From: Octopus vulgaris | Taxonomy: Eukaryota | Length of the DNA stretch: 64,000 nucleotides | Direction of reading: 5' to 3' | NCBI GenBank assembly: GCA_951406725.2 | Contig: OX597820.1 | Coordinates: 83,328,001-83,392,000 of the forward strand | Shown: positions 1-64,000 of the stretch, piece by piece | Position numbering within the stretch: the first letter of the stretch is position 1 | Layout: each line of letters starts with the position of its first letter | The notes under the pieces: model-generated | What the model saw: only the letters and a program-made list of their open reading frames with translations | Databases searched by the model: none | Told to the model about the DNA's origin: nothing | Made by a program: the position numbers and the translations under genes

Positions 1-38
<38 letters not shown>

Positions 39-239
39 AATATTCATCTCTGCAGATGTGCACTTAACATTATTCCAAGTAAAAGATGGAGAAGAACACC
101 CTTCCTCGAGTAGATTGCAGTGATTTTCACTGATCATGCTTAGTCGTCTTCTTTCACGTTAAACAGGAATACATTTTATATCTCCTGCATTTCTCTGCCA
201 AAGTCTCTGCCACATTATGGTACAAATTATGACAGACTC

Positions 240-560
240 TCTGACATTTTGGGGGACAAATTTCGCAGAAATTTTGCCCGTTCACAATTCGTTGGTGAAA
301 ATTTGATGAACGTTGGTGAGCGTCAAATTCAATTTCTCTGCTACCTATCTGATGGTTAACCGACTGTCGGCTTGCACGAGGTCTCTGATGCGTTCCACAT
401 TTTCGACATTTCTTGAAGTTAATAGCCTTCCTGTCTAACGGACACCTTCAACATATTCTTAGCCTTCGAACATAGGTTACGACGCATCTTAAAATATTTG
501 CTCTTGAGAAAATTCTCTTCCTGTAAACCTGTTGAAGTTGCGCAAAAGGTTGAAACAAAA
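240..560 (-). mobile_element. Degenerate mariner transposase fragment (HTH/linker region)
   Basis: Manual minus-strand translation gives TGRLLTSRNVENVERIRDLVQADSRLTIR*VAEKLNLTLTNVHQIFTNEL*TGKISAKFVPQN. This matches the mariner GRP...RLTIR HTH and WVPHEL-like linker, with in-frame stops. The 5' boundary is approximate. Confidence 0.8.
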
Positions 561-689
561 CTTAATCCTAATCGTTACCCGTAACTGGCCTCGATCATTT
601 TGGGACACATTTCACCTGTTAATGCTACATGACTGCTGCTTGAATTGAAGTAATGGTGGACGTTAATGTGTTAACACCATGAAGGAGAC

Positions 690-1255
690 TCAGCAGTGTG
701 GCCAGATTGAACGTGATGAGACTAGTCTCATTACTGAGAGACCTCGTAATTTTCAGAAATCCCTGGGAATTTAATATTACCGGAGGGTACTGCCGGTTCC
801 AGAGAAAGTTTACAAACACGAAAGATGAATTAATCGGCCCTGTTGAAGATGTGTGCAGAGCGACAAAACCGTTCTTTACGCAATCGTCCAATACCCGAAT
901 ATTGCTGATTTTTTTTATTAGTGTAGGAGACGTGCTTTCATGCTCGGCATGGATCCAAATATCAGCTGATTCCATTGTGAAAATCGTTTCGTTGTCTTGC
1001 TTTGGCTGGAAAGGTCAATCAGTGTTTATATATTGGCATTTGCATAATAGAGTGTGTGTGGTGGACCAAATAGAATGGGCTGAAGACAGACACTTTTCTC
1101 AATCCCTCATCAACACTTTTGGATTTCACTTAAAAAAAAAAAAAATCAGTGTATACAAGGAAGAACGGCTTACCAGAAGATTTGTTAAAAGGTGGATAAA
1201 ATTGGCGTCCATGGTCAAAGCAGACGAAACTACTCTAAGCATGGGCCTTTAGGTT
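690..1255 (+). mobile_element. Tx1-clade LINE ORF2 C-terminal fragment (zinc knuckle to stop), degenerate
   Basis: Frames give PC*RCVQSDKTVLYAIVQYP (decayed CCHC) and QSLINTFGFHLKKKISV...RWIKLASMVKADETTLSMGL*. These are colinear with the C-terminus of the Tx1 element at 31134-33638 (CPRCGQSDETVLHALVQCP...QSLINLFKYHLNRKVRV...WVNVARMACMNNEPTLSIIL*). Confidence 0.75.
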
Positions 1256-1390
1256 GAGGGAGGTCAACACGGACAAGACATTTGTTTTAGTGGTTTGTTT
1301 GACCATGAGTTCTATGTATAACATTCAAAAGTCTACTCTTTTGAGAAACTATTCATTGTTGAAATTTATTGTTGTTATTGTTTTAATGAT

Positions 1391-1575
1391 GGGGGTGATG
1401 TGGCAGAATCACTAGAGCGTCGGGCAGGGGACTTGTACTATCTGTTCCCGCTCTTGGCATCCTGAGTTAGACCCGCCGATATGAACGTTGCTTTGCATCC
1501 TTCCGGATCACTGCAATGATATTCCAGTGAAGTGATTGCCCACTTCACGCAAAACGAATGCCTTTGTACCAGAAT
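1391..1575 (+). mobile_element. Decayed tRNA-derived SINE (family A)
   Basis: TGGCAGAATC A-box-like start, GAGTTAGACCC B-box-like motif and TTGCTTTGCATCCTTCCGG body. Similar to the copies at 21493 and 61301. Confidence 0.6.
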
Positions 1576-1668
1576 ATGAAAACATTATCAGCACCACCAC
1601 AACCATTGCAACCATCATAGACAATATTACCGCAAAGAATATTGCCACCACCACCAACACCAGAGGTA

Positions 1669-1669
1669 T

Positions 1670-1760
<91 letters not shown>
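1669..1760. repeat. (ACT)n microsatellite
   Basis: Perfect trinucleotide run. Confidence 0.95.
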
Positions 1761-1761
<1 letters not shown>

Positions 1762-2025
1762 TGCAAACCAAATGTATGCCCGACGGGCATACCGGCGAAT
1801 GCTATTTGCATATAGTCATGGACTGGCAAATCAGTTTCCCTCAGTTTCGGTTGGGATACGCGATGTTGATGTGGCACAAAAATGGTGAAACATCAATATT
1901 CATGACGCCTAACAGGGAACTGGGGCGATTCGTCTCGTCTCTTGGTGACTGTAAGCTGTTTGAACACCCGGAACTTTGAGGGAGCCATCACCACCACGTT
2001 AAGCCGCGGCCTCTGAATTACAAAA

Positions 2026-2199
2026 AAAAAAAACACCTTTCATCAATTCAGTAATGAAAAATTATACCATCTAGAAAATTACATATTATAGAAAGATTAA
2101 ATATAAGATAAAACATATGACGAATATTAATATATGTAATTTTCTAGATGGTATGATTTAATTTTTTATTATTGAATTGATGAAAGGTGGTTTTTTTTC
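2026..2199. repeat. Imperfect ~65-bp inverted repeat (foldback)
   Basis: CACCTTTCATCAATTCA...ATACCATCTAGAAAATTACATAT at 2034-2086 has its reverse complement at 2132-2189, with a ~45-bp spacer. Confidence 0.85.
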
Positions 2200-2296
2200 T
2201 AATTTATACATATATATATATATTATATTTTGTGATATTTGATTTAGTATTTCTAAGTTGAATTTTTCCCTGTATGTTTGGAATAATATTCTCTCA

Positions 2297-2348
<52 letters not shown>

Positions 2349-3678
2349 ATTATTATTAATATTGTTATCATCATCATATATGCGTGTGTGTGTGTGTTTG
2401 TGTGTGCCTGTATGTGCATGTGTGTATCTGCATGTATGGGTGTGTGCATGTGTGTTACTGGTTGAATCTGTTATTTGTATACTTATTGCAAATGTCCTCT
2501 ATCACCTTCTTCATACTTTCTTTCCTAATCCTCTGGTTTTTGTTTTCTTCTTGTTGAGATTTTGCCCCCAACGGTCACTTTCTTAATGTTTTTAATTTTT
2601 GTTCTTTCTTTTCTCTTTTGCACTAGCGTTGCTCTTGCTGCTATTCATATTTTTATAAAATTCTTCATTTACTGAATTTCGTGACGTCTGTTTTATTCTT
2701 GCCACGATGTAGCGCTATTCTGTCCTTTATCCACCAAGACAGCTTTTTCGTTTTTTGCTCCTAACATAAACAGATTTGACCTCAATTGTTAACTAATATT
2801 CTTTTAATGGTTTTTGTTGTAATTAGCATAGAAGTTGTGTTTTAATATCGATTCTTGTGTTTTAGATTTTTTATAATAATTAATGAACGCTACCACTGAT
2901 TTTCTTCGTGTGATCTCGACGTGCTAATCAGAGAATAATTCATTCACTAATTGAATCGAGGAGAATGTTAAAGACTTATCTTTAAACGAATGCAGAAAAG
3001 ATAACTGAAGGGTCGTTGATCAAAAATAAGATTTTCGTTTTCTTTCTGATTTACATCGGTCGATTTACATGCCGATAGATAGATACTCGGATAACTCAAA
3101 CACATCGTCAATTACTTTCTCTCTCACACCCCACACACATATTTATGCACTCACAGACACAGACACACACTCACACACACATATATTAACAGAGATACCT
3201 GGCGTTGTCCGGTATTACATTGGCATAACTTTTCATTGTATTTCTTGTTTCGGGGATGTGAATGCAGACATGTGCGGGTGTTATATATTTTTGGCGACTG
3301 TGTAAGTGAGCATATGTGTGTTTCCAGTGAGAGTGGATGACCATAATCATATAGGCGCATCTAAATGGGTGCGCGAGCGCGTATGTGTATGTATGGACAT
3401 GCGCGCTTACGTGATTGCTCTGAGCATTTTTCATCACTTGCCTTTTACTCCCTGCGCTGATTTAGATGTCATTCTAATAGCACATTTCTCTTAATAACAG
3501 TCAATCACATAGTAATTTCCCTTTGCTTAACGGTCATTTTCATAGCAGTTTTTGATGCCCCAATAACTGAAGAGATGCTGGTGCGGATTTCCGCCCCGAC
3601 ATTCGAAAATCGGAGTTTTATCATGGCTACCGAATAATTGTCACATTATATTTACAGGTATATATATATATATATATA

Positions 3679-3756
<78 letters not shown>

Positions 3757-3861
3757 AATATATATATATATAGGGAGAGTTTACGAAAAAAAACAAAAGA
3801 CGAAGACAGGTGGTGTACAAAACAAACAGATATATATATATATATATATGCATATATGCAT

Positions 3862-3906
<45 letters not shown>

Positions 3907-4206
3907 CACATAATATACATATATGTGCGTGCGTGTTTATGCATGTATATATTCGAGATAAAAAAATCATTATTAATTGTAGCAGTATTAAACTGAAAGT
4001 ATTAACCCACAGTACATTAGAGATGTTATTGTTTCTCTTTTGACAGGTGATACTGAAATAGTGTAAGAGATAAGATATTACTCAGGGCTTGCATTAGGTA
4101 AGAAATTTTTGGCTCATTCACTGCGCCCACCGTAAGTAAGGCCGATGTATTATTTCAATGAAATCGTTTGGGTAATTCTGGAGTTTTAGTTATGCACAAA
4201 TACCTA

Positions 4207-4429
4207 TTTCTTTATTACCCACAAGGGGCTAAACATAGAGGGGACAAACAAGGACAGACATAGGTATTAAGTCGATTAAATCGACCCCAGTGCGTAACTG
4301 GTGCTTAATTTATCGACCCCGAAAGGATGAAAGGCAAAGTCGACCTCGGCAGAATTTGAACTCAAAACGTAACGGCAGACGAAATAACGCAAAGCATTTC
4401 GCCCGGCGTGCTAACGCTTCTGCCAGCTC
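4207..4429 (-). mobile_element. tRNA-derived SINE (family A) with Tx1-like 3' tail
   Basis: Minus strand reads GAGCTGGCAGAAGCGTTAGCACGCCGGGCG (A box), GAGTTCAAATTCTGCC (B box), GTCGACTTTGCCTTTCATCCTTTCGGGGTCGAT, then a tail ending GTGGGTAATAAAGAAA. Confidence 0.85.
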
Positions 4430-4599
4430 AGACAGACAGACACACATCCTCAGCTTTATATCAAATCTAGTTATCTATCTATCCATTCATCCATCTACCT
4501 ATCTATCTATCGATCGATCGATCTATAGCTATGTTTTTTGGTGTTTCTAAAACCTGTCATTACAAACAGAAAATACTTTTATTCAGACTGCAATCACCC

Positions 4600-5065
4600 A
4601 GTCAATGCATAGAGAAAGGTGCTAAAAAAGCCGCACAAAACATTTTTTGTCACGTCGACACTCTTTAGCATCCTGCGACTAACAGTTAGTCGTTGAAGCA
4701 GGAACACAGAAGACGAAAGATATAATACAATATTTGCAAAAGATCCGACAAAACTCAATATTTGCTGCTGCATCATGAGAAACCGTTGGGCTAAACTTTA
4801 TCTAAATGTCCTGAACGGAGAACAGCATTTTTGACTACCGATCTTCAAACACAGCACATAGTAATTGCAGCTTATTATGGAACACATCTCTCCGTTGAAG
4901 TTCAGCTTATTGAAGTATCATAAGGATACAAAATCTTCTGGGTTGGTAAACCAAAAGATGAATGACGTAGTTGTGTTGCTTTGCGATCAGAACTTTGGTA
5001 TAATGTTTAGAATATCCTTTCAGCATCACTGAATGCATAACGTAGTTTCACGTCTCTCTTTCAAT
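4600..5065 (+). mobile_element. RTE-clade LINE 5' region / AP endonuclease fragment, degenerate
   Basis: Translation KCPERRTAFLTTDLQTQHIVIAA...QLIEVS*GYKIFWVGKPKDE resembles the RTE APE motifs RPERRTAL...DIAALSET...GYTFFWSG. Confidence 0.7.
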
Positions 5066-6156
5066 GTCGACGATGTCAAAATCTCCCACCTACAACTTCC
5101 TTGCTTCATTAACTTTGCATCATTTTTGAAACTGCTGGTGATATCAGTAATTGGATAACGAAGATATCTAATTGCCACCAGCAATCAAAGTTCAATTAAA
5201 TATGTTCTACATTGATGAACATCTTATCAATATTCTGGATTAAGCTTTCTTCCTTTCTCTTCATGTAATACCAGTCCAAACATTAAAACTACAAATCTAC
5301 CACATATCCAACTATGTTATGCGTCGTGAAGAATATGATGTACCGTCGCTTGAGTTCTACTGACATTGTTTCAACCAGTTGCTAAATATTTTCTGAGCGG
5401 GCGATGAGCTTACAATACACGCGTAAATTACGCAAAAGCATCTCATTTCAAATATATTCCAAAGACTTGCAACCGAAGTTAAGAGTTTAGCTAACAACGA
5501 AATCCGTTACTCGTTCAGATCTACTTATTAGTAATAGTAAAAGCCAAGCTTATGCCCTGCATAGCCAATAACTGGGAATAATGCTTGAGAAGTATAGGAC
5601 AAAAGGTTGAGAGACCGAATGGTTTATGATTAAGATTTCAGAGATTGTTTTTTATGAATTAGGTTTGGAGAATTCAGCAGCTTTCATTACATTCTTATGT
5701 CTTCCGAAACTGAAGAGACTGGCGTTATTAAAAACCTTCTCGAACAGTCTCTAGACGTTGGAAGTGGACAAAGATACGAAGAGAAGTTATAGAATATATT
5801 AGAAAGGAAAGTTTAATGCAGTGCTTGAAGTCAGAGTACAATATTAATGATGCCAGAATTTCTGAGAATTCTTGCGTATAGCCAGCAGACATCATCCGTT
5901 TTGCAAACAGAGGTCAATGTTGAAGCATTAAAAAAGACAATTAATGGCCGCGAGTTCATCTGTTGTATACATTTTGGAGTATATTTGTGTGGCTTCAAGA
6001 AAGCAGGCCAAGTGCTAATTCTTTGAATATTACTAGAGAAGCAACTTACCCAAAATGTTGCGACGTGGAGTGAAACCGGGAAGCATGTGGCCGCAAACGG
6101 AATTTCTTAAGTAAACAGCTACGAGTGTGACTATTAATATTGCTATTGCCATTACT

Positions 6157-6192
<36 letters not shown>

Positions 6193-7616
6193 TTCTTGTT
6201 ATTGATAGAGCTGTTACTTAGTCTGTTCCTCCCTGTTACAGCTGATATTTTACATGTTATACATTAGTAGAACATGTAAGACAAGGAAATCTGTCGTTCT
6301 GATTGCAGCTCACGTATTTCTTGCTTTTCTTCATTGTTTATGATGATGGTAGTGATAATGTCGTCGTTTCCCTTGTCTCTATCTATTTGTTATTGTTATT
6401 GTTTTTTCCTATTGCTTTGGTTATTGATGTCGTTAATGATGCAATTATTTTAACTTATTTCTAACATAACGAGGTTTGAACTTTGGTAATGGTTTTCATA
6501 TTGTTGAACAGTTTATTGATGTTATTACCACCGATCGTATATGTCTTTTAATGTAGTTGCTGCTGTTGATTTTTTTGTTTGTAATTACTTATTATTCATG
6601 CTCTTCTCGTTGTCATCCCCTTCCGTTGCTGCAGTCATAACGAAGTGATAACATCGATGTTGTTTTCCTTAAGCTTTTTTGTAATGATACAGTTGCTATT
6701 GTTGTTAGTGTATTTGTTGCTGTTTTATGATAATGGTGGTGATGGCGGCGGTAGTGGTGATGGTGGTGGTGGTGGTTGAGATGTTGATACTATTGTTGAT
6801 GTGTGTGGTCAATGGGTGGTGGTCAATAAGATGATCTTCGTGCCGGTGATGAGAAGGGCGAAGTTGATATTGCTACACATGATCAGTATGAGGTTGGTGG
6901 GAGTGTGGTGTAGGTAATGGTTAGCATAACGAGTGAACCATTAAATGCTGTTGTTGTTGCTGCTGCTGCTGCTACCGTTAATGATCGTGATGATGATAAT
7001 CATATTATAGGGAGTGAATATTAATATCTTCCTATTTTTCTTTCTTTTCTATAATATTTATCTTTTGAAGTTGTTTTCTTGCTTTCATGTTATGGGTTCT
7101 TTCATCGATGGATTTATATTGATCGCTTCCTTCGATGTTCTCATCCACGTCATCCTCGTTAAACATATCATAGTTCTTGTTGTGGAAGTTGCAAGATGGT
7201 CTCGTAACCACACAACATATTGATTCATATTCACAAGAAATGTAAGCAAATATTCTTTGCGAGAGATTGTGATGATAATATTCCTGACGATGATGATATG
7301 ATAATAATATATACGGGGGTAAGTGGATGTGTGTGAGTACGGAAATATGTGTTTGCATATGTGTGTGTACTTACGTATATATTTGTATGCCTAAGTTGTT
7401 TTTACAAATGAAAATTTAACAATAACTTCGAAATTTCAGCATTAATTCTTTCCAAATATTTTATGTTTTGCACAGCTTGTGCGTGGGTCTGCTGATTGTA
7501 AAGTAGCTTTCTAATATTTTGTATGCGCAGGCCGGCCCATCGGAACAGTGTAAATAATATTTGTAGAATAATGTTTTCCTTTCACTTCTTTCCATCGCGA
7601 ACTTAAGAAAATAGTT

Positions 7617-7806
7617 GTCTTCTTCTTCTTCTTCTTCTTCTTCTTCTTCTTCTTCTTCTTCTTCTTCTTCTTCTTCTTCTTCTTCTTCTTCTTCTTCTTC
7701 TTCTTCTTGCTTCTTCTTCTTCTTCTTCTTCTTCTTCTTCATCTGCTTCTTCTTCTTCTTCTTCTTCTTCTTCTTCTTCTTCTTCTTCTTCTTCTTCTTC
7801 TTCTTC
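7617..7806. repeat. (TCT)n microsatellite
   Basis: Near-perfect trinucleotide run. Confidence 0.95.
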
Positions 7807-7959
7807 CCCTTCTCTTCTCATCCCTCTCCTTATTCTATTACATCTTGCTTTTCAGCAGAATCACTTATTTCAGCGCTGGTAGGTGAATAATACTTAATTA
7901 AACTATACAAAAATACTTAAATTATACTTACATATCAGCCGCCTTTCTGTAGATTTAAT

Positions 7960-8510
7960 ACACTTGAAGCAAGTAAGTTGAAGACTTATGTGATGCATTC
8001 GGAAATTTGAATCGAGAATCGAGGTTCTCATTCCAATCGGTCATCAATACAGCAACGAAAGTTGAAGTCTATCATGTATGTGTATTAACAGCACCGTTGT
8101 GTGGATGCAAAACCCGGACTACATACCGTAGGCATTTCCATCTTCTCAAGTGTTTCTCCCAACGATGCTTGCGTAATACCTCGAGATTCTCTGGGTGATC
8201 TCGTATACCTTAAGCTGGCAAATGTGAGGAGTACCGAGTTAATGATTATTAACATAGGTGGTATGGTAATCTTGGCCGTTTAGAGGGCACCCGTATGGCA
8301 AAACAGGCGTTAAATTGTGAGCTAGGGCAAAGAAAACGTTCCCAGTGAAAGACACGGAAATACTGCAACGATGATCTTAAAGACTTAAAAGATCATTATT
8401 GATACAAAGGTTTCCAAAGAAATTGAATCAAACAAGGAGCGGTGAAAGAATCCGATTGTTACTGATAGTCAAGAATTCGAGAAAAATAAGGTTTCATATA
8501 CTGAGTTGAT
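7960..8510 (+). mobile_element. RTE-clade LINE RT thumb / C-terminal fragment, degenerate
   Basis: AFGNL...TKVEVYHVCVLTAPLCGCKTRTTYRRHFHLLKCFSQRCLR and RWYGNLGRLEGTRMAKQALNCELGQRKRSQ match RTE motifs TKxKVY..LLYGCETWT..FHQRCLR and RWAGHV.RM...PKQ.FYGEL. Confidence 0.8.
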
Positions 8511-9569
8511 ATATGCTGGTAAATATAGGAGGGAGTAAACCCTATCTTGGAGTAGTGAACAAAACTGTCAATCTTACGACCAGCGTGGTCGTGTCCGTTT
8601 TCGAACGCAGGGCTTCTATGTTACGGGGGATGTCTACTAATATGATATCCAGAATGTTCTGTCGTGCATTTATTAACCAAAGTGTATGGATCAGCTTGTG
8701 GACGCATTCCGCATTGTAGGTCTCAATTGTTGCTGGAAGGCTCACTCGTGGGTTGCGGTGGAATAACGTGTACGCCTTAGGAGCCATACCACGCGTTATC
8801 AGCATTGATTCCCCCAATAGATAGATATATGTTTCATATTTTTATATTGTTATACGTTTATACTATTTTACTTTTTTATGCTGTCCTTTAGGTTCCTTTT
8901 CCCTTACTCCTATTATTTCAGTTATCGCACTTATTTATTTGTTTTTAATTCTATTTTGCTCTTTTACTTGCCCATATTAGCGATGGTGTATATATTTATT
9001 TTATTTGTTTTTGCTTTGTCTATTAACCATCAACAAACCGGAACCACATCCTGATTTTCAAAAAATAGCTGACCAATTAGGTTGCAGGACTGACCATGAC
9101 CCCCACCCCACTACACATAGGGATTCTGAGACTTGTTGATCGGTCAAAAAATCCCGAACACTAACACTGCACTTTAGTTACCAGCTGGTTCCTTAACCTG
9201 ATGAGTACTCATATACACCATTCGCAACGTTGCACTTACTAGCTGGCACTTTACATATGAACTTACACCTCCATAACACGGACCATACCTTCACATCCAC
9301 CAATGTATTTCTATGTAACATAAATTCGCCCTTCCTAAAATCTCCTCCCAAGAACGACTATGCTCACCACCATCGGACGAAGTAACATCGATCCTGAATT
9401 ACATGACGGAAAGTTTGTTACTTATTACCCCTTCCTATACCGAATTCATTTTAATAAATTGTACTTCTCTCGCTACGCCATATTTGTTCCTATTCTTTTT
9501 CTACCCTTTTCAATAAAGACAAATACACTGTACCAATTGTTAACTGTTTATTATATGTAATAGCCCTCC

Positions 9570-9633
<64 letters not shown>

Positions 9634-10479
9634 AATATTATATGATTGAGCGCCACGGATCCATTCCAAGTAAATTTATCTTAATACTTTTCATGTACTG
9701 TTCTTTCTCTCCTCCTTTCGTTTTTTCTCTCTCATCCTTACTCTATTTCTTTTTCTCCCTCTCACCATTTTCTATTTGTCTTTGTCTCTCTCTCTCCTCT
9801 TCCTCCTTTAACCTCTCTCATTGCTTACACGTGACCGTCGTCCATCTTACCTTTCCTCACGTGATCATATTTCCTTCCCTTCACTATGTCGCACACACCA
9901 GGTGCATTCTTATCTGTCTCTTCATCTATTTTTTCTCTTGTCAAAGAATACTCCCCTAGCGTTCGCTATCTTACCTCCTCTGGCCAAACGGCCCTCCATA
10001 TTTGTTTTTGTTACCAACTTTGACCCTCCACAAATCCCAAATTACATTTGTGTTTGCAGGTGCAACTGTTTTTCTAAGCCTCATAATGTTAATTGCTCGT
10101 GTGTGGAGTTGATGAACAACCGGAGGTTGAGTGTCTTTGATGAGCGTTAGAAGTCCCTTAGACGCTTAAGTTGCTGGGAAAAAATGATTACTCCTAACCT
10201 TAGAGTAGTTTCTTCTAGTATTTCGTATTGTTCACTTGTCCCTATTACTAGACTGAGAACGGTTTACCTCCAAGCGAGATGCTAGTTTTGTGTGTTTGCG
10301 TTCTTTTAGATGTGCTATAACTTGATTTAGTTGGACGTTTAGTTATTTCTGTAGGTGCATTTGTTCTAGATTTTTTTTCGGGAAGTGTTATCTGAAATGT
10401 AATGTCTTTTAAACTGAGTTGCGCAACTATGGTAGAAATTAATACGGTTCCTACAGTTGCAGCTAATTCATTACTTCCG

Positions 10480-10580
10480 ACTCATAACTACCAGTGCAAA
10501 GAAACAATTTTATACATATACGTTTAACTAGAGAAAATTTGTTCATCGAAAATACAGAACACGTCTAAATATGAATGCAT
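10480..10580 (+). mobile_element. Possible Penelope-like GIY-YIG endonuclease C-terminal relic
   Basis: With frameshifts it reads YQCKETI...RLTRENLFIE.YRTRLN, similar to the E..FI..Y.P.LN end of PLE GIY-YIG domains. The match is short and decayed. Confidence 0.4.
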
Positions 10581-11934
10581 AAACAAGTTTGAACACAGTT
10601 TATCACATACTGTGATATATCCATCACATATCCATAACATTACATATTTCCTCTCTCTACTTTAACTTTTGAGTATTTGTATATATTTATTTATCTCCTT
10701 CCCGAAAGACGAACAATTAACTCCCCTGTCCCCAATTATAACGATTACCTTCCCTTAGATTTTCTACCTGTTATACATTAAAAATTACATTATAACTATG
10801 TAAATTGTGTGAGATGTCCTTTTTACTAAATATATATCTGTGTGAGTGTGTGTGTATTTGTGTGTATTTGTGTGTATGTGTCTATGTATATAACTGTGCA
10901 CATACTCGCATATGTATTGTTTTGAGTATTTCTTTTTACTGTTAGCACTCTAGCTTAATATGTTTTTATTATCCATGTTGATGTAGATCTGATGTTCATA
11001 TTTTCTTATAATCATGGTCGATATTTTCATTGTTTATCATTCATGTCGATCGTGTTAGTCTCATTTGGATTTTTCGTACGTTTGTAATTTCTATCATAAA
11101 TATGTATCTCGCTTCTTCGATTTCTATGAAACAGGTCATTGGCATCACCCAACGTATTTCTTTCTAAACTATTTTATTCACGTTCATGTCTCATATGATC
11201 ATGCCATTTATGCTACAATAAAATTCCAATCATAAAATTTAACCAGGAAATATTGCTATTAATAAATACAACTTCAGTTCATAATTTGTATAATGATTAT
11301 GCTTTTTTTGTTATGTGTTTGTGCTCATTTTATCCATACGTTTTTCTAAGGATCTGAGTTAGAATCATTTCATGCTTCCTTCAGGCACAGCACTATTAGG
11401 AGACTGTGTTGATGAGCTATTTATATTCGCACTTTGTTCTTTCTAACTTGTATTCTTGATGAATATTTTTCTGTCATTTTATGTCTAATACCTACGATCG
11501 AATCCTACGATTGACTATGAAAGTGAGATCTGTAACTGTTATATCAACTTCAAATGCATTAAAACACATACACCCGCACATATTTGTCTTCGTTTGATGC
11601 TTGATACAAAAGCACACGGTGTGTTCCATAAATCTATCTACCAAAGCCACCGTTATGCATTTTCTAATTTACCATCTAGCGCTTACTTTTTCACTCATTC
11701 CTTATATAATTATCAATTCCATTTGAATAGTTCTTTCAATGACACAACCGAGCAGTTCTTTCCACCGCAACCTTCGATATCAGTTGAGCTAATAATCAGA
11801 GCCCCGTTGGCTTTCTTTTCCAAGTCCAACGTATTCAAGTTTCATTACCTCGACACACCTCCATGTGTAGTTTTACTTGTTGATTATTTTCTTGTTACTG
11901 CTTCTCTCATTTATTGCTAGTAGTTATTTGTGCA

Positions 11935-12220
11935 TAGGAGAGAAAGATAAGAAAGCTCTTAGCAAGAATGGAATCCACCATCCAAATGCAGACACTGGTC
12001 GCCTATACATGAAGAGAGCAAATGGAAGAAGGGAGCTGATAAGTGTAGAAGACAGGGTATATTTCAAACTTCTCAGCTTACTAAAATACTCATTCTAAGG
12101 TAAAGAATCATTGCTAGTGTCAGTTAGGAATGAATGAGTATAAAAAGCAGAGAAAAAACGAAACAAAACAAGCTGTACAAGAAAGGCATGAAAAAGAATT
12201 ATGCAACAATTATGCAAGAA
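11935..12220 (+). mobile_element. Dong/R4-clade LINE fragment
   Basis: KKALSKNGIHHPNADTGRLYMKRANGRRELISVED matches the R4/Dong motif HHPKSDxxRLYxxRxxGGRGLI. Confidence 0.8.
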
Positions 12221-12324
12221 TTATGCGGAGTCGGATAAACGGATTTTACAGAAGGGCTTAAAACCATGACGTATACAAACAATCATATTTCTTCAAAATA
12301 CGATGATGCAAAAATCTCAAGTAC

Positions 12325-12615
12325 AGCCTTTCTGTAAAATTTAATTCTTTTATCCGACTCCGCCACTGGCTGCGATTTGTACTCATAACATGTCTTGGCT
12401 CACTCTAGCCCCCACTTCTCACATAGTTTCCAATGTACCAGTTTCGCTACTTCGTCATACCGTCATAACTTATATGTTTTGGGGCAAATCTAGCGCATTT
12501 GTTCACGACTGAAACAATGGTTTCCTCAACTCTATTACAGATTCCTTACGTTGACCACATAATTTGTGTCCAAACCTTCGACTTCCGATGCTATTATGGT
12601 GCCCTTAATCTTTTT
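12325..12615 (-). mobile_element. Dong/R4-clade LINE zinc-knuckle fragment (inverted relative to the preceding fragment)
   Basis: Minus strand reads GICNRVEETIVSVVNKCARFA...RYDEVAKLVHWKLCEKWGLE, the CCHC plus RHD..A..HW.LC motif. Confidence 0.75.
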
Positions 12616-12959
12616 TTCTGGTGGAAAATTGGAAGCAGGAAAAAATATGATAATAATCATAATAATAAAAAATGCCTGATAAATATATATGGATCAAGAA
12701 ACATATTCATATTAAGAAAAAAGATATTTATTTTACATGTTCAATGGGTAAATAATATAAAATTAGCCAAATACCTATGCATGACAGTCCTCTCAAGAAA
12801 CAATTATATTCATAATTTTAGTCTTAGATGCAATGTGATTAATAAAACACTGGCACTAATACCATTCGTTAATCGGGTAATTATATTTACTGTTTCAGGA
12901 GCTACAGTCAATGTATTACTTTATGTTTTATGTGAATTTTTTATAAGAGAAAAAATATA

Positions 12960-15310
12960 ATAAGCTTGTGTTTGTTTTATTATATGACAATAAAAAGTGA
13001 GTTATATGTGTTATTTATTTATCAATACAATAATGTCAATTAGATAATACAGTTAATTTAAATAGGTAATTCACTCATGCTTGAATGTAATGGTAGTAAT
13101 CGTGAATTAATTTATTGAAATATTCATGTTGCATTAAGAGTGAATATTTCTTTATAAACAATATATTATTTTGTTTTATATCAGAGTGCAAAGCAAAAGA
13201 AATTGCTTTTGCTTCCACACATGATGCTCGTACCTAATGTTGGCCGTGTGAAAAGTATGGTTGTTCAAGTTGCAATGCAGCAACTTTTAGTGTTTGGCCT
13301 TGATTTTATTAATGCTCATGGAAAAAGAAAGTGAGAAGTGGGATAGGAAATTAACCGCTTAAATTGGAATGGAACATTGGAACTGGTATGTGAGAAATGA
13401 AGACGTTCTTACGTTTACCACAGCCAGTGAGAATATTTGACTCAATGTAGTTCTTCGTGAGTTTGTGCACAATTAGACTTGTAACATTGCATAATTTTGA
13501 TTGAGGCAAATTATGTAATAGCATAACAGGGGTCCATTTTTCAACCGAAGACTGAAGACCTGTACCTGGTGGTTCTAGTGAGTTCAAAAATTCGATGGGG
13601 CAGGTAACAATATCCTGATCATCAACATACCTGTTAATTAGGTTCTAGGTGAAAACCTCTCCCGGAAGTTTATTCAATAGCATATTAATATAGCTACGTA
13701 CAGCAACTTTTTTTGGAGCCAGGATAACTCGTCCAGAGATCCAATTTGTATTGTTGTTGTAATGAAGAAGATTAGGAAGGATTTCATCCACTAAATCATT
13801 GATGGAATCAGTTGATTTACATATGGGATTGAGTGTAAGAAACTGCTATTTATCAATTCGAACGCACGCTTCACCGAGTTTCAATAGCTGATCTGCAAAT
13901 AGTTCACCTGATTGATATTTTGAAAGCCTCGATCTCATATAATAATTGATTTAGAAAAAAGATCAGTTTCATATATGAACTACTGTTTGTTTATTATATG
14001 ATAATAATGAGATGTATGTGTTATATTTCTTATCAATACAGCAATGGCAATTATATAATACACTTCCTTTAAATAGGTAATCTACTCATTCTTGAATGTA
14101 ATGATAGTAATGACAAATTAATTTATTAAAAGATTCATGTTGCATTAAGAGTTAATATTTCTGTATAAAGATTTTGTTTTATTTCGGGGGGAATAGTCAA
14201 ACCGATTTGCTTTTGTTTCCACATCATATGCTTGTACATAAGGTTGGCTATGTGAAAAGCACAATTGCAATCCATCAAATTTTAGTGTTTGGCCCTGAAT
14301 TTTATTAATGCACATGGCAAAAGAAAGGGGGAAAGGAAACTGTAACCGCTTCAACTGGAATGGGACATTAGATGGAATAACTGGTATGGTGACGAACACG
14401 ATCTCACCTTTATCACAAGCAGTGAGAATAGTTGCCTCAATGTACTTTGTCATGAGATTGTACACAATTAATCCTGTGCAATTGCATAATTTTGAGTGAG
14501 ACATATTGTGTAATGACATAACAGGAATCTCTTTTTGTCATGTGAAGACAATGAGGAGCTGTACCTGCTGGTTCTAGTGAGTTCAAAATTACGATTGGAT
14601 GGTTAACAGTATCTTGATCATCAACAACACTGTCAATTGAGTTACAAGTGAATACTTCTCCTGGAAGTTTATACAATAGCGTATTCTTAATTCTTTCTAC
14701 AGCAACATTTTTTGAGAGTAGGTCGCTCACTGACTCAATCTGTATTGGTGTAATTATGAAGAAAATTAAGGAAGATTTCATGCACCAAATCATTGACGGA
14801 ATTAGTTGAATTACATATTGGATTGGGTGTAAGAAACGGTACTTTATCAATCGGAAATCACCCTTCACCGAGTTTCAAGAGCTGCTCTGCAAATAGTTCA
14901 GCTGATTGATCTTTTGAAAGCCTCGATCTCATATAATAACTGATGTAGAAAAATAATCAGTTTCATACATGAACTTCTGTTTGCTTATTTTATGAAAATA
15001 ATAAGTGAGTATTATCATAATTATGAATACTCAAATGGCAATTATGTAATACACTTGATTTAAATAGGTATGTTCCTCAAGTTGCAATCCAGCAACTTTT
15101 AGAAAGTTGGATGGGAAACAGTAACCGCTTAAATTGGAATGGAACATTAGATGGTATAACCGGTATGCGAGGAACGCAGACGGTGTCACATTTACCAAAA
15201 CCAGTGATAATATTTGCCTCAGTGCAGTTCACCATGAGTTTGTGCACAGTTAGTGCTGCATCATTCCATGATTTTTGTTCAGAGGAATTAGGCAATAGCA
15301 TAACTTCCCC
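12960..15310 (-). mobile_element. Helitron PIF1-like helicase C-terminal relics in ~1-kb head-to-tail tandem (2 full units plus 1 deleted unit)
   Basis: Three diverged copies of LCN.T.LIV..L..NYIEA.ILTG.GK....IPRIPVIPSNVPFQFKRL.FP; the two full units continue into INK.QGQTL. Repeated anchors TTTGAAAGCCTCGATCTCATATAATAA occur at ~13919 and ~14913. Confidence 0.9.
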
Positions 15311-15454
15311 TGAACGAGGTTCTTTCATTTCGCAGGAGAAAGAAAGTAAAGACTTCAGATTTTATATATATAGAAAAAGCATAATAGGTCCTTCTGAAAC
15401 ATTTAGTTTCATCTTGCTGGACATACAAACAAACAAACGGACAAAATATCTCTT

Positions 15455-15507
<53 letters not shown>

Positions 15508-15697
15508 CTACCTATTTACCTATCTGCCTGTCTACCTAGCTGTCTACATGGATGCCTACCTACCTGCATACCTACATACATACATACATACAGACAGACG
15601 GGCATATGTGTATCCTATATGTACACATACAGACATCAACGTATATATAGACACATATACATGTACACATATGCATAATTATCTATGACGCTGTCTG

Positions 15698-15739
<42 letters not shown>

Positions 15740-16719
15740 AATCTATCTATCATCTATCTATCTAACTATCTATCTATCTATCTACCTATCTATCTATACA
15801 TATACATTCCTATTTTAATGTTTATTTTTATATTCAGCTATAATAATAAAAGTTTACCCCAATTTGATGGGTTACACTATACTTTTGTAGAGTATTACTA
15901 ATCTTAAAAACGAATATTTTGACAGCGACATCGAGTTTTCGACTATCTGGTCTAAACTTCGAAGTCACTGTCAATAATATTCTTGTTTAACTATAATATA
16001 TATTTACACATATATATTTATAAATATATTCATATATGTATGTACATACACACATGACAACGATACACAAACATGCGTGTGTTGATGTTCGCGCACATAT
16101 ACTTTGAATTATTTTCGTACTTTTGTCTTCTCCCTGAACATGTTTTATTTACAGGAAGTTATCAGCATAATATTCATATGAATGGTTGTTAGAATAAACA
16201 CCTCTATTAAAAACATTTTAAGAGAAAAACTGCAAAAATTTGCAGGTAAAAAAACAAATTGCATAAATCAGCTCTAACTGAATAATAAACAACATGGCGG
16301 ATTTGTAAATTTATTGCGTTATTTTATTACTTTTTTCGTAATATTAAGTGAAATTTTCTATTTCGTGTATTTTTAATGATTATTTTGGTGATTTATTTAT
16401 TTTATAATCAGTTTCTTTTTATGTTTAGTATATTTTTTATTAAATATTGTTTTCTTCTTGCTTTTTGGCCCATCAGTGGTTTTTTATATTTTTAAAGAAA
16501 AACTTACCATTTCAGTTTGTTATTTGCTCAAAATCTACAGAATACATTTCATTTTTTTATTCGTTTTCAAGTGCCAGTCTCTGTAGGAATCTGTATTGCT
16601 TGCTTCTGTATTTTTTGTGTGTATTTATAAGTATATATGTGGGCATACGTATATATATATGGATGCATATATATAATGTACGTATAAGTATGTGACAGTA
16701 TATATACATACACTCGCGA

Positions 16720-16776
<57 letters not shown>

Positions 16777-17274
16777 TACATATATATATATAAATGTGTA
16801 TGTGTATACTTGAATGTATATATGTGTGTATACATGTGCGCGCGTCTGTGTGTATGTGTGTGGCCTACGTCTACAGACCTGTATATTTCTTATATGATTG
16901 CGCTTATGAATATACTCGTATATATGCATATATATATACAAACGCAAATACACACATAAACATATATCTTTGCAATACCTCTCCTTGGCATCGCTGCGAT
17001 TATCAGCTTGTTGATTATTATATGCCACCTTTTTCAGTCATTGCTTCGCTTGTGCATGCCTTTCTGTTATTTTTCCTCAGATTGACAATATTTGTCTATT
17101 GTTGTTGCCGTTTTTATGCTAACTTTATTGCTGTTTATTTTCAATTTCCCATCTTACCATCTACGCCATAATGTAATTTCATCGCCATTTTACGCATAAA
17201 TTCCGACCACATCTTCCCTACTCATAATTTTCATTCTCAAGAAATCCTTCATCAACCTAGTTAACATTGAGTGT

Positions 17275-17580
<306 letters not shown>

Positions 17581-18467
17581 TTAATCTTTGTTACCATCGT
17601 CATCATCAACATTATTACAATGATTCGTCATTATTGTTAGTTGTAGTAAATGTGATCGAGGTAATAGTAATAGAAGTTATATTGTTCGTTGTCATAATTA
17701 TAGGAAGACTGATTCTTGTGCCTGTTGTTCATATTTTTCTAAAATTAATAGCAACAGCACTAGCAGCAGCAAGAACTGCAAACACAACAGCGACATATGT
17801 TTACTACTGGTATTTCTTATTCTTCTTTTTATTATTGCCAGTATTATATTGATCACTATTCTCACCTCATAAACTTTTATCACACCATCAGTACTGCAAC
17901 CTTCTGCAATGACACCGCCATCCACTACTTTTACTGAATTATACCTAAACCCCCCCCATCATATCCAACACCATCACCTCCAGCAACATTCATCACTACT
18001 ATTACACCAACATCATTAATTTTTATCATTATCAAAATAATCACAATCTTTTCAACATTATTTGAAATGTCTTTTGGCAATAATTCCGTTTGTTATTGTT
18101 GTTAAAACAATGAATATTCTATCAATAATCGCATCCATAACATCGCCATACATGCTATTAGGAACACTGCGACAACTATCATCGCCGATATTGTCAACAC
18201 TTCAACAGCATCAGCCTCTATACCTAACTATCCCTATTAACAACAATGTTGCCTTTGCTTTATCAGTAACTCATTCCACTGCCACAATTATCAAGCACAA
18301 TATCATCACCATCTTTTCTTTCTCAATCAATAGCAAAGCTACCATCAGCAATGCTTCTGTCTCACCTACCACTGTCAACAAGTATTACAAACATAGATTT
18401 TCCAAATAGTAACAAATCCATTATCTGCATGAACGTTGCTACCACTACCAATGATTCTTGTTTTAAT

Positions 18468-18794
18468 CTCTTACTTGTTTCACCTACTTGACAGCGGCCA
18501 CGCTGGGGCGTGAATACACAACACTCGTTGTCAAGCAGTGGTTGGGACAAACATGCACACACACACAAACACACACACAATCACACACAATCACACACAA
18601 ATACACACACACACACGCACATACGTCAGGTTTCATTCCGTCACCGTCCTCTAAATCCACACACAAGGGCTTTTGTCAGGTCGAGGCTGTAGAAGACACT
18701 TGTCGAAAGTGTCGCGCTCTGGGACTGAACCCGGAGCAACGTAGTTGAAATATAGCTTCTTACCACGCAGCTACCACGCAGCTACCACTGCGCT
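18468..18794 (-). mobile_element. Decayed tRNA-derived CORE-type SINE (family B)
   Basis: Colinear with the better copy at 58307-58710 (AAATCCAC.CACAAGG, AGAAGACACTTG, GGGACTGAACCCGG). Confidence 0.8.
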
Positions 18795-19604
18795 TACTAA
18801 CATTATCACCATGAATCTCCCTACTTCGTTATTATTTCATCTACTCCTCCTCCACTACCATTGCTCCTCGTATCCATCATTACTAGCATTTTAATCCACA
18901 CAATTACACTCACAGCTCTGCTGCAAATATCATTCAGAATTATTATCATCTGTATCGACTGTAACACTACATGCAGTAGCATCTTCAGGAATTTCAATAC
19001 TACCTTAACGGCGGTGCATCAGCATGGCCGCAGCTCTGAGCTGAAAAAAATGTAAATAATGCACATAATTCCTCATCTCTTAAATATACAATGACCTACT
19101 TTGTTACCATATTGGTATTTACAATCATTATCCCTGCAACTACTGCCATCATTATAAATATCCCATCACAACTTTCGCCACAGAGTTCACCTCTAATGGT
19201 AACACTGCAATTACAGTTTGTACTCTCAATACGCAAGAAGGTCAGTCAATAGTTCATCTCCAGCACTAATGCTAATAACACCACCACCAACAAACAGGCA
19301 AATATCTTCGTTAACACGAACACATTTTCTTATGATCTGTAGTAACGACTATACCACTAACCCTCAAAATTTCCGCAGCTCTTCTCAACCCCCACATCAA
19401 TATAAGAAATGAAAAATTCCTCACTTCTATAATACAAAAGAATTCTACTTTTTTCACCGACCAGTGTTTAGGTGTTTTGGAATGTGTCTCTGGTATATAA
19501 CATTCAGCAACGTGTAGTAAGCATTCAAAAGATTTTTTAAATATTGATGTTGCTTTCCGTAAAGTAACTTAGAGTGCCTTAGCTCCCCCTTTAATCAATA
19601 TAAA

Positions 19605-19786
19605 TTCTTCTTCTTCTTCTTCTTCTTCTTCTTCGTCTTCTTCTTCTTCTTCTTCTTCTTCTTCTTCTTCTTCTTCTTCTTCTTCTTCTTCTCTTCTTCC
19701 TTCTTCTTCTTCTTCTTCTTCTTCTTCTCTTCCTTCTTCTTCTTCTTCTTCTTCTCCTCTTCCTTCTTCTTCTTCTTCTTCTTCTT

Positions 19787-19817
<31 letters not shown>

Positions 19818-19831
19818 TTATTATTATTATT
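19605..19831. repeat. (TTC)n followed by (TTA)n microsatellite
   Basis: Direct inspection. Confidence 0.95.
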
Positions 19832-20935
19832 AAGTTAAAAGTTCATGTTGGTGTAATGCCTAGGGTGTCATATATTTTGTTTTGCACATGGTATTGTTCT
19901 AGAGAATGTTTTAAAAACATAAAACAATTATGAGTTTGTTTAAAAATTTGAGATTACATAGACAGTGTTTTACGTAGGATATGAGCAGTTCCCATGAGCA
20001 CTATCTTTTGAATTTCTGCCATTTTGGGATTTCCTGCTATCTGAGCTAGTTGGGAATCAGCCCCATTTGCTATTATTCCTCGGGCTTCTATGACAACAAG
20101 TGTTGTTTTAGTCTTGAGGTGCCAATTTCTATTTCAAGATTTTTATATTTGCTCAGTTTTTGGTAGGTCTTGACAGCTATATTTATGCCGATTGGGACAG
20201 TCATATCAATGAGGAGGCATGATCTTTGTCTGAAATTTTTCAATATAATACCTGGCATATTCGCATCTATCTTTCTGTCAGTTTGAATGGTGAAGTTCCA
20301 CAGGAGTGATATGTATATCAACAGCAAGCACTGGAGGTCGTTTGTGTTCCCACGAGTTTTTATCATGGGGTAGGTCTAGGTTTTTTTGCAAATTACCCAG
20401 TGAATATATCGTGCTTCTCTATTATGCCAGCTGAGATATTCTGTAGGCGCTAGAAGACTGCACATGGAGACAGCATGATCAATGTTTTCATTTTGTTGTT
20501 TACATACACAACATGTTGGGCTACGGTCGTTCTTTAAAATGTTGGCCTTGTAGTTTCTTGTAGGTAAGCATTGATCTTGTACTGCTAAGATTAACCCTTC
20601 TGTTTCTGATCTTGATCCAGAAGACACTAACCATTGACGGGTAAGGGCTTTCGCAACATCGGCACTATTAACTGTCTTTGGGTATTTATCATTAAGAGGT
20701 TTTTCTTGCCATTTATCAGTAAAAATGTCAAAGGTAGTAATTTTAGCACATGTTTTTCATACACTTAGCTTTTCTGTGCTTGTTTCTAGTACGTCTAATT
20801 CAGGATTTTGCCGTATTTGGAATTCACTTAGATATTCCGTTGCCTGTTTTGTTACTGAGCATGATGCTTTCTTGTTTCCATGCTTTGCGACAAGTCATCA
20901 GAGTTCTTCAGGTAGGTGTTTAGGCCAATTGTGTT
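19832..20935 (-). mobile_element. Dong/R4-clade LINE 3' fragment (CCHC and restriction-like endonuclease) within (TTA)n
   Basis: ETEGLILAVQDQCLPTRNY...CCVCKQQNENIDHAVSMCSLLA...HNREARYIHW and LWNFTIQTDRKIDANMPGII...CLLIDMTVP...KLSKYKNLEIEI. Flanked by TTA repeats on both sides. Confidence 0.9.
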
Positions 20936-20960
20936 ATCATTATTACTGTTGCTATTTTTA

Positions 20961-21490
<530 letters not shown>

Positions 21491-21492
21491 TA

Positions 21493-21708
21493 AGGCGTTG
21501 AGCTGGCCGAATCCTTTGTGCGCTGGATGAAATGCTCTGCAGGATTTCGCCCATTGCTACGTTCTTATTTGAAATTCTATCGAGGTCGGCTTTGTCTTTC
21601 ATCCTTTCGGGGTCGATAAAATTAGTACCAGTTGCGCAGTGAGGTCGATGTAATCGACTAAATTCCTTCTTCCAAATTTGATGGCGTGCGCTTCCAGTAG
21701 AAAGGAAT
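21493..21708 (+). mobile_element. tRNA-derived SINE (family A) with (ATT)n-ending tail
   Basis: AGGCGTTGAGCTGGCCGAATC head and GAGGTCGGCTTTGTCTTTCATCCTTTCGGGGTCGAT body. Ends GTAGAAAGGAAT followed by ATT repeats. Confidence 0.85.
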
Positions 21709-21735
21709 ATTATTATTATTACCATCATAATCATC

Positions 21736-21813
<78 letters not shown>

Positions 21814-21865
21814 GGTGGTGGTAGTAGTAATAGTAGTAGTAGTAGTAGTAGTGGTATTAATAGTT

Positions 21866-21897
<32 letters not shown>

Positions 21898-22229
21898 TGT
21901 AGTAGTAGTAGTAATAATTGTAGTAGTAATAATTGTAGTAGTATTTTTGTTGTTATTGCTGTTGTCGTTGCTGTTGTTGTATGGCGATAAATATGAAATT
22001 GTTTAGATATGTTTCTGCCTTATTTCTCTGTATAGAATTTGTGTCTTGTTGATTTCACATTTCTTCAGAATCTACGATTATAATGGATGGAACCCTTTCT
22101 GAGAAAAAATAATGCAAGCCATTAAGATTTTGAGACACGCCCCTGTGTTCGGATTCCACTCGTTAATCCTCGCCCAAATGCACGTCACCGTCTGACAAAT
22201 AATTGAAGATTGTACACTGACATGTGCTT

Positions 22230-22540
22230 ACCTGGGGCGAATAGTGATCTAACTATAAATTTTAAACATATCAACAGTGCTAAACTTCTGGTGAATAGTG
22301 AAGCATGTGTTTGTGGAAGATGCTGTCAGGTTGCAAGAAACAAAACGATTCTGAAAGGAAAATAGGATTGGTATGGGATCGAAGATTCTGATTCTGATTG
22401 AAGTGAAATCTAAAATAGACAGATTTCAGGACGGCAGCAACTACAGATAGAAGTAGAATCTAGAATGCCATAGTGCTATGGCTGTGGAAACAGTAATGAA
22501 AGCGTGTTGCACACAAAACAAATACAAATTACAGGAGAAA
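22230..22540 (+). mobile_element. Possible Tx1/L1-type ORF1 relic with decayed CCHC knuckle
   Basis: QLQIEVESRMP*CYGCGN then (frameshift) MKACCTQ resembles the VEGRP..CxxCGxxGHxKAxC knuckle. Heavily decayed. Confidence 0.35.
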
Positions 22541-23060
22541 GATGCCCCCCCCCACTAATATGGAAACTGCAGCATCAACGTCACTATCATGAACAGCAGT
22601 AACTACAGCAAAAATAGCCACAGCAAGTATAAAAAAAGGATGTATCTGCAGCAACAGTGACGGAGTACTAGTTACAAACATCGAAGCTGCGGTTATTTCC
22701 TTGACTGCATTTCTTTCCTGTGTATTTCTGCTTTCGTAACTTAGAAATAACCTTGTTGCTTCATTACCAGTGAAGTGGTTGTTTTCTTGGGCAATGTGTG
22801 ACAGAAATGGCCATTAGCAGAGACAAGTGGCAATATCTCTCGTCTCATTCACAATGCCTGTTGAATGTTTAAAATGTAAACACAAACTAAACATCGGAGC
22901 GCCGTCGAATACCGAGAAAGAAAGAGTGGTGACGAAATACTGAGTTACGACTACAAAGAATGGTGAATTTTTCCCGTTTGGGAAAATAAATTCCTGCTTA
23001 AAGTGAATGTTTTAAAAATATAAACAATAACACTAGGACCATTGCCATCATCACAAAAAT

Positions 23061-23103
<43 letters not shown>

Positions 23104-25677
23104 TATGACACAAATATGTGTAATAATGAAAATATCTGCATACACATAAGTTGCCAGGTTTCCCACACACATTAAAGATGAACTATATCATCAATATTAC
23201 TGTCACAAGCAGTACTATCACTGTTTCTGCGAAGGATGATGAGAGGCCTATACCGAAAATTAGTGAAAAAGAGTCCGGAGCAGTCAATGCGATGAATGCT
23301 AATAGAACTACACACGCACCCAAAACTGTCTGCAGAAAAGATTCCCAAGGAACGAATATTTTACAAGAACTACAAGGAATGTAAATATCGAACTCCCTAG
23401 AAGCAAATCTTAATGGATTCCAATATGGAGTCGTATAGTTGTGAGTGGAATAGCCCACTTGGAACTATAAAGGAAGGTACGGCGAGATACGTAAGTATCG
23501 CGAAAAACTGTATCATCCACTGTGACTCATTTAACACTTCATGAGTGGCTAGTATCGAGAGTGATATTCGATTGCTTGAGTCGAATAATACACATAATTT
23601 TGGATGATGATGAGCTCAAGTGGGAGGACAGATATCTGGATGGTAACAGAATGTTGGTAGAAGAGAGCAACAACGCAAATGGCAAAAATTCCGCTTCGAA
23701 ATCTTAGTAACAATGTTCAATCACAGGAATGAATGAAACTACTATTTAAATCATGAAATAAAGTACCATCTAAACAAACAAATAAATCATGGCAGGTCTG
23801 TACTTCCCACTGGAAACCACAAGCACAACACAATATTTGCGAATGTGCGCATCCGTCTTTCGCTGTGTCCGGTATATTTTAATCCGATGCTTCATGAAAC
23901 AACTTAATGTAATCCCACGCCATGTCTTAGAGATAAATAACGAAAATAACCAATCAAAAGACGATTAGGTGGCAGAAGTTATTTTGTTATTTTATTCAGT
24001 GGTGTTCAGAAGAGTTACTACGATATGTGTTATATAAAATACGAAGGTATTTGTGGAGGATACGAGCTATGTGACGCCAGTTGTTTTTTTTGGGGGTTAG
24101 TGTTGAGTATTTGTTGTGTATGCGTTACTTTCTCTAGACAGCGATTATTTAGATTTGGTGTTTTACGTGTTGTGCAATATTGCTTGGTAGAGATTCTGAA
24201 GTATGTTTATTGTCTTGAATGCGTTATTTAATTCTGATATAATTCTATGTGCTACTTGTCGTTTTACATTATGGGCTAGCTATTGTACAGTGAGTTATTT
24301 AATGTACAGAGTGCAGTGGTTAAGTAATGCTAGTAAAATGAATGTCATTTTGCACCATGGCAATTGTAGAGAGACAAAAACCAATGCTCAAAACCTGCTC
24401 TTTTCTCTGGAATGTAGAAACGTACTACAGATATATTATGCTTGAGCAACACTAAGAAACATCATTAGGGAATTTGATTCACGGACAGTTTAGTAATATC
24501 GTGATATGGTTCGATATGTCAGCCATACTTCAGGCCTTTAGGGTAGGCGAACCAAATGAAATACTGTATTTCATTTCATGCTTCTTACCTCCACAGCATA
24601 CACTTCAGAAGAATAAAGATAACTTCATCGAAGCAAGCAAACCCACGCAGTTTTCTGAGTGTAGAGGAGATTACGTGATGCCCAGGTGTTTTAAGAAATT
24701 ACTGCAGATATTGTTTCTGTGCAGCTCCAGGAGTTCAGAACTGATGGAGACGAACCATGATCAAAAACCTTCCGGTTCTAGCTATTCTATCTCGATTCTT
24801 AGACGTAATTTATTTATAGAATATACCCTTCATATTTATGTACGGTGTTATTTGATGCAAACTAGACAGCTATTTCTAGTCAATCGAGCAGACATGCAAA
24901 GGCCTTTCTCCTGCCTTGATGCATAATATGTGGCAAGCCATTGTAATTTTAGTGGATTGTCAAGCATTATAAAACTACTCTTGATATTATTTCTTCATTT
25001 ACAGTTTCTTATAGCGAAATAACAATCAGATTAATGACAAAAATACAATATTTTTTATTATTTTGAAGTCAATGTTCAGAATAATCTAAATATTCTCAAA
25101 TATATTGAAATTATTTTCGCCATACAATATTTCATCACAAATTACTGAGGTCAACTCCGTTTCAGAAATGACCGCAAGCCAGTTTTTCCTTCTTCTTTTC
25201 TTCAGGTTAATGAAAATCAATCATGAAATTAGTGGTCGGCCGTCGACATTATTGAATATTCAACGACATTGTAATTACAATATTAATTTAACAAATTTAC
25301 AAGCCTTGTTTAAACTACACACAGAAAGAAACCTAAAAGTTTGCTTAATATTTCAAGCAAGCTTTAAATTTCTCATTAGTTTTATCGTCGATTTATGGCG
25401 GTGATTTGAAACTAAATGAAATATTATTGTACTATTATAACGAGGAATCTAATAATTTGTCAGCAAATTTAATTAAAAATATAAATTTCGTTGTGATACA
25501 GAACCTAATGAAGCGTTAGTTCTGTTTGCCAATGATTTTATTCCTACTTGATTAACAATAAGAATAAACATAGTATAGAGCAGTAAAAACTTTGTGTGTA
25601 CGTATATGCATGTATGTGTGTATGAGTGTACCTATCTATCTATATATCTATCTACCTGTCTCACTATATATATATAT

Positions 25678-25771
<94 letters not shown>

Positions 25772-26184
25772 GTATCGCGTGTGTATGTATTTATGTATGA
25801 AGATGCAAGTGTGTGTGTGGGCTTGTTTATATGTATGTGTAAAGGTAATGAAATTGTAATTAAATGATTTAGGAAATGCGAAGCTGAGTTGTTATTTTAT
25901 GTTTAGGGAGCTTATCATGAGTGAGATACGGAAGAATGTGAGCCCAGCAAGTGGATGGATACCCAGGAAATGATTAAATCTCTTATAAAATATTAAAAAC
26001 AATGTCAAGCGTTTAATTACTATTACATTCGATACAGAATATATTAAAAATTAGTGCTCAATATTCTTAATTGCCTAAACAATGAGTGTTTTCTACAGTT
26101 ATCGACTGTAATAGAAAAAGAAACCATGACATCGAGCGTACGTCTTTGTTTAGTAAAGATAAAACTATTACCAGATGGACATTA

Positions 26185-27825
26185 TCTTACATATTAAAAC
26201 TAAAAGTATCTGTGTGTGCGTGTGTGTATCGGTATGTCCTCGTTTTGTGCTAAAAACTGTTCGACCGATTTTTCTTAAACTTCACACGCACATTACTTAT
26301 ATGTCTGGGGGAGGTCTTAAGTATAAATTGATTTCGAAAAAATGTACGGGTAAACGGCGGAGTAACAGTTTTTGTGCGCGGTTGAACGGCGGGCGTAATT
26401 ATTTTAAAGCTTCCACGGGAAATAACCCATTCTCTCCTTCGAAATTATTTGGTAAAAATGAAATTGAGTATGGTTTCACGGAGACAATATACAACCTAGC
26501 GCTGGTTGAGATTGAAAACAAGACTTTAGCTTTAGGCGGTGAGGTAATGCCCACTTACGGGCTTCTCCCTGCTGCAAAGCCTACCTCATATGATCTCTCG
26601 TGTGAGATTGTTCGGGAAACATATTACTACATTACTGAACTATCCGCATGTGTACAGATCAATGAGGCACTCCTGCTACCTGACCAGAAGCACGTCTACG
26701 ACAATATCGTTACGCAAATCCTGGGTCGTAAAGGTGGCATTTTCTTCCTTAACGCTCCTGGCGGGACAAGCAAAACGTTCGTAACTAGACTCGTTCTTGC
26801 AAGAGTAAGGCTACAAAAGTGCATCGCAGTAGCTGTGGAAACTTCGAGTTTAGCTACTACCCCGCTCCCTGTCGGTAGGACTGTACACTTTACGTTTAAG
26901 CTTCCCCTTAAATTCGCAAGTTCACTAACACCTGTTTGCAACATTTCAAAGACGTTGGACAACGAGCAATTGCTCCTACAATGCCTCCAGACTTTTTGGA
27001 ATGAATGCACAATGGCTCACAAGGGCGGCCTTGAGGAAGGAATTAGATAGAACTTTGCGAGACATAAAGGAAAGCCACGAACCGGTGCAGGGTGTCACTC
27101 TCTTGCTATATGGGAATTTTAGACAAACCTTGCTAGTGATTGCGAAAGGCACAAGGGTGGATGAAGTAATGGCGTGTCTTAAGTCTTCACTTCTATGGGG
27201 GTCAGTTTGCTACTTTAATGTTAGAATCCAACGTGAGCGCGCCTCTATGAGGAGCTATTGTCAGAAGATTTCATGAGGGACATTCTCCTTGGCGATGGTG
27301 AAGTTCCAGAAGATGGAAATGAATATGTTGACATAAGTAACATCTTCACAATAGCCAGTACTATCCATAGTCTTCAGGACCAGGTCTTCCCAGGCCTAGA
27401 AGTCTACAACGGAGATCTAGATATTGGCTTTGCCAAAGAGGCATTTTGGCTCCTACAAATGTTGTTCAATAGTACACGCCTTATTATCGCAAAATTAGTT
27501 CCCAATGTCATTGAAGTGACGATTATGACAATCTGTGGTAAAGGTTAAGACGTTTTCAAACTGCGAACTCCCCTTGCGCCTTCGGCTGCTGACTTGCCGT
27601 TCACATTCCGCAGAGTGTAGTTATCGATTAGACTCAGTTACGTCATATCCATTAATAAGTCCCTGGGGTGGTCGTTGTCTGTCGTTGGACTTTACTTTGC
27701 CAAACCATGCTTTTCACACGGTCAACTGTACGTTGACTGCTCAAGAGTGGGTTGTAAGAATTTTTTTCATGCTTTCATCCCACAGTGGAAAAGTAAAAAT
27801 GTTTCTAAGGAAGTTTTGTAAACTT
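26185..27825 (+). mobile_element. Internally deleted Helitron: 5' TC terminus joined to PIF1-like helicase pseudo-ORF
   Basis: A|TCTTACATATTAAAA start. FFLNAPGGTSKTF (Walker A), AVAVETSSLATTPLPVGRTVHFTFKLPL, WNECTMAH (Walker B region), LLYGNFRQTL and PCFSHGQLYVDCSRVG follow, with frameshifts and stops. No 3' CTAG terminus was located. Confidence 0.9.
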
Positions 27826-29239
27826 GCAGTACTGGCTCTATAATTCAATCCTACGTTATTACTGTTATAATTTCTGTTGCTTTATTTTTCACTTGATTGT
27901 TGTAATATTACACGTGCAGTTCCCTGAAAGAGTTATTGAGTAGTTTGGTTAATTTATAAATATTCACTCCCCCTAAATGAATTAATTTGTGTGTAGATTT
28001 TATGTATCTTATTTTATGTTTATTCTATATCATGTCTGTATTTATAATTTTCAGTTCAATTACCTATTACTAATTTCCTGATTAATTCTATCATCTAAAA
28101 ACATATATTAAGTAGTGGCAACAAGCTGAATTTTTTCTTTCCTAGAATTAATCAGTTTATGCTTAAAGTTTGTAATTCGAAAAATCTCTTCAGTACATAA
28201 TTGACATTTCTTATCTGAAATTTCATAAGCTCTGCCATTGCGTACAACCTTTCATAATTTTCCCCATTATCTTTTAACATCCATATAAATGTGAATGTAA
28301 ATATAAACCATTAAAATAGTAGTTGAATAATATTCTTAGGGCCAAAATTTACTCACACGCAGCTTTTTTAGAGCTTTGTCGCTAAATAAGTTCTTAACGA
28401 AATTGAAAACTGTTAACATTTTTGAAGAAGGCTTCTCCTTAGATACAATTTGGCATAGACTAGTAGAAAAAAGTTTACATTAAAATTTGTAGCATCGTTA
28501 TGGAAGAGTAACGCCTCCAATCAAATTTAGATCTAAATAACTTTTTTTTTATTTTAAAAGCAAAATATACTTATCTTAGCTTCAATGATAGAATAAACGT
28601 ATGAAATCTATATAAAAAATGTTGTGAGATAAAATATCATGAAAAAATATGCCAGGAAAAAAAACTGGATTTAAGTATAATCAAGGTCTTATTTTAAGAG
28701 CAAACTATATTTTTTTATTGAACTTAAAAGATAAAGATCAATTCGAGGAATTTCATTGTGTCAATCTGATGCAATGAAATTTTAAAAGAATAAAGCAATG
28801 ATTGTTTCTTTCTCAAATTTGATGGTGATAATATAGTTTTATGTTTTTTTATGAATATAGTTCTATAAGAGACTTGTAATATGCCGCCGGCATCATTGAG
28901 GTGAGGAAAAAATTATCAGCGACACCGCCAATTTGCAATTAATTTAATTACGTCATCAAAATTAATGCAATTATATCATTAAAATGAGAAAAATTAAAAT
29001 ATTATTTAGAAATTTTAGCAATCGCCTAGTCATTTTGGCATTCATTCGTTTTAACTCGAAGGTGTGTGAGCGCAGTTCAGCTGTTACCTTACAGCGTTCG
29101 GTATATTACGTAAAAAAAATTTTATTCAGTTATTTTGTGAGTGGAAACATACATTTTGTTTGAAGTCAGCATAAAGTGAAAGAGGGAAAGAAAATGGACA
29201 TGGGAGTGTGTATGTGTTGATAGGGGTTGCTAGACAGAA

Positions 29240-29401
29240 AGTGTATGTTGTGTATGTACGTATACCTGTGTGTGAGAGAGAAAGAGAGTGACAACGTAGA
29301 TCGTTATTAATTTTTCTCGATTCTTTTTCATTGAATTTGTGAGTGATTGACTGAGAGAGAGCGAAGGTGTGTGATGCTTGTATGTGTGTGTGTGTGTGTG
29401 C

Positions 29402-29444
<43 letters not shown>

Positions 29445-29965
29445 TGACAGCGTAAATTTTACTCAGCTACTTATACATACATGCAAAAATTTAATTGCCA
29501 CGAGAACACATACATTTACTCATTGACTGACCTTTCTTTCTACCTCACACGCACACATAAAAAAACATGTATACGTATGTATTTACGCCTCTACGTGTAT
29601 ACGACAGATAATGGGTATACGTATGCGTTTGTATGCATGTGTGACCGACCCTAGTCATTTTACACATACATGACAACACACCTCTCTCTCTCTGTCTCTC
29701 CGTCAATTCCTCACTCACTAACTCACTAAAAACAGATGTGAGTAAAATTAAATAAATAAACACAATTTACGCTCTCTCTCTCTCTCTCTCTCTCTCTCTG
29801 GAAACACACATCCCTCCCTCTCTCTATCTCTCTGACAACACATCTCTCTCTCAGTCAATCACTCACATACTCAAAAAAGATGCGACGAAAAAATGTACAG
29901 TGTCACTTTCTCCCTCTCGCTCACAAACACACAGACACACCAACACGAACAGCAACATACACCAT
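29240..29965. repeat. Large imperfect palindrome with microsatellite-rich arms
   Basis: Three anchor pairs are symmetric about ~29605: GTGTATGTTG/CAACATACAC, GAGTGATTGACTGAGAGAGAG/CTCTCTCTCAGTCAATCACTC and AGCGTAAATT/AATTTACGCT. Confidence 0.7.
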
Positions 29966-30104
29966 CTCTCTCTCTCTCACACACACATAGACACACACTT
30001 TAAATTTATTATTCAATTTCAATTAAGGTAAAATTTTAAATTATTAATTGACACATTATTAATTAGCATAACAGCATAGCCTGGAAAACAATGATTACAT
30101 AGCA

Positions 30105-30818
30105 AAATACGAGCATGAGAAACACTATTCTTAAGATTATAAAAGTACAGGATAAGTTATTACACTTGGAAAAGTTCAGGACGAGTTATTACATCTGGTA
30201 AAGTACAAAATAAAGGAATCATTATTTTGTTTAAATACTGACACACTAGAATACTTAAAAAAAGGAGAGCCAGAAGTATCAATATATCTATAAAGTTTTA
30301 TACAAAGTAGAATAGTGTATATGGCAGGCAAATTCATTATACAAAAAATCGGCATTTGGTCAAGACTAGAAATGTGAAGTCTTAGCAATAACTAAGGCAG
30401 TAAGTCAAGCAAATTTTAATGTGAATTTGTCGTTATATTCTATCTATTTATCGTACTAACTAATTATGTACTACTGTTGCTTTTTATAACCTATTTTCAA
30501 ATTTCTAATTATTAATTAATAATTAAAAAAAAATTAATTGTGTTATTTTTATATTTTGATAATAATAACAAGTAACAAGAAATAGAAGTAATAACTTGTA
30601 ATATTTTTTTTTAGTTTTAATAAAATCTATTACTTTCTAAATCTAAATATTTTAATTGAAATTTTATCCTTAACTGCAATGTTTTAAGTAGCAATATTCT
30701 TGTTCTGTACTTTAACAGGCGTAAATAACATGTCCTGAACTTTTCCAAGTGTAATAACGTATCCTCTTCATTTCCAGGTTTATAATCTTAGGACTATAAT
30801 TTCTCTTGCTCGCATTTC
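30105..30818. repeat. MITE/foldback-like segment with ~85-bp imperfect terminal inverted repeats
   Basis: GTTATTACACTTGGAAAAGTTCAGGAC (~30156-30182) pairs with GTCCTGAACTTTTCCAAGTGTAATAAC (~30732-30758). The match extends outward through TAAGATTATAAA/TTTATAATCTTA and CGAGCA/TGCTCG. Confidence 0.8.
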
Positions 30819-31133
30819 CCCATGTAATATCAACGAATATGCAAACGAACACACACGCTCACACAAAATATAGACATGCTTTTATATTAGTCTAAACGTA
30901 CGCAGAAATATATATGCGTTACCGCTCACATAAACGTAACCATATAATGTTATATAATATAACTACGAATACATGTCTAAATATAAATAAAAGTATAATT
31001 ACTTTAATAAACATATACTAATATGCGTATATACTTACGAAACTAATAAAGTAAGTTAAGAAGGGAACACACACACACAAACACACTCACACACACACAT
31101 ACACACACATATACACACATATATATATATATG

Positions 31134-33638
31134 TTTCTTTATTAGCCACATAGGGCTGCACACGGACGGGACAGATTACAAAGTAGAGCTTTTCTTTTGG
31201 GGGAGGAAAACAATTGGGGTAGGTGTTCGATCAATAGGGATCGTGCATCACAGAGTCATGATGTAAAGTTAAAGGGGGAAGCAGATAAGGTTTATCCGTG
31301 GAAAGAAAAGCCTCCGGAAAAGACTACGGTAACCTCAGTCAATAATGTCACATGTTAACACATTTATTTGCAAGTAGGTAACTCTCTGTTTTAAATTTTT
31401 CCGGGTTCATAGGATTATGCTCAAGGTGGGTTCGTTATTCATACATGCCATCCTTGCTACGTTCACCCATCATTTTTTAAAACATTCGCTAGACAAAACT
31501 TGCCTCTCTACTCTCACTTTCCTATTCAAGTGATACTTGAAGAGGTTGATGAGAGATTGACCAGAGAGGAAAATGTTTGTCTCCAATCCTTTCGGATGTG
31601 TCTACCAGATACATTCTTTCGCCATAGCAACAAGAATGATGAAAATAGCTCTACCTTCCCGCTTGTAGAAAGGAGGCGTGACAATATTGATGATAGACTC
31701 GGCTGATAAACCGACTCGTCCCACACGTGACAGCAGTCGTTCGACATAAGCCCACAGGTCGGAAATTGTTGGACATTACACGAGTGCGTGCAGAACGGTT
31801 TCGTCGCTCTGACCGCATCTCGGAGAGGTCGGCCCTGTGTTTCTCGAGCCGTGTCTGTAGAGTTTATCCCGAACGGGTAGCGCTTCTCGGTAGCACTGCC
31901 AGGCCAGGGATCTCTGGAAGTTGTCAATGGGCCCTGGCCCGAAAGTCATCCTGAAACAGGCGGGTCAGGTATTCTTCGTCGACGTCCTAGTTCGCCCCGA
32001 GCTCGTCATCGTACCTCACCTCCACTAATCCCCTATAGAATGCTTTGGTTCTGTTGAAGTCACTGAAGATCGTCCCGGGACGGCATAGATGATTGAGAGC
32101 AACGCGACACTCGTGGTGCCATTCGTCCTTCCTCGGCCTCTTTTTGATCCACAACTGCAGTTCGGTCATGGAGACGAGTTGCGAGAAGGTGTGCCTCACA
32201 AACGGCGACCACAGCTGTTTACCGTTGTCTACGTAGAGCCTCAGATATCACAGTCTCAGCGCATGTTTGCGCATCATCAACCACGGCATGCCCAGTCCTC
32301 CTTTTAACGGGTGTTGACAGCAAATAGATCGCCTGACCATCGGGACCTATCCTCTCCACAGTAAGCGAAAGAGAATGCGTTCTAATTTAGTGATGTTAGG
32401 GTCGGAACAAAGCACGACGATCAGGCGGTAGTAGATGACGGATGCGATGTTTGAGTTCACCACCTCCGCCTGACCTTTTAGGGACAGTTTCCTCTCGGCC
32501 CATTGCCGGGCGAGAGTGAACGCCCTACTCGTTATCTCGTTCCAGTTTTTCTCCGTTTGGAGGTCCGGACCAAACCAGACCCCTAGCAACTCGACCGGAC
32601 CGTCGGTCCAGCGTCCCACGATGGAGGCGTTGGTAGACGGCATGGGCTTGTTTCTCCAGGTGCCGAGCCGCAAGCCCACTGATTTTTCCCGGTTGATTTT
32701 CGCTCCTCTCACCGCTTCGTAGTCTTTCAGTGTCTCGCCAACCAGCTCGATGTGCTCGTAGCTAGACACTATGACGGTGACGTCGTCCGCGTATGCAGAC
32801 ACGCTCGTCCTGCATCCCAATTCTCGCGGGATGCCCCTCAGAGTTGCCAGCTTCCGCAATAAAATCTCGAGAGACAATACGCTGAGAAGTGACGAGAGGG
32901 GGCATCTCTGACGGACCGAACGTGCAATGTTGAAAGGTGTCGATAGATGTCCATTAACGCGAATTACCGAACGGATACCTCTGTACTAAGCGGTTATACA
33001 ACCGCGGAAGATGGAACTGAAACCAGCTGCTCTGAGGACAGCCTCCAAGTATCGATGGTCTACCCTATCGAAAGCTTTCGATTGATCCAAATTGATCAAG
33101 GCCCCACCAATGCCAGGTTCCTTAACTTCTCTGTCTATGATGTAGCGCATCAGATGAAGGTTTTCATGGATGCTCCGGCCCGGCACGGAGCACGATTGCG
33201 CATTCTCGACCAGTTTCTCGATGACAAGCGCCAACCTCTTGGCTAACACTTTGGCCAAACTTTTCAAGTCTGCATTAAGCAGAATGATTTGCCTAAAGTT
33301 ATCTATTACATCCCCTTTGTTTAGATCTTTCCTCAGCAGTGTTACGGCTGCTCGGCTCACAAAACCAGGGATGCTCCCGTTTTGCTGCCAGTTGCAGTAC
33401 ACCGCTGCTAAGACGTCTCCAAACAAGTCTGGCATACAACTGTAAAGCTCGTAGGGTAGACCATCCAAAGCTGACGATTTGTCCCTCGAGCAATCTGCGA
33501 TCGCGTCCCGCACTTCCACCACTGTGATGGCACCTTCGCAGCGCCCTTCCTCTCTTGTCGAGAGTCGTGGCAGGCTGTGTAGGTAGGCACTGAAGTCCAC
33601 CCTATGTTCTTGCCCGCCACTCGTCCCGAAGAGTCCTT
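31134..33638 (-). mobile_element. 5'-truncated Tx1-clade LINE: RT, zinc knuckle and 3' UTR; pseudogenised
   Basis: KSSALDGLPYELY, NFRQIILLNADLKSLAKVLAKRL, LINLDQSKAFDRVDH, SVRQRCPLSSLL, SAYADDVTV and CPRCGQSDETVLHALVQC. Ends GTGGCTAATAAAGAAA and sits between (AC)n-rich flanks. Visibly more GC-rich than its surroundings. Confidence 0.92.
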
Positions 33639-33845
33639 TCAGATAGAAACACACAAACACACACACGCACTCATACACACACGCTATCTCTCTCGCTTTC
33701 TCCCCATTCCTAACCCTCATGTACTATCTTATATCTCTCTCCACCCCATACACACTCAATAATACTATAAAAAGAGAGAAAATTCCTGCAAAAGTTCAAT
33801 TTGACAACTCCACTAGAGTGGATGAATGCGCTATTATATGATATA

Positions 33846-34151
33846 TCTTTATATATAAAATTGAAGTTGTGTGTGTGAGAGTTTGTCTCCTCCGATTTAG
33901 ATTCCTAACTACTCCCATATTTTGCGTTGCAGTTTAACCAAAAGCGAGTATCTTATAGTCGTCATTCATATCGAGCCCTTCTGGGTATTAGCGCCCGTCT
34001 ACGATGAGTCTACGATTTGAAAAAAAATTACCATAATTTTTCAGCATTTTTAATGATTTTTGCTCGGGTTATATAAGGGAAGTAACTCTCTAAAAATGCC
34101 TATATAGTTATTTCCCTTACAAACCCGGGCAACGCCGGGCGATACTGCTAG
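33846..34151 (+). mobile_element. Non-autonomous mini-Helitron with both termini (306 bp)
   Basis: A|TC 5' end, subterminal hairpin CCCGGGCAACGCCGGG (34124-34139), 3' CTAG|T, and no TSD. Confidence 0.85.
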
Positions 34152-34155
34152 TGAT

Positions 34156-34290
<135 letters not shown>

Positions 34291-34404
34291 GTACGTGTAT
34301 ATATGCATTAGTATATATAAATATATACACATAATTATATGTATATATTTGTTTTATATATATATGTATATATGCATGTATGTATGTATGTATCTCACTC
34401 TATC

Positions 34405-34475
<71 letters not shown>

Positions 34476-35483
34476 CAGAATTTGTCACATTTAAGATGTA
34501 TACGAGAATTGTTTTCTCAACCTATAAAACAATAAATACGCACCATCTGGTATTTCTGATAAAGCAAGTAATGAACTTATGACATTGAATGAAATTGCAT
34601 ACATTTTCTTAAAGAATAAGTAGTCATGTATAGTGACTACAGATATCCTTATACATGAATTTAAAAGTTTTGTTTGTAGAATCGGATGTCTAAAAATTAT
34701 GGTAAAATCTGATTTTACAGGATTACACATCGTGTTATTAAATGCTCCTCATGAAGCATGCGTGTTGCTCCAGTACACGTAAAATAATTTAATGACCCTA
34801 TATTTACGCGGAAATCTATGTGCATCGTTATGTTATAATATATAGTTCATTACGATGCATTATTCAAACAAGGAAGATTTTTTTTAAGAAATGTTAGTGT
34901 GTAAGTAGAAATTGAATATAGATTATCGAAAATATGAAATATTGCATTCAATCACCGTTTCATAAGTTTATTTCAAGGTGGCAAAATAAATTCTCCCAAG
35001 TAATGTTTTAAAACAAATCAAAATGCGTTGAAGGATATGATAGAGTGACTTCCTAAACGGACACAATAGGAACTATTTAGAGAAGACTGTATGCACACGC
35101 ATTATTGAATATTGTTTTAGAGAAAGCATGAATGAGAAAGCTAACACGATATGCACGTAACAATGGATGTAAACTCTATTCCACGAAATAAGTGAAATAC
35201 ATTGCCTGGTGATCCAATGATAATGTCAAACAGCACGTTTTATAATGTTATATATAAGCAATAATCCTTTTTACTATAGGCACTATGTCCTGAATTTTGG
35301 GTTTGTGTGTGTGTGGGGTCAATTGCAACAAACCCGTTACTTGACTGGTATGTCTTCTATTAACGCTAAAAGAATGAAAGTGTCAATACAAGTGAGTGTA
35401 TGTGCGTGAGTATGTGTGTATGTGTTTGTATTATGTGTGTGCGTGTGTGTGAAAGAGAGAGAGAGAGTATATTTACACAGGAG

Positions 35484-35925
35484 AGTGGGCTGAAACGTTC
35501 ATAGGCTATGAAGAAATGATACTATAACTATGAAATCCTATATGCATTAATTTCAACGCCTGTTATAAATAACCACATCGTTTCTATCCATATGCGTAGA
35601 CCTCTGACTCTTCAAAGAAAATTTCAGATTAACTAGTAGCGACTTAGCTTGTTAGATTGGCAGCTGCAAAATGAATAAATAAATAATATAAATAAATAAA
35701 AAAGGAGTTTCGCTTGGAACTAGTATTGCAATGATGATGGCGTTATAGTTCTTATTGAGTATTTTCAGCAACGGAATGAAAGCTTTTTCACCAATAGGAT
35801 TGAAGCACTGCGACACCTATGGAAGCAGTATATGTGGACCACAAGGGGAGTTATGTCGAAAACATTTCTTTGCATACATTTCATGAGAGTATCTTGGTTA
35901 GCCAATGATATTATTAGCCGACACT
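35484..35925 (+). mobile_element. Internally deleted mariner element with decayed TIRs
   Basis: C-terminal relic NDDGVIVLIEYFQQRNESFFTNRIEALRHLWKQ..DHKGSYVE. Imperfect TIRs AGTGGGCTGAAACGTTCATAGGCT and AGCCAATGATATTATTAGCCGACACT. Confidence 0.7.
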
Positions 35926-37742
35926 TTTACGTACTACATATAAATATACATACTACTTTTTGCATGTTTTCTCATTTATGTACATACATATATGTGTGTG
36001 AGAGAGTATTTATAGGTGTATCTATGCGTGTGATAGAGTATCACGGAATCGATGAGACTGCCTGCTGCTGTTGAATATCGTTAGCCGAAAGGCACTTTCC
36101 CGTATTGTTTTAGCATTGACGTCACCTCACTAGCTCAACGAGCAGGGCAACATTCGATCTGAACGTAATGCCAGCCATCAAAATTTCCAGCTGTGGAGAC
36201 TAGCGTAATGTGAAATGTAGTGTTTTGCTGCGAGGCGTAATCAGATTGCTATTTCGACGACAATTATTATTTGGGAAATATCGCATCCGCAATAGGTAAT
36301 CCACCGTGGGGCACAGAGGACTTCGGTCACATCGTTGACGGCGAAGTAAGGTAGGGCGATGTAATATATCGATGTACATGTATATATGTATATGTACGTG
36401 TGTGTATGTGTGCAAATTAAAACATGCAAACATCCACGCACGCACGCACGCACACAGGCATACGCTCATATATATGTATCTGTGTGTACACGCATGCATG
36501 TACGCTTGTGCATCCCCCACATATATATGTATACACACATACATATATGTATAATTGTATACCAGTATATATATACATATACATATACAGTTATTCATAT
36601 GTGTACATGAATATGTGCATATATATATAAGTGGCTGTGTACATACATCTACACACATCCGCGCATGTGTATACAGGCGTGCGTGCATGTGTATGCATAC
36701 CAGTGTGTGTGTGCCGTGCGAGCATGTATGCATAAGCGCACAAATATACATACATATATATACATATGTAGGCGCGCACGCACGAACTTCCGGGAAGCAC
36801 CTGGATATCCATATATGTATGTTCCTGTGCGTATGTTTATATACACGTATGGGTAGATATAGGGGTTGAGTGTATGTTGGTAGACACACATGAACAAGCG
36901 TTGGGGATTGGTGATTGGTGTCCTACTCATGGTGGTTGGTTGGTGATGGCGAAGGTGATGCTGGTGGTGCAGTTTGTGCAGAGGAACAGCTGGAACTAAG
37001 GTGATATGTCCGGGTTGTCGGCGGCCAGTGGCTTGAAATTTGCCAGAAAAGCATACTTCTGGTGACAGCAATTGGATAAGTCATATTTCTTGTTGATGGA
37101 TACTGTGGATTGGTAGAGGATATACAGTGTTTAGCGGAAGCAGGGCTAGCAATTACAGGCGCTTAGTGAATATGGTGGAACCTTATCGATAATGATCTCT
37201 CTATACATGAGATTTGGTCCTTACACAACTGGACTCAACACTCCTTAACCATGTTCTTATATTTCATCATACACGCTCAATTTATGACTATCCGATTGAG
37301 TTATGCGACACAGACTCAATGTGGTCTCCTGAATTATTCTTCTGTAACTACCTTTCCTGATATTTTCACCATCTTTTGCATTGAAGAGAATATTAATACA
37401 TAATTATATTAATTTAATTTAATTATAATTATAATTATATATTTTTTTCATCTTTCTTATATGTTGGTGTTATCATTCGAAGAGATCGTATGCATGGTTT
37501 AACATTTTATAAAACATTTAACACCTTCTCTTCTCCATTTTTAATTGTTTGTTGTGTTTATATAGGATACGTGTTCTATAAATGCTCATAACATACCGTA
37601 TGGTTGTTATAGTTTCATATTTTTTTTATAAATACTTACATTAGAAAGCTACAATTTTAATATGAAGAATCTTTATTAGAAATCTCACTTTGGACCGCGC
37701 CAAAAAGCAAAAATGTTCTAATTGAAGTCAACCTTTCTCATA

Positions 37743-37810
<68 letters not shown>

Positions 37811-38284
37811 CATCATTCCCAGATTTTTGAAATGGCGACTGGACTATGTTCATTTGGAATTTCAATTTTATGTTAGACCAGAATAAATATTTATAAAACG
37901 TGAGTATTGCTGAAAGATTCTTCCAAACTATCGACGGTTTTTTTTTGTAAATTTACTGAAGTAATCTCTGTGAATTAAGTCTGTGTACTGTGCATGAACT
38001 ACAGGTATACTTTTTGGTCTGGCATTACGATTACTTACCACTAGACGACTAATGTAAATGAAAGTCTACGCATTATTTGACAACACATTTACTTGTCTGA
38101 TAGCTGTATTTATTTGTCTATATTTACGTATCTCATAACACTTTATTTGTTTACAAACAGTCAACTCTCATTTCTTTGTCGCAAACCAATCAATGTCTGG
38201 TCGTTTGCTGTCAGCAGACGAAACGTAAGTTCATGTTGCGTCCTTCAAAGGAAGCCGTTGAAGTGTCGTCTGTATATTCATTTC

Positions 38285-38468
38285 TATTAGAAGTACCAGC
38301 CGAACGATTTGGTGGAAGGAGACTCGTCGATCTCATCTACTCCAGTGTTTGGCCACTAAGGATGAAATGCAAATTCGACCTCTGCGGATTTTAAACTGAG
38401 AACATAAAGAAAGGCGAAATTACGCTAAGCATTTTGTCCGGCGTGCTAACTATTCTAGCAACTTACTG
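38285..38468 (-). mobile_element. Decayed tRNA-derived SINE (family A)
   Basis: AAGGATGAAATGCAAATTCGACCTC...AAGCATTTTGTCCGGCGTGCTAAC, colinear with 4207-4429. Confidence 0.75.
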
Positions 38469-39586
38469 TTTTAACTGGCCTATGTATTGAATCATGCTTG
38501 TACTGCAATTATCTTTCTATTCATAGGTCAGCAATAACTTACATCCTTATGGTTAAGTGGGAATGTTTCGAGATTTAGAAAAGGGAAATTCGAGTGTCTT
38601 GTTGATAATTTACCTTCGGAAATTAGAACAAAACCAAATGAAAAACAAACGAAACCGTATTGCAACCTCCTTTCTGTCAGGATTTAGAAGATGAACGTCT
38701 TGTAGTGGATATAGAAAACTCGGACAACATGTAGAATTTTCAGTTCTGATTGACGATTGTGTTAAACTACACTGTGTGTCATGCATACTTTGATTTAGAT
38801 GAACATGGATATGTGTGAAAGGAAATTGCTTCCTTAGCTAGTTGTGGAACATAGCCTGTGTTGAGATATCTACAGGGAACCCATTGAATGCTAGTAAGAA
38901 GTATCATGCATGTGGAAGCAAATTTGTAGAACTGTTTGAGCAGTGGTAAAAATGCCTTTAATATCCCTGCCGGTCCTTTAATTTCTGAATCTAAACAGCG
39001 TAGAGACCACCTATGTCTATCAAGGTGCAGAGTCATTAAATAGAGTGCCAGTCATGTACGGAACTGATGTAATCGACTGACCCCTACCTAATCTTAAATA
39101 CTGCTGGTTTCGTACCTAAATCAAAGATAACTAGGCCTTGAAAACTTGAAGGAAATAACATTTCACTTATAACTAATCTTTAGAATGTCTTACATAGTTA
39201 GAATCTCGTAGTTGTTTATAACATACATGTACATCGCCATACATTACATCTAAAATAAAACGCATCTAGCTTCCTTCAGATGATTTTTTTTTAAAGAATA
39301 TTTATCTCATTATTCATAGTAAAACCTTTAGAAAGGATGATGATATTTTATCATCTTGTAAAAAGTAAATACAAATATTAACTTGAAATAGTGATTCATT
39401 TTGTGTCATAACATTAAATTATGCAACACACGTCAAGTAATGTACGGCTAAAATTTATTCTTAAACGTTTTAGTTGGAATGATGAATGTATCTCATGAAA
39501 CTATTAATTTTTCTTTCATTGTTACCGCTTTTAAGATGAATTTAAACTACATAAACCTACTTTGAAATATAAACACATATACACGC

Positions 39587-39635
<49 letters not shown>

Positions 39636-40527
39636 CGTACACACACACATTCAAACATATAAAAATGCATATATTCACACTCATATATGTGCCGGCACAG
39701 ATGAACCCACCCTTTTTTTTATTATCAGTTTTTTTTTCATGTTTTTCATTGTGTTCCTCACATATTCTTTTGAATAGTAAAAATTCTAAATCCTTCATCC
39801 CGAAATCATATTTTGTGAATCGTTGCCAACATGCTTTTCCACTTTTAAGGTTGATGTGTATAACCTGAAGTAAATTTCACTGCTATTTCTAACAAGTTCA
39901 GTGATGAGACTGAACATCTAATAGAAAAGGGGAGTAAGTCTACATTGCAGAAAATGATTGCTAATATTGCCTGCATAATGGGCAACACTTAAGCCCGTAA
40001 ACGTATCGGTAAATTAAATACTGAGCAACCTGCATATCAAGGTGCACCAACCCCTTTAATAACATAGGATAGTGTCCATAACTAATGCGATGAAGCACAA
40101 AATGTTAATTCCTTATAATCTGTTATGAAACTCAAAATCATTTGTTAATATGTTCTGATCATAAAAAAGGAGACAAGCTCAAATTTATAGAGGATTTATC
40201 AAGATTAGAGTAATGACTACGTTTAATGTTTCAAGTTTCTCCTTTTCTTTTGTTTAGCATAGTTAATACAGATGGTGGACAAATCGCCAGAGACTACTTG
40301 TCAATGTGTTTATCAGATACCCAAAGCTATCTGTAGTTATTTAAGAAGGTGTAAGTGATATACGGGTAGAACAAATATTACTATATACGTTACATTTCAT
40401 TAATTGCTAATAGAATTACTTGCAAAATCTTTATAAAAATTCCAAAGAATTTTCTACTTCTAATATATTATTAAAAGAGATTCAGCAAATATTATTCTGT
40501 GAAGCTAAGCGCATAATTAAAGATACA

Positions 40528-40561
<34 letters not shown>

Positions 40562-40805
40562 AATACATACATGCATACATACATACATACATGCATACAT
40601 ACGTACATACATGCATAAATGCATACATACATACATACATATTTACACACATGTATATAATGAATGAGGTAGCCAGAAAATCATATTTCACGAGAATCTT
40701 TATTGATGACGATGATAGTTTCGACCCATCTTCGAACGGTCGCTTGCAGGTTGTATGAATAGATATACATACACACACAGACACAGACAAACAGACATAC
40801 AGACA

Positions 40806-40843
<38 letters not shown>

Positions 40844-40959
40844 TACACATACACACACTCACATATAAGTAGCGTGCGCAGGGTACTTGAGCACATACCT
40901 TTTTAGGGTTTTGCTGCCTTTTTTTGCGCTGTATATGGCAGATCCTCAGCTTACTCAAG

Positions 40960-41672
40960 AAATGATGTTATTATGGTTAAAAGCATTCTAAACGCTCTAA
41001 AATCATCAGAACACATGAATTTATCTAGAAATTGCAACGGACCATTGATTACAATCCCAGATAGTCCATGAGGTCAATTGCAAAAGATCTCGATGTGTCA
41101 GAAGAAACAATCGGAAATATTGTCCATGAAGACATCAGATATAAGTCTTATATGATGAGGAAAGGTCAATAAAAAATCTCTACACCAGATCTAAAAGACG
41201 CTTAAACAAACTGAAAAATTCCAGCAGAAGAAGGTTTGATTTAGTTTTTCCCAAACTAGAAACAAGTTGACCAAGATCAAAACGTTAACAGAATAAATGA
41301 TAAATGGTTATGTGCAGAACCTTCTGAAGTTCCAAGTGTTATGCATGGCATACAAAAGTTTCTGCAACTGTCATGGTTTAGGCGTTGTCTGCAATGAAGG
41401 ACATGTGATGCCTCCTTACGTCTTTCCACAAGACCTTAGAGTTAACTTTGCCGCCTCCATTGAGATCCTGGAAATAATTCTTGAGTTCAGGATAGACAGT
41501 GTATGCAATTGAAAGCCATATATTTTTTCAGTAAGTCTCTGCTCTATCACAAATGGCTCTAGTACCACAGGAATCGATGGTTGAAAATCTTCCTGATATC
41601 ATAACACCTAAGATTTGGCCTCCTAATTCCCCAGATATCAATCCATTGGACTATTACTTGTGGAGCGTTGTT

Positions 41673-41704
<32 letters not shown>

Positions 41705-41983
41705 TCAATGAGCACGCCCAATAACACCAAAGATTCTTTGAAAGCTGCCATCGTCAGAGCAATGTCCAAAATTAACCAGGGCCACTTAATTCGAGCATGC
41801 AGAAGATTTAGATCTGATACAGAAGCAGTTGTTGAAGTTGAAGGTGGATTTATTGAATACCTTTGTAGAAAAGAAGGTTTAATTTTAGCGGCATAGCATG
41901 CTTTGATAAATAAAATGATTATATATCTTTTTTTTTTTGTTTTATATTAACAAATCTGTCCTGAAATATGTTACGCACCCTGT
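40960..41983 (+). mobile_element. Tc1/mariner-superfamily maT (DD37D-like) transposase relic with right TIR
   Basis: SMRSIAKDLDVSEETIGNIVHEDIRYKSYMMRKGQ, GVVCNEGHVMPPYVFPQDLRVN, IWPPNSPDINPLDYYLWSVVE and LIRACRRFRSDTEAVVEVEGGFIE. Ends ...CGCACCCTGT. An (AG)n insertion lies at ~41672-41704. Confidence 0.85.
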
Positions 41984-43014
41984 GTATATGTATGTATGTT
42001 TGTATTATGTGTACATAAATTCATACATGCGTACAGTCATACACGCGCAAACATACACACATCTATCTATCTATCTATCTATATATATATAGGAAAAAAA
42101 CCCTCAAAAATTATTGAAGCGATACATACATATAATCCTACATACATGCACACTCACTGTTTTAAGTGTTTGTTTGAGTACGTACGTGTGTGGTTGAACG
42201 TATGTCTTTGCATCGGATAACACACTTCGTTTCTCTCAAATGTATCATCGGTATAGATGGCCCCAGAAATCAAGCCTTTATGCCGTAGAACGAAGTGCCA
42301 GAACCCTCAAACACAACTTCAATTCAAGACATACTGTGTTATAAATGGAAATACATATTGTGCGATGTAATTCTATACATAGTATAGCTTAGAGAAATAC
42401 CACATGGCTGTGATAGGGATGCATTAAATTATAGCAATCAAACCTGATTCAATGGTAAACATCAGAAACGTACAAACTTGTATTTTGACTTCAGGCAGAA
42501 AGCTATCGTATCACAATGATATAGGAATTTTGTCTCTTTCACTTGACTGGAAAGAACCACTATGCATATCTAGGAATCGACCGTTGAAGCATAATCCTTA
42601 CTCAAAATTGATCGATGCACATTCTCTAGAGAATACAAAGCAAAAGACTTAAAAGATGATATGCATTAAACTTTCCGTTATCTTTGATATTTCATGGTAT
42701 AATAAATTAGCGCTGTGTTTAGAGTTGACATATGCCTTAGCCGATGAATCCACTTTCTGGAGCTACAAGTACCACGTGTGACTGCTATTTCGGTGTATTT
42801 ATTTAACATCTATAACACAGATGTTTGAACTCAAACAAGGAAAATTAAATGTTGTATTTCTGCAGTCTACTTCATATCGAGTATCATTATTTCCCCTTTG
42901 CGTACCCTTCGCGATCAGATATACTCTGAACTATCTTTGCCAAGAGATTTACTTTACATCGTCTCACATCTTAAAGCCAAATTAAAAAACAACAAACAAA
43001 AACATTCAGCAATA

Positions 43015-43820
43015 TCTCTACATATATAAACGGCAGTTTGTCTGTCTGTGTGTCTGTGTGTCTGTCAGGTTGTACCCTCACCCTGACCACGGCTTTCAAC
43101 CGATTCTGATGAAACTTGACACACTTATAGCCCAATGTCATAATTCAAACTAACGCAGCTAAAATTTTGAAAAGTTCCCCCAGTTCTGAAAAAAAATCGA
43201 TAAATTCGTCATGGGTCGAGAATCTAAGCTTTTTATATGCAACACATTTTCTACAGACTGTCTAGGGGACGCAACTCGACCTTTTTAACTCTCGGAACAC
43301 GTGGGGTAAGTATCCCAAAATGTATAAAAATGTACAAAAACGGCAAAAAAGCGGGCAGCAATGTGAGTGACAACAACGAAAAAGTCAAAAGTGACCAAAC
43401 TGAACAAACGAATGGAAAAGGTTTTTTGGTGCACACGACAAAAGCGGTTTATAATAAACCAAGACTTTGCAAGTAGCGTCCGAGGACCCTTAGGGTACGT
43501 CAACAATTTCAGGTAAAACGTTTGGGGTGGTAGTTATAAAGAAAGTGTAAACAAAAAAAGTATTCGAATAACTTGCGGCTGCAGCAGCTATTAGCAGAAG
43601 TGGTGGTGTTGGGGGTAAAGTCTCGAATATAATTTCTTCCTGGTAGGAATTGGTTGGGTTGAATTATCGATAGCTGTTTGATAGTTATTTGGGAGTGAAG
43701 AGAAGACATTGCAACCTACACATGCGCCTTCGTTCCCTCGAGGGAAAGGACTAGATTGGGATTAGTCGTTGCCTACTAGGGGCTCTTACATACCTGGGCA
43801 ACGCCGAGCTATGCTGCTAG
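43015..43820 (+). mobile_element. Non-autonomous Helitron with both termini (806 bp)
   Basis: A|TCTCTACATATATAAA 5' end followed by GTCTGT-like repeats. 3' hairpin CCTGGGCAACGCCGAG, then CTAG|T. Confidence 0.85.
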
Positions 43821-46009
43821 TTTTCTATACAAAATGAAATTCCTCTAAGATCAACACTTGTGAAATATTTACTACCAGTATGAACGTATGTGGCTCAAGC
43901 ATAAGCATAATCAAATAAATGAAACAAGGAACGGGATATATTTGAATTAGAATTTTTTCCTTGGTTATATGTAGAGAGGATCGTCTTACAGTTAAAACTA
44001 ATATGTATTCATGCAACTAATTTCACCACTAATATATTCCAACTAGGTAGGAATTCCCATGAAAGTAATTGATAGGTAACTAGATAGATAGATAGATATG
44101 AGATATGGAAATCAAGAAGAGTGGAGAGAAAGAGAGAGAGAGAGAGAGAGCAAGGAAATTTGAAGTGTCAATCTTACAAAATGCAATGGTTTCCATTCAA
44201 CATACCTGATGCATTATTTTAAAATGAAATTACATGGTCATAGTTATACTATCAAAAATATTACCTGGGGCTAAAATACAGCAATAATCACAACAACATC
44301 ACATCACAACTATCTCAACATACAATATTTAACTTTAAAGAAAATATGTTATGGAAGAATGTATATCGTAGGCAGAATCAATGGTATGTGTTACAGTTGT
44401 TCTTCATTCTTTATTTACAGTTTGAACAGTGGAATCTCCAATCACTATGTGTTCTGCTTTTAGTACGATAATATTCTATCTTGGCTATTACCACAACAGA
44501 AACAGACACCATACAATAAACACAAAATTAAAAAGCAAGTAAGCTTATATAAAATATAAACCAATTTACGATATAAATATTTTAATTTTTCCTTCAGTCA
44601 CATATGTTACTTCTTTAACGTAAGAAGAAAATAAATACTAATCAGTTTGAAAGATTGATCGCTGTTTTCATTGACTTCTACTCATTTAAATGAGACTTTG
44701 TTATTTGCAAAACAGAAACTTTTAATGCATCAAAATTTTAAGGGAAGCTTAGCACAGCTGTTTGTGATAGAAGAAACTAAAAAACAATATGGAATATACT
44801 GAACATAATATTCAATACAATGATTAATTTTCGTTTTGTTTTCGTATTATCTCTAATTGATTACTTTTATATTACTTAAGTATGCAAATAATTTTTGTAT
44901 TAGTATTATTATTTTTGAGTTGTAATTTTATTGCGTACTTACACTGCATTACCAAGTGGAAAATATTGAACTTGGGTACTTAAAAGTGTTTTCCCCCATT
45001 TCCCTCTGTTTTATCTTATTTAGCATACTTTAATATATATCCATTCACTGTACGTACCAGTGATATATTCAGTATGGTGTATATTTCTATAGTCTTTGTT
45101 ATTTTATGCTTCTGTATTAACTTAATCCTAAGCCACTTGAAAAGAGTGACTGTGCTTTCAGTCTGGGTTACTATTCCCAGAATTACATTTGGATATTTTC
45201 TTCATTTCTTTTAGAATATATTATATTCGATTAGAAAGAAAACTTTGATTAAGCAACACTTCATTTCCTGGCCGTATTTGACAATATATGACATATTTGT
45301 CTTGGTATCGGGTTGGTTAGAAAGTTTGACTTATGAGTATTATTTTTTAAAGTAATTTGAGACTCGCACTATCCAAAGTTGGTTTCGTTGTCATAGGTTT
45401 ATTCCCGAATCAAGCGTACGTCGATTATCACCGGGAGTCAAAGATTATCACCGGGACTCATAAGTCAAACTGCCAGTCGAGCAGCGTGATTGATGGAATT
45501 TACACATTAGGTTTCTATGGAGGTTTATAAGTGGGCAAGTGCGATATCGTGGTCGTAGAGAAACTGGCAGTCATCAATATCCCATGGTGGGTATTTTACG
45601 ACTTTGGGGCCTGATCCCATGTTGAATTTCAGCGCACTAGTTATCATACTAAAAATCCGCAAATAGTCTACATATATTTCATTGGTCGTAATGACTCCTG
45701 TGTACGTTGAAATCTAAATAATTTAGTCTCACTAAGTATTGCAGAATTCAAGTAGTTTATTAATCGTACATTCACCAATTCAGAATTTGGAACATATCTT
45801 TCCTCTTGTTCATTGCACAGTCAGTAGCACACTGGTTACTATAGACATTTAAGAAACCAATTCATTTCGGCATAAACTGTAATTCGCTGCGCCCAGCACT
45901 TCATCGCTTTCGAGGTGAAAAGTTTACAAAAACCTCTTTCTATTCATCGCCAATAGTAGTTGCTAAAGTATAAGTTCACGTATGCGTACATATATCACCT
46001 ATCATATAT

Positions 46010-46074
<65 letters not shown>

Positions 46075-46077
<3 letters not shown>

Positions 46078-46717
46078 AATTAGTAAATAAATGGCACAAT
46101 TAAGTACCGATATTTACTGGAAATAGCGAACGTAAAAATACGACGCTAATGTGTAGCTTCACCGCGTATGTATTAGCAAAAATGCGTGTGTGCAACAAAA
46201 TAGAGAAAAAAAAACCGTCTTACCTCCAGGGAGAACATCTGAAAGATGAAACACCCGGAAAATGGATAATGTGGTACCTGCAGGTTTCAGGTTTTGCAAG
46301 TTATGTCTCTCACTCATATTTTGCTTTACCTTCTTCAGCCAAACATATACCAAGACGAAATCTACGATGTTACCAAATTAATACTAACACACTCGACTGA
46401 AATACGGAACGCTAACAGTACGAGAAACGGTGAAGAAGCTTCAAAATATCAGTAATGCAATACAAAGTATTGCCTTCCAGTAAAAAGTAGCCCGTGAGGG
46501 AAAAATACACAAATTAGTAAATAAATGGCACAACTAAGTACCGATATTTACTGGAAATAGCGAACGTAAAAATACGACGCTAATGTGTAGCTTCACCGCG
46601 TATGTATTAGCAAAAAATATCGGTACTTAGTTGTACCATTTATTTACTAATTTGTGTATTTTTCCCTCACGGGCTACTTTTTACTGGAAGGCAATACTTT
46701 GTATTGCATTACTGATT
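46075..46717 (-). mobile_element. Non-coding Penelope-like pLTR / retrozyme-like element: 434-bp unit, partial tandem copy and inverted tail
   Basis: 46075-46183 is repeated at 46509-46616. 46617-46717 is the reverse complement of ~46447-46549. Contains a hammerhead core and has a paralogue at 56826-57347. Confidence 0.8.
46264..46351 (-). ncRNA. Type I hammerhead ribozyme (predicted)
   Basis: GGUAUAUGUUUGG-CUGAAGA-[AGGU aaa GCAA aa UAUG..CAUA ac UUGC aaa ACCU]-GAA-[ACC ugca GGU]-A|CCACAUUAUCC. All core nucleotides are present, with a GUA cleavage triplet. Confidence 0.85.
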
Positions 46718-46734
46718 ATATATATATATATAAA

Positions 46735-47293
46735 ATCAAAATGAGGGTGAAAAAATTGGATATTAATTTAATAGCATCAATTTAGCACCAGTGGTTTAGC
46801 GCATAAAAAACTGAGATTCAGTAAAAATATTATTAATACACAACTATTAGAGAGAATCCACTATCTGGGCACCCTTAAGCTAAAGAGAGATCCGAATGAG
46901 TCTCAACCACTAAGAATTGTTCTCAAGAAAAATTTAGCACACTATGAACGTAAGCGAGCAGGACAAATGAAAAATAACAAAAATATAGATTAACCCCATG
47001 CAATTGTTTCACTGTTAATAAATTATGCAATTTTACCTACACAATTAACCTGCAGATGATCAGTTAGGTCCGTCATAAAATATAATTTGTCGAACTGCAT
47101 GCCAGATATTAACACGAGGTCAAAAATGCGAGTAGTTCGGCCTATTATATTCACAGTTATATTCAAATGCCCTCGTTCAAGCGCGCCAAATAACCGGAAA
47201 TAAATACTGCATAAATAATTCACTGCAGTGGTTTACGCCGGTTTGAGAACATATTGATTTAGAATTAATATCAAAATGAGGGTCAAAAAATTG
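46735..47293 (-). mobile_element. Second PLE pLTR-like unit (535-bp period) with decayed hammerhead
   Basis: Direct repeat ATCAAAATGAGGGT(G/C)AAAAAATTG at 46735 and 47270. Hammerhead-like core at 46992-47071. Confidence 0.55.
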
Positions 47294-47620
47294 ATAGCAG
47301 AACTAAATTACAATGTTATCGAAGCAGTGATTGCAACTGGCCTCCAAAATGGTAAACGTCTGTTCATTCCGCGGATACCCCTTATAACAACCGATACTCA
47401 GTTTCCGTTCCAATTAATGCGCAGGCAGTTTCCGATAACACCGTCATTCTTATTCACAGCAAGCAAGACACAGGGCCAGAGTTTAGATCGTGTAGGTGTA
47501 TTTTTATACACTCGAATGTTTACACACGGTCAGTTATACGTCGCTGTGAGTAGAGCAGCAGAGTAATTTGAAAATTAGTGTCGACCACAAACAAAATATC
47601 GTCTCCTAAGAGGTTTTGTA
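47294..47620 (+). mobile_element. Helitron PIF1-like helicase C-terminal fragment
   Basis: NVIEAVIATG..GKRLFIPRIPL...RRQFPITPSFLFTASKTQGQSLDRVGV...FTHGQLYVAVSR. Confidence 0.9.
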
Positions 47621-47714
47621 ATCATATCGATATTAAAATCCATTTACACATTTTTCAATACATACGGTTGTTATGATTTATGCCTCAATTTATGCCTCCA
47701 TCGTAGATGGGTAC

Positions 47715-47728
47715 TAGTAATAGTAGTA

Positions 47729-47776
<48 letters not shown>

Positions 47777-47794
47777 ACAATAATAATAATAATG

Positions 47795-47867
<73 letters not shown>
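47715..47867. repeat. (AGT)n/(AAT)n microsatellite, 5' flank of the Dong/R4 element
   Basis: Direct inspection. Confidence 0.95.
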
Positions 47868-50800
47868 GGAGAGAACACCGGGGACGTTTAAGATGTGAGA
47901 ACGATAAAACAGTGCCCCGAAATCTATCCACAAACATCGAAAACAAAGACATCGTATGGAGCCAAAAATTTACTAACAAAGAATTGGACTATATCCGAGT
48001 AAGTAATACTCATTGAAATTTATTATTATTTTCGAAACGAAATGATGTATTTTAACTCGATATCATCTCCACCTCTAACACAACACATGTAAACATGCGT
48101 GGACATTACGATCCGTCAACACCAGATTACCCCCGACTCCAAATACAATGTAACGCAAAAAAATATATCAGAAATAGAAATATAAAAGGAAAAATACATC
48201 AGGAAAATGTAGATAGAAGCCACACAACAATGCCCAATAATATAAAAACTGAAACAGTAAAACACGAAGACAAACGTAACATTTCCAACAAAAAATTGGG
48301 ATGTAAACAAAAAACAACAAACCCAGACCGTAAGGATGCATAATAATACACGACAAACAGCAAGCCAAAACACGACAAACTAACATACAAATGAGAAAGA
48401 AAGTGACACAAATCTAAAATCTGGAAACAACGAAGGGGAGCCAACAAACACGATGTAAACAACGAAGGGGAGCCTAATGATTATGATAATATAAAAAGTA
48501 AAATAATCAAAGAACTGAAAACCACAGAGCTCAAAATGGACCACCGACCATACCTCCCAAAAATCAAAATAGACGAAACAACAACACCAATTATAAGCAA
48601 TATAAACCTAGCCGTCACGGAACTAATAGCCACTGAAAAAAAAAGCGATATCACTGAGCTAAATGACTTAGTATACGCAGCAGCCACTGCAGTCAAAATA
48701 GAAGCTGGATACTCACTCAAACCCATCCAAACAGAAGTACCACCACCCAAAAAAAACCTGTGGATAAATAACATCCCAAGCAACATACAATAAATGAGAA
48801 AAGATCTGTCGATTCTTAATGAAATCAGTAGACAATCAACGCTACTGAGCAAAAAAAAGAAAACAAAAATACTCCGCAAATACAACATCACAGAAAAAGA
48901 TTTACCTGAGATAAAAGAAAAGCTAAAGCAAGATATCCTTGCCAAAGCACAAAGGATCCGCCGGTACGAGAAACGCCAGCGCTTCTTTGAACAAAACAAA
49001 AAGTTCAACTCCAACCCCAAAAAGTTCTACCAAGAATTTGGCAAAAATAAAATAGAAATCACTGCAGCACCAACGGCAGAAGAGGTGGAAGGATTCTGGA
49101 GAGAAATATGGTCGGCGAACGAACAACCAAAAACAGGAGTATTAAAACAACAAACTCAGCATCTGAGCAACTTTGGACCCCATAACAACTGAAGAGGTCA
49201 CGCAGGCACTGCAAAGACTAAGCAACTGGAAGGCACCTGGGTATGACAATATCCCGAACTTCTGGTTGAAATATCTAACAGGAATGAACAAAAGCTGTCT
49301 GAAAATTTTAACAAATACTAGCAGAGCCAGAGACAATGCCTGAATGGCTCACGAAGGGGAAAACTATCTTAATTCCCAAATCAAATGAGACAGCAAAACC
49401 AGAAAGCTACAGACCAATAATCTGTTTCCCTACAATGTACAAGGCATTTACTGCAGTGATATCGTAAAAGTTGAACAAGCACCTGGACGAAAACTACCTG
49501 TTTCCAGAAGAGCAGAAAGGATGCCGCAAAGTTTCATATGGCTGTAAAGATCAACTAATGCTTAATAAAGCCATAACTGAAGACAGCCACAGAAAGAAGA
49601 AAGGCCTCAGTATGGGCCGGATCGACTACAAAAAGGCGTTTGATAGCATCCCCCACACATGGATCCTCGAAACACTAGCCATTAACAAAGTAGCACCAAC
49701 AATTATAAAATTCATATGACACTCTATGAATAAATGGCAAACAGTGCTACAGCTCCAAACAAAAGAGGGACTCATGAAAACCAAAGCCATCCCCATTAGA
49801 AGAGGAATATTCCAGGGAGATTCGCTCTCTCCACTACTTTTCTGCTTGGCACTGTCACCTCTATCTGATATGCTACATAGAACTGGATGCGGATATAAAT
49901 GTTACGGCAAAGCGATCAGCCACATTTTATATATGGATGACCTAAAACTATACGCTGCAAATGACAAACAGCTGGAAAAACTATTAAAGCCAGTTCATGG
50001 ATTTACCAAAGAAATAGATATGAATTTTGGATTAGAAAAATGCGCCAAAGTAACCCTGAAAAGAGGAAAACAAGTGAAGAGTAGCAACATCACACTAGAT
50101 AAAACCAAGAAAATAAAAGAATTAGACCAAAACCAAACTTACAAATACTTAGGAATCCATGAACTAGATAAGACACAACACACACAAATGAAAGAGAAAA
50201 TAAAAAAGAATATTATAGACGAGATAGATCAATACTAAAACAGATCTCAATGCTAAAAACAAGATAATAGGTATTAACATTTTAGCTGTCCCTGTTATAA
50301 GTTACAGCTACAATATCCTTAACTGGACACTAAATGAACTGACCAAAATAGATAGGAAAACAAGAAAAATAATGACAGGATCTAGGATGCATCACCCAAC
50401 ATCTGACATAGAAAGACTATATATACAACGTATAGAAGGTGGTAGAGGCCTTATACAGCTGGAGAACTACTATAAAATAACCACCATAGGATTGCAAAAA
50501 TATCTACTTCAGAAGGATGGAAAACTGATACAAATAGCGGCAAAACACGAGCGAAACAAAAAACTGTTCTCAGTATATAAGGAAGCTGACAAATACAAAC
50601 AAGAAATCATACCACCTAATAAATATGAAGATGAAGAAGGAAGAAGAAGAAGAAGAAGAAGAAGAAGAAGAAGAAGAAGAAGAAGAAGAAGAAGAAGAAG
50701 AAGAAGAAGAAGAAGAAGAAGAAGAAGAAGAAGAAGAAGAAGAAGAAGAAACAACAAAAGCTATAAAACAAATGAAATCCAAACTAAAAATAGAACAGCA

Positions 50801-51857
50801 ACGAGCCATGATAAAACGATGGCAAGAAAAGCCCCTTCATGGTAAATACTGCACTAAACTAAACGCAAAAGAAATAGACAAAGAAAAATCCCAGCAATGT
50901 TTGAGAAGCTCAGGACTCAAAGCAGAAACAGAGAGATTCTTAATTGCAGCACAAGACCAAAGCCTCCCCACCAGAAATTACCAAAAACATGTAATGAAAA
51001 GAAATATTACAAGTAACTGCAGAATATGTGGAGATGGACAAGAAACAATAAATCATATTATCTCTGGCTGCCCAGTCCTGGCTAAGAAGGAATATATTCA
51101 CAGACATGACAGAGTTGGAACCTACATACATTGGAGATGGACATGAAACAATAAATCATATTATCTCTGGCTGCCCAGTCCTGGCTAAGAAGGAATATAT
51201 TCACAGACATGACAGAGTTGGAACCTACATACATTGGAGATGGACAAGAAACAATAAATCATATTATCTCTGGCTGCCCAGTCCTGGCTAAGAAGGAATA
51301 TATTCACAGACATGACAGAGTTGGAACCTACATACATTGGAAGTTATGCCAACATTATGGAATAACAACAGAAAAAAGATGGTATAGGCACACACCAGAA
51401 AAGGTCACAGAAAACGAGAAAGCAACCATACTCTGGGATATGCCGATACACACAGATAGAGAAATTAAGGCCAACAGACCAGATATAGTTGTCAGAGATC
51501 ATGAAGAAAAAAAATGCTTTCTAATTGATGTATCAATACCGGCAGATGACAACGTGTCTCTAAAAGAAATAGAGGTAACTAGAATGTGGAACCTGAAAAC
51601 AGAAACAATTCCTATCATAGTAGGTGCATTAGGCATGATAAAAAAATATTCAGACAAATACATGACAAAAACACCAGGACTTACAAACACATATAACATA
51701 CAGAAAATTGCACTACTAGGCACTGCACACATCCTACGCAGAACACTTTCCATACAATAACCATCAGAGCATCACAACAAATCACAGCACATACCCAAGG
51801 CACACAGAGCTGCGCTCGGTAGTGAAGTGAAAGCACGCTATAAAAATAAAACTACTG
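47868..51857 (+). mobile_element. Near full-length Dong/R4-clade non-LTR retrotransposon (RT, CCHC, restriction-like endonuclease), inactivated
   Basis: WKAPGYDNIPNFWLK, EEQKGCRK, IDYKKAFDSIPH, RGIFQGDSLSPLLF, YMDDLKLY, RLYIQRIEGGRGL, CRICGDGQETINHIISGC and RPDIVVRD..CFLIDVSIP. Contains several stops and frameshifts. Flanked by (AAT)n on both sides, the known Dong target type. Confidence 0.95.
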
Positions 51858-52245
<388 letters not shown>

Positions 52246-52825
52246 ATGCCCTGATGCAGTACCAGGCAGTGGCTCTCATGGCTTCTGATCTTAACTGATT
52301 GGAAGTGTTATCATGTACATTGTTTTGTCTTGGTATAAAAGATGGGCTACAGCAAATATTCTGCTCAATACCACAGATTTGCCTGTCAGTTGTTTGACCT
52401 TAACCAGTTGAGCATGCCCCTTAGTGGCTGACGATATGTGCATCTCTGATCACGAGCAGAAGTAGTGGGGGAGCATCATAGCCATGTGTTGAGAAGGATT
52501 CTTTGGGGTTTGAATAATTCACCTCTGGAAACATAGGTGTTTCGTTCAACGTCCTTAAACAACCCTTATTCAGGGACCTTTTGAGCGGGATGGGTTACTC
52601 GATCTGAAGAAAATTCTAACTGGGCTCCACCTGCAAGGTCATGTGCTGTTTATCTTGATATGAGATCACCATGTCGCGCACATATGGTTGTGATGCATGT
52701 GCCTGGTGTACCCTTATCAGACGGGTAGTCATGATGGGTATACTGGGCTTCGTATATTTTACCCCAGTGTCACTTTGATGGCATGCTCTGCTCGCTCACT
52801 CAATAATAATAATAATAATAATAAT

Positions 52826-52875
<50 letters not shown>

Positions 52876-53175
52876 TAATAATAATAATAATAATGTGGTT
52901 CCTTTCAACATCCTTAAACAACCCTTATTCAGGGACCTTTTGAGCGGGATGGTTTACTCGACCAGAAGGCCCCACCTTCAATTTTATGTGCTTTTATCTT
53001 TTAACGAGATCACCATGTCACGTACATATGGTTGTGATGCATGTGCCTGGTGTAACCTTATCAGATGGGTAGTCATGATGGATATTCTGGGCTTCGTATA
53101 TTTTACCCCAGTGTCACTTTGATGGCATGCACTGCTCTCTTACTCAATAATAATAATACTAACAACAACAACAAC

Positions 53176-53243
<68 letters not shown>

Positions 53244-53287
53244 TGTACCCCAGTGTCACTTTGATGGCATGCATTGCTCTCTCACTC
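52246..53287 (+). mobile_element. Three progressively 5'-truncated copies of a non-coding retroposon in (AAT)n (52246-52801, 52895-53145, 53246-53287)
   Basis: All three end TACCCCAGTGTCACTTTGATGGCATGC..TGCTC.CT.ACTC followed by AAT repeats. No recognisable ORF. Confidence 0.8.
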
Positions 53288-54099
53288 AATAATGATGATG
53301 GTAATTGTTTTTGCTTTATATCACGAAGGAAAAGATTATATAACTTTTAAACAAACTTTGGCATATAAGAAGAAATTCTAATTATATGTTATAAAAGTAA
53401 GAGCGGGTGAATGAATAAAAGTAAGAGCGAGTGAATGAAACATATCGAAATTGAATGAAAAGCAGAATTTTCCCATATTGTTGGGCGCTAAATTAAAAAT
53501 GCAAAACACATTAAAGTGGTTTTTAAGAAGGAATATATTCTCGATATTTGTTCTTTAGTACAAAGCCTTTTATATACGAAAGGCTGGAGTCAAATAATGT
53601 CAGTTACTTAAGTACTATTAGAGAAATTATATAAAGAGTAATGCCATTAAGCAGGAAAAGAAAGAACGGTTATTGCGTGCACCACACCTTGGAGGCAATA
53701 TATATTACCTCGATTCGTTATCTTACCATGGCATACTACGGTACGAAAATAAAATACAGGAGAACATAATCGTTTAGTATAAGGTAATGTATAAGTACCT
53801 TCTTATCACTATCCCGCTTTGAGAAATTCTGTTATTAATAACGTATTAGTCAGAAAATTCAATACCGAAAATGAACAAGATACAGCGTAAATAACACCGA
53901 CAAAAAATTATGTATGTGTAAGTGTGAGTGCTCCAGAATGCGTGCGCGTGTATATATTATATGAGTATGCGTGTGCGTGCGTATCAATATGTATATTTGT
54001 GTATCGAACTATAGACGCACACATACATTCACACACTCACATGTATGTATGTGTGTCTGTGTTTGTGTGTGTGTTTTCATGAACACATACACACACACA

Positions 54100-54154
<55 letters not shown>

Positions 54155-54161
54155 GCATACA

Positions 54162-54226
<65 letters not shown>

Positions 54227-54277
54227 GTGTGTGAATATATATATATATATATATAATATATATATATATATTATATA

Positions 54278-54330
<53 letters not shown>

Positions 54331-56277
54331 CTGTGTATATGTGTATGTGCGTCTGCGTACATATATGTATGCATGGATATAAGTGTGTGAATCTGCGTAT
54401 TATTTATGAGGCAGACACGATGATGTTAACAGAATGACTATATGTACCCAAAATGATTAACTGAATTATTTTATGTCTGTCGAGTGCTACAATCATCATC
54501 CATATTTTCAACAAGTCAATGGGTGCATTTTGCTGCAGATTGAATCACCGTTGTTACTTCAACAGTGTTAATTGCATCGATTTTGGTAGATATAATTATC
54601 CATAAGTTTTTAAGTTTTAATGCCCGTAATAGGTTTCCGCTTAATGCAGTATGTGTAATGAAAATGTAATGGAGGACAGCACTCTTCGTTCATATACGAA
54701 TTGAGATAACACTTGTGAAGAATGAAGGAAAAAAAATAACTAAGAGGTTATTTTGGGCAAAGTACTTAGTGAAACAATGTGAGATTATTAAGACGAGTAT
54801 ATCGTTGTTAATAATTCCTTTCGAATATATATGACTCTGGCAGATAGACAAGTACAACAGCAACATAAAAAAACAACACAAACAAGATAAACAACAAAAA
54901 TAGCAACACTAAATTATAATAATGTATCAGATGATCTTGAGTTTAAATCATTGTCGAAGTGTCGAGATTATCACGTGTCCTAAAGCAGGTGAGTATCAAA
55001 ATTGTTAGACTCTTGCTGTATTTGTCCTTGTCTATTTTTTTTTATATATTCTGATTTCAAATCCCGCTGATGTCATTTATATCTTTATTATTTTTTCCTC
55101 ATAGTCGACTAAAATTTCCCAGAATACTTTTACCGCTGGTGCTTCTATTAGAAAAAGTTACCTGACTTCTGGAAAGTTACCCGACATCTTCAATTTGACA
55201 AAGAAGGCATAGATTCTGAAACAGAAAGCCATGACATTGATATTTCATTGATACTTGATAATTGCCATTTGTTCAGGAATTTCGCTCGATACAATCAAAG
55301 AAGAAACGATAAAGTGTAGCTTAGGAATTCCTCCGTGCACTAACCTGAAATCACAATAAAAGCAGGCAATCCATAAACGATCGCAAATTAAAAGGATCAT
55401 ATCCTCAATATAGATCAAGATTTATCAATGAGTTTCGTCATTTTATCGACTAGCCAACCAACCTTTGCAATGATTCCCAGATGGCCTTTGAAGAATAATT
55501 CTCGTAGCTTACACGTGTATTACCAGATAAAATCATAACGACATCTCGGTAATACACAATCGCCTTTTCTAAATAGGACATCTTAGATGAGGCTGAGTAT
55601 GTTCGAATTTTGTTACCGATTCACAGTTTCATTCGATATAGAAATAACCATACAAAATATTATGAAGTCATTTACGAATATATTAATACGACTCTCAGAT
55701 GCTAATAGTGGATTGCAGCCAACAATTTCGTTTAATGATGAGTAGATGTAAGTGTGTGAGTCAGTATTTTTGCGCGTGCGAGTGTTTTCATATGGTGGAT
55801 ATTCGTAGTTCGACAAGGAGGAATTAGTTGTTTAATCAACTGAAATAATTGCTCCTATATTAATGTGTAAGTACCAAACATTCCTCGGGCGCATGCATCC
55901 TTCATTTTATTAGCTGAACCTATGTGATATAGTGTAGGCTAAGAGTGTATCTTTTGAAATACATGTATAATCCACTCGAGAGATTAGGTTAAATTCTGTC
56001 GTTTTTGGTCTTGAAGTAGACACTATTACCGGAGGCGCTATCAGCGTCACGAGCCCCAAACAAAATTGACTGCCGTTAATTCACCTGGAGTTTATCAGCC
56101 ATTTTACGGGTATTATTTTTCGTCCTACGGAATGTCCAAATACAAAAAAAGAGAAGAAGAATAAAGCTATCGTTGCTCCGAATGTTTTGAGCATTTGACG
56201 AGATAGCAGTGAATATCCACAATTCTTTAGCTGTTAATCTGATATCCCCAACCACAACTTTGTGGAGTATATATATA

Positions 56278-56374
<97 letters not shown>

Positions 56375-56380
56375 ATATGT

Positions 56381-56430
<50 letters not shown>

Positions 56431-56825
56431 GCATACATACCCAGAACCATGCTTATGAAAGAAATTCAGGATTTCTCGGTTTTCCGTGAATCGATTAAAA
56501 AAAATTTCCCACCTTGTTTGCGCACTATGGCAAAACCATTATTATGTTTTCATTATTCTGTGCAACACTCTTTGTTTTTTATTTCAGATTATTCAGTTTT
56601 GGGACTGAACCACGTTAATAGCTTTTGAATGCCCATCTAGGCATCTTTTTCTACCAAGAAAATGAATGGCAAACATATATTCAGTATATATTTAACAGAA
56701 AACCATAATAATATTATAACATATATTGGCACAACGAATTATTTAGCCACATGAACACCATTTCGATGGATAACTTCAAATCCCTTAAAATCCCTATCGG
56801 TCATGCCAAATCTGCCCATTTCTTC

Positions 56826-57347
56826 ACTGCGTATGTACTAGCAAAAATGCGTGTGTGCAACAAACTTGAAAAAAATTGTCTTACCTCCAGGGAGAACATC
56901 TGAAAGATGAAATACCTAGAAAGGGATAATGTGGGACCGGTTTCAGATTTTTCAGGATATGTCTGCACATATATACTTGATTTATCTTCATCAGCCAACA
57001 TATACCTCGACAAGATTTCAGATGTTGCCACATCAATGCTAATACAATCGACTGAAACGCCAAAACGCTGACAGAACGAGAACAGTGATGAAGTTTCAAT
57101 AAAAATAGTAATGCAATACTAGAGTATTGCTTTCCAGTAAAGAATAGCCCGTGAGGGAAAATTATACATAGAAGTAAATATATGGCACAACGAAGTACCG
57201 ATATTTACTGGAAAATAGCGAACGTAGTAAATACGACGCTAATGTATAGCTACACCGCGTATGTACTAGCAAAAATGCGTGTGTGCAACAAACTTGAAAA
57301 AAATTGTCTTACCTCACGGGCTATTCTTTACTGGAAAGCAAATACTG
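56826..57347 (-). mobile_element. Second copy of the hammerhead-bearing pLTR/retrozyme-like element: 428-bp unit, partial tandem copy and short inverted tail
   Basis: 56829-56886 is repeated at 57257-57315. 57312-57347 is the reverse complement of ~57123-57157. Colinear with 46075-46717. Confidence 0.8.
56924..57006 (-). ncRNA. Type I hammerhead ribozyme (predicted)
   Basis: GGUAUAUGUUGG-CUGAUGA-[AGAU aaa UCAAG uau AUAUGU gcag ACAUAU CCUGA aaa AUCU]-GAA-[AC cg GU]-C|CCACAUUAUCC, with a canonical GUC cleavage triplet. Confidence 0.88.
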
Positions 57348-57349
57348 TA

Positions 57350-57800
57350 TAAAGCCACACGTGAAACCAGCAAACTTATTTAATAGATTAGCTTTGATAT
57401 GTATAACTGAAATGCCTTTTCACTTGCGACAGATTAATTTATATAAAAGAACGGATGGAGCGGCCGTCGGTCACCCACTAGGTCCTACGCCTGCGGCATT
57501 CTACTTGTAAACAAAAAGGAAACAACACATTATCGCTATAAACATGATATTATACACGTAATACAACGACGCATGCAGTTAATGAAGTTGAGGGACTAAA
57601 GGAAGACTTAGAATACAAGCTGATAGTAAAATTTGATACCCAAAATAATGAACAGGAGATCCTGTTTTGGACATGAAGATACGATTTTAAAAAGAAACAG
57701 ATATGTTACTTAAGTGTACACCAAATAATCAAACATATACATATACCTACACAGGCACAGTGAATACTCACACAACTATCAGATGTCAGCATAAATGTCA
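57350..57800 (+). mobile_element. Penelope-like reverse transcriptase relic
   Basis: LICITEMPFHLRQINLYKRTDGAAVGHPLGPTPAAFYL matches the PLE RT motif YKQxDGVAMGSPLGPxLAxFYM. Downstream are decayed HYRYKHDI (RYVDD), EILFWT-like (PFLD) and VYTK pieces. Confidence 0.7.
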
Positions 57801-58144
57801 CTTCTTAGATGAATACTTATCTATATTCTCGTCCATAAACAATCGTCTAGAATAAAGATACGTGGAACTAAAACAATTATCTGCGAATATTTCAAGATGA
57901 ACAAGTAATAAAACCTATCTCGTAAAATGTAACGCAAAAAGCATCACACCCGACAATAAGCTTAAATTAATAATATAGTACAAATATGGTATTTGTGTAT
58001 TTGTCTTTGGTGTATTCAGAGATGCATTTGGTGTATAGTTTTTGTGTCAGTACGTTTTTATATCTTCTTACACCAGCCTTCTAGAATATCAAATATGTAT
58101 GTGTATATATATATATACATGTATATTTATACATATATACATAT

Positions 58145-58225
<81 letters not shown>

Positions 58226-58306
58226 TTATATATATATATATATATACAGATATATCCATACATATATACATATATATATACAGATATATTTATACATATA
58301 TACATA

Positions 58307-58507
58307 TTCTTTTACTTGTTTCAGTCATTTGACTGCGGCCATGTTACAGCACGGCCTTTAGTCGAGCAAATAGACCCCGGGACCTATTCTTTGTAAGGCC
58401 AGTACTTATTCTACCGGTCTATTTTGCCGAACCGCTTAGTGACGGGGACGTAAACACACCAGCATCGGTTGTCAAGCAATGCTAGGGGAATAAACACAGA
58501 CACACAA

Positions 58508-58538
<31 letters not shown>

Positions 58539-58710
58539 CATATATACGACAGGATTCTTTCAGTTTCCGTCTACTAAATCCACTCACAAGGCATTGGTCG
58601 GCCCGGGGCTAATAACAGAAGACAGTCGCCCAAGATGCCACGCAGTGGGACTGAACCCGGAACCATGTGGTTAGTCAGCAAGCTACTTACCACACAGCCA
58701 CTCCTGCGCT
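58307..58710 (-). mobile_element. tRNA-derived CORE-type SINE (family B; resembles octopus OR-type SINEs)
   Basis: Minus strand reads GCGCAGGAGTGGCTGTGTGGTAAG (A box), GGTTCCGGGTTCAGTCCC (B box) and CATCTTGGGCGACTGTCTT (CORE-like). An internal (TA)/(TG) tract precedes a tail ending GAAACAAGTAAAAGAA. Confidence 0.85.
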
Positions 58711-58752
58711 TATACACATGTGTGTACATACATATATATGTACACACACATG

Positions 58753-58788
<36 letters not shown>

Positions 58789-59182
58789 CACACACATATT
58801 TCAGTATGCATATGCATATATACATATCTATGGGGTCGTATACTTGCGTCTCTATCTGTATTTGTATATCAGATATGTGTTATATGTGTCTATGTATTAT
58901 CAGGTCGCAGTGGGCAAGACTTTGGGCTGTAGAACATGTCAATGACGATATAAATTAATGGGTTTAATATAAAATAATATTGAAATTGATGGCCTTACCC
59001 CAACATGTTCGCATTCCAATGATTGACTTGATAAATTTAGAAAAAAAGAGATGTTATACACTGAAATATATATGTGCATATTTATAAATTTTCATAAATA
59101 CCTATACATCTTTCTCAGTCTATATATTTATATGTATACGGACACACTCACATATACGCGCATATATAAATATGAATGTGTA

Positions 59183-59237
<55 letters not shown>

Positions 59238-59402
59238 TTATCTATCTATCTAGCTATATATATATATATATGTATGTATGCACACATATACATATAAAGA
59301 GAAATAGATATGCACACATGCACACAAACACATGCATACTCAAACACAAACACATACACACTCAAACACACATATATATTTATATAAACTGATATGCATA
59401 TA

Positions 59403-59448
<46 letters not shown>

Positions 59449-60164
59449 TGTGTGTATATATGTATATACACGCAAATATACACATTTATATATGTGTGTG
59501 CGCGTGCGTGTGTGTGTGTGTTGTGTGTGTGTGTATTTATAGCTTTCCGACTTAAGTTACTGCAGTAATTCGTTTGCTTTTCTTGGTTAGAGGAAACGAG
59601 CAAAATCTAATAACATTCAATTTAGGAAGCCATGCATTGAGGCAATAAGATGATTTGAGGAATGCAACTTAAAATATGCAAATTTCGTATTAGTATATGC
59701 CGAATTGGTGCCTGAATCACTCTAGCTTTTATATAAATAATAAAATGAACAATAAATATAGTAATAATAATAAGAATATTAATATTAACAAAATAATAAT
59801 AATAACAACAACAACAACAATGATAATAATAATAATTACATGTGCAAGCTATTCCAAGTAAAATGGCCCAATTTACATTTTAATATATTGGCAGAAAAAT
59901 CTGATAGAAAATTAAAGAAATGTATTGGAATTTATAGAAATGGTGAAGGAAGGAAAGAGGCAAATAATAGGCAAGAATAAGGGAAGGGAAATAATATAAT
60001 TTGTTTCACTTCTCTTTTTGGTTCTTCTAGTTGTTTCGTTTTGCTAAGCAAAACAAATCCCATTTCACAAACCATCACGGCAGCATTCGAGTGGAAGGTT
60101 TTGTTAGAAGTAATTTATGCAAACCATTTATATATATATTTATATATATATATTTATATATATA

Positions 60165-60211
<47 letters not shown>

Positions 60212-60222
60212 TTATATATATA

Positions 60223-60253
<31 letters not shown>

Positions 60254-61300
60254 GCGTTGTGTACGCATGTATGTATATATACATACATATTTGTGCGTGT
60301 GTGTCTCAATGTGTATGTATGTATTTATTGTAATTTGTGTGAATATGTATATGCGTTGTGTACGTGAGTGCGTATTTGTATGTTGTTGGTGGTGGGTGTG
60401 TACTACGTGTTCGTAGTTCAATATAGAATATTAAACAGTTTTTTCTTGTTGCAATGTGGCTTGTTTCATACTCTGTTCCCCCACTTTAATAATTGCTTGA
60501 TGACTATGTATGTTGTCAAAATCGATCAAGTGATAAAACTTTGATTTTCTACGGTGAACAGTTCTTTTTCTAATTATTCCTTTAATTATTAGATATTTTC
60601 TCTCACACTTGTGCACAGAATTTTCTAAGGTAGAAATGTTGAAGCGGATTCGTACACAGCCGGTCTTTCAATTTTAATTGTTTTGCAAACAATTTTCTGA
60701 TTTCAAAACTCGCTCACCCAATTTTTCATTTCAAATTTAACAGAATCATATTGTTTTACTTTTCGTACCGATTAAGTTGATAACAGAAAGAAAGAAATAT
60801 GTAATTCTATACGAAGGTCACAATCTAATCAGCTACAAATTATCCAGCACAAACTTATGACTTTGTGACAAAATAGATTATTACGTTTAAATTTATTTTA
60901 TGGTAGATTCACAGTATTCTTTAAATTTTTATATTCGTTTAAAAGTTTATATTCCTTTTCTTTTTTATTTCTGCGTTCAAGCTTCGTTGATATCAACATT
61001 GTATTTTATCAGTCCTGGGTCGATAAAATATATATTGCATGACTTAACAGGGGAAGGAGATTTCTTAAATAATCATAGCTGCAGCCCCAGAAAAATCTAT
61101 CTTGCATTTTTAGTTTCGGTTCTAGACATCACGATTTCAAATCTCACAGGGATCAAATTGTGATATTTATCATTTGTGGGTCGATAAAATTGTACAATTC
61201 AATTACTGCTTTCGATGGTGTTAACTGACTCCTCCATACAAAATTGCTGGATTTTAACTCAATTAGGAACAATTATTTTAAATATCATATTGCAAAGTAA

Positions 61301-61490
61301 GGTGGTGAGTTGGCAGAATCGCTAGCATGCCGGGCAAAATGCTTAACGGCATTTCGTCCGTCTTTACATACTGAGTTCATATTCAAGCGAGGTCGAATTT
61401 ACCTTTCATCCTTTCGGAGTCGATAGAATAAGTTCTAGTTGAGTACTCTCGCAACAAATTGCTGACTATGTGCCAAAAGTTGAAATCAAT
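61301..61490 (+). mobile_element. tRNA-derived SINE (family A), preceded by decayed 3' fragments at ~60980-61275
   Basis: GGTGGTGAGTTGGCAGAATCGCTAGCATGCCGGGC...CTGAGTTCATATTC...CCTTTCATCCTTTCGGAGTCGAT. Confidence 0.85.
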
Positions 61491-62071
61491 ATTATATAGC
61501 GAATTGGTATAAAGATATATGTAATTCATGTAGTTTTTGTTCTGGATTTCACGTTGTGATTTCAATTACGCCCAGCAAAACTCCACATTTGTTCGAAGTC
61601 AATCAACCATAGAGCTAGATAGGTTCAAAACGATTTCATTTACTGCCCTCTTCACTTTAAATGTACATCATTTTACCTAATTTAACAGGAACAACCATAA
61701 ATTTCATTTTCTGCTAAAAGGGCAGAAGGTGTTCTTTACTTCTAGTTTTCTATTTAAATATTTATCACATTCTCAATAGCTATAGGAATATAACTGTCAA
61801 TTTTCATTTTGTAGCTGGTGTCATTCACATATAAGAGATGAGATTTAGTAGCACTTTTAATAGTTTCAGTCTTTCAAATCCATCTGAGTACTTATTTCAC
61901 CCTCGTGTTCAATAAATATTTACTCGATTCGATAAGTTACTTCCACACATGCACTCACACTCACATACACATAGCCGCGCACACATTGCATATACACCTA
62001 CATAAATACATACCTACTCACATGCGTGCATACATACATTCACACATATACACATACATACATACATGGTT

Positions 62072-62235
62072 AGGAATTTGCGGGGAGGAGTAAGTTGTCT
62101 AAATTGACTCCAGTACTGAACTGGTACTTATTCTATAGAAAAGATGAAAGTTAAAGTCGACAGTATGTACAGACAGACGAAATGCTGGAAAGCATTTTGC
62201 TCGGCGTGCTAGCGGTTCTGCAGTTCACCGCCTTT
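62072..62235 (-). mobile_element. Decayed tRNA-derived SINE (family A)
   Basis: AAGCATTTTGCTCGGCGTGCTAGCGGTTCTGCAGTTCACCGCC is the reverse complement of the family A head. Confidence 0.75.
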
Positions 62236-62662
62236 GCTATATGATATCAAAAATGATTATTCTTAATGAAGTAAAAGTTCAGTAATTTTGGATGGAAGAA
62301 GTCAGCTTTCTTAATACTTTTCTCGCTGTATTGGGTGTTCGTGCCTCTCTTGCATCTGTTGTGCTTATTGTTGATCTTCTAATGAAATTATATTCTTTGT
62401 TTTCCTGCATTTATTTACTCGATATGAGAAGATACGTTGCAGAACTGTTATTTTAACGAGTCATATCTATTTGCCACCCACAGAGATGCTCCTGAACCAG
62501 TTGTTAAGTATCCCACACATGAGGGATCGATACTAGATGTGTGGAAACAGTTGTGATTAATAAAAATCATCGTATCTTCCTTTTTTCATTTATGAAGCAC
62601 ATCCACCCACATACACATACATATATACATATATATGTGTAAATATACATATATATGTATGT

Positions 62663-63005
62663 ATGTCCAGCAAAGCTGGACTCAAGAGTCATCTTCGTAG
62701 TCATAAAGCGAGACAGATGAGTGACAACATGGCCACTGGTGGTGGTGTAACACTCCATACTAATCATATCTGTCGGGCATGTAGAAGAGAGAGTAATTCG
62801 GCAGGAGGACTTAAACGACATGCAAAGGTACATCAAGCCCAGTTACAACTACAGCCGACTATTACCGGTAAAGGTTTTAGTTGCCAATTCTGTAAAACAT
62901 ATTGTAGATCTTTAGCTAGGCTAAAAAGTCACATTTGATCACACCACCAGTAACAGTTAAGCTTCGTGCAATGGCCATACTCGATAACGAGGGGGCAGCC
63001 ATCAT
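62663..63005 (+). mobile_element. Probable 3' end of an RTE-type LINE encoding tandem C2H2 zinc-finger-like motifs
   Basis: ..SKAGLKSHLRSH, CRACRRESNSAGGLKRHAKVH and CQFCKTYCRSLARLKSHI*SH. These are followed by a short 3' end with a CTCG-ATAA-CGAG hairpin and GCCATCAT running into (TA)n. Confidence 0.6.
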
Positions 63006-64000
63006 ACGTATATATATATATATATATATATACGCACACAAACACATGAATATATATATTATATATATATATATTTATACATACGCACACACATACCTAT
63101 ATATATATATATGTATATGCGTCTCTATGCGTGTTTTGTATGTATGGATGTATGTATGTACGTATATACACGTGCATGCCCACATGAATGTATGCATATA
63201 TGTACGTGTATATGTATATATGTTCATATATTTGTATGTGTATCTACGGATGTTCGTGCGCGCACATATCTGTATAAGTATATGTGTGTTCGAGCATGCG
63301 TATGTATATAGATGTTTATGTGTGTGAACGTACATGTGTAAGTATGTGCGTATTCTTATAGGTCAGCCAAAGACAATCGCAAGTGTAACCTACCATAAAT
63401 AATAAATCAACAGTACAACGAAATAAAATGCTAATCCTTTTAAAACGACAATCCCTTTAACAGTAGCAAATCCGCAATCGCATTCCATCCATACGTTCAA
63501 AGCAGTTTACTGGCAGACCTTCAGCCACGACATATTACTTGATACATTCAGTTGCTATAACTCACAGGTAACGGCAGACAAATAGGATGGTTTTGAAGCC
63601 GAGAATTTCAGTTTACGGAGACAATATTTATATACCGCGTGAGGAAACACAAGCTCTCATAATTCAAGGAAACGGTTATATAACACAATGCCCTCAACCT
63701 TGGAGAACTACGTTGCGTAGTAACAATTTTAGTAATTGTAAATATATGACCAACCGTATACTTGTCTCCAACTTATTCAATTATCTATTTACACACTAAA
63801 GAAGCCTAAATACAATTCTTTAAGTACGTAAAATACGACTACTTGATAAGCAGCGGGCGAAATAAGAAGGTGGGCGAGCTTTATACAGAACTGTACTAGG
63901 TTCAGAAAAATCAAATGATTTTGTTTTTAAAATATTTCCATAGTATTCAAAAGCAAGGGGTATTTTACTTGTTTCTGCCTGTCTCTGTCACCCTTTTTAT

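Follow-up and report, generated by a model that had tools for sequence, protein, structure and literature searches.

Penelope-like elements (PLEs) leave a recognisable insertion pattern: units repeated in partial tandem, a 5'-truncated copy inverted next to the 5' end and, in some clades, a bias towards (TA)n (PMC8557442). Non-autonomous PLEs in head-to-tail arrangement have already been described, and most families of the Chlamys group lack canonical hammerheads (PMC8557442). Non-LTR retrozymes have been argued to be non-autonomous PLE derivatives, and dispersed monomers are described among them; two consecutive hammerhead units serve as the criterion for an active retrozyme (bioRxiv 10.64898/2026.07.22.740005). 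A short palindromic helix III that needs a dimer has been described for metazoan type I and PLE hammerheads (PMC4209133), and hammerheads also occur in schistosome satellite-like repeats (PMC8490949). In vitro, the PLE reverse transcriptase (RT) of Anolis (PAc) starts internally, downstream of the hammerhead, at AT-rich targets, and works on unprocessed RNA so that ribozyme cleavage is not needed (PMC11167929). How the partial-tandem, longer-than-unit form arises and what the hammerheads do are open questions in the PLE field (PMC8557442, PMC11167929), and the link between retrozymes and PLEs rests, in the papers cited here, on co-occurrence and phylogeny. A 2026 annotation of O. vulgaris counts 190 Penelope-like families (6.83% of the genome), 31 of them recently active, and the portions of that paper considered here do not mention ribozymes (PMC13282606). 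No cephalopod is named in the main text of PMC7229834, and the sampling set out in the consulted part of bioRxiv 10.64898/2026.07.22.740005 includes no mollusc.

The 64-kb stretch of Octopus vulgaris DNA analysed here (the window) carries a non-coding repeat of ~430 bases at two loci, 46075-46716 (copy A) and 56829-57349 (copy B). Taking the internally initiated and the circular routes of copying together, the repeat is very probably a non-autonomous element of the PLE/retrozyme type.

Architecture of the two loci and their predicted hammerheads

On the ribozyme strand both loci have the same order of parts: an inverted 5'-truncated copy, a head-to-head junction, a partial unit and a full unit (Table 1). 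The period of A is 434, with 110 of 112 overlapping bases identical, and that of B is 428, with 66 of 73 bases identical in the tested range and an exact match over 56829 to 56887. The two units are 83% identical, have a G+C content of 0.376 (A) and 0.369 (B), and start and stop at different points, so that the two copies are different permutations of the unit. The inverted arm of B is exact over 57312-57341 and reaches 57349 with one inserted base. Alignments of the periods and arms confirm the arrangement described in the first-pass annotation, namely one full unit (434 and 428 bp), a permuted partial tandem and an inverted tail per locus. Its count of two copies in the window also holds, as nhmmer gives no third copy in the 64 kb, and the score of a diverged candidate relative left of B (37) is not above shuffles (maximum 41). 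The microhomologies it had named at the two arm junctions fare differently: CCTC at 57312 is exact, while AAAT at A fits only with one extra base, because the junction has six A and the forward donor five, leaving AA/AAA as the clean overlap. The flanks of B are ordinary and without a microsatellite, the longest word common to both being 4 nt.

Table 1. Coordinates of the two copies, their predicted hammerheads, conserved blocks and adjoining tracts in the window
Feature	Position	Strand	Details
Copy A, main part	46075..46616	-	542 bp, 1.25 units of a 434-bp repeat; RNA sense on the minus strand; ends at 46075 (3', +200 from the cut site) and 46616 (5')
Copy A, inverted arm	46617..46716	+	5'-truncated second copy; source 46547-46448, 1 mismatch; 3' end at +261 from the cut site; AA(A) microhomology at the junction
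(TA)n tract left of copy A	46005..46074		putative target
(TA)n tract right of copy A	46717..46732		putative target
Predicted type I hammerhead of A	46272..46341	-	core CUGAAGA 46338-46332; helix II AGGU/ACCU; 43-nt extended arm; GAAA; helix III a 10-nt palindrome; cleavage predicted after GUA at 46275; 3-bp proximal helix I
35-nt block identical in A and B	46217..46251	-	just downstream of the cut site, +24 to +58; hairpin in the consensus fold; presumed functional role
Invariant AC-rich mini-hairpin (TGC-ACACAC-GCA)	46183..46194	-	81-92 nt past the cut site
Copy B, main part	56829..57315 (loosely to 56822)	-	487 bp, 1.14 units of a 428-bp repeat; 3' end 106-113 nt past the cut site
Copy B, inverted arm	57312..57349	+	5'-truncated second copy; source 57156-57120; 3' end ~237-243 nt past the cut site; CCTC microhomology at 57312-57315
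Predicted type I hammerhead of B	56932..56997	-	core CUGAUGA 56994-56988; helix II AGAU/AUCU; 43-nt arm; GAAA; helix III a 6-nt palindrome; cleavage predicted after GUC at 56935

Several other repeats lie in the window. About 0.5 kb to the right of copy A, a stop-free frame followed by a hairpin and CTAG (47258-47717) has no Pfam match; we take the frame to resemble the C-terminal end of a Helitron PIF1 helicase, and the hairpin with CTAG looks like a Helitron 3' end. Helitron-type helicase fragments lie at 26163-27548 and 14145-14874, with a Pfam PIF1 match for 26163-27047 (E 1.9e-20). A broken non-LTR retrotransposon occupies 47880-51760 on the plus strand (RVT_1 at 49720-50235) and is flanked by (TAA)n/(TAG)n tracts; its closest relative among the matches listed (120 of 1948) is 71% identical, and none of the 120 is a protein with a cephalopod name. 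RT fragments of another LINE lie on the minus strand at 32347-33723 (RVT_1). The SINE-like repeat at 58330-58710, whose motifs were not found in a literature search, is presumably of a kind known from octopus genomes and, with the microsatellite load, would suggest an octopus host.

The first-pass annotation had called the family ribozyme-bearing, and a type I hammerhead predicted in each unit, in both cases on the minus strand, upholds this. The type I descriptor matches exactly twice in the 64 kb when both strands are searched, once in each unit, compared with a mean of 0.01 matches (maximum 1) in 100 block-shuffled windows and none in 2000 shuffles of each unit. In the named hammerhead structure 27 of 28 cells pair across A and B, with two pairs changed on both sides, including in helix II; as a two-sequence covariation this is not above the shuffle control (131/500). 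Loose ends of public contigs, read by eye, supply more helix III variants and keep the GUA/GUC triplet. Rfam gives no match at gathering score in the 64-kb window, and the six weak matches at E<=10 within 46000-46800 include no hammerhead and reflect the inverted repeat or the TA tract; the hammerhead call therefore rests on our own descriptor, together with the comparison of sequences. A resemblance between the plus strand and U1 snRNA was considered and rejected, U1 being absent from the weak Rfam matches at E<=10.

Unconstrained folds of the 85-89-nt hammerhead regions are no better than shuffles (z -0.02 and -1.07), and constraining the fold to the hammerhead costs ~4 kcal/mol in A; no constrained fold was obtained for B, which has a helix III loop of only 2 nt. 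The palindromic helix III duplex is predicted at -17.7 kcal/mol (A) and -8.3 kcal/mol (B), and such a palindrome would predict cleavage as a dimer. Each window copy has one hammerhead only, therefore neither could excise a monomer.

Conserved blocks, predicted folds and occurrence in public sequencing runs

The segment from +1 to +261 relative to the cut site is 88% identical between A and B, compared with 76% for the remainder of the unit. The 35-nt invariant block taken alone is not significant (P=0.09); a peak of contig depth over 46225-46254 is seen in all four aligned runs described below. The AC-rich mini-hairpin is adjoined by the inversion junction of A (+93) and by a probable one in run X1 (+91). 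The 35-nt block also reads as an acceptor, 15 nt and a donor (GT at 46223), and further along the minus strand of 46117-46251 follow a T tract of variable length and, 107 nt on, another acceptor. Both copies preserve these donor-like and acceptor-like signals at their 107-nt spacing, and the block could be part of a PLE-type intron or only a structured, protein-binding hairpin. The aligned contigs list neither a splice joint nor a pile-up of ends, features that contigs could not reveal. An internal inverted repeat and hairpins lie within 46120-46477 (minus strand), including an 11-bp stem and a 7-bp hairpin near 46455-46472, and both inverted arms terminate in or just past the 7-bp hairpin.

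When folded as a circle, the unit reaches a minimum free energy (MFE) z of -3.2 (A) and -6.5 (B), compared with -2.4 and -2.7 for the antisense (40 shuffles each). The A+B consensus circle folds at -85.8, whereas 30 column shuffles give -45.8 +/- 4.4; in the consensus fold helices II and III are present and the ribozyme core stays unpaired. The consistent and compensatory pairs over the whole fold number 16, within the shuffled range (mean 13.8, maximum 21). In linear form the MFE is flat wherever the unit is opened, and the cut site does not stand out. The stable closed fold predicted for the unit would suit a circle just as well.

Among public sequencing runs, 20 of the 24 listed hold 44-63% of 48 sampled words (three organism labels, nine studies). 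Four runs of one organism label (X1, X9, X11 and X12) were aligned to one unit, 46075-46508; X1 is a DNA run, and X9, X11 and X12 are only guessed to be RNA. X1 yields 536 contigs with many variants. Contigs of 362 nt (X12) and 364 nt (X9) cross the point at which the end of the unit meets its start, with short sides of 75 and 78 letters, and a contig of X11 crosses it with a short side of 27 letters, too few to count; in X1 the end-to-start continuity is seen with a few other letters between. The depth profile of X9, X11 and X12 resembles that of the DNA run, and a consensus-like contig can stem from sparse sampling of many copies, so that these three runs count for the continuity of the unit and not for expression. 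Summed depths in X1 range from 3,700 to 414,000 and are not a copy number; single contigs at depths of 741 and 1,048 against a low of 25 suggest, roughly only, a family of many copies.

Inspection by eye of 17 of the 48 loose ends in these alignments shows mostly diverged subfamilies of the unit, and no shared ORF junction among those 17. Two are probable new inversion junctions (X1 at 46184 and X12 at 46123, read by eye) and one is a microsatellite-like flank near 46079-46085. At 46301, 46314 and 46376 every covering contig differs from the window, thus these three positions look private to copy A; two of them belong to the helix II arm, in which the letters shared by the contigs seem to allow better pairing. 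No match to a 35-nt motif was found among metagenome contigs, and none to a 20-nt motif among viral contigs.

Insertion ends and routes of copying

Relative to the predicted cut site, the 3' ends lie at +200 and +261 in A and at +106-113 and +237-243 in B, and the 5' ends of A and B lie at +93, +160, +48 and +207; none of the window ends falls at the cut site. The four 3' ends, a small number, are spread over 155 nt and are all downstream of the hammerhead, and the eight window ends cluster on one half of the unit with borderline significance (P=0.055 in a post hoc test). With no end at the cut, priming did not take place at the terminus of a cleaved linear monomer, and the template crossed the hammerhead, either uncut or rejoined. 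Internal initiation on uncut RNA (PMC11167929) accounts for permuted copies of greater than unit length without a circle, and the single hammerhead of each copy fits such initiation on a linear RNA. On balance we lean towards this linear, internally initiated route, with the unit as a non-autonomous Penelope-like retroelement of miniature size that relies on a PLE RT-endonuclease acting in trans. An RNA longer than the unit would be transcribed across the hammerhead and left uncut at that stage. The PLE protein would bind the conserved part just downstream of the ribozyme and nick AT-rich DNA, the cDNA would start internally in that conserved zone and run slightly over one lap, and the other strand would yield a further, 5'-truncated cDNA, joined to the first head-to-head at a short microhomology. 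No circle is required along this route. We infer the driver, the transcription, the cleavage and the form of the template.

The crossing of the hammerhead could also have followed a non-LTR retrozyme cycle, a serious though less than probable alternative, in which transcripts of tandem master arrays elsewhere would be cleaved by their hammerheads to ~430-nt monomers, these would be closed into circles and a PLE RT would copy the circles for more than one lap, the window copies being dispersed offspring. The first-pass annotation had inferred a template of this kind, a circular or multimeric ~430-nt RNA copied by a PLE RT; the positions of the 3' ends suit internal initiation on uncut RNA as well as a circle. 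In size, in its 37% G+C and in its type I hammerhead the unit agrees with the definition given in PMC7229834, each copy is longer than one unit and permuted differently, the circular folds are stronger than those of the antisense and in the consensus leave the core unpaired, and the palindromic helix III would predict dimer cleavage. Against these stand the lack of a window copy with two hammerheads, which is the criterion for an active retrozyme in bioRxiv 10.64898/2026.07.22.740005, the confinement of the 3' ends to +106 to +261, and a whole-fold covariation (16 pairs) that stays within the shuffled range; moreover only one of nine Xenopus dimers cleaved in vitro (bioRxiv 10.64898/2026.07.22.740005). 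That octopus holds a high-copy cephalopod family whose ~430-nt RNA cuts itself, is circularised and is copied more than once around by a Penelope-type enzyme is, in our estimate, doubtful. If the circle reading were true, each permuted copy with its inverted arm would be the footprint of a PLE RT on a circular template, which would give direct structural evidence, beyond co-occurrence and phylogeny, for PLE proteins mobilising retrozyme circles, as well as a minimal substrate for how PLEs rebuild copies longer than the unit.

The remaining explanations dispense with a non-autonomous PLE-type element. It is very unlikely that the copies are truncated pseudo-LTR ends of a coding PLE, a possibility that the first-pass annotation had itself raised against its reading. 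Hammerhead, partial tandem and inversion are all found in coding PLEs, PLEs make up 6.83% of one octopus genome (PMC13282606 supplement), and the loose ends inspected, in which no shared ORF junction was seen, are 17 of 48. However, in both subfamilies the end of the unit continues directly into its start and leaves no place for an ORF, and an element that closes on itself in this way is not the end of a coding one. An ORF for RT and GIY-YIG between the pseudo-LTRs is absent from both loci, as is any conserved ORF, the longest stop-free frames being 98 and 107 aa; the 107-aa frame of B has no Pfam match and, in a weak test, no longer homologue among 70 candidates. Mobilisation by a LINE would make the unit a SINE-like element with twin-priming inversions, and a satellite monomer might have spread by DNA-level events; to either origin we assign very little probability. 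Microhomology-joined 5' inversions are known for L1, and the twin priming model predicts that the outer end of the inverted arm matches the junction position, which it does not do here. LINE RT fragments are present in the window and LINEs have been named as possible retrozyme drivers (PMC7229834), yet the copies lack a poly(A) or simple-repeat tail, a target duplication cannot be made out, their 3' ends are not fixed, and the window contains no tRNA gene call. A MITE or other DNA transposon with terminal inverted repeats would explain the inverted repeat at each locus and the position of A within (TA)n, but has next to no probability, since the two copies already speak against it: within each copy the outer 25 bases of one end differ from those of the other, and A also differs from B in them, the inverted arm runs from an internal position to the end and is not alike in the two copies, and the conserved hammerhead is left unexplained. 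Neither fixed terminal repeats nor matching terminal inverted repeats are present at A or B, and no duplicated target is discernible; the fixed TIR/TSD boundaries that the annotation had named as a finding against its reading are not seen.

Comparison with known systems

Among non-autonomous PLEs the octopus unit resembles MRC1 of Chlamydomonas (Craig et al. 2021, PMC8557442) in lacking an ORF, in its pseudo-LTRs and in its head-to-tail insertions. MRC1-type elements have 3' sequence in common with autonomous Chlamys families, whereas no such partner was found for the octopus unit. Of six short unit motifs compared with the supplement of Craig et al. 2021, five are absent and one gives a chance match in an ORF. 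The octopus Naiad and Hydra consensus sequences in that supplement share the (TA)n preference, Naiad_Ovul being flagged with half a hammerhead core and Hydra-1_Obim having a hammerhead. By eye, no likeness is seen in the 3' part of Naiad_Obim or in all of Naiad_Ovul and Naiad_Omin, and the first part and the hammerhead row of Hydra-1_Obim look unrelated. As far as motifs and by-eye comparison reach, these elements have no motif in common with the unit and are not its partner, and the same motif search and comparison found no autonomous partner among the published octopus consensus sequences.

The coding, endonuclease-bearing (EN+) PLEs (Penelope/Poseidon, Neptune, Hydra and Naiad; PAc of Anolis, PMC11167929) share parts of the insertion structure: the partial tandem, the inverted 5'-truncated copy, a hammerhead with palindromic helix III, an AT-rich or (TA)n target, as for the (TA)n site of copy A, and 3' ends downstream of the hammerhead. 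The octopus unit shows a partial tandem pseudo-LTR and an inverted 5'-truncated copy next to the 5' end in both window copies, and differs in having no RT-GIY-YIG ORF. In canonical PLEs the 3' ends occupy fixed sites that differ by a 30-40 nt tail carried by a fraction of copies, whereas those of the octopus unit range more widely, as given above. PAc starts reverse transcription in an AC-rich stem-loop ~85-92 nt past the cut site (by subtraction from the numbers of PMC11167929), and the octopus unit has its AC-rich hairpin at +81 to +92; since the ends seen lie downstream of this hairpin and not within it, the agreement in distance is a lead only.

Literature searches found no description of a ~430-bp octopus family of this kind, though Repbase, Dfam and the supplements of PMC7229834 and of the preprint could hold one. 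The first-pass annotation had read the repeat as PLE- or retrozyme-like and suggested that it may be an undescribed cephalopod system. The first part of that reading stands, with a non-coding hammerhead unit in PLE-type tandem and inverted structure; as to the second, the class is already known, and the repeat looks like a new family within it rather than a new class. A compact, ORF-less family with a PLE signature and variable permutations could separate the circle model from the internal-initiation model and offers a 430-nt test substrate, and it would add a ribozyme-bearing family to the octopus repeat landscape.

In size, base composition and ribozyme the unit resembles the metazoan non-LTR retrozymes (Cervera and de la Pena 2020, PMC7229834; Li, Clavereau and Pollet 2026), which have low-GC, non-coding units of 150-450 bp (350-390 bp in mussel) with a type I hammerhead, head-to-tail continuity, a self-paired predicted circle, a proposed dependence on PLEs and dispersed monomers. 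The octopus unit shares the type I hammerhead, a non-coding length of 434/428 bp, a G+C below 50% and the self-paired predicted circle. In contrast to those retrozymes, A and B are 1.14-1.25-mers with one hammerhead each, a PLE-type inverted arm and a 43-nt helix II arm, and a dimer is not seen. As neither window copy has two consecutive hammerheads, the two copies are filed as non-autonomous, PLE-type elements that are retrozyme-like.

Follow-up and report, generated by a model that had tools for sequence, protein, structure and literature searches.

A hammerhead motif with an extended helix II in a dispersed Octopus vulgaris repeat that is probably a non-LTR retrozyme

The window, the whole 64,000-nucleotide stretch of Octopus vulgaris DNA analysed here (contig OX597820.1, positions 83,328,001 to 83,392,000), carries two hammerhead motifs on its minus strand, H2 and its twin H1, each lying within a repeat element that has a main arm and an inverted arm. 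The features are as follows, in window coordinates.

57006-56924, minus strand: type I hammerhead H2, opening at helix I
56995..57006, minus strand: 5' strand of H2 helix I
56988..56994, minus strand: H2 catalytic core CUGAUGA (C3 to A9, N7 being U)
56945..56987, minus strand: extended helix II of H2, 43 nt
56987-84/56948-45, minus strand: proximal stem of H2 helix II, 4 bp
56983-81/56951-49, minus strand: AAA/AAA internal loop of H2 helix II
56955 and 56970, minus strand: private breaks in the distal hairpin of H2 helix II
56935..56944, minus strand: GAAA core of H2, palindromic helix III ACCGGU (56941-56936) and C17 (56935)
56924..56934, minus strand: 3' strand of H2 helix I, with U1.7 at 56928
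56935/56934, minus strand: predicted cut of H2, after C17
56822..57316, minus strand: main arm of the H2 element, 1.16 periods of a 428-bp non-coding unit with one hammerhead
57309..57349, plus strand: short inverted arm of the 428-bp unit, back to back with the main arm
~46264-46350, minus strand: H1 hammerhead, core 46338-46285, predicted cut 46275/46274
46072..46616, minus strand: main arm of the H1 element, 434-bp period, 1.26 units, its 3' end running into (TA)n
46615..46716, plus strand: inverted arm of the H1 element, reaching ~60 nt beyond the usual 3' end, then (TA)n

On the minus strand from 56994 to 56935, H2 reads CUGAUGA / AGAU AAA UCA...UGA AAA AUCU / GAAA CCGG UC, and the elements typical of a type I hammerhead are present in it: the CUGANGA and GAAA core strands, an NUH triplet, and three helices of which helix I is open. 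H1 reads CUGAAGA / AGGU AAA GCA...UGC AAA ACCU / GAAA CCUGCAGG UA, also on the minus strand. The letters agree with the original prediction, which had listed stem II as AGGU/ACCU in one motif and AGAU/AUCU in the other, GCA/UGC against UCA/UGA, a retained AAA/AAA loop, N7 as A or U, the triplets GUA (H1) and GUC (H2) and a palindromic ACCGGU stem III; its cut between 56935 and 56934 is also placed correctly. The helix II pairs that it named exist, but the three last of them are not the end of the stem, as a long hairpin continues beyond them. Rfam detects no hammerhead in the window at gathering thresholds, missing H1 and H2 alike, and none at E<=5 within 55000-59000, probably because helix II is so long. 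A model built from the family returns exactly two matches in the window (111 and 105 bits, the next at 13.9), an outcome that follows from its construction, and the 100-nt motifs alone fold no better than shuffled sequences (z of -0.43 and +0.26).

H1 and H2 are copies of a non-coding repeat of ~430 bp that is present in many hundreds of copies. The two are 83% identical over 466 bases, with periods of 434 bp (H1) and 428 bp (H2) and a unit GC content of 37%. The genome searched comprises 2.8 Gb in 227 contigs, and the repeat occurs on all of the large ones; DNA searches, in each of which the best 40 matches were scored, recovered copies at 91-99% identity on many contigs. Exact patterns for the ribozyme flank and for the 3' end matched 375 and 916 times genome-wide, with 0 control matches for either, and another, written to catch older subfamilies together with a sister family, matched 254 times. 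A hammerhead pattern allowing 38-50 nt in helix II gave 1635 genome matches, against 7 for the reversed control, so the motif is not a product of chance. The family, with identical subfamily variants, is also seen in runs X11, X16, X19 and X20, which are labelled as four other organisms.

The anatomy of the insertions is regular at one end only. The 3' end falls at unit position 420-434 in 125 of 195 arms, 119 of which then run into TA repeats; a further 58 end ~50-69 nt further on, and 12 end elsewhere. The 5' ends are variable, and arms reach 1094 nt, more than two units. These ends do not coincide with the cut site but lie ~200 and 265 nt beyond it; the 3' end of the H2 element is ~87 bp short of the usual position and outside a TA tract. 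Among 89 loci collected by DNA similarity, a single ribozyme is found in 66, a tandem pair in units that each carry a hammerhead in 10, and one per strand in 14 (one locus belongs to both of the latter groups). The family thus combines a fixed 3' end, 5' truncation, partial tandems, an inverted arm, a tail and a microsatellite target. Such 5'-truncated partial tandems with an inverted arm, a tail at one end and microsatellite targets are described for Penelope-like elements (PLEs; Craig et al. 2021, PMC8557442), where the tail is given as 30-40 nt, compared with ~60-65 nt here.

Several other features adjoin the two copies. Helitron/PIF1-helicase-like fragments lie next to H1 at 46720-47600, and two broken non-LTR retrotransposon reading frames lie at 48400-51760 and 32347-33723, all judged by eye. 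PLE-RT-like words in degenerate frames beside H2 (57424-57900, plus strand) were confirmed neither by Pfam nor by a PLE profile. About 50 nt 3' of the H2 cut (56887-56877, minus strand) stands an almost invariant GGAGGTAAGAC, which resembles a 5' splice site; PLE pseudo-LTRs are described as having introns in their 5' UTRs (PMC8557442).

The differences between H1 and H2 had originally been read as compensatory and as indicating selection on ribozyme function. By itself the pair does not prove selection, as at 83% identity an 11-nt core would stay unchanged by chance with a P of ~0.13. A larger alignment does provide significant covariation. Changes were placed by parsimony on trees and events were counted once per branch. 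A first tree set, of 129 of the 157 copies (those shorter than 330 nt being dropped), contained 4 same-branch double changes where 0.42 were expected. A second, of 138 loci with one copy each and without the loci that had been picked by core patterns, contained 7 in 15 pairs of helices I and II against 0.33 expected (p<1e-4), the expectation being obtained by permuting events among branches while keeping branch and column loads. Two of the seven events fall in helix I and five in helix II, and the first set adds one in helix III. All seven lead from one Watson-Crick pair to another, and one occurred on a branch with only 4 changes. One pair given as G-C/U-A changed by a two-step path, from U-A through A-U to G-C. 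In 15 hand-picked subfamily examples, a count that ignores relatedness, 6 of 27 pairs have two-sided changes.

These counts bear on the possibility that the apparent compensation reflects only shared ancestry and drift, a few changes having been inherited by many copies. The raw counts do stem from few lineage events, and some fixed changes break pairs, such as II.9, which went from G-C to A.C. The per-branch counts (7 and 4, against 0.33 and 0.42) and the uniformly Watson-Crick outcome, including the event on the four-change branch, speak against this explanation, which is very unlikely. Selection on the fold is thus supported at the level of the family. Not every difference preserves the fold, contrary to the original claim: the H1 lineage fixed the A.C at II.9, found in 44 of the 138 loci, and H2 has its two breaks; pair II.1 is G-U, A.C or A.A in some copies. 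The direction implied by saying that H1 "becomes" H2 is probably reversed: an older subfamily, two double changes away in helix I, has ACCGGU, GUC, CUGAUGA and UCA/UGA, as H2 does, and H1 therefore looks derived.

Selection on the catalytic core within the family is supported more weakly. No lineage-level change is seen in its 11 positions, against 4.4 expected from 139 changes in 346 columns outside (Poisson P=0.012; column-wise P=0.035; Fisher against private changes P=0.13). An NUH triplet is kept throughout, as GUC in 74 and GUA in 64 of 138 loci. Private changes do hit the core, 11 times in the 138 copies, and the core is damaged in 9 and intact in 73 of 82 copies. These private changes and damaged cores indicate that selection acts on the transposing source lineage that amplifies, while single copies decay neutrally. 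The H2 locus itself is accordingly not under that selection. H2 differs from its own subfamily at 9 positions, two of which (U>C at 56955 and G>A at 56970) each disrupt a pair of distal helix II; with these two private breaks and a single ribozyme, the copy is probably a dead end. That the host has domesticated H2 as a regulatory ribozyme is, of all the readings considered, the one to which we give least credence. Its core is intact, but so is that of most copies in the set of 82, and its nine differences with two broken helix II pairs are what neutral decay of a young copy would be expected to produce. Beyond the ribozyme, pairing is retained by 24 of 35 shared variants and by 35 of 146 private ones, in structures that were derived from the family and so bias the figures upward; same-branch double changes are not in excess there (1 against ~0.7). 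The unit as a whole is self-paired: all 12 copies analysed reach z<=-2.9 relative to 12 shuffles apiece.

All but one of 12 examples drawn from several families have a perfectly palindromic helix III, at lengths of 6, 8, 10 and 12 nt. As a monomer, ACCGGU forms only 1 bp at +6.0 kcal/mol, and 10 of 11 monomer circles give helix III a probability of at most 0.03. Tandem loci behave differently: in all six that could be evaluated, out of eight tried, the double-hammerhead fold is more stable than two monomer folds by 13-18 kcal/mol and exceeds the minimum free energy by 0-10 kcal/mol, these being energies of secondary structure only, with tertiary terms excluded. Natural tandem loci include one with ACCGGU (L314), at which the double fold equals the minimum, one with ACCUGCAGGU (L040) and one with a 12-nt palindrome (L098). 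The computed fold energies fit the model published for PLE hammerheads (PMC4209133), according to which multimers are cut through dimer formation and circular monomers escape cleavage. The ACCGGU of H2 follows the plan described for axolotl HHR_Amex1, one pair and a palindromic tetraloop, for which dimers are needed. H1 and H2 each lack a second ribozyme and hence the two cuts that would free a unit, and neither counts as active under the criterion given by Li et al. for retrozymes. With palindromes from 6 to 12 nt, which should tune dimer dependence, with intact natural dimers, and with a ladder of subfamilies whose compensatory steps can be assigned to branches, the family offers a natural series of variants.

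Taken together, these features make it probable, with good confidence, that the family is a non-LTR retrozyme, a non-autonomous Penelope-like element with a self-cutting hammerhead, a circular RNA and PLE-type copying. The class is already known. Metazoan non-LTR retrozymes have been described from coral, mussel and axolotl (Cervera and de la Peña 2020, PMC7229834), and have been derived from PLE pseudo-LTRs (Li, Clavereau and Pollet, bioRxiv 10.64898/2026.07.22.740005). As in those described, there is a type I hammerhead with a short palindromic helix III in a non-coding, low-GC, self-paired unit of 150-450 bp that occurs from monomers to multimers; the units here, of 428/434 bp and 37% GC, fall within that size range and below the usual GC ceiling of 45-50%. 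By analogy, and with the sequence features tested in agreement, the family would work as animal retrozymes do (PMC7229834). Unlike the long arrays reported for those, most loci here have 1-1.5 units with inverted arms in (TA)n, a comparison that concerns DNA only. The palindromic helix III, the extra nucleotide after A9 before the G-C pair and the many subfamilies with compensatory changes are likewise described for PLE pseudo-LTR hammerheads (PMC4209133). The variant part is helix II, at 43 nt and with an internal loop conserved at the site of loop 2, whereas helix II is given as 4 bp with a terminal loop in metazoan retrozymes and as at most 7-8 bp in PLE hammerheads (Cervera and de la Peña 2014, PMC4209133); and unlike in the latter, helix I here has 6 bp and then U1.7, as in canonical motifs. 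We found no description of a cephalopod or long-helix-II retrozyme in the literature searched, with the proviso that Lünse et al. 2017 or the supplements of PMC7229834 and PMC4209133 may describe it.

In the proposed cycle, the hammerhead would cut tandem transcripts into unit-length RNAs, cleavage being gated by the palindromic helix III: two tandem ribozymes are predicted to form an active double hammerhead, and a lone monomer circle to stay mostly inactive. A host ligase may circularise the unit RNAs, and a Penelope-like reverse transcriptase would probably copy the circles into DNA. Were it to start at a fixed point ~200 nt 3' of the cut and to proceed for more than one unit, the tandem would be restored; ends beyond the cut and arms of more than two units fit such reverse transcription round a circle. 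Only ribozyme-competent RNAs would then found new subfamilies, which would account for the compensatory changes, and single-ribozyme copies such as H2 would decay neutrally. Within-locus identity does not discriminate a circular from a linear template, as tandem units within a locus are not clearly nearer each other than the nearest other locus. In runs that we guess to be RNA, assembled contigs span both the unit and its cut site, and one of them steps back by 434 bases; tandem DNA copies would give an identical joint, and these contigs are therefore no evidence of RNA either way. A direct test of hammerhead cleavage and circular templates as drivers of Penelope-type retrotransposition becomes feasible with this family.

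A less probable account, to which we nevertheless allow some weight, sees in the repeat a solo pseudo-LTR of SINE-like character with linear transcripts as its templates; its hammerhead fold would serve the Penelope protein as a structure to bind or recognise and would have little or no cleavage activity. PLE hammerheads are described as having low activity in vitro (PMC4209133), and most Xenopus retrozymes as weak, 8 of 9 dimers remaining uncleaved in vitro (10.64898/2026.07.22.740005); the base of helix II is non-canonical here, the within-family core test reaches just P 0.01-0.13, and most of the 89 loci have a single ribozyme. Against this, the catalytic nucleotides and the NUH triplet are kept across subfamilies down to ~75% identity and in families that cannot be aligned, the palindrome has been rebuilt at several lengths, and copying of linear RNA with 5' truncation would presumably only shorten tandems.

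The sampled loci yielded no autonomous partner. No reading frame is kept across subfamilies, neither a coding one nor a rolling-circle one: the frames span 113-154 codons in H2-like and 43-96 in H1-like copies, lengths reached by 11-14 of 300 shuffles for the former and by 157 of 300 for the latter. None of the sampled copies, unlike PLEs themselves, has PLE coding sequence joined to it in sense; with a profile of seven PLE proteins, the best candidates being scored, only the flanks of L050, L054 and L229/L230 matched, none of them attached in sense. Starting from a GIY-YIG fragment we reached a PLE family that is abundant and old, with 70-89% amino-acid identity between copies; it has no sequence in common with the repeat beyond the core, and its hammerhead is a different, compact one. 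Pseudo-LTR sequence common to the repeat and an autonomous PLE was found neither in the sampled loci nor in that one old PLE family. In the latter, 3' of the GIY-YIG match (L111-L140), the 3' UTR contains a stretch that we read as tRNA-like and an (AAT)n tract, after which comes a compact hammerhead of the A-then-G-C plan typical of PLE minimal motifs.

The extended helix II itself consists of 4 bp, a 3x3 internal loop and then a hairpin of ~10 bp. The loop has the form A-R-A/A-R-A, its outer four adenines being present in 137-138 of the 138 loci, whereas its middle base and the flanking pairs vary; the first 5' A is U in some older copies. U1.7 is present in all 138 loci, ~50 of which had been chosen by a pattern containing it, and also in 82 of 82 copies not selected for it. 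Between the core and an invariant G-C pair, the base of helix II is A-U, G-U or A.A, and G10.1-C11.1 does not therefore stand directly beside the core in this family; an inserted 5' nucleotide at this position is described for PLE hammerheads (PMC4209133). In canonical type I hammerheads, as described for Schistosoma and sTRSV (PMC11875169), U1.7 makes a tertiary contact with the last A of loop 2. The family resembles these in its U1.7 and in its conserved, unpaired A-rich segment at 4 bp from the core; it differs in that this segment forms an internal loop where they have a terminal tetraloop, and a contact here is hypothetical. It is conceivable, if somewhat doubtful, that the A-R-A/A-R-A loop takes the place of loop 2 by docking on U1.7; the distal hairpin would then be available as a handle to be bound by, say, a ligase or the Penelope reverse transcriptase. 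Non-terminal loops that extend stem II are reported to be able to inhibit trans-acting hammerheads (PMC11875169). Whether an internal loop can stand in for loop 2 in an activating tertiary contact thus becomes testable in this family. Motifs with a long helix II escape Rfam and size-limited descriptors, and animal hammerheads may therefore be under-counted.

A long helix II (42-70 nt) occurs in at least 6 repeat families of this genome, most of them with U1.7, the five or more besides the present family having 46-70 nt; a search for helices II of 70-100 nt gave 79 matches against 52 in controls, including one real 70-nt family. Four further hammerhead families were noted (L092, L093, L095, L105 and L110; L091, L101 and L104; L245; L262-L272, L283 and L284), with helices II of ~43-70 nt, a palindromic helix III and U.U, A.C, A.A, G.U or A-U at the base. 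A GC-rich repeat (L103, L109) has hammerhead-like core words and a GUU triplet without a clear helix II. A second family (G000:C1, for example L062-L090) is built of 534-bp units, up to 14 of which, nearly identical, follow one another in a tandem array that often also has an inverted arm; each unit has a hammerhead with a helix II of 49-50 nt and G-C at its base, and the arrays have array-specific variants.
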